A DNA stretch of 64,000 nucleotides from Octopus bimaculoides (Eukaryota). The position numbers and the translations under genes are program-made. The stretch covers positions 92,534,475 to 92,598,474 of the forward strand of contig NC_068989.1 in assembly GCF_001194135.2 (NCBI RefSeq), written 5' to 3'. Within the stretch, counting starts at the first letter, position 1, and each line of letters opens with the position of its first letter. Below, piece after piece: positions 1 through 64,000 of this stretch. The notes below the pieces were generated by a model that made no database searches, was not told the DNA's origin, and saw only the letters and a program-made list of their open reading frames with translations.

Positions 1-75
1 TATATATATATATGTTATATTTATATATACATATATATATATATTTATATTCATGCATAACGGAACAGTATACTG

Positions 76-109
<34 letters not shown>

Positions 110-420
110 CATGTTTGTATTTGTGTGTGTGTGTGTGTTACGTTTAATTATCTGTGTGTTTATTTCAATCATATTTTTTTTACGTCATATGCTTCTGCGT
201 TTTATATATTTTTGATAAATTTGGTTTTATCCTTTTCTTCTGCTGGTCATGTCTAATACGTTAATAATGTATTTTCTTCTCTCGGTGAGATGTTATGGCA
301 TTTCCAAGACACACACAAAAAAAATTGTTTCTTAAACAAAATTGTTGATCGAGAAAGCGATAACTGGATCATACTGAAATATGACAAAGACAAATAGAAG
401 CTCATTTATCAATAAACATT

Positions 421-480
<60 letters not shown>

Positions 481-1286
481 NNNNNNNNNNNNNNNNNNNN
501 NNNNNNNNNNNNNNNNNNNNNNNNNNNNNNNNNNNNNNNNNNNNNNNNNNNNNNNNNNNNNNNNNNNNNNNNNNNNNNNNNNNNNNNNNNNNNNNNNNNN
601 NNNNNNNNNNNNNNNNNNNNNNNNNNNNNNNNNNNNNNNNNNNNNNNNNNNNNNNNNNNNNNNNNNNNNNNNNNNNNNNNNNNNNNNNNNNNNNNNNNNN
701 NNNNNNNNNNNNNNNNNNNNNNNNNNNNNNNNNNNNNNNNNNNNNNNNNNNNNNNNNNNNNNNNNNNNNNNNNNNNNNNNNNNNNNNNNNNNNNNNNNNN
801 NNNNNNNNNNNNNNNNNNNNNNNNNNNNNNNNNNNNNNNNNNNNNNNNNNNNNNNNNNNNNNNNNNNNNNNNNNNNNNNNNNNNNNNNNNNNNNNNNNNN
901 NNNNNNNNNNNNNNNNNNNNNNNNNNNNNNNNNNNNNNNNNNNNNNNNNNNNNNNNNNNNNNNNNNNNNNNNNNNNNNNNNNNNNNNNNNNNNNNNNNNN
1001 NNNNNNNNNNNNNNNNNNNNNNNNNNNNNNNNNNNNNNNNNNNNNNNNNNNNNNNNNNNNNNNNNNNNNNNNNNNNNNNNNNNNNNNNNNNNNNNNNNNN
1101 NNNNNNNNNNNNNNNNNNNNNNNNNNNNNNNNNNNNNNNNNNNNNNNNNNNNNNNNNNNNNNNNNNNNNNNNNNNNNNNNNNNNNNNNNNNNNNNNNNNN
1201 NNNNNNNNNNNNNNNNNNNNNNNNNNNNNNNNNNNNNNNNNNNNNNNNNNNNNNNNNNNNNNNNNNNNNNNNNNNNNNNNNNNNNT

Positions 1287-1326
<40 letters not shown>

Positions 1327-1699
1327 TAGGAAAACAGAAAGATATCAACGGGCAACAGACAGCGTAGACGAAGCGAAATTTCTATTTCATATATCAACTA
1401 AGCTCTATTCAACCTAGCGTATATATTCAGCCTCTACCCTCAGGTGTCTATCCAAACAAGCATACCACCCTTGTACACTCTCCTTTTCTACATACACGAG
1501 CACGATTTACACACAAACACGCACACACACACACATCTGTGTGTGTGTGTGATTACACATACACACACACACAAATATATATACATATATATATGATATG
1601 CTAGCACACATACATTTATAGTGTGTTGAATCAAACGTTCTGTAATGTTCTGGAAGCGTATTTAGCTGTTGCGATCGCTGGTTCAATTCCTACACCTGA

Positions 1700-1908
1700 G
1701 ATGAGGTGGAAACTTCAGTGACAGAGTTCTTCACCCCGAATGACAAGAACTGGTATCAACACGAGATCAGAGATTTGGCAGAAAGGTGGCTTCAAACAAT
1801 GCCCCACGATGGCCTCTACTTTGAATGCTCGGCTGCTCTTGTTGTAACCTGATGGACAAAGCAAATAAGTCACTGAAATAGAGAAAGACTTTTTCTCAAC
1901 ACAACAAA
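1700..1908 (+). mobile_element. Mariner transposase C-terminal fragment plus probable right end
   Basis: Translates DEVETSVTEFFTPNDKNWYQHEIRDLAERWLQTMPHDGLYFE (stop at 1850-1852), matching the mariner C-terminal pattern (FF..K...WY..GI..L.ERW......G.YF); followed by a short tail ending in (TA)n. Confidence 0.75.
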
Positions 1909-2019
1909 TATATATATATATATTAATAGTAATAGTATGACAACAAAAGAATGAATGAGACCTCGATGTTATGCAAATTGGGGAATTTATCTGTAATATA
2001 ATATGTGACAATTATTCGG

Positions 2020-2093
2020 TTGCCTTAATAGAACTCCGAGTTTCGGATGTCGGGCGGAAATCTGCTCCGGCATCTCGTCAATTATTAAGACAA
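2020..2093 (-). ncRNA. Mirror copy of hammerhead family A (degenerate: C3->U, one stem I mismatch)
   Basis: Minus-strand reading of the left palindrome arm: TTGTCTTAATAA-TTGACGA-...-GAAACTCGGAGTT-CTATTAAGGCAA. Confidence 0.55.
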
Positions 2094-2136
2094 AACAAAA
2101 ATGTTTATATATTCAAGAAATGCAGGCATTTTTGTT

Positions 2137-2210
2137 TTGTCTTAATAACTGACGAGATGCCGGAGCAGATTTCCGCCCGACATCCGAAACTCGGAGTTTT
2201 ATTAAGGCAA
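2137..2210 (+). ncRNA. Type I hammerhead ribozyme motif (family A)
   Basis: Stem I TTGTCTTAATAA(2137-2148)/TTATTAAGGCAA(2199-2210), 12 bp with one GU; core CTGACGA 2149-2155; stem II GATG../..CATC with one extra C before GAAA (2186-2189); palindromic stem III AAACTC-G-GAGTTT; predicted GUU cleavage after 2198. Confidence 0.7.
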
Positions 2211-2330
2211 CCGAATAATTGTCACATATTATTTTACTGGTATATATATATATATATATATGTAACATATGGTAGAATTATAAGCAGGGCAAACTTTTAG
2301 CCATTTCTCCGCAGACTATAAAAAAAAATT

Positions 2331-2380
2331 AACGACCTTAATCGATTTTCGAACTTTACTGGGTTCACATCAGAGGTGTT
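2331..2380 (-). ncRNA. Minimal type I hammerhead motif (family B, copy 1; A9->U)
   Basis: Minus strand: AACACCT-CTGATGT-GAAC ccagtaaa GTTC-GAAA-ATCGATT-A-AGGTcGTT; perfect 4-bp stem II, palindromic AATCGATT stem III, stem I with one bulge. Confidence 0.65.
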
Positions 2381-2622
2381 CTCATCACTTTGACAATCCC
2401 CAGTGAAATAAGCAACCAAACTGTTTATATATTCAACAAATTCAACAGTTACTCTATGAAGAAGTCCCTAATTTGCATACCGAAAGTGCTTAACACACTA
2501 TAAATACCAGCGGAAATCTTAGCACACAGAGTATCGGGGTATAATATAACATATACGTTACATATGGTATAATTTTAAACAGGGCAAATTTTAGCCATTT
2601 CTTCGCTGTCTCTGATTAAGAT

Positions 2623-2666
2623 GAACAACCTTAATCTATTTTCGAAGCTTACTGTGTTCTCTTCAG
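2623..2666 (-). ncRNA. Minimal type I hammerhead motif (family B, copy 2; intact core, 5' stem I truncated)
   Basis: Minus strand: CTGAAGA-GAAC acagtaa GCTTC-GAAA-ATAGATT-A-AGGTTGTTC; the 5' strand of stem I is lost to the adjacent (TA)n. Confidence 0.6.
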
Positions 2667-2667
2667 A

Positions 2668-2714
<47 letters not shown>

Positions 2715-3219
2715 TATTATAGACACAAACACACAGTCACGCACACAGACAGACAGACACACACACACACGCACAGAGAAACACGCAGGCACACACTCAT
2801 ATATGTATATATGTATTGTGAGTAAGTGTGTATATTGGGATATCTACCTTCCTGTTTGCAGATTTACAAACGGGAAAACCCGTTTCTCTATATGTATATG
2901 TGCGTGTATATTTGTGTGTGTATTTGTGTGTGTATATGACTTCCAGGTGAGCGTAGTTGACTTCATAGAGTTTTCCATAAAAGCTGACTTAAACATAACT
3001 ACAACGATGGCTGATCAATTGGGCTTTGGATATAAACACGCACACGTACAGACGTATGCACACGCATACATATACACACACAAACACACGTATTCGCTCA
3101 CGTGTACACTCACATACTGGCACACATAAATATGTGTGTGAGCGTGCATGCGAGTATGTGTATCTGTTTTTACATCTTACATCTTATATAAGCATATATA
3201 TATTATATATATATACAAA

Positions 3220-3269
<50 letters not shown>

Positions 3270-3323
3270 GTATGTGTGTGCATGTATACATATGATGTGT
3301 GCATATATATATATGCATATATA

Positions 3324-3367
<44 letters not shown>

Positions 3368-3724
3368 CATATTATATTATATTATATTATATTACACATA
3401 AATATACACACGCATATATACACATATACATATTTATTCACATATGGAAAGAGTTAAATAGAGATTCAGCGTTCTTTCTTGTAATTATTTTGAAACTTTC
3501 CACACAGAAGGGGCCGAAAATATTTGCTTTTGATCTTTGCAGTAAACAAAAATTACCGACGATCGCCTTGATTTTGCATCACCAGCTTCCGAATCGTCAT
3601 CATCATCACTCTCATCATCATCATCATCATCGTCGTCGTCGTCGTCCTACCTACCAGCCTACTTACCTACCTGCCTACATATATACACACATACATATAG
3701 ACAGAGTGACAGACAGACAATCAG

Positions 3725-3744
3725 GCAGATAGATAGATTGATAT

Positions 3745-3803
<59 letters not shown>

Positions 3804-3907
3804 AATATATAGATAGATAGATACAATAAGATAGATACATTAAGATATATAGATAAATAGATAAGGTAGCTAGATAGATAGATAAATAAACAGATACACA
3901 GATAGCG

Positions 3908-3981
<74 letters not shown>
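3725..3981. repeat. (GATA)n microsatellite
   Basis: Long, partly interrupted GATA array. Confidence 0.95.
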
Positions 3982-4559
3982 GGTTGAGTCATGAAATATA
4001 TACAGATGTGTATATTTCTGATATAGAATGTAATGCTTTTGTTGGTGTGGATATTTATATTTATTATATGAAATGTTGCATTTTAATTTGGGTTCATATC
4101 CCTTGGCTGTTCATATCCGGGAAGAAGAAAGAAAACACGTCCTTCAGTATAGATAAAATTAAGTGAAATACAGAAGAGAAAACACTCAGCATTTTGTCGT
4201 TGGTCCACCTGACTACAGTAGCAAAACGGACAATACATTTCCTCTAGGTTTTACCTGTTGGTAGATTGGAGTTTTGCAAGCCCAACATATGACCATGGGA
4301 CAGTTACAGGAATGGCAGCCCTATCAAGTCCTTCTTATCTCTGGTCAGCTCATATCTTTGGCTCTGAATGATCCCAAACACTTTAGAATATAGTGTGTGA
4401 GTAATAGTTGTAGAACAATATTGTAGAGCAAAAGCAGAAGAATATAATACTATAGTTACATCGATTTAATCTATTATCACGAAAAAAATAACCCGACCAC
4501 CAAACACTGCACCTACAATAGATAGTACAACTTTCTAATACTCTATTCTAAACAAAACG

Positions 4560-4726
4560 TTCTTCTTCTTCTTCTTCTTCTTCTTCTTCTTCTTCTTCTT
4601 CTTCTTCTTCTTCTTCTTCTTCTTCTTCTTCTTCTTCTTCTTCTTCTTCTTCTTCTTCTTCTTCTTCTTCTTCTTCTTCTTCTTCTTCTTCTTCTTCTTC
4701 TTCTTCTTCTTCTTCTTCTTCTTCTT
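4560..4726. repeat. (TTC)n microsatellite, about 55 perfect units
   Basis: Direct reading; source of the poly-Arg pseudo-ORF 4543..4776. Confidence 0.98.
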
Positions 4727-5846
4727 GCCTTATTTGTTTTGTTAATTCTTATTTCTGCATTTCTGAACGTCTTCACTTCTTTTCATTTGTTGCTATTCAC
4801 GTATAGTTATTTCTTGTCTATTTCGTTGTGGTTTCGCTTTATTTTCCTAAACTAAGTTTTTGTTTTTTTGTTTCGATCTTTTCATTTTATTTTGTTTTCC
4901 TTTTCCGGTGGGATTTTTCGTTATTTTCCTTCGTTTTCTATCTTCTTTTATGCTTTTTCTCTTTATGTTACTTTAAAGTCTATAGCAATTCTTTTTCTTT
5001 CTCTTTTAAAATTTGTGTCATGACCTTTTCACATATTGAAGTCGAAGTGAAAGAGAAAATAGATTGAAAGAGAAAGAGAGAAAATTTTAAAAAATAAAAC
5101 AGTTTGTATCTTTTCACCCATCTCTAACTAAACTTATTTCCTTTATTTTCAATAGTTTCTTAATATTTTTCTATATTATTTTTCCATCTATTTTTCTTTT
5201 ATTTTCGCTATATTTATCTTTTTCATTACATTTTGCTACAGCTTACATTTTATGTCGTCGGTTGTCTAAATTTTTATTCAGTGAATTCTTTCGTGTAAAC
5301 ATATATCATATACATCNNNNNNNNNNNNNNNNNNNNNNNNNNNNNNNNNNNNNNNNNNNNNNNNNNNNNNNNNNNNNNNNNNNNNNNNNNNNNNNNNNNN
5401 NNNNNNNNNNNNNNNNNNNNNNNNNNNNNNNNNNNNNNNNNNNNNNNNNNNNNNNNNNNNNNNNNNNNNNNNNNNNNNNNNNNNNNNNNNNNNNNNNNNN
5501 NNNNNNNNNNNNNNNNNNNNNNNNNNNNNNNNNNNNNNNNNNNNNNNNNNNNNNNNNNNNNNNNNNNNNNNNNNNNNNNNNNNNNNNNNNNNNNNNNNNN
5601 NNNNNNNNNNNNNNNNNNNNNNNNNNNNNNNNNNNNNNNNNNNNNNNNNNNNNNNNNNNNNNNNNNNNNNNNNNNNNNNNNNNNNNNNNNNNNNNNNNNN
5701 NNNNNNNNNNNNNNNNNNNNNNNNNNNNNNNNNNNNNNNNNNNNNNNNNNNNNNNNNNNNNNNNNNNNNNNNNNNNNNNNNNNNNNNNNNNNNNNNNNNN
5801 NNNNNNNNNNNNNNNNNNNNNNNNNNNNNNNNNNNNNNNNNNNNNN

Positions 5847-5881
<35 letters not shown>

Positions 5882-6049
5882 CACAAACATATATATACAA
5901 AAACATATATATATACACATATATATATATACATATATATATATACGTATATATATATGTATATATATTTATATATGCGCCTGTGTGTATGTGTGAGTGT
6001 ATGTCGGTATGTATATATAGCATGGCATAAAGATATACGTAATGTACAT

Positions 6050-6091
<42 letters not shown>

Positions 6092-6716
6092 TTGGAGGCA
6101 AAAACCATGAAAGGAAGCAACTGGAATTACTCTCAGGCAATCCTATTACACTCATCTGATATTCCTGGTAAACGTGTATTCTTAATAAGATATCAACCAC
6201 CAGGCAGCACCAGTATCATCTCTGTTGTCGTCTAAAACATATTTCTCGTCCAATTGAACAACACAATCATCAAGACCCTTTATTCTTTAGAAATTCCTAC
6301 TTCTGTCGTCGTCAAAGAGAATTCGAATTTCTTCAGGTAACTAGATTCTAACAAGGCACACTTCGTGAAGTACCACGTGATGAATGACGTCATGTGTTGC
6401 TTGCATTTAGGTAAATGTGTTCTTATGAAGCGGATGTAATTTATGTGTATTCATATATGTGTTACTATGCATGTAAGTCAGTAGAGTATAAGTGCGTGCG
6501 TGTATAATGTGTGCGGGTGTATATTGTATATTTTTACGTGCGTATGCATATGTAAAATGTAACTAATGAGTCACACACACATAAGTAGAAAGTCATATAC
6601 AAATATTTATAATGATGTATATATTTATAAGGATATATACATATGTCTGCGTATGTATATATGTATACATAATATAAATGTATATATATTTATATATACA
6701 TATATATATATATATA

Positions 6717-7858
6717 ATCATAAATATACAGGGATTAGCATTGAGTTGCTTCTCCAACATACTGAAAATTTAGAAATAGCAGTCAAAGAACTACTGATTC
6801 TAAACTACAAATTTTTCTCTAAACGGATGGCGATATTTATGGCACACATAGAACGAAAAACCGGAGGGAAAAGCGTAAACAAAACAAGTCTTTAGTTAAT
6901 TGGATACGAATTTTCGTTCTATGTGTGCCATAAATATCGCCATCCGTTTAGAGAAAAATTTGTAGTTTAGAATCAGTAGTTCTTTGACTGCTATTTCTAA
7001 ATTTTCAGTATGTTGGAGAAGCAACTCAATGCTAATCCCTGTATATTTATGATGATAAATGGTTTTACCGATAAAGGTTTTTTCATACTGAACTACTTGG
7101 CAAAATTGTTAATTATTAATTATATTATTAATTGACGATTCCCTGCCCTTATTCTTGTATATATATATATATATATATACATATGTATGTACGTATGTAT
7201 ATATATGTATANNNNNNNNNNNNNNNNNNNNNNNNNNNNNNNNNNNNNNNNNNNNNNNNNNNNNNNNNNNNNNNNNNNNNNNNNNNNNNNNNNNNNNNNN
7301 NNNNNNNNNNNNNNNNNNNNNNNNNNNNNNNNNNNNNNNNNNNNNNNNNNNNNNNNNNNNNNNNNNNNNNNNNNNNNNNNNNNNNNNNNNNNNNNNNNNN
7401 NNNNNNNNNNNNNNNNNNNNNNNNNNNNNNNNNNNNNNNNNNNNNNNNNNNNNNNNNNNNNNNNNNNNNNNNNNNNNNNNNNNNNNNNNNNNNNNNNNNN
7501 NNNNNNNNNNNNNNNNNNNNNNNNNNNNNNNGTTTTGTTTACGCTTTTCCCTCCGGTTTTTCGTTCTATGTGTGCCATAAATATCGCCATCCGTTTAGAG
7601 AAAAATTTGTAGTTTAGAATCAGTAGTTCTTTGACTGCTATTTCTAAATTTTCAGTATGTTGGAGAAGCAACTCAATGCTAATCCCTGTATATTTATGAT
7701 GATAAATGGTTTTACCGATAAAGGTTTTTTCATACTGAACTACTTGGCAAAATTGTTAATTATTAATTATATTATTAATTGACGATTCCCTGCCCTTATT
7801 CTTGTATATATATATATATATATATACATATGTATGTACGTATGTATATATATGTATA
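6717..7858. repeat. Exact inverted (143-bp arms) plus exact direct (301-bp) duplication around a gap; probable assembly artefact
   Basis: 6717-6859 = reverse complement of 6911-7053; 6911-7211 = 7558-7858; no differences found, even in TA-repeat length. Confidence 0.85.
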
Positions 7859-7881
7859 CATATGTATGTATGTATATATAC

Positions 7882-7934
<53 letters not shown>

Positions 7935-8504
7935 TGGGTGTGTATGTATATGTAAGAATATTATGTATGTGTATGTGTGTATTTGAGAATTGTCAGGTGA
8001 GAGGTGAGAGATGAATGGTTTGAAAAAACAGTTTGGTATTCAGCGAGGGATTTTGTGAAGTGAATAGAAATAGCGATTGATTCATATTGCTACCCGCACA
8101 TGGCGCTCTATATTATAATTATTACATAAACCTATGAAGCTCAGTAGGTCTCCCCTTATTAACTTACATTTGTTCGCTTTATATTGCCCCATAGTTATTT
8201 ATGCACGCACTGACGTAGCGGGATCCACATTAAGAAGTATTTTTATAGAAAGTAGTCCATAAGATTATAGATAGCTTCCCTAGCAACTTTACTATTTGTT
8301 ACTAGTTTTCAGCTTACTAAATTACTTATGTGTGACTCTACCGTATGTGTATTTACAAAGCATCGCTCTCCTTTGATATATTTCCTTCAGCCTTAACATT
8401 GATACTCATAATCAGTGGCACTATATTCCCTAGTTAATTATCGTCCAAAATAACCTCCATTTGCTTCACTGATGAGATATAATAATAACGAAACGCAGCC
8501 ACGG

Positions 8505-8506
<2 letters not shown>

Positions 8507-8567
<61 letters not shown>
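8507..8567. repeat. (ATT)n tract at the 3' junction of the R4/Dong-like element
   Basis: About 20 ATT units abutting the 3' UTR. Confidence 0.95.
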
Positions 8568-9313
8568 GCCTTTGAATAGCTTTTAACGCTGGATATGTAC
8601 TAAGGTAACACCTCTTATTTTTCAAGCACCTTCCAGAGTATTCGAGCGGTTCCAAGCAGTGCTGTTTTCTGCAAGTGCTCCACCCTTTTTGCAGCCCCTA
8701 TTTGTTCCACGTACTTCTCTAGACTTTTGCTCACGGTTCACATGGCTCCGCAAATTATTGGTACTACTGCTACCTTTTTCATCGACCACAACTGCTTAAC
8801 CTCCCAAGCTAACCTGTCATACCTCCCTACTTTTCTTTCTTCCTTATCGCATACCTTGTTGTCAGCTGGGCATGCTATATCTACGATCCAGCATAGTTTG
8901 TTTTCTTTCTCAATTAACACTATGTCTGGCTTCCTTTTCTCCATCTCATGGTCGCACTGAATCATAAAATCCCATAGGGTTTTTGCATTTCTATTTTCTA
9001 CAATGCTTTCAGGTTTATGGTCGTACCAATTTTTTCCTCTGTCAGGTCCATACTTGTTGCAAAGTGTCCAATGGACAAGCCTGGCTATATTATCGTGGCG
9101 TCTGTTATATTCCTTCTGAGCTAGTGGCATACATTGACTGGTAATATGCCATACGGTTTCACTGTCTTGTCCACAGATTCTGCACTTATCACTTTCTGCT
9201 GTGTTGTCTAATTCTATTTTATGTAGTTTGTTCTTAGTGCTTGCACTTGGGCAGCACAAATTAGAGCCTCCGTTTCCGGTTTTAAATCACTTTTAGTCAT
9301 CCACAGCCATCTT
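8568..9313 (-). mobile_element. 5'-truncated R4/Dong-clade non-LTR retrotransposon (CCHC knuckle plus restriction-like endonuclease)
   Basis: WLWMTKSDLKPETEALICAAQ (frameshift) ...CRICGQDSETVWHITSQC...RRHDNIARLVHW...WYDHKP...LWDFMIQCD...KPDIV...VDIACP...VVPIICGA(M*)TVSKSLEKY...LQKTALLGTARILWKVLEK* (stop 8615-8617); 47-bp 3' UTR, then (TAA)n. Confidence 0.9.
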
Positions 9314-11514
9314 TTGTTATCATTATTGTTATTATTTAATGTTTTCTTTGCTGTATCAGTATTTATAATCAAGTTATTTATGACCACTACCTAAAATATG
9401 CTAACCTAGACAGCGTCAACGTTGTTTAGATGTCACGTTAGACTTTACTATTACGAAATAGCTTCCTTACTTGAAGATAGATTAATACCAGCTGCACATT
9501 AATAGCTTTTCTTTAAAACTATCTGTCTACAATTGAAAACAAATCTACACAGCAACATTATTACATCTAATAAATTCTTTGATTTAAAAAAAAGTGGGGG
9601 TTTCTTATTGCCCAACAGACCATTATAATGATTCACAGAAAGGAAAAGGATATGAAGGAAAACTGCAATAAATGCATTAAACAAACTATGATAACGAATA
9701 TCAGAAGAAGGAAGTTCATCTGATTCAATCCACCTTTCAGTATGAATGCTTAGCAATATTATCATACAAATATTATCAGCCATATTTTTCATAATGTGCA
9801 TGAGAAAAACATATCCTCGCCAACTGTAACCATGATATGCTATTCACTAATAAGAGTTAAGTATACATACATACATACATACANNNNNNNNNNNNNNNNN
9901 NNNNNNNNNNNNNNNNNNNNNNNNNNNNNNNNNNNNNNNNNNNNNNNNNNNNNNNNNNNNNNNNNNNNNNNNNNNNNNNNNNNNNNNNNNNNNNNNNNNN
10001 NNNNNNNNNNNNNNNNNNNNNNNNNNNNNNNNNNNNNNNNNNNNNNNNNNNNNNNNNNNNNNNNNNNNNNNNNNNNNNNNNNNNNNNNNNNNNNNNNNNN
10101 NNNNNNNNNNNNNNNNNNNNNNNNNNNNNNNNNNNNNNNNNNNNNNNNNNNNNNNNNNNNNNNNNNNNNNNNNNNNNNNNNNNNNNNNNNNNNNNNNNNN
10201 NNNNNNNNNNNNNNNNNNNNNNNNNNNNNNNNNNNNNNNNNNNNNNNNNTATATATATATATATATATATGCAGGCATATGTGTATGTATGTTTATACGT
10301 ATGATCATATGCAATTTTATTATTAAAAATAAATACTCTGGGTGGCCAGAAGAACAAATTTAGGTATGAAAGAAATACGACCAAAACGCTTTACCAAAAA
10401 CCATACAAAATAAATTCTTACTGTATTGAAATCAATGTGGCGTTGAAAGGCCTTAAAAGAACACAAAGAAGAAATTTCAAACCAACTCCAAAGGGGAAAA
10501 GGTGGTTATCTCAAAGACGGAGCAACGAACCTTCTGAAATAAAACACCGTTTAGGGGGAGTTAAGCTTTTTGTCCTGGCATCAATAATAGAGCTGTAGAC
10601 ACACGTTTCGACTTAATAGGCGTCATTATCACAGTGTTTTCCCACCAATACTCCAGTTACACAGAAGAGTAATTACAACAAAAGTGACATAAGACAAATG
10701 ATTCAAAATGGCATGGCATGATACATTACTGTATACTAAATACAACGCAACATTTATTCTTAATTTATTGATTTTATCTCTGCTATTTTACAGACATTAA
10801 ACAAACTCCTAACGGCAATTGCAATTAAGTTAACAGTGAGATCGGAGTCTGATCAGTGATGGTGAAACTGCTTTAATAAAGCAACACCAAGGAAACTGTG
10901 AATTGTTGTGAACCATATTGTAATGTGTGTGTGTGTGTGTGTGTGTGCGCGTGTGTGTCAGACTGTTTATATTTATATAACGGTAAGGCATTCCCACAAC
11001 CTAGACAAACACGACCAAAATAAAACGGGTATGAAATTTCAGTGTTTTTTGAAAGGAAGACATTTCTTCACACAGCTAATCTTACAATCCTTGAATATAT
11101 GCACACATAGGCGCATGTACAAACACACGCATTCACATACACATATACACAAGCATACACGCATGTGTTAACTCATACAAATGTAACGTGCGCAAAAGAC
11201 CGTTTATTTGATCAGCTTAAGTCGTTTCGAAAGCATTTCATTTTTCTTTTATTAAACTGCAGCATCTGCCGCTTCTATCGAAAACATCGATCTACGTACT
11301 TATTTTTTAAAAGCCTGATATTTATTTTGTTTTATTTTATTTTATTGCTCTCTTTTTGCCAAACTACTACGTTACAGGGACGTAAAGCAACCAGATGCGG
11401 TTTTCAAGCAGTTATGTGGAACAAAAACAATCAGAGTGACACGTACACACACATACACATATATACATATACATACATACATACATACACATGCATGTGT
11501 ATATATACATATAG

Positions 11515-11690
11515 TTGAAATTTACAGAAAAACAAAAGACGAAGACAGGTGAATGAATAACAAGCAGGTGTATTAGTTTGACGGTCGGGAAACTCAGAAT
11601 GTTTTTTATGTTTCGAACCTACGCTCTCCAACAGAAAGGAACACGAGGAAATAAACGAGAGAATATAAAAACTTGTGGATTTAGTGATCA
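11515..11690 (-). mobile_element. Dispersed repeat family D with HHR-like motif, copy 1
   Basis: Homologous to 32442-32610; minus strand 11603-11640 reads CCTTT-CTGTTGG-A-GAGC gtag GTTC-GAAAC-ATA-AAAA. Confidence 0.6.
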
Positions 11691-11703
11691 ATCATGGTGA
11701 CCT

Positions 11704-11751
<48 letters not shown>

Positions 11752-11756
<5 letters not shown>

Positions 11757-11892
11757 CGGGCTTCTTTCAGCTACCAAATCCACCACATAGTTTTGGTCAG
11801 CCAGGGGTTAAAGTTGAAATCATAGATCCAACGTACCACGCAGTAGAACTGAAACCAAGACCACACGTTTGTGAAGCAACCCTTTTACCACG
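11752..11892 (-). mobile_element. tRNA-derived SINE family B, degenerate 5' half
   Basis: Matches the reverse complement of 36291-36450 (gggcttctttcag...taccaaatccac...ccacgcagtagaactgaa). Confidence 0.6.
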
Positions 11893-12357
11893 CATTCATT
11901 TGAATATGGAAACACAGAATATACACCCCCTAGTAATGTATCTCACTCAATCAACTTTGCGACTGAATCGTACTAATGGCTGGTCAAGTGTTGATTTAAT
12001 CACTAAATAAATGTACAAGATTGTACATAAAAAACTACTCTTGTTTAGTTAGAAGATAACCCAGTCAAACAACAAGCTGAACAACTGATTTAGACATTTC
12101 AAAAAGCATAATTAAAATTACTTTTCCCTCTTACGGACTTTAGTGTCTTCACAATGGGCAGAATACCAGAGGTGAGTCTTGTGGTTTTAATACGTCTCAA
12201 GCTGCAATAAACACTTCTTGTTTAATAGTCTTTGTTAAAACTGGTTAGCCATGAATAAATAAATTTATGTCAAACCAATGTTATTTAAAATTCATTGTTC
12301 TGTGTTTCTGTATGCGTATAGATATGTGTATATGTAGCAATTTATATGTACGCATAA

Positions 12358-12420
<63 letters not shown>

Positions 12421-12761
12421 NNNNNNNNNNNNNNNNNNNNNNNNNNNNNNNNNNNNNNNNNNNNNNNNNNNNNNNNNNNNNNNNNNNNNNNNNNNNNNNN
12501 NNNNNNNNNNNNNNNNNNNNNNNNNNNNNNNNNNNNNNNNNNNNNNNNNNNNNNNNNNNNNNNNNNNNNNNNNNNNNNNNNNNNNNNNNNNNNNNNNNNN
12601 NNNNNNNNNNNNNNNNNNNNNNNNNNNNNNNNNNNNNNNNNNNNNNNNNNNNNNNNNNNNNNNNNNNNNNNNNNNNNNNNNNNNNNNNNNNNNNNNNNNN
12701 NNNNNNNNNNNNNNNNNNNNNNNNNNNNNNNNNNNNNNNNNNNNNNNNNNNNNNNNNNNNN

Positions 12762-12801
<40 letters not shown>

Positions 12802-13367
12802 AATGCCATTAACTTCATATGTGAGAGTATATATTTGCGTCAGTAATAAATATGCGTATGTAATTATATTTGCGTATGTTCGCGTGTATGAATGAATCAT
12901 AGAATAAGTGGCAAACGTAACCATATATGTTTCAATACACAAGTGTGTAATACATTTAGAGAAATCTCTTATTGACGACAGTTTGAAATCAACTAATTTA
13001 TTGCAATGTAAATAGATTGAACAGTGATTGGGAAATTTGTAGTTTGAGCTTCAGAGTTCTGGCTTTAAAGATTCGTTTATAGGGTCTTATATTTCACACA
13101 AACTCACATGTATTCGCGCATGTGTGTGTATATGTGCATATATATATANNNNNNNNNNNNNNNNNNNNNNNNNNNNNNNNNNNNNNNNNNNNNNNNNNNN
13201 NNNNNNNNNNNNNNNNNNNNNNNNNNNNNNNNNNNNNNNNNNNNNNNNNNNNNNNNNNNNNNNNNNNNNNNNNNNNNNNNNNNNNNNNNNNNNNNNNNNN
13301 NNNNNNNNNNNNNNNNNNNTAATAATAATAATACTTATTGTTTCACAAAAGGAAAAGCAAATCTTAA

Positions 13368-13418
<51 letters not shown>

Positions 13419-13419
<1 letters not shown>

Positions 13420-13600
13420 GCGAGCTGGCGGAACCTTTTGCATCTCGGACACAATGTTTTGCGGCATTTCTTCTAGCTGTTTCGATATGAAATGCAATGG
13501 AGTTTAAATTTTCGCTCCTTCCTTCCGATGTCGATAATGAAACAGTTGACTACTGTGGTCAATGTAATCGGCTTGCCCCCTCTCAAAGTTTCTTGACTTG
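13419..13600 (+). mobile_element. tRNA-derived SINE family A, degenerate
   Basis: GCGAGCTGGCGGAA A-box-like head, GAGTTTAAATT B-box-like motif, ..ccttccgatgtcgataa..gtaatcg core shared with other family A copies. Confidence 0.6.
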
Positions 13601-13609
13601 AGCCCTGCA

Positions 13610-14200
13610 ACGGACCATTGTCCCTTCTATACATGGATCAAGAGGCAATTGGTACTTGTAAGACTTAATTTCTAAAAGGAAACTTTGCAGAAGCAAACTT
13701 ATGATGGGAGGAAATGCAATATCATTGGTAGAATTTAGGACACAATTTAATACAAAAGACAATTCAAGTGAAAGTGTTAACAATCGCCATGAGAGACATT
13801 TGAAAACCTGGTTTACGTCATTGCGCTAGAAACTTCACTGACCTTATCGAAAGAGAAGAAATTATTAAAGATTAACAGTCAACAGTGAAGGAGAGTTTTA
13901 TTCAAGGAAAAATAACGATATAGATATTTGCGATTGACTTGATTCTTGATCGAAAGAATTATCTGATCATGATCTATAAAATTTGGGACACAAACGTGTG
14001 TACGAAGAAGCTGATAATCAAGAAATCGATGAAAACGAACAAGAAACAAAAGAAATATGTTCCGTGGTATAAAAAGACTCAAATGATTTAGTAATGGCTA
14101 TCGACCTTGACATAAAAGAGAGCCTGTGTATAGACTGTTGCCACTCCAGGCAGATGTAGAGAAATTGACGGAACAGACGATTAGAGAAGAAAAGATCAAA
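13610..14200 (+). mobile_element. pogo/Tigger-like (DDE_1) transposase pseudogene fragment
   Basis: Broken frames give MDQEAIGTCKT*FLK (cf. QPMDQGVIATFKAYYL), SLVEFRTQFNTKD (cf. LREFWKDFNIKD) and acidic DIDICD..SKELSDHDL..EEADNQEIDENEQETKE, typical of the Tigger C-terminal region. Confidence 0.55.
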
Positions 14201-14583
14201 ACGCAGTTCAAATTACCCTGGTTTAGCATTCAAAAAGAATGCAACCCTTAAGATATGTTATTTCTCCAACATTTTTCTAATATACATTACAATAAAATGT
14301 ATTTCATGAAAATAAAGCTGCTCAAATGTAAACGGTTTTTCATTGTTATTTAATTTCATTGTTATTTAATTATTCTATTACTTTAAAATATGTTAGAAAC
14401 GTGCATTTAGAAATACTCAGCCAAGTGTTTTGAATGTTTTTGAGTCAGTTAATAGGTGTATATTGTAATACAAAATTAATTCAGTTCCAAACAAAACGAC
14501 GCTTCCATAAAACTAATTAAAAATGCTAATTGGATTGTACTGCATACGGAATTATAGATATATGTGTGTGTGTGTGTGTGTAT

Positions 14584-14683
<100 letters not shown>

Positions 14684-14749
14684 CCATATATACATATATC
14701 TACATATATATATACACGCACACATGTATATGTATATGTATGTATCCAT

Positions 14750-14818
14750 GCATGTATGTATGTATTTTTTCTTCTGTTTTTAATTCAAATTCTTCTGAGG
14801 AAAGAGATGGTTTCTAAC
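14750..14818 (-). mobile_element. 3' end of RLE non-LTR family 2 with (CATA)n tail
   Basis: 14801-14818 is the exact reverse complement of 59355-59372 (GTTAGAAACCATCTCTTT); homology continues to a (TACA)n tail. Confidence 0.7.
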
Positions 14819-14970
14819 AAATTTCCCCAAGACACCTGAAGAAGGCTGGAGGGTACATCAGCCGAAACGCTGTGTTAACAACAAGCAAGATGAGGACAAA
14901 TATCCGTCAAATGTAAATAATGTAAATAATGAAATAATGTGCATAATTCCTCATCTCTTAAATATAGAAC
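14819..14970 (+). mobile_element. 5'-truncated copy of HHR-bearing SINE (family C)
   Basis: Homologous to 50732-50839; ends ...gtaaataat...cctcatctcttaaatatagaac. Confidence 0.75.
14831..14876 (+). ncRNA. Minimal type I hammerhead motif (family C; U16.1->C in this copy)
   Basis: GACAC-CTGAAGA-A-GGCTG gagggtacat CAGCC-GAAAC-GCT-GTGTT; stem I GACAC/GTGTT. Confidence 0.6.
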
Positions 14971-15180
14971 TGTCCTTGTGTCGATGTTTGTGTACGTATT
15001 TAATAATAGGGGGATTTTCTATATTTATTCGAGGGGAGTCCATTTTTCCGAATGACATTGTATATTGTATTTGCGACAATGTCGTGTTGCATACGTAGGT
15101 AGTTCCTTGATGACTATTGTATGTATGTATGTATGTATCCCTATAATATTGTTTCTTAATGACATATTCGTTTCTTCTCT

Positions 15181-15377
15181 AGGCACAACACCCGAAGTTT
15201 TAGGGGGGGGCAGTCCATTAGATCGACCACAGTACGCAACTGGTACTTAATTTATCGATCCCGAAAGGATGAAAAGTAAAGCCGACCTCGGCTGAATTTG
15301 AACTCAGAACGTAAAGACAGACGAAATACCGCTACGCATTTCGTCCGGCGTGCTAACGATTCTACCAGCTCACCGCC
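15181..15377 (-). mobile_element. tRNA-derived SINE family A (Meta-domain-like core), well preserved
   Basis: Minus strand: GGCGGTGAGCTGGTAGAATCG (A box)...GAGTTCAAATTC (B box)...tttcatcctttcgggatcgataaattaagtaccag. The core label is from recall. Confidence 0.85.
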
Positions 15378-15379
15378 TT

Positions 15380-15854
15380 TCTTTTCGATGACTTATATTT
15401 CAAATACGAACAACTGCAGATACCACGAACACAAACTAGTTTTCGAGATCACACACGTGTGCCCCCTTTTGTACCTGCCCTCCCAAATGTAATATTCTGG
15501 TACTGGTTTTGCAGAAATCAAAAAACAGCTTCAGATTTTCTCCTGCTGGACCTGTCTGAAGAGTGTCAAAGATTTCATTTTCGCTGGTTAATTAAAAGTT
15601 GGATAGCCAATCGTTTCACTGGCGGAAAATGTTTAGAGACTGGTTGCTCTTTGATTCACCATGCAGCTTCAGAACTTCCAACATAATGTTTGGCTTGAAG
15701 CTGCCTCATCTTGTCAACATAATCAATAACATCATCAGCTCTATAATGTTCGATGACTGTATGATCACTCCATTTAGTAACATATTTTGGAACGCATTTG
15801 ATATTAATAAAACTGAACATAAATCAATATTGATGTCATTATGAAACCGCCGAA

Positions 15855-15896
<42 letters not shown>

Positions 15897-16250
15897 CAAG
15901 TGGCCACACATCGTTTGACATCCTCCTATGCCAGTGGGTTTTTTTAATTTTTATTTTATCCTGAGAGGCCATTGTCATGTGGACGGCGGCGGCGATATTG
16001 AAGACAGCTCTCGTTCCTTTGTTCTATGGACTGCAGAAACGGCTTCGGAAAGTTCTTGGAATACATCTTTTTCTCTCCTGTGGTCTTTATGCAAGGAATA
16101 TTCTCGCTGAAAGGTTCACACGGTCGATGGTCCATGTGAAATATAATTGTATTATAGAGCTTAGGATCTATGACGGGAATCTCATCCTCATTTTGTAAAT
16201 AAACATAGCACATTAACATGCACGGTGCCCTTCTTTTATTGCACTGACTC
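15380..16250 (-). mobile_element. Helitron RepHel pseudogene fragment (Rep/HUH region), interrupted by (TA)n
   Basis: Q*KKGTVHVNV (cf. QKRGLPHAHI); IDPKLYNTIIFHMDHRPC..PC...KNFPKPF...YRRRRPHDNG; LRRFHNDINIDLCS (cf. FNCHINVE.C.S); IKCVPKYVTKWSD; YVGSSEAAW*I...PPVKRLAIQL - collinear Helitron motifs with stops and frameshifts. Confidence 0.8.
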
Positions 16251-17349
16251 TCTTTCACCCCTTTCTTTAGGAATCTGTACACGGTTCAAAGTCCAGAAAC
16301 CTCTCTTTCTATGAATTATGGTTTAAAGCAGAGTGCAATATTTAAAACAAATTATTTCAAATTCTAAAACATGCCCTAATTTTTCTCTATGCTGACATAA
16401 TGTCACGTACTCTTGAATACAGATATACACTCGTGACTGTTTTATATTATTAAAGAAGATAAAGAACCTGAACTTCTAAAATTATTAACATAGATTGATT
16501 GCCTATCATTTTATGGGTTTTAAATTAAAATAAACTTTACACAGACTTAATTTACATACATATAAAGTCATAGAATTTTTTATGAAACAATAAAATAAAT
16601 CATTCAATGAGAATGAAAAAAATATTCATGCTCGAAAAATAATGAAATAATATTTCATATGATATCGATTTAATTTGAATTCTTAACTTTATAAAAACAG
16701 TAAAACGTTTGCATAAAATTTGTTTAAACAAATTGATAACTTTACTTAGCTTATCATAATCAAAATATTGTTTTTTTTTTATACAAATTTGAAAATAAAA
16801 GGTATAATTGTCCTGACCCACATGAAAAGTTTTCTAATCTTCATAAAAAATTTTGCTTTCTAAAAAATGTTTCTGCTTGTCGTAGAAATTTGTCTGTACA
16901 TGAAATGTGTTTGAGTCCCATCTAAATTTGGAAACCCTTACAAACTTTTCTGCTCTCACTAAATACTAAAATTTTTTTGAAGACCCTCCTCTGAAAATCT
17001 TTTCTCTCATTAAAAATTTACTGTTCCGTCGAAAACTTTTATACACATCCAAAAATGAATTTTTTTTACCTACTATAAAATTTTTTATTGCAGTCGAGAA
17101 ATCATTACAAGGCTTAGAAAATTTATTGAATTATCAGAAAACTAATACCAAGTAGCAGATCAAATTTCCCATTGCTATCTTGAATACTCAGAAGTAAATT
17201 TTAAAGTCGGGTGTCAACTTTCTGGTTGCCAAATGGAGTTCGGTTCTGAATCTTGTCAATTATATTTTTTTCATTTTAGTACGCTCTGTTTATAAGTTTT
17301 TTAGTGGACGCCTGCATACACATGGTTAGAGATATACACATCGCGATTA

Positions 17350-17390
<41 letters not shown>

Positions 17391-17444
17391 AATAATAATA
17401 TTAGGGACAAAATCCAAAATTACAGGTAAAAACTCAATTCAAAT

Positions 17445-17513
17445 CAAAACCGATTCTTTCTCTATTCGCAAGAAATCTTGAAACAAATCTGAATAATGAT
17501 ATACATACCTACA
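17445..17513 (+). mobile_element. Diverged 3' end related to RLE family 2, CATA-like tail
   Basis: aaaccgattctttctctattcgcaagaaatcttgaaacaaatctgaataatgatatacatac aligns to 59360-59423. Confidence 0.6.
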
Positions 17514-19138
17514 AATGTTCACACACCGCAGCCAGTTTCTCCACAGACTGGACGGGTGGACATAAGAGCAGAGCAATCACAGCAAATGTTTCTACCACTG
17601 AATTTACCTTTTACCCGAGGTTACATCCATACTGTGTCCCTTTTCCTTAGTTGTATGTACAACTTTCAACTCATACGCTTGCATAGCCATTATCTAATGA
17701 ACATGAAAAGAACATCAATTTTTAACAGTAACCTAATACAAAATAACGAGGCCCATTCGGTATATATACTACATCAAATCAATACTAAAATACGTTAACA
17801 AAATAGTGTAACCATCTAAGTTTTCACTTCTCCAATGGTAAAGCAATAAAACAGCTTTCTGCTTTATTGTCTTTTAGTATACCGTAAAATTATATATCCC
17901 TTTACATTACTCCCCTAACTTTTCGTTGAAATAAAAATGAACAGCTCAACAATAAACTGGTTAATGAATTGTCCAGTCATGCGTTTAAGCAAACAAAAAT
18001 GTTTCTTTTACTTTCACATTTAATTTAATAATGGAGGGAAAGAGACAAGAATGGGGAGGTTCGATGCTAGCTTTGTTGAGTCCATTCTTATCAGCAAAGT
18101 CGCTTTCGATAACTGATTGAAGCCATCTACGGCCACTGATGTTCTTTTGATAGACAACAACACGGGGGAGGGTTATTATTATGTCCTTTTAATGTATAGG
18201 GTCTTTCTTTAGTAGGTTTACTTTGAGGTACATATATACATACGTATATACACAAACACACACACATACACACACACACACACGCACATATATACATACA
18301 TATATATATACATACATAGAAAATATAGAAATACAAATGCACACACACACACACACACTGATATACATATATGTGTATTATTATGTCATTTTGCATGTAG
18401 ATTTATGAGTGTGTAAATAAGATATACACATATATATATGTGTGTATGTGTATCTGTGTATATATATATATATATATATAGATATATAGATATATAGATA
18501 TATACATGAATATATGAATATTTGTAGAATATATTCGCACAAACACGCACGTACACACAAGCATATATGAATATACATGTATGTATATACATATATGCAT
18601 ATATATATATATATATATACATGCATACATACATACATACACGTCTATTAAAGCAATTCTGTACGACCATCATTGCCAAATAAGTAAGAAAAATAACATT
18701 TAAAAAACAAGTAAAGAACATCATTCAAACAAACACTAACAAAACCGCAAATTCAATTATACAAACGGAAAAAACAAAAGCAAAGAGATAAATTTATATT
18801 AGAGAGATATTAGTTGTCTGCAAGATACTGTAATTTTATCTGGCCAGGCTAAGATATGTTTTATGGCTCTCATCTACGTATTTATTGATTTTTATTATGG
18901 TCATACGGATTTATAGCAATAAGTTGAGACAAAAGATGGTGGGGTGAGATGCGATGGGGAAATCCAAGAGGTTGCCGCCGAAAGCATTCATATAATATGA
19001 CACGTATATATGTTTGTACTCATGGGTGTGTGTATGTGTGTGTGCGTGTACGTATGTATATACATATACGTGTGTGAATCTATCCATGCATATATGCATT
19101 ATATATATATTATACATAAATATCCACACACACACACA

Positions 19139-19222
<84 letters not shown>

Positions 19223-19225
<3 letters not shown>

Positions 19226-20431
19226 GGTCATCCCAATTTTTTTCTGTTGCATGGACTAAGAGTCGGAGGGGGACGGGATAAACTACCTGCACCAACTTGT
19301 TACAAAACAGGTAGTAATCTACACTTTTGACCTTATTCTTAGTGCAACTTTTGAAGAGTGCAGTTCGATTTTAACAGTTATTTCTTTCAACGTTATAATG
19401 TAAGTGACAAAGGGGTATATTCGGTATATTTTGCTTTATGAGTTCAATAAAGGCAACAAGGCATCGGAAAGTGCGAAGAATATTAATGCAGTATATGAGG
19501 ATCGAACAATAAGTGTAAGGCAGTGTCAACGGTGGTTCCAGAAATTCCGAGCTGAAATCTACATTCTAGAAGATGAGCCTCGTCCTGGAAGATCTCGTCG
19601 TAACTGTTGCGGAACTAGCAGAGAAGATTTGACTTGGTCATTCGACCATTCATCGACACGTGCATGCCATCGGAAAAGTCAAGTAAATTAGGTCAATGGG
19701 TTCCTCGCATACTTTCCGAGTCTAATCACGCGCAGGGTGAATATCTGCTCTTCTTTACTGTCATGTCTCACGAATGAACCTTTTTGGACCGAATAGTGAC
19801 TGGTGACGAGAAATGCGTTCTCTATAAAATTGTCAAGCGCCGAAGAGAGTGGGTCGGGAAAGGAGAAACACCGGCACCCGCATAAAGTGGTGTTATATGT
19901 TTGGTGGGATATGAAAGGTTTAGTCCACTTTGGACTTTTAAACCCAAACCAAATGATAACAAAGGAGATCTATTATTGCGAGCAGCTTGAGTGGCTTAAG
20001 TGAGCGCTCGAAGAACGACGACCTTTTTTTGGTTTCGAGACCAAAGGTGTTCTTCCATCAGGATAATGCTCGGCCACATACAACGAGGAAGACATTCCAA
20101 AGGCTGGAGCACTTTGAATGGGAAACGATGCCCCACCCACCATATTCGCCAGACATTGCCCCATCTGATTATCATTCATTCCACAGTCTTCAAAATTATT
20201 TCGACGGAAAAAAATATGAATTCTGTAGACGAGGTTAGAACAAAAGGAATATTTTTCATCACAGACAATTGAATTTTGGAAAAGAAGCCTTGCATGTCTA
20301 ACAGATACATGGAAGAGCATTGTAGAACATGAAGGAGAGTATATTTTAGATTAAAAAATGACTTGGTTTAACTTAATTTTGAAAAATAAAGGAAGTATAA
20401 AAAAAAACGCATCATTTATGGGATGACCTAA
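19223..20431 (+). mobile_element. Near-full-length decayed mariner (D,D34D) inserted in (TA)n
   Basis: TIRs TTCGGTCATCCCA (19223) / TGGGATGACCTAA (to 20431); HTH YILLYEFNKGNKASESAKNI..RQCQRWFQKFR; IVTGDEK, VWWD, HQDNARPH and HPPYSPDIAPSDY with 34 aa between the last two Asp; multiple frameshifts and an internal deletion. Confidence 0.92.
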
Positions 20432-20444
20432 GACATATATATAT

Positions 20445-20518
<74 letters not shown>

Positions 20519-20520
20519 GG
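20445..20520. repeat. (GATA)n microsatellite
   Basis: Direct reading. Confidence 0.95.
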
Positions 20521-20910
20521 ACGGATGAATCGATGGATGGATGGATGGATGTACACACTGTGGCAGCCACTCATCGGGTTCGCTTTGGGGCGAACATTTT
20601 TCGATAAGAATTGTTTCCAATTTAGTCACGTGTTGAGAAAGCGGTGTGGCTGTTCAAATCCTCCCCAGGAGTTGACTGGTACGTAATATTATCGATCCAA
20701 AAGAATGAAAATTTGACCCCGACTCTATTGAATGAAGAACGTAAAGTGCCCGAACCACAGAGAGAACTACCGATTCAATCAATCCTGAACCGAGTCGCAT
20801 TAAACTGAATGTATAACAATATCCGGACGCTTGATACTGAAAATCGGGTAATTTTCAGTACATTTTAACGAAAAGGTTCAGGAATCATAGATTGATGGGC
20901 ATGCAATATC

Positions 20911-21130
20911 TTGCCTTTCATCCATTCGGGTTGGGGGGGGGGTCAAAAAATTAAGTACCAGCTGCGTGCTGGGGTCGATCTAATCGACTGCGGTTCGGCA
21001 AAAGAGACCGATAGAATAAGTACTAGGCTTACAAAGAATAAGTTCTGGAGTCGATTTGTTCGACTAAAGGTGGTGCTACAGCATGGCCGCAGTCAAATGA
21101 CTGAAACGTGTAAAAGAAGAAAAGAAGAAA
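20911..21130 (+). mobile_element. Chimeric SINE: family A core fused to family B tail
   Basis: ttgcctttcatcc...taagtaccag..ggggtcgatctaatcgact | gcggttcggcaaaagagaccgatagaataagtactagg...gactgaaac; junction near 20989. Confidence 0.7.
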
Positions 21131-22095
21131 AGATGTGTGTGTGTGTGTGTTTATATATTATACCAGCAGCTACATGTATAGTATGTATGCTTCTATACAT
21201 ATATTCATATACATACGTGTTTATATATACAGATATATATTTGCATAAACTATACATACTTATANNNNNNNNNNNNNNNNNNNNNNNNNNNNNNNNNNNN
21301 NNNNNNNNNNNNATATATATATATATACTCGCATACACACAAATACACACACACACGCACACAAACACATGCGCGCAAACACTCATCATACACATGAGGA
21401 ATTTACCAGATAATCGTATCCACCGCAGGAAACACATGAGTGGTATGGAATGACAGTGTAATTAATATCAATTAATGTAATAACAACCATTTATTTATGG
21501 ATAATTTTAAATGCGTGCGTTGAACTAATAGAAAGCAAACTGCACAGTAGGAAGAGTAAATGGGTTGGCTGAAGGCATTGCGAAACCGTTTTATTTTGGT
21601 GCATTGTCATGGTAATAAAACTAAACGAAATAGATGAATATAATCGGATACTGCTGTCATAGGTACAGAAGGTTGTAGGTATTATGCAGTCAGATAGAGT
21701 CAAATGAGATAAGATAAAAAGACATAACATTAAGGAATTATCTAGAAAAGAAGACTTAAGGTCGTCAAAATGTGTGCTTAAAACTAAGCTAAAATGTTGG
21801 TAATAATACTCTAGCTCTATATAAATGTCATTCAGTGGTCTTTTATTCTTTTTCCTAGTTTCAGAAATTGGTTTACGGCCAAGCTGGAGCAGAGTTATCA
21901 CTGGTTTTAATCGATTATATCGGCGTTAAGAGATATATATATTACCATCTGGTACTTATTTGATTGTTGCTTTTTTAAAAATCGAATGGCTGTGTTACTT
22001 TTTGATTAAACGAGACACAACTCGGTTAACTGCAGAACACACACACACACACATACACGCACAAACACACACACCTCGTTCGCGCGCACACGCGC

Positions 22096-22136
<41 letters not shown>

Positions 22137-22712
22137 CACACATACACACATACACGCACGCAGACACATTCTAGGCGTAGCTTGGATTAAAAGAAGAGAG
22201 AAATATGAGAGAAGAGACAAAGCGAAGAAGCAAGATTTGTTAATGTATACGATGGGATGCCGAAAAGTTTCTGGCTTTGGGTAAAACAAAATACATGATT
22301 CTTTCCAACTTATNNNNNNNNNNNNNNNNNNNNNNNNNNNNNNNNNNNNNNNNNNNNNNNNNNNNNNNNNNNNNNNNNNNNNNNNNNNNNNNNNNNNNNN
22401 NNNNNNNNNNNNNNNNNNNNNNNNNNNNNNNNNNNNNNNNNNNNNNNNNNNNNNNNNNNNNNNNNNNNNNNNNNNNNNNNNNNNNNNNNNNNNNNNNNNN
22501 NNNNNNNNNNNNNNNNNNNNNNNNNNNNNNNNNNNNNNNNNNNNNNNNNNNNNNNNNNNNNNNNNNNNNNNNNNNNNNNNNNNNNNNNNNNNNNNNNNNN
22601 NNNNNNNNNNNNNNNNNNNNNNNNNNNNNNNNNNNNNNNNNNNNNNNNNNNNNNNNNNNNNNNNNNNNNNNNNNNNNNNNNNNNNNNNNNNNNNNNNNNN
22701 NNNNNNNNNNNN

Positions 22713-22777
<65 letters not shown>

Positions 22778-24112
22778 GTGTGTGTATATGTTTGTGTGTA
22801 TATGTTTGTATGGCCGCAGTCAAAAGACTGAAACAAGTAAAAAGAGTAAATGGTGTGTCTTAAATAATGTTTTTTAGAATTTAACGTCATCATTTAATTC
22901 ATCCATATTCGGGTCTGTTCGTAAGTTTTGTTTCCTTCAAAAGTATGAGCAGTTTCAGATATACAATAACATTATATAGACTTGATAAAAATATTTGAAA
23001 AGAAATATTCCTTTCTTTGTTCGTAGATAAAAAAAAAAGAACCTTGAAAATATGCTTAAATATAAACAACCTGCTTTATTTCAGATCAGATAAAACTATG
23101 AGATTTACCTAGAGATACCGCAGTGTGTTATGAATACGCATGATGTATATTTTCACAGCGAAGTTTTTCCTTTTTGTCCAAATCTAAATGCACCATCTTT
23201 TCTTCAGTCAAATGCTGTAGGAAACACGGGAAGACATATTCCATTATAGCGATATCTGTTCATATCGGCGACTTTGGTAAGTGTAACACAGATACATGGC
23301 TATCAACGTCGAGCTTTTGCGACTGCTGTCTTCGACGAACTCAGTTCATAAGCTATTCCATACACAATTGTGGATCTCGCTTCTTTTTAGTTAAAATTAT
23401 TTTATACGTAAGACAGACAGATATATTTCATTGGCCGTTCTGTCTTTTTGACATGCAAGATAAATTTTGCTCATAAATGTCATTACAAAATTATATATGT
23501 CATTTTCTGTAGCAATTTTTAATTACTTAATTACTGATTTATTTTCATTTAATTTCAGCTTTTGAAACCAGTGTATTTATATAGAGCATCAATTCGGAAA
23601 TTTCATTTAATTCGTCGTGGTGAAGATTTTACTAAAATTTAAGTGATTTGACAAACTTATAAAAACAGATATTATATTTAAATATATTGAGAAGTTTGTC
23701 TTTGTTTAGAAATTTCGCTAGGAAAAGAAGAACTCTGGTGTAACACCCAAGAATTGGTTTGCATCTACTGATGTAGAATAATACTTTTGTGCAAGAGCAT
23801 GTGTTGTTCATAAACTGGGACTGACTCCATACAAGGCGTTCCCTTTTCTTTAAAAACCTCCAAGTATAGGTCAGACATCGCTTGACTTTTAACATCTCTA
23901 TTGGGCGTTCTATAACTGTGGCGGGTTGTAACAAAAGAATGCAAAACGCTCAATGAAAAATAACAATTCATTGCAGACTAATGGCAAAAAAGCTCCGAAA
24001 CGGATAGTGAAAGGGTCTGGCTTGGCAGATGTCCCACGGCACTGCAGCCTGGGCTTCATCATCATTTTCCTTCTGCGAGACTGCTATGGATACCTATCTA
24101 TCTATCTATCTA

Positions 24113-24163
<51 letters not shown>

Positions 24164-24888
24164 NNNNNNNNNNNNNNNNNNNNNNNNNNNNNNNNNNNNN
24201 NNNNNNNNNNNNNNNNNNNNNNNNNNNNNNNNNNNNNNNNNNNNNNNNNNNNNNNNNNNNNNNNNNNNNNNNNNNNNNNNNNNNNNNNNNNNNNNNNNNN
24301 NNNNNNNNNNNNNNNNNNNNNNNNNNNNNNNNNNNNNNNNNNNNNNNNNNNNNNNNNNNNNNNNNNNNNNNNNNNNNNNNNNNNNNNNNNNNNNNNNNNN
24401 NNNNNNNNNNNNNNNNNNNNNNNNNNNNNNNNNNNNNNNNNNNNNNNNNNNNNNNNNNNNNNNNNNNNNNNNNNNNNNNNNNNNNNNNNNNNNNNNNNNN
24501 NNNNNNNNNNNNNNNNNNNNNNNNNNNNNNNNNNNNNNNNNNNNNNNNNNNNNNNNNNNNNNNNNNNNNNNNNNNNNNNNNNNNNNNNNNNNNNNNNNNN
24601 NNNNNNNNNNNNNNNNNNNNNNNNNNNNNNNNNNNNNNNNNNNNNNNNNNNNNNNNNNNNNNNNNNNNNNNNNNNNNNNNNNNNNNNNNNNNNNNNNNNN
24701 NNNNNNNNNNNNNNNNNNNNNNNNNNNNNNNNNNNNNNNNNNNNNNNNNNNNNNNNNNNNNNNNNNNNNNNNNNNNNNNNNNNNNNNNNNNNNNNNNNNN
24801 NNNNNNNNNNNNNNNNNNNNNNNNNNNNNNNNNNNNNNNNNNNNGGCGACTGAAACAAATAGTTAATAAAAGACAAAAGATATAAATA

Positions 24889-24934
<46 letters not shown>

Positions 24935-25079
24935 TGTGTACATATATACAAATATATATATATAGAGAGAGAGTTACATGCATATATATATACATACATT
25001 AATATGCGTGTGTTTGTGTTGCAATTTAATACATTCTAAAGATGGTCTTTTGGGATTGTAGTCAATAATTCTTTTTTTA

Positions 25080-25198
<119 letters not shown>

Positions 25199-25641
25199 TG
25201 CTGTTGTTATTATTATCATCATTATTATTGCTTATACATATATATCGGCGGGGTATTTATGGCATACTAATTTCATCAGCCCCCATATAAACCATTCTTA
25301 GCATCATATTGTGTTTTGTAGGAAACCCTGAAAGACATAGTTTGTCTAGAGACATAAGTTATTGCAGAACTCTGCGAAAGATAATGCCATATTTTATATT
25401 ATCGGCTTTATTCTCTGTATAAGGAAGTATAAGATATTCTAAGGAAGACACAGTTCTTTCAAATTTATACATGTATGTGTATTATATATATTTGTGTGCG
25501 TGTGTGTGTATACGTGTAGTTTTCACTCTTTATACATGTGCATGTATAAAGGTATACATATGTATTTATCGGTATATATGTATTTACACTCACATACACA
25601 CACACTCACACATAAATCCGTATGTATGTATTTACAATAGG

Positions 25642-25930
25642 TACTCCGTCGTCAGGAAGGCGCGTGTTCAAGTTGGTCCGGTCAACGGAAAAGCTTGCTC
25701 GTGAAACGAAGGTACACGTGACTGAGTAGTCCACAGACCCGTGAGTTATTGACTTAGTTCTTAGAGCAGTCAAGCGTCAAAAAGAATGCGACATGGCTGA
25801 CTCTTTGAAATACAGACACTACTCATTTTCGCCAGATGAGTGGACTGGAGCAACGTGAAATAAAGTTACTTGCTTAAGGACATAATGCACAGCCAGGAAT
25901 TTAAACTCACGACTTTGCGATCGTAAACCG
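25642..25930 (-). mobile_element. CORE-type tRNA SINE (third SINE family)
   Basis: Minus strand: tRNA-like head (GAGTTTAAATTCC), CORE-like gtccttaagcaagtaactttatttcacgttgctccagtccactcatctggcgaaaatgag, and a tail homologous to 52068-52245. Confidence 0.7.
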
Positions 25931-26832
25931 AGAACCTTCTAACCCATACTCTTTCACACACTGGAATACAATCACACACACATGCACAAGCATACGCACG
26001 CGCACACACACACACATACATATAAAAGAATACAAAAAATGGGACAAGAACGCAAAACATCCAGATAGATGATACAACAAAAGGGACAAGAAAAAACAAG
26101 GACGGGTCATTCGGAGTTTTCTTTCCTCAGTCGAGTTCCAGATTATCTTTGCAATTTCGGCCGGTTATACCCGAGTTTGCTCCAATCTGGACAGCCCCAA
26201 GGAAAATCTAAGCTAAGAGCACTAGATTCTTTGGAAGAAAGCAGCGAAAGTATACAAAAACAAGGACAGAAAAAAAAAACGGAGAAATGGTACCCAAACA
26301 CAAATGCAACTAATTGGACATTAACAACGGGTATCTTTTGACTAAGAACGAATTGAGTTAAGCTGGCGTGTGTGAAAGTGAATCCTTACGGCAGGGACAT
26401 AGAGATGACAGGCATGGGAAGGAATATAGATGTTGCACGGATGGCAGTCGAACCAAAAATCATAGGTCAGGCTTGGCCGAACAACGGTTACGTAAAGGGA
26501 GAAGAGAGAGGTAGAGGCAGAGGGATAGAAGAATTAGGGAGGGACGAGATAACAGAAAAGGGACAGAGTGAAGTGAAAGAGGGGGAAAGTGAGAATGAAG
26601 GGAAGATCAGGTAATGTGAGAGGGGGGGAATGAAAGAAAGAAAGAAGAGTGGAAAGAACGACACACTCGCACACGCACACCTCTTACAAATATATCCATG
26701 TCCAAGATTTATCGCTTAGAAATCAAGAAAAATAATTTTATTAAAACGCTCACTTATGTCACCATGCACGTAGTTATTCTAATTCGTTTAAGTGATGGAA
26801 GGCAAGCGTTCGTTCATTTATTTTACTGCTGC

Positions 26833-26877
<45 letters not shown>

Positions 26878-26961
26878 CTTTGTGTGTGCTTTAGTTTGAA
26901 GGAGAGGCAATACCCGAGCTTTTTTGCTGTGCCTCAGTGACTGATTGCAGGGCTGGGGGTG

Positions 26962-27040
26962 GCAAAAGCAATCTTGCAAAAGCAATCTTGCAAAAGCAAT
27001 CTTGCAAAAGCAATCTTGCAAAAGCAATCTTGCAATAGCA
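26962..27040. repeat. 14-bp minisatellite (GCAAAAGCAATCTT) x5 plus partial
   Basis: Five perfect copies at 26962-27031. Confidence 0.95.
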
Positions 27041-29157
27041 TGTACATTGCAAAAAAAGAACCAAGATGCTAGAAAGTGAGGTGTTAAAACGGTTAAGTCT
27101 AGCGCCCAAAAGGTCCATCGCTTGATTTGAACTTCTAAGGCAAAGAGACGAAATATCGCCAAGCGTCCACATCGATGTTGCAACATTCCGCCAGGCCATC
27201 ACCCAGGTTTGGTTCTTGAAAAAAGCAAACACATAGATACATACATAGACAAACACACGCACATAAATATATGAATGTGTGTGTATATGCATGCATGACG
27301 TTTAGCTAACTCACGAAACATTTCTCGACTCGGGGTTTTTGTAAGAGACACTTGCTCGGAGTGCCGCGCAGTAAGAGTAACTCCGAAACCACAGGGTTTT
27401 AAAAGTGAGTTTCTTAACCACACATCTACGCCTACGCCTCTAACACATTTTTACAATAATCCTTTTATTATAGCAACCAATAGATTCATTTTCCTTTCTT
27501 TTCTTTTTTTATTTTATGTTGTATTAATTACACAAGTTTACATCGAAATTATATTTACCCATTTCTTTTGTACGAAGCCTGTAGATATCTCTATATTTTG
27601 TGTACAATAATTAAGTTGTTAGCTTCTTCTCGCGGTGATCAATTGATCAGCAACAAATCCGATATCATATCATTATTCATTTAATTTCCTTACAAATAGA
27701 TTGGTTAATTATACCAATACTTTCATAAAATACTATAACGTATATTTGATTTATAGTTAATTAGTTAAAATCAAAATATTAACTGAAATCTCTTTTTTCC
27801 TTTTTTCCTCAAATAATTGAATTATCAACTTAATGATATTCAATATTTTCTGAATGTATAACTAGAATTAAAATTTTATTTAAATATACGGTCTTTAGAG
27901 ATTCATTAAAAGCAGCTAGAGCTTAACTCTTAGAAACGGATCTTGTGTGAGAATCTTCGGCACCACAGACATGTCTTCTTATGTGCCTCCCCATCTCTCC
28001 GTCTTGCAATGCGTTCTCTTTCTCTCAGCCCTGTATTGTGTACTTCTCCTACTTGTACTTGCGGCAGCATTCACCCAGGATGAGTTGAGCCGGCTCAATC
28101 AACGAGATCACCGCGTCCCTCACGAATGCTGACCACATCCGTCGGTCGGCCGCACGTCGGAGAGCGTAGACGTAGTAGTGGTAGCTGTCGTTCGCTGTTG
28201 AGGTGCAGAGTTCATGTTCAAATTTTCTGTCTGGATACACGTTAGCATGTGGTCCCTGGTCATATGCGTACACACCTTCGGGTAGTGTAATCCCTAGCAG
28301 CTCACCTTGCTTTCGACTGTCGCAGAGGATTCGCTGACCAAATCACTGCTGATTATCAGAGCAGACATAGACTGGGCTTGAAGCGAGTTCTAAAGACATG
28401 CTTTAACAAAAGCTGAGGGATCCCTCACTTCTATTGTTCTTCCAGCACGCCTGACACCAACCCAGAACTTTTCAGGACCCGTGCTACTGCTAGATACTTG
28501 TTGATTCTACACTAGGCTCATCCATCCTTCTGTTTTGTCTTGTTTTAGTCCTGCTGTGTTTCAAGCAACCCGCTTCACCAGGCCAGCCTAGTGGGGAAGC
28601 CGGTTTAGTCACCGGAGACCGAACCATGGAACAAGCTGTACTGAATTTCATGTTACCAGTAGCACTCATAAGAGATCTCACAAATCACTTAACCCGAGTG
28701 ACCCCATCCGTCTAGCCCAACAATGAGTAATTTCCTCTCCAAGCTCTAAATTGAGCGAGTCCTTCTGCCCAAGACCTAAAGCTGAGACACCTAAATAGAC
28801 ACACGAGATTACAAGGTTTCACAACATGATTGCGCTATGTACAATAGAACAATTCCAACTTTAGTCAATAAAATCTTTCTACATCTTTCAATCAGAAGTT
28901 AACCTGCAGCACAATTGTCATTCAACAAAACTCCACCGATATACGTACCACTGACAATATAAAGTCAATGATGAAGTCAAATGCACCACAGACCGACGAA
29001 GGCTAAACAGGCCAAAACATCAAAGTCCTTGTCAACTTTATTCATGTAAAAAGTAATGAATATGTACTCTACAAAGAGTATTGAGTAATCCTTCAGTTTA
29101 ATGTAAAACTGTTTTTATTATAACTCAATATAAAAACAAGCATTTATATATATGTGT

Positions 29158-29349
29158 TCTTTTATTCTTTTATTTGTTTCTGTCTTTTGACTGTGGCCAT
29201 GCTGGAACACTGCCCTTACTCGAACAAATCGATCCCAAGACTTATTTTTTGTATTCCTAGTGCTTATTCAAGCGGTCTCTTTTGCCGAACCGCTAGTTTA
29301 CGGGAACGTAAACACACCAACATCAGTTCTCAAGCGATGGTGGAGGTAT

Positions 29350-29388
<39 letters not shown>

Positions 29389-29401
29389 NNNNNNNNNNTA
29401 T

Positions 29402-29440
<39 letters not shown>

Positions 29441-29616
29441 TATATATATATATACGACGGGCTTCTTTCAGTTTCCGTCTACCAAATCCACTCACAAGCC
29501 TTTGGTCGACCCGAAATTATAGTAGGAGACACTTGCTCAAGGCGCCACGCAGTGGGACTGAACCCGGAACCATGTGGCTGGTAAGCGAGCTACTTACCAC
29601 ACAGCCACTCCTGCGC
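29158..29616 (-). mobile_element. tRNA-derived SINE family B, full length
   Basis: Reverse complement of the 36291-36724 type: head GCGCAGGAGTGGCTGTGTGG, GGGTTCAGTCCC, CORE-like cttgagcaagtgtctcctactata, internal (CA)n, AAAAGAAT tail. Confidence 0.9.
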
Positions 29617-29911
29617 ATGTATGTTTTTCTTCCGTGCCACCTCTTTTACTGACATTACACACAAACATCTGAGTGGCGGAGTTGGCTCAGTGGATATAGT
29701 GTTGGACAACAAACGAGATTCTGAAAGTTCATATCCTGTAAACAACATTGCACTGTATCTCTGATCTCGACATTTAACTCTCAAATAGCTCCGACCACCT
29801 AACTGTCAACAGGTCCAACACATTACAAGGCATACTATAACCAACGAAGCTACAATTAGTTGTATGATTAATTATTTCAAGTTATTTGTTGAATTTCGTG
29901 TAAAAATACAT

Positions 29912-30012
29912 GCGACCATGCTGGAGCACCGCCTTTAGTCGAACAAATCAGCTCCAGGACTTATTCTTGGTAAGCCTAGTACTTATTCTATCGATCTCTT
30001 TTGCCGAACTGC
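29912..30012 (-). mobile_element. SINE family B tail fragment
   Basis: gcgaccatgctggagcaccgcctttagtcgaac...aagcctagtacttattctatcgatctcttttgccgaac. Confidence 0.8.
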
Positions 30013-31609
30013 TACTCCATGCTGCTACTCAACCCCCATAGATTGAGTCACTCCCCAGGCTCATACTTCTTGGATCTACACTGTTGTGATTAGTGTTGAA
30101 CGCCAGTGGTGTGTGATGTGGTGTCCAACATTCCCTTATGGTTTAAACTTCTCGCCTTCAGTATATTTCACTCTAAGTGCACACCAACCTCGTTTATGAT
30201 CTATTATTTCACCACATTCTATTTATCTCTTAACGTTGTTAATATCTCTTTTAATGTTGGTTGCTTTTGATCACATAATTGGTGGGGAGAGGTGCTGATT
30301 TTTTTCTTGTTGTTCTTTATTTCTTCCTGCCAAATTCTCTGTCATTTATCATACACCAATTCTTGGCAATTCATAAGTTTTGTTCTGCTATAAGTATATA
30401 CATATATATCACAAGAAGGCCACAAAAAGCTTCAAACTATCGCCCTTGTAATTGACTCGTTTGATCTTAAATCTATCTAAAATAGATGCCGGGAAAAATT
30501 TAGATTTGTTTTTCGGCAACTTACTCCTTTATAATAAACACGCGTATATTTCATGCTGCACCAATTATCTCCCAACCTTCCATTATCCAAATTTAAGGGA
30601 CCATATCATAAGACAATTTTGCGTTTCTGTACTGCTGATCCTTTCGCCTGTAGCGTTTCTATAAATTTCCTCCGCTTTTTCTCTCTCGTTTTTCGACGAA
30701 CCTTAAGACAACCGTTATTATTGCTTGTAATAAATTAGTCTTAACTCTTTCCTTCATCTTCTTCAGTTCTGATGGTAATATACCAACTACATTTAGAGTT
30801 TATAACCATTATCTACCATAACTTCTTCGACACGCAACGCTTTTTATCAATTGCAAGATTCTTAAAGGGCTGAAATTAAGATTGGCGTTGCTTTTGATTT
30901 TGATTCTTTCGTTCCTATTGCAGTATTATCCAAGACCCCATTTAGCTTTTGGTACAATGACTTCTGATTTCCGTGTGGAACACACAGCTTCTGATTGTAT
31001 TGATTTCTTTTCTGCTGAAAACTGTTCATGTTAGATGCTTATGCTAAATGACTTGGTGTTAACATTTGTATCACAGTGTTACAAATCCTTTGCGTTGCAT
31101 TAAATATTTTGGTTCGACATATCAAGTCGTTTTTCGCCGGTCTGTTTCTATGTGGCGGAAAAAATCGATATTACATTTACGTATGGAAGTTAACGTTTAA
31201 TACACATTTTAGTAAACTTTTAACCTTTAACGTGTAACACTTGTGTTTTAGTTGGAAATCAAATAATTGGCATTTGTTATAAATGTACTTCAAACCGAAC
31301 ATACTTGGATAAATACATACACACTTACACAAAGACAGACTCATATATATTCATTTAGGTATTTAATGCGTAAGTATACACACACTCGCTCACACGCACT
31401 CACACTCGCACGCACACGCACACGCACACGCACACACACACAAACAAACACACATATATACATATATATGCATACATATGTTTGCTTTTTTTGTATATAT
31501 GTCTACATGGTCACGTATGACTTCGTATGTGACCTTAAATTGGGGGTCGAAAAATAAATGCCAGTTGAACACTAGAGGTAATATATACATACATATGATA
31601 TGTATATAC

Positions 31610-31660
<51 letters not shown>

Positions 31661-32034
31661 CACATACATATGATGATGATGATAATTACAATATGCAATA
31701 TAAGTACGAAACGATTATTAAGTTGGATTCCTTTTACCTTTCTCGCAGCATTTCATGTAACGAGGGTAAATAAGGTTTTGTAGCCCTAGGTTTGCTTTGA
31801 ACAGACTAGACTTCAGATGAAAACTATGCCCAGCCGAAGCAACGCAGGTATAGTTTCAGATATACTATACCTAGGATTTACATAATCCAGTCAGTCACTT
31901 ATTGATGGTCTGAGTGAGATTTCATTGTTATTTCTTGGAGGACGAGAAGTCTCCCAGTTTAGAAAAGACATTAATTTATAAAATTCGTTTCAGATTTTAC
32001 CACAAGTTCAGCAATTTAACGGGAGGATGCAAGC

Positions 32035-32185
32035 TGGTTACATCGCCCCAGTGCTCAACTGGTCCTTTATATTATCGGCCATAAAAAGCAAAGTCGACCT
32101 CTTCGGAATTTGATCTCAGTACGTAGAGACGGACGAAATATCGCTAAGCATGTTTTCGCCGGCATGCTAACGACACAGCCAGCTT
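32035..32185 (-). mobile_element. SINE family A, degenerate
   Basis: gcaaagtcgacctc..ggaatttga.ctcag.acgta.agacggacgaaat..cgctaagcat..tgctaacga, shared with 15181-15377. Confidence 0.75.
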
Positions 32186-32372
32186 GTTGCTGTATCGATA
32201 TATAATATTAGATTTTATTCCTTAAACGTGCAGGGATTTTAGCTTCATTACTTATCTGACAGGTGTCTAGTGACGGATCAACCTGCTAGAATTAGTCCAC
32301 AACTCTTACGTTTTTATTTATGCGAATAGTAAATGTTAATACATACATATATATACATGTGTGTGTGTGTGT

Positions 32373-32420
<48 letters not shown>

Positions 32421-32441
32421 ATATATAGTTGGAATTTTCAA

Positions 32442-32610
32442 AAAAAAAACAAAAGACGAAGACAGGTGTGTAAACAACAAACAGGTGTATTAGTTTAACG
32501 CCCGGGAAGGTGAGCAAGTCTTTTATGTTTCGAACCTACGCTCTTCAACAGAAAGGAACACGAGAAAATAAACAGAGAGGGAATAAAAAAGGTTTAGTGG
32601 ATAGCGGTCG
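32442..32610 (-). mobile_element. Dispersed repeat family D with HHR-like motif, copy 2
   Basis: Minus strand 32520-32556: CCTTT-CTGTTGA-A-GAGC gtag GTTC-GAAAC-ATA-AAAG. Confidence 0.6.
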
Positions 32611-33971
32611 ATGTATGTATAAGTATATATACATGTACGTATGTATTTATGTATGTATATATGTATGTACATAAATATTAAAATAGATGCATGAACGCGT
32701 GTGTCAGTGTGTGTTTGTGTGTGCGTATACGCTAGTATCGAACAGTGGTAAGTGCTCAATAATGTGTGTGTATGTGCGTGTGTGTGCGTATGTGTGTGTG
32801 GGGGGGTGTATGTGTAGGTAGTTAATCTGTGTAAAATACGACGAGAAAATCATCGAAATTAAATCAAATTCGAATGGGAAAGGGTGGAGGATAGATGTCC
32901 TGCAATAATTAATTATGTCCTTTAATTAGGTCCTTTAATTATTTGCCATTACGTCCTGAATGCATTTCCCAACGTGATCGATTTTTCTCTTTCCCATTAC
33001 CCGGAGCAATTAAACAAAGTTCGAGTCGAGATAATTATATACAAACAATCCTTTAGCATAAAAAGAAAAAAACAATACAAAGAAATATTATAAGGAAAGC
33101 CTTGTTCGTTTTGAATAAAGTAGAATGAATAAATTTCGGTCTGAATATCCAAGTATGAGTGATCCGTTGGTCGATCAACAGAACTAGCCATCTCATTGAA
33201 CTATCGAGTAAGTGGCCGAGTACTCCAAAGCCACATGTGACCTAAATGTAAATTCCCAGCGAAATTTTCTTATCGTACACACATGGATGGAAACATGCGC
33301 ATGGATACTAGCGAGAGGTACTCTGGTAATGGGTATTAGAGCTTCGTCTATCAGTATTTCCCACCAGCACACCCTGGGTGTTAGACACAAGGTTTGCCAC
33401 GCCCAAATTATTGCATCTAAGCACACACACATACATGAAGACGTACACGTCCAAACATGATTTTAACATTGTACACCTGATGTATCCCAATGTTCCGCCC
33501 TTTATTTGCATTCATATCAACGCCATATCACCCATACTCATACCCCAGCCCATTCAGAAGACTGTTACCCCCTTACACCCCAAAACTTCACTAAGCCTTG
33601 TGGAAGAAGTATAACACTAGATGATTTCACCTCTAACCTTCTCCCACGGAATCTTTTCGTTCCGTTTTATACAAACACCACAAACTGGACGTGGAACTTT
33701 TTTGCCTTCAAGGAACAGAGCTGTCAACATATTATTCATAGCAGCCCATGCGATGAGCGTGGCGGCTTTCAGAGTTTTCTCCCGAGCTTACGTGTGCCAA
33801 ACCAACTGTAAAATAGCCTGAGATGGATCTAAAGTAATGTACTGTATAAATATTTATATATCCGCTCTATTGACAAATATAGGAGTGATTTTTATATTTT
33901 TCGGACTTATGGGGTCTTAGACAGATATGTGTGTCTCAGATATATATGTATGTGTATATATGTATATATAT

Positions 33972-34351
33972 TCTTTTATTCTTTTGTTTCAGTCATTTGA
34001 CTGCGACCATGCTGGACCAACGCCTTTAGACGAGCAAACTGACGCCAGGATTTATTCTTTGTAAGCCTAGTACGTATTCTATCAGTCCTCTTTGCCGAAC
34101 CACTAAGTTACGGGGACGTAAACACACCAGCATCGGTTGTCAAGTGATGTTGGCGGGGGACAACACGCACACACAAACACACACATACATATGTAGAGGG
34201 ATACGACAGCCTTCCTTCAGTCTCCGTCTAACAAATCCATCCACAAGGCTTTTGTCGGTCTGAGGTTATGGTAGAAGATACTTTCCCGAGGTGCCACGCT
34301 GTGGGACTGAACCCGGGACCATATAGTTGGGAAGCAAACTACTAACCACAC
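33972..34351 (-). mobile_element. SINE family B, near full length
   Basis: Collinear with the reverse complement of 36291-36724. Confidence 0.85.
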
Positions 34352-34564
34352 ACACACACACACACACACTCACATAGTACCCCTCCAATGTCTAGAACCG
34401 TAAATATTACGTGATTTTTCTTTTAGAATTTTCGCGTAAACTGGCGTTGCAAAAGGGGATGAGACGGAAACATTTGTAACTTAGAATTAAAGATGCGTTA
34501 AAGAATTTTCTTTGTCTTCTTTCCATTGGACGTGTGTATGTGTGTATGTGTGTGTGTGTGTGTG

Positions 34565-34622
<58 letters not shown>

Positions 34623-35871
34623 TTACAAATTAAAAAGGTAAAGGATTATCAATTTATTAATTAATAAATCAATTAATAATTAATAATTTNNNNNNNNNNN
34701 NNNNNNNNNNNNNNNNNNNNNNNNNNNNNNNNNNNNNNNNNNNNNNNNNNNNNNNNNNNNNNNNNNNNNNNNNNNNNNNNNNNNNNNNNNNNNNNNNNNN
34801 NNNNNNNNNNNNNNNNNNNNNNNNNNNNNNNNNNNNNNNNNNNNNNNNNNNNNNNNNNNNNNNNNNNNNNNNNNNNNNNNNNNNNNNNNNNNNNNNNNNN
34901 NNNNNNNNNNNNNNNNNNNNNNNNNNNNNNNNNNNNNNNNNNNNNNNNNNNNNNNNNNNNNNNNNNNNNNNNNNNNNNNNNNNNNNNNNNNNNNNNNNNN
35001 NNNNNNNNNNNNNNNNNNNNNNNNNNNNNNNNNNNNNNNNNNNNNNNNNNNNNNNNNNNNNNNNNNNNNNNNNNNNNNNNNNNNNNNNNNNNNNNNNNNN
35101 NNNNNNNNNNNNNNNNNNNNNNNNNNNNNNNNNNNNNNNNNNNNNNNNNNNNNNNNNNNNNNNNNNNNNNNNNNNNNNNNNNNNNNNNNNNNNNNNNNNN
35201 NNNNNNNNNNNNNNNNNNNNNNNNNNNNNNNNNNNNNNNNNNNNNNNNNNNNNNNNNNNNNNNNNNNNNNNNNNNNNNNNNNNNNNNNNNNNNNNNNNNN
35301 NNNNNNNNNNNNNNNNNNNNNNNNNNNNNNNNNNNNNNNNNNNNNNNNNNNNNNNNNNNNNNNNNNNNNNNNNNNNNNNNNNNNNNNNNNNNNNNNNNNN
35401 NNNNNNNNNNNNNNNNNNNNNNNNNNNNNNNNNNNNNNNNNNNNNNNNNNNNNNNNNNNNNNNNNNNNNNNNNNNNNNNNNNNNNNNNNNNNNNNNNNNN
35501 NNNNNNNNNNNNNNNNNNNNNNNNNNNNNNNNNNNNNNNNNNNNNNNNNNNNNNNNNNNNNNNNNNNNNNNNNNNNNNNNNNNNNNNNNNNNNNNNNNNN
35601 NNNNNCAAAAAGTAATGCCATTTTCTTTATTTCATGTGAAGTTTTTGATAAAAATAACTGAAAATTTTACCAGTTATAAATGATTATATCATTTACGTTC
35701 TGAAATAATTTGTTTCTTACTTTTTAGGTTTTTAGACTGGTAAGGAAAATTCAAACTGGCACAAAATGCTAAGAGGTGGAATCGAACCTGATGTCACGTC
35801 GTTGCAAATTGACCCGTTAACTTTTCGGCCAAATAAGCATTGATATATCTGTGAATCTGTGCATGCGCGTA

Positions 35872-35907
<36 letters not shown>

Positions 35908-36048
35908 AAGTGTGTGTTTGAAGTGTGTGTGTGTGTGTGAATACATTTACATTTACAGTTGTAGATATACAAAAATACGTGTATGTGCTTTAGATTCGTG
36001 ACTATGGTAACTGTCCGACTACTTATTGATCAGACGATCTATATATAT

Positions 36049-36079
<31 letters not shown>

Positions 36080-36140
36080 CTTGTACATAGATACAAACTC
36101 GTCCTACCATATTTTGATTTGTACGATTGTGTGTGGAAAC

Positions 36141-36171
<31 letters not shown>

Positions 36172-36290
36172 CATACATACATACATACATACAGACAGAC
36201 AGACAGACAGAGACAAAGACACAGAGAGAGAAACGGAGCGAGAGAGAGGGAGATAACTCTCGGCCCTGTTTCTGTTTAATATAAATAATA

Positions 36291-36724
36291 GGCGCTGGAG
36301 TGGTTCTGTGGTAAGTAGCTTCCTTACGAACAACATGGTTCTGGGTTCAGTCCCACTGCGTGGCATCTCGGGCAAGTGTCTCCTGCTATAGCCTCGGGAC
36401 GACCAAAGCCTTATGTGTGGATTTGGTAGACGGAAACTGAAAGCAGCCCGTCGTATATATATACATATATATGTGTGTGTTTGTGTGTGTTTGTATGTGT
36501 GTGTGTGATTGTGTGTCTGTGTTTGTCCCCTTCCCGAATATCGCTTGACAACCGATGCTGGTGTGTTTACGTGCCCGTAGCTTAGCGGTTCGACAAAAAG
36601 AACCAATAGAATAAGTACTAGGCTTACAAAGAATAAATCCTGGGGTCAATTAGCTCGACTAAAGGTGTTGCTCCAGCATGGCCGCATTCAATTGACTGAA
36701 ACAAGTAAAAGGGTAAAAGAGTAA
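36291..36724 (+). mobile_element. SINE family B, full length (tRNA head, CORE-like block, (TG)n, A-rich tail)
   Basis: GGCGCTGGAGTGGTTCTGTGG head, GGGTTCAGTCCC B-box-like motif, ggcatctcgggcaagtgtctcctgctatagcc, tail gactgaaacaagtaaaagggtaaaagag. Confidence 0.9.
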
Positions 36725-37675
36725 TATATATGTATATATATGAGTGTGGTGTAGCACGGCCACAGCCTTAAGGCTGAAATATATAAAAGAATAAAAGAAA
36801 ATATATATATGATTTATAAATATATGTAATATATATATATACAATATATAGTACATAAGCACCCATACACCCACACACAGACACACACATATTTGTATGT
36901 ATAAATACAAATATATATCTGTACAAATATACATCTATCTATTTATCTATCTATCCATCCATCTATGAATTATCTCTCTCTCTATATATATATGTATATA
37001 TATAAATGTATATATATATATATATATNNNNNNNNNNNNNNNNNNNNNNNNNNNNNNNNNNNNNNNNNNNNNNNNNNNNNNNNNNNNNNNNNNNNNNNNN
37101 NNNNNNNNNNNNNNNNNNNNNNNNNNNNNNNNNNNNNNNNNNNNNNNNNNNNNNNNNNNNNNNNNNNNNNNNATATAACAAATAGATTTTATGGTCCTTT
37201 ATTGTACCGTACAACCGAAGCCCTAACAGCGAGCCACACGCAAAACCATTCACCTCCACTTTCCGGTCGATTGAGCAAAGGCGAGATCAAATAATCACAA
37301 GATCAAATTTACTCTGAACACTGGATTATGTTACATTAGAGATTACTGCCGGCGATTTATACACGGCATTGGCTGACTCTAATGTCCGCTTGTAGCCACA
37401 TAAAATGTGTGTTACTCTGTGTCTTCGGTCGGTTTATGATTGGGAATCCGTGTGTGCATGTGCGCGTGTGCGCGCGCGCAATACTTCAGAGATACAGAAT
37501 AATTGTTTGTGTGCGTGTGTGTGTGCTAGTGTTTCTGCGTGTGTGTCTGCGTGTGTGTTTGCGTGTGTGAGTGTGTGTATGTGCGTGTGTGTGTGCGCGC
37601 ACGTGTGTGTGTGTGTGTGCGTGTGTGTATATATAGATAGATGTATGTATATATATGTATATGTATATGTGTGTT

Positions 37676-37714
<39 letters not shown>

Positions 37715-37865
37715 GTATGTATGTATGTATGTATATGTATATATATAAATATATACATGCATTTATATTTGAAAATATATATGTATATTTACATGTATGT
37801 ATATATGTATATTGCTCTTTTACTATATCTGAAGACATATCCAACACGCACACATTCACTCACAA

Positions 37866-37896
<31 letters not shown>

Positions 37897-38319
37897 CACA
37901 CACACACGTACATACGCACAAATACAAACATACATATAATTACAGATTTATATACACCCACAGAGCATATATGTGTGTGCACGTGTGTGTGTGTATGATA
38001 TATGTATGCCTGTATGTATGCCTGTATGTATGTATGTATGTATGTATGTATGTATGTGTGTATGTATGTATGTGTATGTATGTATGTGTGTATGTGTGCA
38101 GTGAATAGTCATACATAAGTAAAATATTCGTTCGTCTACGCGCAAAAATTTAATCTATCTGTTTACAAAGATTTTGAACAGGCTGTCGGTGCAATGATTG
38201 ATACAAGTACTGTTTATGTGTGTGTGTGTGTGTGTGTGTATCTGTGAGTGTATTAGTGTGTCTGTGCTTGTGTGTCTGTGCTTGTGTGTGTGTGTGTGTG
38301 AGAGAGAGTGTGTGTGTGT

Positions 38320-38362
<43 letters not shown>

Positions 38363-39907
38363 GTAAAATATGTGTAACAATAAGTATAATAGTTTGGCAG
38401 ATGTATATAACATGCCATGGATCTCCAAGCAATCAATGAGGCTCCCTTCATAACGTTGGATATATTTAAAATCCAGGACGCTGCTCAATGAAAAAATGTG
38501 GGGAAAAACATGGACAGTTTAATTGGTCAAACTGGAGGATACCACCCGCTCCGGTAACTCCTCCTGAAGATATAGAGTCAAAATTAAAAGAAGAGTGCTA
38601 TTGTTATCTCGTGAACGATATTTCGACATCTTGTGTGTCTCCAACGGGTTCAAAAAATAAATTTGTCAATCTACTTCATTTTGGTTAATATAGAAAGGAT
38701 TGAGGTAACTCCTCCTGAAGATATCAATAAGAAAACAAAATGAGGTATTGAAGCAAACAAGAGAAGCTGTTTGTCATTGCTCGATATTTTAGAAATAGCA
38801 GTAAAACTTCCCTCAAATTGCATCTCCAGCGTCTTATAAATGGACAATGTTGCCCAAGATACAGACTTTATGGTATCATGTTATTTTATCATTAGTCGAT
38901 ATTTTCAGAATCTGATTACAATTCTTTCCTCATATATTCATTTATTGCATGCCAACTTTAAAAATTCCCTGGTTTAATTGCTTAATAATTATCAACTTAA
39001 GAATGTTTACACATATTCATTAAGTATTCATTGCCAGGTTGTTCTCTATTCATTAACATTAATACATAGCTATTTACACAGCTAGAAATTAAATCCTCGA
39101 GTGCAATTCTCTACGCAATCTCAATTTAAATACCATAAAATTCTTAAGAATAACTATACAACCTAAATTTCCTATCCAACTTTCCATATTTTCATTTATA
39201 CCGACACCCACCTCGCCTTTCTCGCCTTCTTAACTTAGGAACGGACATTTTCTTTTCCCTTTTTTTTCTTCTTTTAATTAAAATGTGTTTCAATAAAAAT
39301 ACCTGAGAGGAATTCTTTAATCGCTTATTGAATTAAAAGAACTTCTCCGTATATCTTCACTTAGGCAAGAGTGTCATTGTCTATANNNNNNNNNNNNNNN
39401 NNNNNNNNNNNNNNNNNNNNNNNNNNNNNNNNNNNNNNNNNNNNNNNNNNNNNNNNNNNNNNNNNNNNNNNNNNNNNNNNNNNNNNNNNNNNNNNNNNNN
39501 NNNNNNNNNNNNNNNNNNNNNNNNNNNNNNNNNNNNNNNNNNNNNNNNNNNNNNNNNNNNNNNNNNNNNNNNNNNNNNNNNNNNNNNNNNNNNNNNNNNN
39601 NNNNNNNNNNNNNNATATATATATATATACATATGTACATATGTAGATGAAGAGATGGACAGATAGCTAGCTTGGTAGCTGGGTTAGACAGATAGATAGA
39701 TGTCGGTATATGCATGTTTCTACACACACATATATTCAATATATGTGTGTGTGTATATATATATATATATACATATGTGCAACACGCCAGCTTAATTCGT
39801 CCTTAGTCGAAAGACACCTATTGTTAATGTCCTCTTATTTGCATTTGTATTTGTGTACCATTTCTCCGTTTTCTTCCGTCCTTGTTTNNNNNNNNNNATA
39901 TATATAT

Positions 39908-40030
39908 CCACTCAAAAGTCATTCGTGGGTCCGTAACTATAGTAGAAGTCACCTGCCCATGGTGTCGAGCATTGGCACTAACCTAAACCACGTGGTTACA
40001 AATCGAAATTCTGAGCCACATGACCATCCC
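39908..40030 (-). mobile_element. SINE family B 5' half, degenerate
   Basis: tccactc..ctatagtagaagtcacctgccca.gg matches the family B core in reverse orientation. Confidence 0.55.
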
Positions 40031-41459
40031 TGCATCTATGTACAACAGACAATGCTAAAAGCTTGGACCTATTACACTGAGAGTTTCGTGAACATCTTTT
40101 AGTCTCTACAATCAGCTTTCGTTGCCTCTCCCCGACAAATGCCCAGATGTACCTGACAATACCATCAAGCCTAAATTGTTTTCAACTCCATTCGAAACTC
40201 ACACCATTCACAGTTACGTTTTCTATTCAGTTCTAGATGTACCAGTGAATTAATATTTTTGTGGTGGGAATTTACCAGTGTTTCTGAATAGCATGAATTG
40301 TATCGGTTTCATAATGCATTTGTGATAAGTTTGACGTCTTACATTGCATATAGTAGTAATACATAAATATGGCGTAGATACAGCAGCATGTAACACAAAC
40401 AAAGTTGTACGAAAGAAAAAGAAATAATAATCAATTTTCAAACCATTAATTAACGATTTTAATATAATATTAATTCCTGGCATAGAATTCGATTCGAAAA
40501 GACCAATGTTACCACTCTCTTGCAGTATCTTATATTCTAAGCAGAAAGTTAATAAAAATATTTTGTAATTCATTTTATATACATATTTGCTTATTTGCTG
40601 ACATTTCAAATCTAATATATAAATTTAAATAAAACATGTTTACAACATAAATATAAAATATGTACACAACAAATAACATAATTATTTAACATACAAATTA
40701 CAAAATATAAATATTATCCACATATATGTATATAAATAATAAACAATAACAAGAACATTTATAATAAAAATAAAGAATATAACATTATATATGAAATATA
40801 GCAATATACATAAATTGCGAATATAACATAAATGTAAATGGAATATATATCAGAAAAATCTAACAATAATAGAGATAAGGATATAATTCAACGAAAATAT
40901 AATTCTTTATTTTTATATTAAAATAGATTAGGTAAAACACTGAAGCAAATAATGGGTCTTTTCATTAGATGTTAACCTTCCTTGCACAGGTGACATGCAC
41001 AGGAAGGCGGTGAGTTTGTCGTGGCAGAAGAGCGTCGGACAGAATGCCTGGCAGTTTTAATACTTGACACCATGAGCTCAAACCCTATCGAGGTAAATTT
41101 TACTTTTCATCTTTTCTAGACCAACAAAAAAGAACCAATAAAGGGTGCTTGATTAGTGGACCAGTGTGAACATTGAATGGGATACATTTCAAGGTTGTCC
41201 CCCACCCCTAAATCCTTACGTTCTGAATTCAGTACCCGCTAGTTGACTTAATTCCTCACCCGGTTTTGACGTCACCACCCGGCACCATGGATGCCTTTAG
41301 CTAAGTCCACCCTGTTGCAAGTATTTGGCCCAGCGCTGCTGTTCCAACATACCTTTCGGTCTTCTTTCTTCTAGTTTTGGAGGCCCTAAGATGTGTTATG
41401 GGCGCTGCCCCTCTTTTCGATTAAAGTATTTTAAAAGAATGCATAAACATTGGCGCAAC

Positions 41460-41613
41460 CTTGGCTGTGTGGTAAGAAGTTTGCTTCCTAACCAAATGGT
41501 TCTGAGTTCAGGCCCACTGCGTGACACGTTGGGCAAGTGCCTTCTACTATAGCCCCGGTTCGACTTATGTCTTGTTAGCAGATTTGGTTGATGGAAAATG
41601 AAAGAAGCTCGTC

Positions 41614-41615
<2 letters not shown>
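41460..41615 (+). mobile_element. SINE family B 5' half
   Basis: tggctgtgtggtaag...gagttcaggcccactgcgtgacacgttgggcaagtgccttctactatagcc. Confidence 0.8.
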
Positions 41616-41649
<34 letters not shown>

Positions 41650-41666
41650 GTGTGTTTGTGTTTGTA

Positions 41667-42990
41667 CAGGAGTGTCAATAAAATTCGTGTGCAGTTCAAG
41701 ATAATTGTAGCTTTGTAACTATGCATGGCAGAACTAATCTGTAAAAAAGATAAGAAAGAACTATTTAAATTACCAACTAGAATTGTTCATTTTGAACATA
41801 TCCATCATCGTTACATAATTAAACGGTAACACGATTCTGTAGAACTCGGAAAACATTTTGCAGCTGGTTTCAGGAAATACCATCAAACACGTCAAATATC
41901 CTAGCTTGTAAGTCCTCTAAAGATCGAGGTTTAATTGAATAAACTATTCATGTGTCATCATAAAAATAAACCCAATGAAACCAAATCTGACGGAGGCCCG
42001 GATAAGAGTACACCTCTTCCAATTCACCTGTCGGAAAATTTTTCATTTAGGAACTGCTTAATTTGCAGAGCAAAGGTCAAGGAGCCCCATCCTGTTGAAA
42101 CACTCCTTCTTCTATCAGATCTAATCGGTCAAGCTGAAGAATAAAGTAATTTTGCAGCATTTCTAAATAGCGATCACCATTAGCAACACGCCCTTGAAAA
42201 AAAGAATGACCCTATGATTCGACTTTCTCCCAAAGCACACCAGACATTAATTTTAGAAGAATCCCTTTCATGCTCGATACATTCTTGGGGATTTTCAGTC
42301 CCGCAAATAAGGCAGTTATGCCTGTTACCCTTCCCACTAATGTGAAATCTTGCTTCATTGGTAAACATTAAATTACACAAAAATGAGTTTCCCATATTAA
42401 TTTGTTTTCATTGAACTAATAGTAGAAATTTAGCCGTGCATGATAATCGTCTTCTAACAACATTTGATGCATTTGAATATTGGTTCGCTTTCATGTGAAG
42501 TTTTGTTGGTAGAATATTATGCACAGTTGATTTTGGAAGCCTCAGCTCTAAAGATTCCCGTCTTCATTTCCACGCATGCTACAGTGTCTTCTCTTACACA
42601 TGCTCTATCAGATTGTGGCTTACTATCGATAGAATCATAAAAAAAAAAATTTCTCCTCTCGGATGGGGAATTCTTGGGTTGTTTATTGAAACGAGTTGCC
42701 CACCTTCTTTGGACACCGAACGGTTTATTTCAGCTCCGCCAGCCAAAGAACGCAGTTTACTCTCTATTCCAGTGAAGCCATGGGTCAACAACAATTCTGC
42801 AAAGACAAACCGTTTTCAAATTTCAGGAAATAGTTAAAGAGTAATGTGTAAAACAAATAATAAATAAATTTTCTGAAAAAACTAGACACATCGAGCTTTC
42901 TAAGCTATTTTTTCACAGACTTTATAAATTCAAATATAGATACAAGCCTATAGGTATTATAAATTTCACATGGATTTCATAGACACCCTG
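41667..42990 (-). mobile_element. Full-length decayed Tc1/mariner-superfamily element (maT/rosa-like), 1324 bp
   Basis: TIRs CAGGAGTGTCAATAAAATTCGTGTG (41667) / reverse complement CAGGGTGTCTATGAAATCCATGTG (to 42990); minus-strand MASLE*RVNCVLWLAELK, FTNEARFHISGKGNRHNC..GTENP, KINVWCAL..IIGSFFF, RYLEML, FQQDGAP, DR*IGRG, KPRSLEDLQARI. Catalytic spacing cannot be counted because of lesions. Confidence 0.88.
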
Positions 42991-43009
42991 TTTGTATGGA
43001 TAATTACTA

Positions 43010-43160
43010 CAGGATTCTTTCAGTTTCCGTCGATTAAATCCATTTACAAGGATTAGCTCAAGGATATAGCAGAAGATACTGGCCCAAAAAGCCATGTAGT
43101 GAGAGTGAAATCGGAACCATGTCGTTACAAAACAGACTTCTTAACACACAGGCACACCTG
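43010..43160 (-). mobile_element. SINE family B 5' half, degenerate
   Basis: ttctttcagtttccgtc..aaatcca..cacaagg..tatagcagaagatact..ccc..ggaaccatgt. Confidence 0.65.
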
Positions 43161-44000
43161 CACCTATATATATATATGCAGAATAGCCAGGTCATGTAAT
43201 TTTAACGTGCCTCGTCTCTTCAGGAGCAGGCATCCAGTTCCAACATATCAGTCAAATTTCACTACGACGATGTATGGGATTTCAGTGAACAACAGGTTTA
43301 TCAAAAGCTAATTACTAGAGACAGAACCAGTCTAACAATACATCCACGTTAAGTTGCATATAAACGTTGCCTTTTGATATTAATACTGCTTTTGCCATTA
43401 ATAATTATTTTTCGCTAAATGATTATTTGTCTGGTGCACTGAAAATTCAACCACCTCACCGTCTTCAAAAACAAAGACACCAGAATAATAATGAGAAATT
43501 GTTTTGTTAAATTTTACCTTATTTTCAAAATTATTTGAAACAAAAGCAGTCTACTTCAACATGAAAGTAGTATCAAAAGAATCACATACAAAAAAAAAAT
43601 ATATATATATATATATACATATGTGTGCTTTTAAACATTATATATTGGAATTACATTAGTTAGTGGTAAAGGTAAAAATTTAAAATGCTACAATCTTAAA
43701 CGTTTGCGGAACACACCTTTCAAAATATAATGAAAGTCTGGAATAAAATAGTCTCTGTGAAATTCAAACATTTGTCACGGATTTGGTGCAGTAGTTGAAT
43801 ATAATAATAATACATGTACTGTTGTATTGAATAAAGACTGGAATGACAAATATATGTGTAACGCATTTCTGCGTCTATAGACCTGCGTACTTGAAAATAT
43901 CAGTATGTCGACACCCTCAGCCCTTTTCCTAATAGACACTCCTCCTTATTCCTTGGCCATAGATTTTGATATACAAACATATGATAAACAAGACTATAAA

Positions 44001-44065
<65 letters not shown>

Positions 44066-44680
44066 AAAGAAAAAAAATCATTAATGATTTTACCAGGTGG
44101 TCAGCGCGGAAATAAAACCTCATAGGTAAATTGTGTGTGTGTGTATGTGTGTGTGTGTATATCTATCTATCTATCTATCTATCGATCTTTGTTTTTGTTT
44201 TATTGTCCTTGTTGCGTGCACATTCGCTGGCTTATTTACAAAGGGGTTTAATGCTCTTGGCTTGGATTTTTTTCGGGAGCAACCACATCGAACCGTCTCA
44301 AGTGTAACTACCCGAAATGGTTGTGACCTCTGGGACTTAACTAATGAGAGCAGGCCAAGAATGACCAGTATTTTTCTTTTTTTCTTTTGCCTCTGTTCAT
44401 TGTTGTTTCTCTTGTCCGCCTATCTGTCCGAACGTTTTAATGCCCTCTATTGCGTTTTTGTTCCATATATATATGTGTGTATATATATATATATATATNN
44501 NNNNNNNNNNNNNNNNNNNNNNNNNNNNNNNNNNNNNNNNNNNNNNNNNNNNNNNNNNNNNNNNNNNNNNNNNNNNNNNNNNNNNNNNNNNNNNNNNNNN
44601 NNNNNNNNNNNNNNNNNNNNNNNNNNNNNNNNNNNNNNNNNNNNNNNNNNNNNNNNNNNNNNNNNNNNNNNNNNNNNNNN

Positions 44681-44742
<62 letters not shown>

Positions 44743-45039
44743 TATCTTAATCTCTCTTTCTCTCTCTCACTCACTCCCTCCACAACTATAGACTTGCCCC
44801 GCACACACAAGTGTTCAAGCAAACGCAGACACATATGTGCGTGTGCGTGTGCGTGCGCATGTGTATGTGTGTGTGTGTGTGTGTATTTTAGGTATGTATA
44901 AATGTTTATACACATACACAAACACACACACACTCACACATTTTTCAGAGTTACCTATTTAGCTATTACAGAAGCATAGATCGCACTGGCAGAATAAATG
45001 AATGGTTGCATAAAAAAGAAATTAACAGCATTCACTGCG

Positions 45040-45178
45040 ATCCTTTACCCTCAAAGTTCAAATCCCGGAAGTCAGCTGTACGTAGCATCCCTTCGGGGAT
45101 CCATAAATTGAGGAACCCGTCAAGCACTGACGCCGACGTAAATGAGTGATCATCTCCCTCAAAATTTGCTGACCTTAT
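45040..45178 (+). mobile_element. SINE family A, degenerate
   Basis: AAGTTCAAATCCC B box followed by catcccttcggggatccataaattgag..ctccctcaaaatttgctgacc. Confidence 0.55.
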
Positions 45179-45411
45179 TCTTATATAAGAAACAATTATC
45201 ATTGTTACTATGTAACATATACATATACATTCATACACACACAGATACACACGCACGCATCCACATACGGTCACCCACTTATACACACACGCACACGTAC
45301 GCACACACACACACACACGCACATGCACACACACGCACACAAGCACACACATACACACGCACATGCACACACACAAAATACTCACACACTCACACACGCA
45401 AAACACTCTCT

Positions 45412-45462
<51 letters not shown>

Positions 45463-45472
45463 NNNNNNNNNN

Positions 45473-45516
<44 letters not shown>

Positions 45517-46032
45517 GACACACACACACACATACATATATGGAGCGCAACCATGAATCTACAATTATAGAATGGTGATGAACCATAACCTCGGACCCTG
45601 CCTTGAGAATACTCGGAGTTCTTTACTAATCTTAATATTGCTAGCGGGATGTGCCAACAGAGAGCTGGTGAAGCCTTTTGCCCGGATTCATAATTCCTTA
45701 CCAATAAATAACTTTGTTCGAACGGTCTCAGGGGTAAAAAAGCGCGAACAGGTTATGAATTTCCGGACACTGGCTGTCGAAGAAATCCGCTGCGGTTGGT
45801 CCATGTATCTTGGTTTTGTCCAGTTTCTCATTTTTTTATGTTAACGTCTATTTTTCTGTATGTTGTTTTTTTTGTTGGATTTCCGTTTGCTGAGTTCTTT
45901 CTCTCCCGTCCTTGATGTATCCGAGCGGCGCACCGTAAAACCCGTTGTTTACTTTGTTAAAACAATATTCCTTGAATATTATGTACGACTCTTATCTTCT
46001 CTTTCCTTCCTCGGTTTTTCTCCTTCATTCCT

Positions 46033-46072
<40 letters not shown>

Positions 46073-47280
46073 TCCGACCCTCTCGTTCCTCTCTCTCTCT
46101 GATTTCATTTTCCTTTTCTCATATTTCTTAGTCCCTTTTCCCCCTCCTTCCTCTGCTTTCCCTCCTAGCTTGTTTCCCTCGTACATTTCTCACTCTCTCT
46201 CTCTCTCTCTGCCTCTCTCTTCCTCTCCTTCTCCTTCTTTAGTCTCTCTGATTTTATACTCCTCTCTTTTATTCCTTAGTTCCTCTTTCCTCCCCCTCCC
46301 TGTTATTCTTTAATCCTGCTGCCCTCTACAACTCTTTCCCTCTCCTACCACGTGATCACTGTCCGGCCAAGGCATTGTCGTCCTGTTTCGACCGGCCGTC
46401 ATCCAGACCGGTCACGCTCGTCTGTACTCCCGCTCGGTCTGTTAAGACTTTCCATTTCTCTTTTGCGTCAGCCAACTATGTTCGTCTGGTCAGTCGAAAG
46501 ACCTACTCTGTTATCTATTCATGTTTTAATTGTACAATTATTTTCATTTTACTGTAAAGCCGAAAGGCATTTATCGATATATACTAAGCTTTTGGGTTTT
46601 TCATTATATATATATATATATATATATNNNNNNNNNNNNNNNNNNNNNNNNNNNNNNNNNNNNNNNNNNNNNNNNNNNNNNNNNNNNNNNNNNNNNNNNN
46701 NNNNNNNNNNNNNNNNNNNNNNNNNNNNNNNNNNNNNNNNNNNNNNNNNNNNNNNNNNNNNNNNNNNNNNNNNNNNNNNNNNNNNNNNNNNNNNNNNNNN
46801 NNNNNNNNNNNNNNNNNNNNNNNNNNNNNNNNNNNNNNNNNNNNNNNNNNNNNNNNNNNNNNNNNNNNNNNNNNNNNNNNNNNNNNNNNNNNNNNNNNNN
46901 NNNNNNNNNNNNNNNNNNNNNNNNNNNNNNNNNNNNNNNNNNNNNNNNNNNNNNNNNNNNNNNNNNNNNNNNNNNNNNNNNNNNNNNNNNNNNNNNNNNN
47001 NNNNNNNNNNNNNNNNNNNNNNNNNNNNNNNNNNNNNNNNNNNNNNNNNNNNNNNNNNNNNNNNNNNNNNNNNNNNNNNNNNNNNNNNNNNNNNNNNNNN
47101 NNNNNNNNNNNNNNNNNNNNNNNNNNNNNNNNNNNNNNNNNNNNNNNNNNNNNNNNNNNNNNNNNNNNNNNNNNNNNNNNNNNNNNNNNNNNNNNNNNNN
47201 NNNNNNNNNNNNNNNNNNNNNNNNNNNATATATATATATATATACATGTAGGTAGATGTACAATGAAGGAGATAGACGGA

Positions 47281-47877
47281 TGAGATATAAAACTTAACTA
47301 AATAATATATGTGTCATAAAGCGTTTATAATCTTCAAAATTGATGTAAAACATAGGCATTAAGTGAAGTGGTGTCCAGGGAGTGTTGTTAGGCGAAGTGT
47401 AAGGCTCAAAACTACGCTAACTGGAGTTGTGAACACTTTGCGCTTGCTGCCAGCCGCGTTGTTTCAAAGGTCATTACTTTTTTAATTTTCAGCTGGGAAT
47501 GTCTTCAGAAACACACTTCTGTACATATACACAAGCATGTGGATGTATGTACGTGCGTATGTGCGTGTATGTGTGTCTGATGCATGTGTGTGTATATATA
47601 CATGCACGTACACACATACACATGCTTGTGTATATGTATAGAAGTGTATTTCTGAAGTCTTTTCCAGCTGAAAATTAAAAAGTAATGACCTTTGAAACAA
47701 CGCGGCTGGCAGCAAGTGCAAAGTGCTCACAACTCCAATTAGCGTAGTTTTGAGCCTCACACTTCGCCTAATAACACTCCCAGACACCACGTCACTTAAT
47801 GTCTGTGTTTTACATCAATTTTGAAGTTTATAAAAGTTTTATGGCATATATATTATTTAGGTAAGTTTTATATCTCA
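47281..47877. mobile_element. Foldback/MITE-like 597-bp imperfect palindrome
   Basis: Arms of about 260 bp (47281-47542 vs 47619-47877) differ at about 21 positions (about 92%, by-eye alignment); the centre is a quasi-symmetric (TG/CA) tract. Confidence 0.9.
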
Positions 47878-48535
47878 AAACCTTATGGGATTTCATAAAT
47901 ATCCACCTGTCCTTATATATTCTCATAGAAATACGTATGATGTGCCGAGTTTCATTAGCTTTCTATGAGTTTCGCTGTCTGACTTTCTATCTATTTATCT
48001 ACTCATTCGTCTATCTCTTTCATTGTCCATCTACCTACATGTATATGTATATTTATATGTTTANNNNNNNNNNNNNNNNNNNNNNNNNNNNNNNNNNNNN
48101 NNNNNNNNNNNNNNNNNNNNNNNNNNNNNNNNNNNNNNNNNNNNNNNNNNNNNNNNNNNNNNNNNNNNNNNNNNNNNNNNNNNNNNNNNNNNNNNNNNNN
48201 NNNNNNNNNNNNNNNNNNNNNNNNNNNNNNNNNNNNNNNNNNNNNNNNNNNNNNNNNNNNNNNNNNNNNNNNNNNNNNNNNNNNNNNNNNNNNNNNNNNN
48301 NNNNNNNNNNNNNNNNNNNNNNNNNNNNNNNNNNNNNNNNNNNNNNNNNNNNNNNNNNNNNNNNNNNNNNNNNNNNNNNNNNNNNNNNNNNNNNNNNNNN
48401 NNNNNNNNNNNNNNNNNNNNNNNNNNNNNNNNNNNNNNNNNNNNNNNNNNNNNNNNNNNNNNNNNNNNNNNNNNNNNNNNNNNNNNNNNNNNNNNNNNNN
48501 NNNNNNNNNNNNNNNNNNNNNNNNNNNNNNNNNNC

Positions 48536-48804
48536 TGTCTTGAAAGGGATGATGTTACTGTTGTTTTAGCCCCAAGAAACATCGTTTCTAGCTGGCTATA
48601 CGACACACTATCTGTGTCTTTATATTTTCGAACAGGGAGCTCAGCACTTCCATCTAGCACAAAACAATATCTGTGGACTAGTTTCTGGGTTATTGTTCTT
48701 TATCAACACAGAGTAGCTGCTTGGTCATATGGCGTTGCTGAATTCACCGTTCGAACATGCTTCTTGGGGCTGAAACAATAGTAAAATCGTCACTTTCGGG
48801 ACAG
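48536..48804. mobile_element. MITE-like inverted repeat (about 55-bp arms, left arm runs into a gap)
   Basis: ctgtcttgaaagggatgatgttactgttgttttagccccaagaaacat vs reverse complement of 48750-48804, ctgtcccgaaagtgacgattttactattgtttcagccccaagaagcat. Confidence 0.7.
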
Positions 48805-49331
48805 CCACATTGTGTTGGCATTATGGCAACAACTCTGTGCGTCGAACAATATTCTTTCTGATATTTCGGTCCATGTACGCAGCCTCTCTTTAAGCTCAGT
48901 TGGCTTCACGTTTCAGCATCCCCCGAGTCAAAATAAAATATGTATCACTGCAAAGTATGAACCCAGATTCGATATAAACGAAAGAAACCCTTTAAAAGGG
49001 TTGAGATGGGCCATCAGAAAATGGCTGCATCTAGAAATTAATAGGAGAGAGGAGGAAGAGAAAGAAGGAGAGAGAGCGGAGAAGTTAGAGTACATAGAAT
49101 TAAGTTAGAGTACATAGAATAAAGTCAGATACCAAACAAGCAGATACAGACTTATTATTATGATTCAATAATCAGTGTTACTTGATTGGATTATCCTGTG
49201 TCACCTGACCAGCCAGCAGTCATATTGTTTATTGCTAGTTTCATAAATACTTGTCTACAAGCAGCTTTTATGGTTTCTGAATCTGTGTTATGAGAACTAA
49301 GTTCAGATGCAGACACACACACACACACACG

Positions 49332-49414
<83 letters not shown>

Positions 49415-49571
49415 TTACATTGTTGCATATGTATTTATAAAATATATACATTCATATGCATATATGTGTATATTCACATATACATGGAAATGAACGAGCG
49501 AGTGAACGTGTGTTTTGCATAAGTATGCAAACACCGACGTATTAATATAATGTACATATATGTGTATGCGT

Positions 49572-49935
49572 GGCAGTGTGCTAGGGAAATCTACTTCCCA
49601 ACTACATGGTCCCGGGTTCAGTCTAACTGCGTGGCACCTTGGTGAAATACTTTCCGATAAAGCTCCGGGTCGATTAAGCCGTTGTGAGTGGATTTGATAT
49701 TCAGAATGCAAAGAGTCAGACAAGATGCTGTTAAGTATTTTGTCCGAGTTGCTAACGATTCTGCCAGCTCACCACCTTAATAATAATGGTTTCAAATGTT
49801 GGCACAATGCCAGCAATTTCGAGGATGTGGGTAAGTCGATTACATCGACTCCAAAATTCACCTGACACCCGAAATGATGAATGGTAAAATTGACCCCGGC
49901 CGAATTTGAGCTAGAACGTAAAGGCGAACGAAAAG
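49572..49935. mobile_element. Cluster of SINE fragments (family B head on +; two family A fragments on -)
   Basis: cccgggttcagtc..ctgcgtggcaccttgg at 49610-49645; tgctaacgattctgccagctcacc at 49750-49775; ccccggccgaatttgagctagaacgtaaa at 49895-49925. Confidence 0.65.
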
Positions 49936-50442
49936 CTGGCGTTAATATAATCGACTGCTTTCTCCCGTAAGTATCTGATGTGTGTCTCTGTTAAAACTGA
50001 ATATTTGCAATATAGATTATAGATGTTGGCTCGACGTCAGCTGTGTAATCCTTTCTCAACTACAGAATCAGGAATAAATCGCTCATCCGAAACGCCAAAC
50101 GTTGTGATATATTCTTCAGTCTAACCTTGTCATTTCGGTCCTAAACCAGGATGCTGTCATCCACAGCGCAGAGAGAAGGAAAACGACAAAATATGGGTCA
50201 TTGACTTACAAATTAATTTTTGCGTCAGTCATTGCTGAAATTTTCTTGGTCCTCAACTTCTGCATTGTTCCTCCTTTTCGCTATTAAAGCAGATTCAATG
50301 AAAGAAACCGCGAAGTAAAGAGCTCGTGTAGGACATATCGCTGTCTGTTTTTGCAGCAAAATAATCTTTTAAAACTCTCCGTGCGGCGGGGCGTGGGCGA
50401 AACAAAGAATCCAGCCAAAAATTATCTAATTTATTTATTTCT

Positions 50443-50514
50443 GTTCTATATTTAAGAGATGAAGAATTATTTACATTATTTACATTTGACGGATACTTGG
50501 CCTCATCTTGTTTG
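50443..50514 (-). mobile_element. 3' end of HHR-bearing SINE family C
   Basis: Reverse complement of caaacaagatgagg.caa.tatccgtcaaatgtaaataatgtaaataatt..tcatctcttaaatatagaac (cf. 14880-14970). Confidence 0.8.
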
Positions 50515-50605
50515 AAGATATGTGTAGCATATGGGAACCGGTATTAAGGAAGGATAAGAAAATATTAGATTTATAAGCCTTAAAATTCATTTCATAACTT
50601 TTCTC

Positions 50606-50839
50606 GGGAATATGGCGTAGTAGTTAAGAGCGCGGGTTACTAACCCTAAGATTCCGAGTTCGATTCCAGTCAGTGACCTGAATAATAATAATAACATCGA
50701 CAAATACCTTAGGATTGAGAACCCAGGTTCGAAATTTCTGCAAGACAACCGATGATGGCTGGGGGGTATATCAGCCGCCGAAACGTTGTGTTAACAACAA
50801 TCAAGATGAGGACAAATATCCGTCAAATGTAAATAATGT
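50606..50839 (+). mobile_element. tRNA-headed SINE (family C) carrying a hammerhead motif
   Basis: Head TGGCGTAGTAG (A box)..gcggg TTACTAA ccc..GAGTTCGATTCC (B box); (AAT)n linker; HHR motif 50744-50792; tail shared with 14819-14970 and 50443-50514. Confidence 0.75.
50744..50792 (+). ncRNA. Minimal type I hammerhead motif (family C; U4->C and a GCC duplication in this copy)
   Basis: GACAA-CCGATGA-T-GGCTG gggggtatat CAGCC-gcc-GAAAC-GTT-GTGTT; palindromic AACGTT at stem III. Confidence 0.55.
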
Positions 50840-50867
50840 TATTTATTTCTAACGTTATGGCAGAATG

Positions 50868-51187
50868 TTGCGGTACTTGGAACAAGTGTCTTCTACTATA
50901 GCCACAGGTTTATAAATGCTTTATGAATGAATTTGGTATACTGAAACTGTCCAACATGTCATGTGTGTGGGTGTATGTGTGTGTGTGTGTGTCTGTGTTT
51001 GTCTGTCCTCCCAACCAATGTTGTCTTTTCACGTCTTCATAACTTAGCGATTCGGCAGAAGACCAGATAGAATAAGTATTTAACTTAAAAATAAGTACAT
51101 AGAACGATTTGCCGGACTAAACGTTTCAAGGCAGTGCCCCAGCATGGTCGCACTCCAATGGCTGAGACAAGTAAAAGATAAAAGATA
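50868..51187 (+). mobile_element. SINE family B, 5'-truncated and degenerate
   Basis: caagtgtcttctactatagcc...(TG)n...cttagcgattcggcag..gatagaataagta...ccagcatggtcgca..gagacaagtaaaagataaaag. Confidence 0.75.
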
Positions 51188-52067
51188 TTGCGATCAACAA
51201 TATAAACTAATAAACTGACTTTTTCCTCTCTAATCTGTCTGGCCTTGGGTCTTATTCTCTTCTGATAGCTTAGAGTTAAACTGATGTTTGCATATTTTCG
51301 CTGAATAAGAATTCCATAAAATGTCATGCGTTGAAGAATTGGATTAGAACTCAGAAGAATGTGAAGAAAGGAAACAGGAAGCATACCAATAGTATTTCAA
51401 GCATTAGGCTAAATATTTAAGAAGCTGCGTCACTAATAAAATCAAACAAGTGAAATTCTCCCATTGCAGACCTCATAAAGGAAACCCACGAGATTTGCGT
51501 ATCTTAAGAAAACTAACTGCTCAAGTAAATAAATAAATAAATAAATCAAAGAAGAAGAAAGTAAACGAAATGGTGGTGTATAGTTAGTTATCTTGGCATC
51601 AACGAAGGAATTGAAATTTTACGTAAGTCCATGAAGATGAAGATCGGGAAATAGTCTTACTGTTGAATAGAAATGATTGTGAAGAATCAAATAAAACCGA
51701 GTAAAAAAAGACAGCTGCACGAATTGTCATATACTGAGTTTATTTATGACATAAATTGATCCTTACCAAAATGTCTTGAATAAATCAGGAAATTCGAAAG
51801 GAGACGCACAAGTCGTAGAATAAGTTTTCAAAAGAATGCTTCCAAAATATATATTTACAAAGTAAATAAAGTTGTTTCGTTGACACAAAGTTGTAAATTA
51901 TCACGAAAGAACAGAAATGGTCGATCAGGGAACTTCTATGTGGTAGATGGTCCAGCTCGAGATAGCAACCAAATCTCCGGTCAAACCAAACGACAATGTC
52001 TTATGTAAATATGCTCTTCTCTTTCACCACAACTTTCTCTCAGTCTTTCTTCCTGTTTTTGCTGTAC

Positions 52068-52245
52068 CTGTATTTCAAAGGGCCAGCCTTGTCACACTCT
52101 GTGTCACGCCGAATCTCCCCGAGAACTACGTTAAGGGTACACGTGTCTGTGGAGTGCTCAGCCACTTGCACGTTAATTTCACGAGCAGGCAGTCCCGTTG
52201 ATCGGATCAACTGGAACCCTCGTCGTCGTAACCGACGGATTGCCA
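52068..52245 (+). mobile_element. Tail of the CORE-type SINE family
   Basis: ctgtatttcaaagggccagcc...tttcacgagcagg..ccgttga.cgga.caact..aac..cgacgga, homologous to the reverse complement of 25642-25815. Confidence 0.65.
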
Positions 52246-52639
52246 CGATTATATTATATCATATTATATTATATAATATATTATATATAGTTATCATAGG
52301 CGTTTTCCTATGGTAGAAACAATAGAACAATTAGTGTAAGATAACAGAGAAGACATTATATCAATTAAGCTCCCCATTCGACCTAAATTTTTACGAGACA
52401 GTTTCATGTGGAATTTATGCGTCCGTACAAAGTCTGATTAATTATTAATCAGATATGGTCAACCGGAAACCTATCCCTTACATGAAGTATTCATTTCCGG
52501 TCGGCCATATCGGATGATTATTTAATTATTCTTTTCTTATAAGAAAGCTTAATTAAATATGCAACAGCTTGTCAACATTTTGACCGCATACTTAGCTTAA
52601 TTTATAAAAGTGTTTAAACAATATATATAATAATAAGTG

Positions 52640-53285
52640 TATGATGACAGCTCATCATTTTTCGGTCATTTATTTGTATTTAAAAATTGTCTCTTCAAAT
52701 CCGAAGCCTTTCACGTTTCTTAATAAATATTATATGTAGCATTAGACATTTCAAGTATATATTAATGAACGTTGACTGAAATTGATGGGTGAGTGTCTGG
52801 CCAATCGGATGTGTAAGGAGCCGTGTAAACGTTGATTTGTGAGTTCGATTCTGCCTGAGGTTGGCTCATCAGTTTTCGTTCATTTGCTTGTATTAAAAAC
52901 TGTAGCTTCAAATCGGAGAATAAATATTATTATGATATATTATTTTGAAGTTATTATTATACTATGAGTCTTCCATTGTGGTTTTCTGTCCGTAACTTAC
53001 AAAGCCTTTCGGGATTGTTTACAAATTGTATATGTATTATAAGTATATATTAACTAAATTTGGTTGAAATTAATGAGTGAACATTTAGCCCTATCGGATG
53101 CGCAGGGAGCCATGTTATCGTTGATTTGTCGGTTCGATTCTGCCTAGGGTTAGCTCATCAATTTACAGTCATTTGTCTATATTTAAGAATTCTCGCTTCA
53201 AATCGGAGAATGAAATGCTATTATGATATATTATTATACTATGCGTAACTTACAAAGCTTTTCACGTTTGTTTAAAATATTACAT
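52640..53285 (+). repeat. Diverged tandem array (about 3 units, 214-289 bp) with tRNA-like A/B boxes
   Basis: gctcatca anchors at about 52650, 52864 and 53153; TGGCCAATCGG..AGTTCGATTCT in unit 2 and TAGCCCTATCGG..GGTTCGATTCT in unit 3. Confidence 0.7.
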
Positions 53286-53397
53286 ATACACATGCNNNNN
53301 NNNNNNNNNNNNNNNNNNNNNNNNNNNNNNNNNNNNNNNNNNNNNNNNNNNNNNNNNNNNNNNNNNAGAAACAAATATATCAGAATTCTTTTCTACT

Positions 53398-53600
53398 CTA
53401 GGCACAAGACCCGAAATTTTGGGGCAGCGGGGCCAGTCGATAAGATCGACCCCAGTACACAGCTTGTGCTTAATTCATCTACCCCGAAAGGATGAAAGGC
53501 AAAGTCGACTTCGGCGGATTTTGAACTCGGAACGTAAAGACAGACGAAATACCGCTAAGCATTTCAGCCGGCGTGCTAACGCTTCTGCCTGCTTTCCGCC
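53398..53600 (-). mobile_element. SINE family A, well preserved
   Basis: ccccgaaaggatgaaaggcaaagtcgacttcggcggattttgaactcggaacgtaaagacagacgaaataccgctaagcattt. Confidence 0.88.
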
Positions 53601-54460
53601 TTACAAATATATCAGAATTAACACTTTTACTTGATGCTTCAAGAATATACTTTAATCGCTACGAAAGTAACAAGTCCATAAAAAAGGGTGGGGGTCTTTG
53701 TTACTGAAACATTCCCTAAACAACAAAATATTTTTAATGAACGAAGAGACCTCTGCGTGATCGTTTGACCTGTTAAGAATCGAACCTAAATCTCACGCAA
53801 TTTATTGCTTGCTCTCTCAGTATAGAGAATAACAAATGGAATTATATCGACACATAATATCCATCTATTTTTCTCATTTCTAAGTCCATTTTTACCGATA
53901 TAAACGCCCATGACACAGTATATTTAATTGCAAATCCAGGAGTGTTTGTTAGATGTTAATAATTTTAGATGCCATAAGGGGCTGAAAGAAAAACGCTGAA
54001 GTATCGGATTATGGCCACTCGAGTCATATCTAGAGGAAATGGAAAAGAAATGGATCGGTTACTTGGTATGAATCGGAAGCGGATAAAGAGGCAATCAGAG
54101 ATAATCGCCGCGAATACGAGATATGTGAAGGGGGAATAAAGGTGAGAGAGGTGGTGAATAATCCATCAAACATAACATTTCATGTGGGTTTAACTTCAAA
54201 TGACGCATTACCAATTTCAGAATTTTTCTAGTAGGCTGGATATATGGCACATAAATTCATTCCTAACGTAATACCATCAAACATGCTTGTCGCCATATTG
54301 TAATTGATATCCACAGATTCAACATCTGTTGAATGGTGGGAATTTGGAGGCAGAGGAAGGTTAATTGAATAAACAGGGTCACCTGTGAATTCAATGTATG
54401 CATATGTGAGTGTATGTGTGTGTATGTGTGTGTGTATGCGTGTGTGTGTCCCCGTAAGTG

Positions 54461-54506
<46 letters not shown>

Positions 54507-55943
54507 NNNNNNNNNNNNNNNNNNNNNNNNNNNNNNNNNNNNNNNNNNNNNNNNNNNNNNNNNNNNNNNNNNNNNNNNNNNNNNNNNNNNNNNNNNNNNN
54601 NNNNNNNNNNNNNNNNNNNNNNNNNNNNNNNNNNNNNNNNNNNNNNNNNNNNNNNNNNNNNNNNNNNNNNNNNNNNNNNNNNNNNNNNNNNNNNNNNNNN
54701 NNNNNNNNNNNNNNNNNNNNNNNNNNNNNNNNNNNNNNNNNNNNNNNNNNNNNNNNNNNNNNNNNNNNNNNNNNNNNNNNNNNNNNNNNNNNNNNNNNNN
54801 NNNNNNNNNNNNNNNNNNNNNNNNNNNNNNNNNNNNNNNNNNNNNNNNNNNNNNNNNNNNNNNNNNNNNNNNNNNNNNNNNNNNNNNNNNNNNNNNNNNN
54901 NNNNNNNNNNNNNNNNNNNNNNNNNNNNNNNNNNNNNNNNNNNNNNNNNNNNNNNNNNNNNNNNNNNNNNNNNNNNNNNNNNNNNNNNNNNNNNNNNNNN
55001 TATATATATATATATATATATATACATATATGTGATTATGTATGTTTATAGTTCAAAATCAGGGTAACCCAACAAATCGTTCCCTTCCATGTTATTTAGT
55101 CGCAATCGGTTGCTAGAAACGCTTATATTTCTTTACATCACCAGAATGAATATCTGAGCTAAGGTTCATCTGAGTATTAACGAATGTAAACATAAAACCT
55201 CGCTTTTAGAAGATCACTGTTTCAGTATTTTGCCGATTACTAAACTCCATAAAGACTTATAATTAATAACTAATCTGTCTTTATATAAGGTGTGTCTTTT
55301 AAAGGTATCTTGAATCAAACCTCCTTAATTTTGTTTTTTACTGGTCAATCTGTATTTGTATGTGCGTTCGGAATTACCATACAAAGAGCTATATGTTAAT
55401 TCCGAGGTGGTGGGGAGAGAAGTTTCGAAAAACTGGAGTTTCGGATTAGGGAGACCAATTAAGTTACAGCCATTCCGTTTTGACGGGGATTTTCCCCATT
55501 TCTTTTTAACTACAGCCTTCGAAATGATGGGGAGGGGCATTCTTTTATGGAAGAAAAATAGTTTTGAAAATACTCAGTAAAAAATTATTTTAAAAATTGT
55601 TAATATTTTCAGAGGAAAAAGTGAGTGATTTAAGAGAGAATTGGCTGTCGTTTCTAGTACATCCTAAGACAATCCTCCTCGTTTCTTTCTCACTGTTGAA
55701 GTTTTTCAATATTTTTCGCCCCATAAATACATTTATATGCTATAAAAACATGTGAAAAATTATGATCCTTTTGCAACCCCACTCTCTGCCCTCAGTTGAT
55801 TCTGTTTATAATTGAAGACATTGGAGAGCTTGAGAACAACATTGTTGGCAATTGTTCACAAAGGTTAAAAAAAAAAAAAAGAGGTGTGTAAACGATAATT
55901 CATTTTAATAATAGCAGACTTTTCTGTTAGAAAATGATTTTCT

Positions 55944-56015
55944 AAGGTGCCACGCAGTGGGACTGAACCCGGAACTATGTGGCTGATAACCAAGCTACTT
56001 ACCACACAGCCACTC
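55944..56015 (-). mobile_element. SINE family B tRNA head
   Basis: aaggtgccacgcagtgggactgaacccggaac...gctacttaccacacagccactc. Confidence 0.85.
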
Positions 56016-56379
56016 TTGTGTTTGACAATATTTTGTAGTTAAAGTTTGTCATTATTATCATTATTAATTCCAGACGACATTTTACGTCAGAAATCGCAAT
56101 TTTTGAACTATTTGCATTTGAACTACTCACATTTGATACAAAAAAAAAAAAAAAACTGAAATGTATATTATTGCAGTTGAATAGAAAAGTATAAATATGC
56201 TTTTCTTCAGCGATCCCCATTTGGGACTTTTCGAAAAATTTATCATAATTTCCAAAATAATTCACATATCAAGAAAATTTAAATACTGTATATTATTCCA
56301 ACTCCTAAGACACCTGGCAAAGCCAAAAAAAAAAAAAAATTATGAAGGAAAAAACTTGGCAGTTGATGGGTTAATATAT

Positions 56380-56580
56380 TGACGGAATCGTTAGCATGCA
56401 GTGCAAAACGCTTAGCAGCATTTCAGCCGTTTTCGCATTCTGAGATCAAATTCCTCCGAAGTCGATTTTGTCTTTCACCCTTTCGGAGCCGATAAAATAA
56501 AAACCAGTTGAGCTTTGGCGTCGGCGTAATCGACTTTCTTCCCTGGAACTTGCAGGCCTTGTGCCAAAATTTAAAACCAA
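56380..56580 (+). mobile_element. SINE family A
   Basis: ggaatcgttagca..gcttagc.gcatttc..ctgagatcaaattcc.ccgaagtcgatttt..tttcaccctttcggagccgataaaataa. Confidence 0.75.
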
Positions 56581-57041
56581 TATATTTTGTTGCTCTAAAT
56601 TTATTTACATATTTGGTCAATATTTGAATATTCTTTACACAACCAACATTTATTACGACCAGCAATATCTGAAAAACCTTTTGTTGGTATGTCTCTTTGT
56701 GCATTAAAATAGTTCTGTGTGATCAATATTTCAAAATATTTTACACTACAAATTATAATTATACATACAAATATATACAATAGAGATTCTGCTTGATATA
56801 CCTATGAATTCATATCGTTCTTTCATTATTTTTTATTGGTTTAAGTCAATGGATTGCAGCAATGTTAGTACACCACATTGAAGAACTTTTAATGTATCAT
56901 ATTGAATGAATAATTTTTTGTAGAATATAGAATTTTATCGATATTTTTTTAGCACAACTGCTTGCTAAAAGGACAACACGGAGTCCTGTTTGAACAGTGC
57001 AAATGTAAACACAACCGCGACACAGATATATAATATACGTA

Positions 57042-57090
<49 letters not shown>

Positions 57091-57250
57091 ACACACACAC
57101 ACACATATATATATATTTATATTCAAAGAGAATATGCATATTTATGCAGACATATGTAAATATATACATATATTGTTTTTATAAACGTTTATGAATGCAA
57201 GAAACTGTGTGTGTGTGTGTGTGCATGAGTGTTTGTATATATATACATAC

Positions 57251-57289
<39 letters not shown>

Positions 57290-57759
57290 CACACATACCC
57301 TACCCTGAACCATCAAACCTGTTGGTGTCTTAGGATCGCTGATGTGACATACGATGTGTCTTGCGCATTTAAACCTTGCCGTACCCATCCCTGTCTAAAT
57401 GTGATCATAGAGGATGTCTTCTTGAGAGAAAGAGAAGGTGAGGGAGAAGAAAAAATAAAGGAGATAGTGAGAGAGAGAGAATGTAGGCTGGTTCGACCTC
57501 GATAATTCAGAGTTACTTGATTTGTTGACACCGAAGAGACGATCTGTTAAGCAATCTCAGCGGAATTTGAACACTGGCCGAAGAGAGCTGCTACGAATAC
57601 CGTAACGCATTTTCCCGCCGTTCTTACAACTCTGTCACTTCGACACCTACACACACATACACACACAACTACGCGCGCGCGCACACAAACATACATACAC
57701 ATATGCTCTTTCATGCTATCAACAGATACATGCACATATTTAAACTCATATATCTACAC

Positions 57760-57798
<39 letters not shown>

Positions 57799-58528
57799 CA
57801 CACATGCGCACACTCACACAGAGCTATGTTATCCACATTATTGCACATTCCTCACACACTTAAACTAAAGAGATCACCTTTACACCTACAGGTGGCGCTT
57901 TAGCAATTCAATACCTCCTTAACTAGCCTTGCTTATTTAAGATTCTCGCAGGATAAACAAAGGCGTTTAATTTGGATTTAAGAAACCCAAGCCATTAGTG
58001 GAAATGCAAATGACTGCAAAACCTCTCTAGGATTTCAATGTGTAAAGTTAAATGCTTTGTTATGTAGAGAATGCCTTACGGCAGCAGATTTTTGACTTTC
58101 GAAATAAATCCTAACTTTGTATCCATGTTATACATAATTCCAAGAATTATCAATGATTGCTGATTCTTTCTGTGTAAGCGTCAGTATGTGTATGTATGTG
58201 TAAGTGTGTGTATGTTGCTATGTATGCCTAAATGTGTGTATGTTGTAGGTGAACACAGTTATAGCGTAGTCATATTTGGGTGATTAAGGAATGCGGTTGA
58301 CAGACATTCGATTTCGGTTTCCGTTTTGATCTCATCGTGTGATACACCCTGGTCAAGTATTTTGTACCGTAACGGCGATTTGAACAGGGGTTTGTAAGGA
58401 AAATTAGTTTTTTTACGGATAGATGTCTATTTGGTAGGTATAATCACTTAACTGGTTTAATATAAAGCGATTTTTGATAGCACATGTGTGTGCATGCGCG
58501 TATGTATGCGTGAATAATTGATAGATAG

Positions 58529-58573
<45 letters not shown>

Positions 58574-58880
58574 GCACACACACACACACACACAGACATA
58601 CACACACAACATTTTCGCTTGCAGCTTAACCTTTATCTATTTATCGGTTTCCAGCTTCATTCCTTTTCCCACTCCTTCTTATACTCTTCATCCATCGAAA
58701 GGCCTCATGGGAAACCTCAAAACTAAAACTTTCTATTTTTTTGGCGCGTCAAACTTTAAGTAGAAAAATCTAAAAATAACGGAGTGTAAATATTGGGTTA
58801 AAATGCTTTTTGTACAAAAAAAGGCGAAGGCTGATCGTGGGACATATATACACATACATACGTACGTAAGTGCGTGCATG

Positions 58881-58914
<34 letters not shown>

Positions 58915-58985
58915 TACGTATTTGCATACATACGTACATACATACATACGTACGTTCTTGCATACATACATACGTACATATATAC

Positions 58986-59423
58986 ATAAAACTGAAGATC
59001 AGTGAAAAAAGAAGATACCTACGCTGAGCTATTAAGAAATCTGCAGTTACTCTATCCAGATTACAAGTTCAGGTTTATAACTGCAATTATTGGGGCCCTG
59101 AAATATGTAACACACTGCTTAAATACCAATCTTGAGAAATTAGGCTTCTCAAAATCAGAAAGGAGAAAGCTAATTCGAAGTCTATAGATCCAATCCATTA
59201 CTTGAACTGTGAACGTCTCTAAAACTTTCCAGAAGTTTATCGTTTAAATATATAAAAGCACGACTAGATATGCAACTATATGCATGAGAATACATACATA
59301 CAAAAATACCCTGTTTATATTGTTGAAATTTCAATGAAGGAACCTTGGATTTAGGTTAGAAACCATCTCTTTTTCTATTGGTAGGAAATCTTGAAGTAAA
59401 ACTGAACAATGACATACATACAT
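58986..59423 (+). mobile_element. 5'-truncated RLE-type non-LTR retrotransposon 3' end (family 2) between (CATA)n tracts
   Basis: KLKIS(frameshift)EKEDTYAELLRNLQLLYPDYKFRFITAIIGALKYV...LEKLGFS..RKLIRSL*IQSIT*TVNVSKTFQKFIV* resembles the RLE C-terminus (KE..Y..L...L...IIIGALG...L..LG...LQ......T); 3' UTR ends GACATACATACAT. Confidence 0.7.
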
Positions 59424-59992
59424 GTCACCTAATGTGCACAAGTTGCTAAATGTGTCTTGGCAGGATTCTAAAACACCCGTTGTGTCACAAGCAAACTTGA
59501 AACTCTAAACACTTGGTCGGGTCTATTTGAAAATCTGGATGTTAGTTCCAAAGACTGCGAGACAGGTGTTCAATCCGGAGACGATGGTATCCACTAATTC
59601 GCCAAAAGAAATTTGTCCATATGCTTGCATTTGCTGAAAATTTTGGATCTGGAATTAAGCAGCGCAGTGGAATTCTTAGATCTAAAATGAATGCATCCAG
59701 TATTTGTTTTCGAGATGGTGAGCAAATAAAATTTCCTGAAACTTAAGCATCACATTTTATTTCTTATGCACTGGATGAAAACCTCTAAATCCACCAGATG
59801 CACACAGTGCTCTCTAGCTGCTGACCCTTCCCTCTGCAATAAGTATGGCCATATTGTTCCCATATCTGCCATCTCTGAAGAGCATGTGGCATTATTTAAC
59901 CGCGCTGTTGTCTAATACACAGTGTGAAGGTCTGCTGAAATGGAGCTATAATGCTGAATACTTTGATTAATGCGTGTGTGTGTGTGTGTGTG

Positions 59993-60040
<48 letters not shown>

Positions 60041-60248
60041 CGTGTATGTGTGTGTGTTCTGTGGTGGTCTGTGATAAGGAGTAGCAACACAGGTTTAATG
60101 GTATCTTTCGTTACCGCAAAAGGGAGAACAGTGAATATTGGAACGACAGAAGCAAATAAAATATCCAGCGGTGGATTTTTACATCCTGTGTGAGAAACAA
60201 GACAAGACAAGAAATGAAGAAAGGAAGCAAGGAAGGAAGGAAGGATAG

Positions 60249-60249
<1 letters not shown>

Positions 60250-60312
<63 letters not shown>

Positions 60313-60317
60313 AAGGC

Positions 60318-60378
<61 letters not shown>
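60250..60378. repeat. (GATA)n microsatellite
   Basis: Direct reading. Confidence 0.95.
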
Positions 60379-60379
<1 letters not shown>

Positions 60380-61774
60380 CGGGGTATTGACATTACAAGG
60401 AAAATGTAATGAAAGCGAAATGAGTAATTAGTCATTGAAACAACCTAACAGAAATTAAGAGAAACGATATACAAAACAGATAAATGTAAGGTGAAGAACA
60501 TTTAAAAGGGAAATAAACATTCTAGCAATTACCATCTAATTGTTTGTGTAAAACTGAATTAATCAAATTATAAAAGTAGTTTTTACCAACAAATCATAAA
60601 AATAAACATGGCGGTATGTCTTAAGAAAACATTGCCAAATGGAGAGATTCTACATGGCAATGAATTACGCTGAATAAATGTGTGGATATGTGTTCGTAAA
60701 TGGGACGTGTGCGTGTGAATGTGTACATACATATATGCATATATATATNNNNNNNNNNNNNNNNNNNNNNNNNNNNNNNNNNNNNNNNNNNNNNNNNNNN
60801 NNNNNNNNNNNNNNNNNNNNNNNNNNNNNNNNNNNNNNNNNNNNNNNNNNNNNNNNNNNNNNNNNNNNNNNNNNNNNNNNNNNNNNNNNNNNNNNNNNNN
60901 NNNNNNNNNNNNNNNNNNNNNNNNNNNNNNNNNNNNNNNNNNNNNNNNNNNNNNNNNNNNNNNNNNNNNNNNNNNNNNNNNNNNNNNNNNNNNNATATAT
61001 ATATATATATATATACACGTGTATATGAGTAATCTGACGAAAAAGTGTAGTATTCCATCTATTCGGTTGGGATTACATGTATTTAAAAGCAATTTGACTC
61101 AAATCCACAATACTTTAAAATTTCGTAGGCGTACGAACTCATCAGATGTTATGATAAATATATGAGTGTGCGTGTGTGTGTGTGTGTATATATATACTGT
61201 GTGAGTGTGTGTGTATGTATATATATGCATACATACACACTCACATACATACATATAAATATATATACGCATATAAATAGGTTACTGTTCGTTAAGGTAA
61301 TATCAACAAAAACGATACTCCAACCAATGAGAGATAAATGTCATTTAATGTACATTGTATTAAGATAAGAGCAATTGATAGGTTCTTGCTAAGAAGACAC
61401 GTGGTCAGGCAGTTTGTTACATGATTGCTTTTTGTGAGACTAATGATCTGGTGTAGAAATCAATATACGTATGCTTCAGAGCAAAGTGTTAGTCGGGTGT
61501 AGAGTGACAATAAAATGAGATGAATATATGAGTGTGTATATATACGAGCATATATGCCTGTGTGTGTATGTCTATGTGTGTGTGCGTATGAGTAAAAATG
61601 TATGTGTGCAAATGTAATCATAGATGTGGGTGGATATATCTATGCGTGTATACGAAGATATATGAGGTCACTGGTACAGTTATGAGAGTGTGTGGTTTTA
61701 CATAACCTCGTTTATATTTGTAGATATGTCTATAGTTGTGCATGAATATGTATGTATAAATATTCTTTCTATTA

Positions 61775-62229
61775 TTGGCACAAAGCCTGAAATTTTGGGG
61801 AAGAGAGCTCGATGATTTCTTCGACCCCAGTACAAAAGTGGTAATTATTTTATCGATTCCGAAAGAAGGAAAAGCGATGTCGATCTAGACGGCATTTGAA
61901 CTCAGAACGTAAAGACGGGCGAAATACTGCTAAACATTTGGCCCGCGTACAAATGTTTCTTCCAGCTTGCCGACTTAATATGGATGTATAAATATGCGTG
62001 GGAATTCTTAGACGAAGACAAGTATCAAAATATTGATTTCAAATTTTGGCACAAAGCCTGCAATTGTCGATCCCATCGACCACAGTGTTCGACTGGTGCT
62101 TATTTTATCGTCTCCAAAAGGATAAACGTCAAAGTCGACCTCGGCGGAATTTGAACTCGGAACGTAAAGATGGACGAAATACCACTAAGGAATTGACCTG
62201 GAGTGCTAACGATTATGCCAGATCGCCGC
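61775..62229 (-). mobile_element. Two adjacent SINE family A copies (61775-61976, 62033-62229)
   Basis: Both show ggcacaaagcctg..cgacc..cagt..ttttatcg..gtcga...atttgaactc.gaacgtaaaga.gg.cgaaatac. Confidence 0.8.
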
Positions 62230-62537
62230 ACGGCATATGTATAAATCAAAATATTACAGTCATGTTGTTGGGCGATTGTGTATATGTAACTGTATATGGC
62301 TACATATAGGTGTATGCCTAAGAATGCATGAGTGTAAATTTTGGGGATAAAGCAATAAAACATTCTCAGTCTGATGTTAAGATATCCAGTTCGGGAATTG
62401 ATACGCATTAACACAGACCTGAGAATACTTGGATACCACAGTGAGACATCATGACACTTTATATGTATAGAAGACAACACAAAAGGAGATATACATGTGA
62501 ACTAAGGGGTCGAGCTTGAATGAATCCAAATATGCCT

Positions 62538-63017
62538 TATTATTAGCTTTGCCTTAGCGAAGGCGGAGGTATTGTTTTCAGTCGCATTTGTCTGTCCGTG
62601 GTCATGATATCTGAAGAACCGCTGGATGGATTCGGAGGGAACTTTCAGGGATGTTTGGCCTCGTGATTGGCACGAACTTATTAGAGTTTGGGATCGATCC
62701 GGTTCCGGACAAGGATTCTTAATAATTTGTTATATCTACTTTACTTTCATGATTACGATCTTACGGTAACTTTCGAATTTTTCTCAATTATCTCCCTTTA
62801 GGTTGTAACTATTTTGAATGGTAAATTTGTTAACTTTGGCTTGTACTAGATAGGGATAAACTGTTTATTATTGTTACTAAATTTTCTACAGCCATCTTCA
62901 CATCCCATGACTACCATTAGTATCAGGTACGGACAAGGATTCTGAATTATTTTTCCGTCTTTTTTTTTACTGAATTTCTGAAACCAGTCGGGTTCATTTT
63001 TAGTATTCTCGTTATGA
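62538..63017 (+). mobile_element. Non-autonomous Helentron-associated (HINE/DINE-1-like) element, partial
   Basis: 5' ttattagctttgccttagcgaaggcggaggtattgttttc followed by GTCT/GTCC micro-repeat, ggatggattcgga.gaaactttcagg and gatccgg motifs typical of HINEs (family label from recall); ggacaaggattct duplicated at about 62707 and 62930. Confidence 0.6.
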
Positions 63018-63029
63018 ATTAATGGAAGA

Positions 63030-63661
63030 ATTCCTCAGAGATTTCCACAAAATCCTCGGAGCTTTCCAGGAATTTCTCGGAATGACGTCCGCGGAACTTT
63101 CCAGGAGGTATGTGGACATTTCCAGGGAGTCCTTGGAACTTTCCACGAAATCCTCAGAACTTTCCAGGGATTCTTCGGAAATTTCCATGAAATCATCGGA
63201 ACTTTCCAGGAAATCCTAGGGACTTTCTGAGGGTTTCATTGAAAGTTGCGAAGACTTCCTGGAAAATTCCGGGGATTTCATGGGAATCTCCGAGGATTTC
63301 AGGAAATTTTCCTATGATTCATGGGAATTTCCGAGGATCTCCTGGGAAATTCCGAGCTTGAGCTACTTTCCTGGAAAATTCAGTTGTACTTCCTGGAAAG
63401 CTCCGAGAATTTCATGGAAAGGTCCGAGGATGAGACTTCCTGGAAAGTTCTTAGAAACTCCTGGACAATTCCGAGGCCTTCCTGGGAAGTTCCGAGGATT
63501 ACTGGGATGTTCCTGGGATGGGCTGCTTCCTGGAAAGTTCCGAGGGTGAGCTGCTTCCTGGGAAGTTCCGAGTATGGGGCTTCCTGAAATGTTTCGAGAA
63601 TTTCCTGTAAAATTCCGAGGTCTTCCTGGGAAGTTCCGAAGACTTCCTGGAAAGTTCCGAG
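63030..63661. repeat. 21-bp minisatellite (about GATTTCCTGGAAAGTTCCGAG) with an orientation switch near 63230
   Basis: GAACTTTCCAGGA-type units at 63030-63220; TCCTGGAAAGTTC-type units at 63240-63661; spacing of about 21 bp read directly. Confidence 0.9.
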
Positions 63662-64000
63662 TATAATTTCTTTCTATGTTCATAATTAAATAAATGTTTT
63701 AATGATTATNNNNNNNNNNNNNNNNNNNNNNNNNNNNNNNNNNNNNNNNNNNNNNNNNNNNNNNNNNNNNNNNNNNNNNNNNNNNNNNNNNNNNNNNNNN
63801 NNNNNNNNNNNNNNNNNNNNNNNNNNNNNNNNNNNNNNNNNNNNNNNNNNNNNNNNNNNNNNNNNNNNNNNNNNNNNNNNNNNNNNNNNNNNNNNNNNNN
63901 NNNNNNNNNNNNNNNNNNNNNNNNNNNNNNNNNNNNNNNNNNNNNNNNNNNNNNNNNNNNNNNNNNNNNNNNNNNNTATATATATATATATATATATATA

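What the first reader, a model, noticed from the sequence alone, without database searches (positions are those of the whole stretch)
2263..2670. Retrozyme-like 293-nt tandem repeat with two hammerhead motifs (candidate circRNA-producing element)
Seen: two diverged direct repeats on the minus strand each fold as a minimal type I hammerhead. Copy 1 (2331-2380) is AACACCT-CUGAUGU-GAAC/GUUC-GAAA-AUCGAUU-A-AGGUcGUU. Copy 2 (2623-2666) is CUGAAGA-GAAC/GcUUC-GAAA-AUAGAUU-A-AGGUUGUUC. Predicted UUA cleavage sites at 2339 and 2632 bracket a 293-nt monomer, and the unit lies between (TA)n tracts. Known: animal non-LTR retrozymes are tandem 170-400-nt monomers delimited by type I HHRs that give circular RNAs, and Penelope-like elements carry minimal HHRs with palindromic stem III that cleave as dimers. 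Inference: this is a cephalopod retrozyme/Penelope-derived family. Each copy here has one defect (A9->U; truncated stem I), so these may be relics of an active consensus.
Basis: partly seen in the sequence, partly recalled or inferred. Interest (0 to 1): 0.85.

Follow-up and report, generated by a model that had tools for sequence, protein, structure and literature searches.

The report
Decayed hammerhead-ribozyme retroelement fragments
Two head-to-tail, mutated fragments of a small mobile element that once carried a self-cutting hammerhead RNA sit inside a (TA)n microsatellite; this is an ordinary relic of a known kind of animal retroelement and is not shown to make circular RNA.

Summary
On the minus strand, two about 115-nt direct repeats (2668-2553 and 2374-2258) are 82% identical and 293 nt apart. 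Each begins with a type I hammerhead-like motif and ends in the same tail followed by a TA tract. Copy 1 has helices I, II and III and every core base except A9 (U). A motif of this quality with a palindromic helix III is expected 0.001 times per shuffled window. Copy 2 and a 12-nt paralogue inside copy 1 both carry A at that position, so the ancestral core was probably intact.

Both present copies are broken. Copy 2 lacks the helix I 5' strand, has a weakened helix II and has lost the helix III palindrome. Only 1.4 units exist, the "monomer" is not unusually self-paired, and Rfam's hammerhead models report neither copy. I found no other copy in the window or in any collection I could reach. 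The host could not be identified, so "cephalopod" is unverified.

Best reading: a decayed stack of differently 5'-truncated copies of a hammerhead-bearing retroelement of the Penelope-like/retrozyme lineage, inserted in a (TA)n microsatellite. It is a new member of a known kind, of modest interest.

The parts
2709..2723 (-). Possible third, extremely 5'-truncated tail end (TCTATAATACCATAT), directly followed by the (TA)21 tract
   Evidence: TACCATAT occurs 4 times in the window on both strands. Three are on the minus strand of this locus (2716, 2569, 2274), each after a TATAAT / AATTA / AATTC context (family D3). Suggestive only.
2671..2712 (.). (TA)21 microsatellite 5' of unit B; either the target microsatellite or the (TA)n tail of an upstream unit
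   Evidence: TRF: 21 copies, 100% matches.
2553..2668 (-). Repeat copy 2 (unit B): 5'-truncated unit made of a hammerhead-like motif plus a 3' tail ending ACCATATGTAACGTATAT
   Evidence: blastn and MAFFT against copy 1. Homology starts at TCTGA, 1 nt before the core.
2623..2666 (-). Hammerhead-like motif, copy 2. The core CUGAAGA...GAAA and the UUA site (A17 = 2632) are intact. The helix I 5' strand is absent, helix II is 3 bp plus a C-C mismatch, and helix III reads AAUAGAUU, which is no longer palindromic
   Evidence: Sequence; hits the relaxed descriptor only; MFE does not give the hammerhead helices.
2540..2555 (-). Degenerate TA-rich tract (TATATGTTATATTATA) between unit B and unit C, at the position homologous to the (TA)10 that follows copy 1
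   Evidence: Alignments.
2382..2539 (-). Unit C body, upstream of hammerhead copy 1. It has no counterpart in unit B, and its 5' boundary as an element is unknown
   Evidence: No other match in the window apart from a 31-nt 87% match to the neighbouring MITE centre. All three minus-strand frames are closed.
2376..2388 (-). Internal paralogue of the core plus the helix II 5' strand (GUGAUGAGAACAC), 15 nt upstream of the real core. It overlaps the helix I 5' strand and carries A at the position equivalent to A9
   Evidence: Family D9; 10/15 match of the two 15-mers.
2331..2381 (-). Hammerhead motif, copy 1. Helix I is GAACACCU/AGGU(C)GUU, the core is CUGAUGU (A9->U), helix II is GAAC/GUUC with an 8-nt loop, then GAAA, then helix III AAUCGAUU (8-nt palindrome). 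A17 is at 2339
   Evidence: Only locus in the window matching the descriptor with at most 1 core mismatch. Expected 0.001 per shuffled window once the palindromic helix III is required. Helices I and II appear in the MFE. The helix III homoduplex is -6.1 kcal/mol.
2262..2330 (-). 3' tail of copy 1, with GAAATGGCTAAAAGTTTGCCCTG and the terminal ACCATATGTTAC
   Evidence: Aligned to the copy 2 tail. The motifs are unique to this locus in the window.
2241..2261 (.). (TA)10 tract 3' of copy 1; either the element's tail or the other half of the target microsatellite
   Evidence: TRF: 10.5 copies, 100% matches.

Best explanation
This is a decayed remnant of a short hammerhead-bearing retroelement of the Penelope-like-element / non-LTR-retrozyme lineage. 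Two copies, and perhaps a third, lie head to tail on the minus strand. They are 5'-truncated at different points. Each ends in the same 3' tail (…ATTnTACCATATGTwAC) followed by a TA tract. The stack sits in a (TA)n microsatellite.

Shown: the repeat structure, the hammerhead anatomy, the flanking TA tracts and the defects.

Inferred: the ancestral element had an intact type I hammerhead (GAACACCU-CUGAUGA-GAAC…GUUC-GAAA-AUCGAU-U-A|AGGUyGUUC). Its short palindromic helix III would make it cleave best as a dimer in multimeric transcripts. Copies were probably made by target-primed reverse transcription starting about 77 nt downstream of the cleavage site, primed on or in (TA)n. Variable 5' truncation or template jumps would then give the partial tandem (a pseudo-LTR-like layout).

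The present locus is very probably inactive. Copy 1 has A9->U. Copy 2 has no helix I 5' strand, a weakened helix II and a broken helix III palindrome. In the dimeric arrangement each composite active site inherits one of these defects. It cannot be decided here whether the full-length parent is a retrozyme-like unit of about 290 nt or the 3' end (pLTR) of a kilobase-sized Penelope-like element.
For: The two repeats are homologous with a 293-nt offset (K2P 0.205).

The hammerhead descriptor hits only this locus. It is expected 0.075 times per shuffled window, and 0.001 times once the palindromic helix III is required.

The defects are complementary. At the A9 position, copy 2 and the internal paralogue at 2388-2376 both have A. 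At helix I and helix III, copy 1 is intact. An exact-core motif with these helices is expected 0.005 times per shuffled window, and 0 of 1000 shuffles produced one with the palindrome.

The architecture matches published canonical metazoan type I HHRs: helix I about 6 bp, helix II 4 bp, helix III 1-2 bp with a 2-4-nt palindromic loop, active as dimers (PMC4209133; PMC7229834; PMC6155905).

The insertion context fits. PLEs form partial tandems with an upstream 5'-truncated copy, carry HHRs in pLTRs, and several clades prefer (TA)n targets (PMC8557442). [quoted passage not shown] Here the repeat ends about 77 nt after the predicted cut.

All copies end at the same tail plus TA tract but start at different points.

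The substitutions between copies break pairs rather than compensate, and the ribozyme is no better conserved (37/44) than the tail. This fits neutral decay.
Against: Rfam's curated hammerhead covariance models do not report either copy, even at E<=10 on 60-70-nt slices.

There is no second locus of the family in 56.7 kb of non-N window sequence. Nothing related turned up in metagenome or viral contigs, or through spurious-ORF protein searches. A multicopy family is therefore assumed, not shown.

I saw no Penelope-like RT or GIY-YIG reading frame, but I screened only nine ORFs against Pfam.

There is no covariation, because there are only two copies.

The helix I 5' strand of copy 1 overlaps a 12-nt internal near-duplicate of the core and helix II strand. 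An alternative alignment, with a 15-nt insertion in copy 1, would make helix I a secondary product.
Confidence: 0.7

Rival explanations
1. One reading: a genuine non-LTR retrozyme array. The 293-nt monomers would be delimited by type I hammerheads, produced by rolling-circle reverse transcription of a 293-nt circRNA, and still a candidate source of circRNA.
For: The offset of 293 nt lies within the published 150-450-nt monomer range, and GC is 35%, below the 45% limit. The hammerhead is of the canonical type (helix II 4 bp, helix III 2 bp plus tetraloop), as in invertebrate retrozymes, rather than the helix-III-less min-HHR of PLEs. Retrozymes and PLE pLTRs are reported to be homologous anyway (preprint 10.64898/2026.07.22.740005).
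Against: Only 1.4 units are present, and TRF detects no array. The upstream unit begins 1 nt before the core, so its ribozyme cannot form. The units are separated by TA tracts of different lengths (21 repeats, about 8 degenerate repeats, 10 repeats), and there is a possible 14-nt third tail. Seamless rolling-circle copies would not look like this. The circular 293-mer has MFE -59.2 kcal/mol, z = -0.8 against 300 shuffles, and is 55% paired, so it is not 'highly self-paired'. Both ribozymes are defective, also in the dimeric arrangement. No other copies were found.
Confidence: 0.2
2. One solo insertion of a hammerhead-bearing fragment was later partly duplicated locally, for example by unequal exchange or slippage between the TA tracts. 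On this view the two copies do not reflect the element's own transposition.
For: TA tracts sit at every junction and could mediate misalignment. No other family members are visible.
Against: A microsatellite-mediated duplication should duplicate everything between two TA tracts. Here copy 2 lacks the 158-nt body and the helix I strand. All copies share the 3' end but differ at the 5' end, which is the signature of reverse transcription from the 3' end.
Confidence: 0.08
3. Chance resemblance: the repeated 115-mer belongs to an unrelated repeat, and the hammerhead-like features are coincidental.
For: Rfam hammerhead models are silent. Each single copy matches only a relaxed descriptor, expected 0.07-0.2 times per shuffled window. 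There is no covariation and no demonstrated activity.
Against: With the palindromic helix III the expectation drops to 0.001 per window. The canonical base is present in the other copy, or in the internal paralogue, at every defective core or helix position. The (TA)n context and the partial-tandem layout independently match HHR-bearing retroelements.
Confidence: 0.05

Closest known systems
Metazoan non-LTR retrozymes (Cervera & de la Pena 2020, PMC7229834)
   Same: Type I hammerhead with a 4-bp helix II and a 2-bp helix III capped by a palindromic tetraloop. AT-rich unit (35% GC). Repeat offset of 293 nt, within the 150-450-nt range. Head-to-tail copies on one strand.
   Different: Only 1.4 units rather than dimers to multimers. 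The upstream ribozyme is truncated. TA tracts of unequal length lie between the units. The monomer is not unusually self-paired (z = -0.8). Both ribozymes are mutated. Neither a multicopy family nor circRNA is shown.
Pseudo-LTRs of Penelope-like elements carrying hammerheads (Cervera & de la Pena 2014, PMC4209133; Craig et al. 2021, PMC8557442; Frangieh et al. 2024, PMC11167929)
   Same: Partial tandem with an upstream 5'-truncated copy. The hammerhead lies in the repeated part. The copy ends some tens of nt downstream of the ribozyme. (TA)n microsatellite context. Dimer-type short helix III.
   Different: No RT/GIY-YIG reading frame lies between or beside the repeats. The repeats are 115 nt and are separated by 178 nt rather than about 3 kb. 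The ribozyme has a real, if short, helix III and a 4-bp helix II. The typical PLE min-HHR lacks helix III and, in Schistosoma, has a 7-8-bp helix II.
Classical hammerhead satellite or SINE-like repeats (newt satellite 2, Schistosoma Sm-alpha; reviewed in PMC6155905; details partly from my own knowledge)
   Same: Type I hammerheads of a few hundred nt, embedded in repeated non-coding units and working as dimers through an extended helix III.
   Different: Those are abundant families with conserved, active ribozymes. Here there is a single decayed locus. ARAGORN found no tRNA-like part.

Membership tests
Hammerhead ribozyme, type I | Conserved core C3 U4 G5 A6 N7 G8 A9 / G12 A13 A14 / A15.1-U16.1 / H17 | tested here: inconclusive
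   Copy 1 has every position except A9 (U at 2367). Copy 2 has all core positions. Copy 2 and the internal paralogue at 2388-2376 both point to an ancestral A9.
Hammerhead ribozyme, type I | Three helices around the core, with helix I open-ended | tested here: inconclusive
   Copy 1: helix I 7 bp plus a 1-nt bulge, helix II 4 bp, helix III 2 bp plus the UCGA loop (8-bp palindrome as a dimer). Helices I and II appear in the MFE. Copy 2: the helix I 5' strand is missing, helix II is 3 bp, and the helix III palindrome is broken.
Hammerhead ribozyme, type I | Recognised by curated covariance models (the Rfam hammerhead families) | tested here: not met
   No hammerhead family is reported at gathering score for the window, nor at E<=10 for 2200-2720, 2322-2388 or 2612-2672.
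Hammerhead ribozyme, type I | More than a chance match | tested here: met
   Descriptor with at most 1 core mismatch and a palindromic helix III: observed 1, expected 0.001 per shuffled window.
Hammerhead ribozyme, type I | Compensatory base changes in the helices across copies | tested here: not met
   There are only two copies. All differences in helices II, III and I disrupt pairing or fall in bulges or loops, and none is compensatory.
Hammerhead ribozyme, type I | Site-specific self-cleavage | not testable with these tools
   Needs in vitro transcription and cleavage assays.
Non-LTR retrozyme | Tandem array of at least two full monomers (150-450 nt), each with a hammerhead | tested here: not met
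   1.4 units; only about 115 nt are repeated; TRF finds no period-293 array; the upstream hammerhead is truncated.
Non-LTR retrozyme | Low GC (<45%) | tested here: met
   35% GC for 2631-2339.
Non-LTR retrozyme | Highly self-paired monomer RNA | tested here: not met
   Circular MFE -59.2 kcal/mol, z = -0.8 against 300 dinucleotide shuffles, 55% paired. The sequence is decayed, so this counts only weakly against descent.
Non-LTR retrozyme | Multicopy family in the genome | not testable with these tools
   No second copy in the window. The host genome is absent from every collection I could reach.
Non-LTR retrozyme | Expression as circular RNA | not testable with these tools
   No RNA data are available.
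Penelope-like element (pLTR fragment) | Partial tandem with an upstream 5'-truncated copy forming direct repeats that carry the hammerhead | tested here: met
   Unit B (115 nt, truncated) lies upstream of unit C (at least 275 nt). Both end at the same tail.
Penelope-like element (pLTR fragment) | Microsatellite, often (TA)n, insertion context | tested here: met
   (TA)21 upstream, (TA)10 downstream, and a degenerate TA tract between the units. The preference itself is from PMC8557442.
Penelope-like element (pLTR fragment) | Associated ORF with RT and GIY-YIG endonuclease | tested here: not met
   All frames of the 158-nt body are closed. Nine window ORFs scanned against Pfam gave only a Mos1 HTH. 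The RT-like fragment at 8741-9286 has no Pfam hit, and the only RT domain recorded on genes of the contigs that carry its two closest relatives is RVT_1. The screen of the window was not exhaustive.

The most novel reading that the evidence does not exclude
The locus is a fossil of an undescribed family of small hammerhead retroelements in this, possibly cephalopod, genome. On this reading the units carry a (UA)n 3' tail and integrate into (TA)n microsatellites by target-primed reverse transcription, and intact members still self-cleave as dimers and give circRNAs. That would tie retrozymes mechanistically to the (TA)n-targeting Penelope-like machinery. A side point is that the helix I 5' strand looks like a 15-nt duplicate of the core plus the helix II strand, which hints at how this ribozyme's helix I arose.
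Probability: 0.3. Interest if true: 0.45.

Novelty: new member of a known kind. Interest (0 to 1): 0.3.

Why it matters
Type I hammerheads in short repeats and in Penelope-like pLTRs are already known across animal phyla, molluscs included, so a decayed copy adds little on its own. The modest value is twofold. First, if the host is a cephalopod, the papers I could search contain no specific report of hammerhead retroelements there, so the sequence gives a seed for a genome-wide search. Second, the layout (a common 3' tail plus a TA tract, with different 5' ends, inside a (TA)n microsatellite) is the footprint expected if such elements are copied by target-primed reverse transcription, as Penelope-like elements are, rather than from circles. 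That bears on the open question of how animal retrozymes are mobilised.

Tried and rejected
1. Rfam at gathering score on the whole window, and at E<=10 on three slices. No hammerhead family was reported; the only matches were low-complexity or snoRNA-like noise.
2. Self-BLAST and mismatch-tolerant pattern searches for further copies in the window. None found.
3. Exact-pattern scan of the most conserved 19-mer. Six metagenome hits, none with a CUGANGA core or similar flanks on inspection, so I judge them chance matches. No viral contigs matched.
4. Using spurious ORFs across the element and the neighbouring MITE as protein queries, to fish out other genomic copies. No candidates, apart from one marginal and irrelevant hit.
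5. Host identification. I tried the RT-like ORF, which returned only unnamed ENA contigs at 63-70% identity whose DNA is unrelated. I also tried exact-protein look-ups of four window ORFs, none of which was on record. The host stays unidentified.
6. Literature string search for the ribozyme sequence. No papers.
7. tRNA-derived SINE idea, prompted by GTTCGAA resembling a B box. ARAGORN found no tRNA-like gene. Rejected.
8. The idea that the body of unit C is a decayed copy of the adjacent MITE. Only a 31-nt central match exists, significant but not extendable. Left unexplained.
9. A GIY-YIG reading of 'AGIYSV' in one frame of the body. The frame is open for only about 35 codons and has no YIG. 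Rejected by inspection.

Full report
**What is there.**
On the minus strand, 2670-2241 reads as follows. After a (TA)21 tract (2712-2671) come 'GAT' and then TCTGAAGAGAACACAGTAAGCTTCGAAAATAGATTAAGGTTGTTC…, which is copy 2. About 70 nt of tail follow, ending ACCATATGTAACGTATAT. Next is a degenerate TA-rich tract (2555-2540), then a 158-nt body (2539-2382). Copy 1 follows: GAACACCT-CTGATGT-GAAC-CCAGTAAA-GTTC-GAAA-ATCGAT-T-A-AGGTCGTT. The same kind of tail ends ACCATATGTTAC, and (TA)10 (2261-2241) closes the locus.

- The two copies align from TCTGA to the TA tract with two 1-nt gaps: 96/117 identical, K2P 0.205.
- They are exactly 293 nt apart (family D4).
- TRF confirms both TA tracts but reports no period-293 array, because only 1.4 units exist.

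**Is it more than chance?**
I wrote a hammerhead descriptor: CUGANGA, a helix II hairpin, GAA, A15.1…U16.1, H17, and helix I with one bulge allowed. I ran it on both strands and on dinucleotide-preserving shuffles of the window.

| Descriptor | Observed in window | Expected per shuffled window |
|---|---|---|
| ≤1 core mismatch, helices I≥7, II≥4, III≥2 | 1 locus (copy 1) | 0.075 |
| Same, plus helix III must be a 6-10-nt palindrome | 1 locus (copy 1) | 0.001 |
| Exact core, same helices | 0 | 0.005 |
| Exact core, same helices, palindromic helix III | 0 | 0 of 1000 shuffles |

Copy 2 passes only relaxed descriptors. Its core is exact, helix II has 3 bp, and its 'helix I' is weak G-U pairing with the microsatellite.

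The defects are complementary. Where copy 1 departs from the consensus (A9→U), copy 2 has A. Where copy 2 departs (no helix I strand, a C-C mismatch in helix II, C→A in the helix III palindrome), copy 1 is canonical. In addition, copy 1 carries a 12-nt paralogue of its own core and helix II strand 15 nt upstream (GUGAUGAGAACAC, 2388-2376, against CUGAUGUGAACCC, 2373-2361). That paralogue has A at the A9-equivalent position, as copy 2 does. Two independent comparisons therefore point to an intact ancestral CUGAUGA.

**Evidence against the hammerhead reading.**
- No Rfam hammerhead model reports either copy, at gathering score or at E≤10 on slices as short as 61-67 nt.
- With two copies there is no covariation. 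All differences in helices are disruptive, and the ribozyme (37/44 identical) is no better conserved than the tail.

I take the motif as a real but decayed hammerhead, not a functional one.

**Anatomy compared with the literature.**
Helix I has 7-8 bp with one bulged pyrimidine. Helix II has 4 bp with an 8-nt loop. Helix III has 2 bp closing a UCGA tetraloop, so AAUCGAUU is an 8-nt palindrome (homoduplex -6.1 kcal/mol). This is the published 'canonical metazoan type I' design:
- Helix I about 6 bp, helix II 4 bp, helix III 1-2 bp with a 2-4-nt palindromic loop, inefficient as a monomer and active as a dimer in tandem transcripts (PMC4209133; PMC6155905).
- The note that invertebrate retrozyme HHRs have a 2-bp helix III capped by a tetraloop (PMC7229834).

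In the dimeric arrangement each active site joins the core strand of one copy to the substrate strand of the other. At this locus one composite site inherits A9→U and the other lacks helix I. The heteroduplex helix III also has a mismatch (-1.2 kcal/mol). The locus should be inactive or nearly so. This is an inference; that A9 is part of the invariant core is established knowledge.

**Tandem retrozyme or stacked truncated copies?**
Several features argue against seamless rolling-circle copies of a circle:
- Unit B starts 1 nt before the core, so it is a 5'-truncated unit, not a full one.
- The junctions carry TA tracts of different lengths: 21 repeats, about 8 degenerate repeats, and 10 repeats.
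- Immediately upstream of the (TA)21 lies TCTATAATACCATAT, which resembles the last 13-14 nt of the tail. TACCATAT occurs four times in the window, three of them on this strand in this locus.
- The 293-nt RNA folded as a circle is unremarkable: -59.2 kcal/mol, z = -0.8, 55% paired.

The pattern 'same 3' end, different 5' ends, head to tail' is the footprint of reverse transcription primed at the 3' end with variable truncation or template jumps. It is also the partial-tandem, pseudo-LTR layout described for Penelope-like elements. Those carry hammerheads in the repeated part, and several clades favour (TA)n targets (PMC8557442). In the one PLE studied in vitro, reverse transcription starts 111-118 bp into the ORF, and the hammerhead cut site is 26 bp after the start codon (PMC11167929). 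By my arithmetic that places RT initiation roughly 85-92 nt downstream of the cut. Here the repeat ends about 77 nt after the predicted cut. [quoted passage not shown]

Unit C could itself be truncated. I therefore cannot say whether the parent was a unit of about 290 nt or the end of a kilobase-sized PLE. No PLE reading frame is visible next to the repeats.

**Family and host.**
- No other copy exists in the 56.7 kb of non-N sequence of the window.
- The collections I could reach do not contain the host. A 19-mer scan gave six metagenome hits, which I judge to be chance matches on inspection, and none in viral contigs.
- Protein searches with spurious ORFs across the element and the neighbouring MITE found nothing.
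- An RT-like ORF at 8741-9286 hits only unnamed ENA contigs at 63-70% identity, whose DNA is unrelated.
- Four exact-protein look-ups failed.

The window is 31% GC counted over all 64,000 positions, Ns included. It is riddled with microsatellites and N gaps (7312 N), and it carries a mariner fragment. It is a draft animal-like genome, but 'cephalopod' remains unverified. In the searchable literature I found no specific report of hammerhead retroelements in cephalopods. Surveys do state that such repeats occur 'from molluscs to arthropods'.

**Verdict.**
It overreaches on three points: a 293-nt tandem retrozyme, circRNA production, and the host clade. The locus is an old relic (about 20% divergence between the copies) and almost certainly inactive. 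It is a new member of a known kind, of modest interest, and useful mainly as a seed for a genome-wide search.

Noticed in passing
window 1985-2245: MITE-like near-perfect palindrome: 119-nt arms that are 95% complementary, with a 23-nt centre. It abuts the (TA)10 that follows hammerhead copy 1. A spurious 109-aa ORF runs through it. No relatives were found in the protein database.
   Followed up: partly
window 2094-2124 and 2414-2444: A 31-nt, 87% identical match between the centre of the MITE and the body of the hammerhead unit (p about 0.002 against shuffles). It does not extend in either direction and remains unexplained.
   Followed up: partly
window 2709-2723 (minus strand): TCTATAATACCATAT, directly upstream of the (TA)21, resembles the last 13-14 nt of the element's tail. 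It may be a third, extremely truncated copy.
   Followed up: partly
window 2358-2388 (minus strand): The core plus the helix II 5' strand occurs twice, 15 nt apart (GUGAUGAGAACAC and CUGAUGUGAACCC). The helix I 5' strand, GAACACCU, overlaps the upstream copy, so helix I may have arisen by duplication of the helix II strand.
   Followed up: partly
window 19404-20235 (+): Mos1/mariner transposase fragments: HTH_48 at E 9.5e-20, and a DDD-region-like ORF with no Pfam hit.
   Followed up: partly
window 8741-9286 (-): A 182-codon open frame resembling the C-terminal part of a non-LTR retrotransposon protein. The best relatives, at 63-70% identity, are in unnamed ENA contigs that also carry RVT_1 ORFs. 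It has no Pfam hit of its own.
   Followed up: partly
window 7158-7179 and 7805-7826: Two (TA)11 tracts with identical 24-nt upstream and 12-nt downstream flanks, on either side of an N gap. This is probably an assembly duplication around the gap.
   Followed up: no
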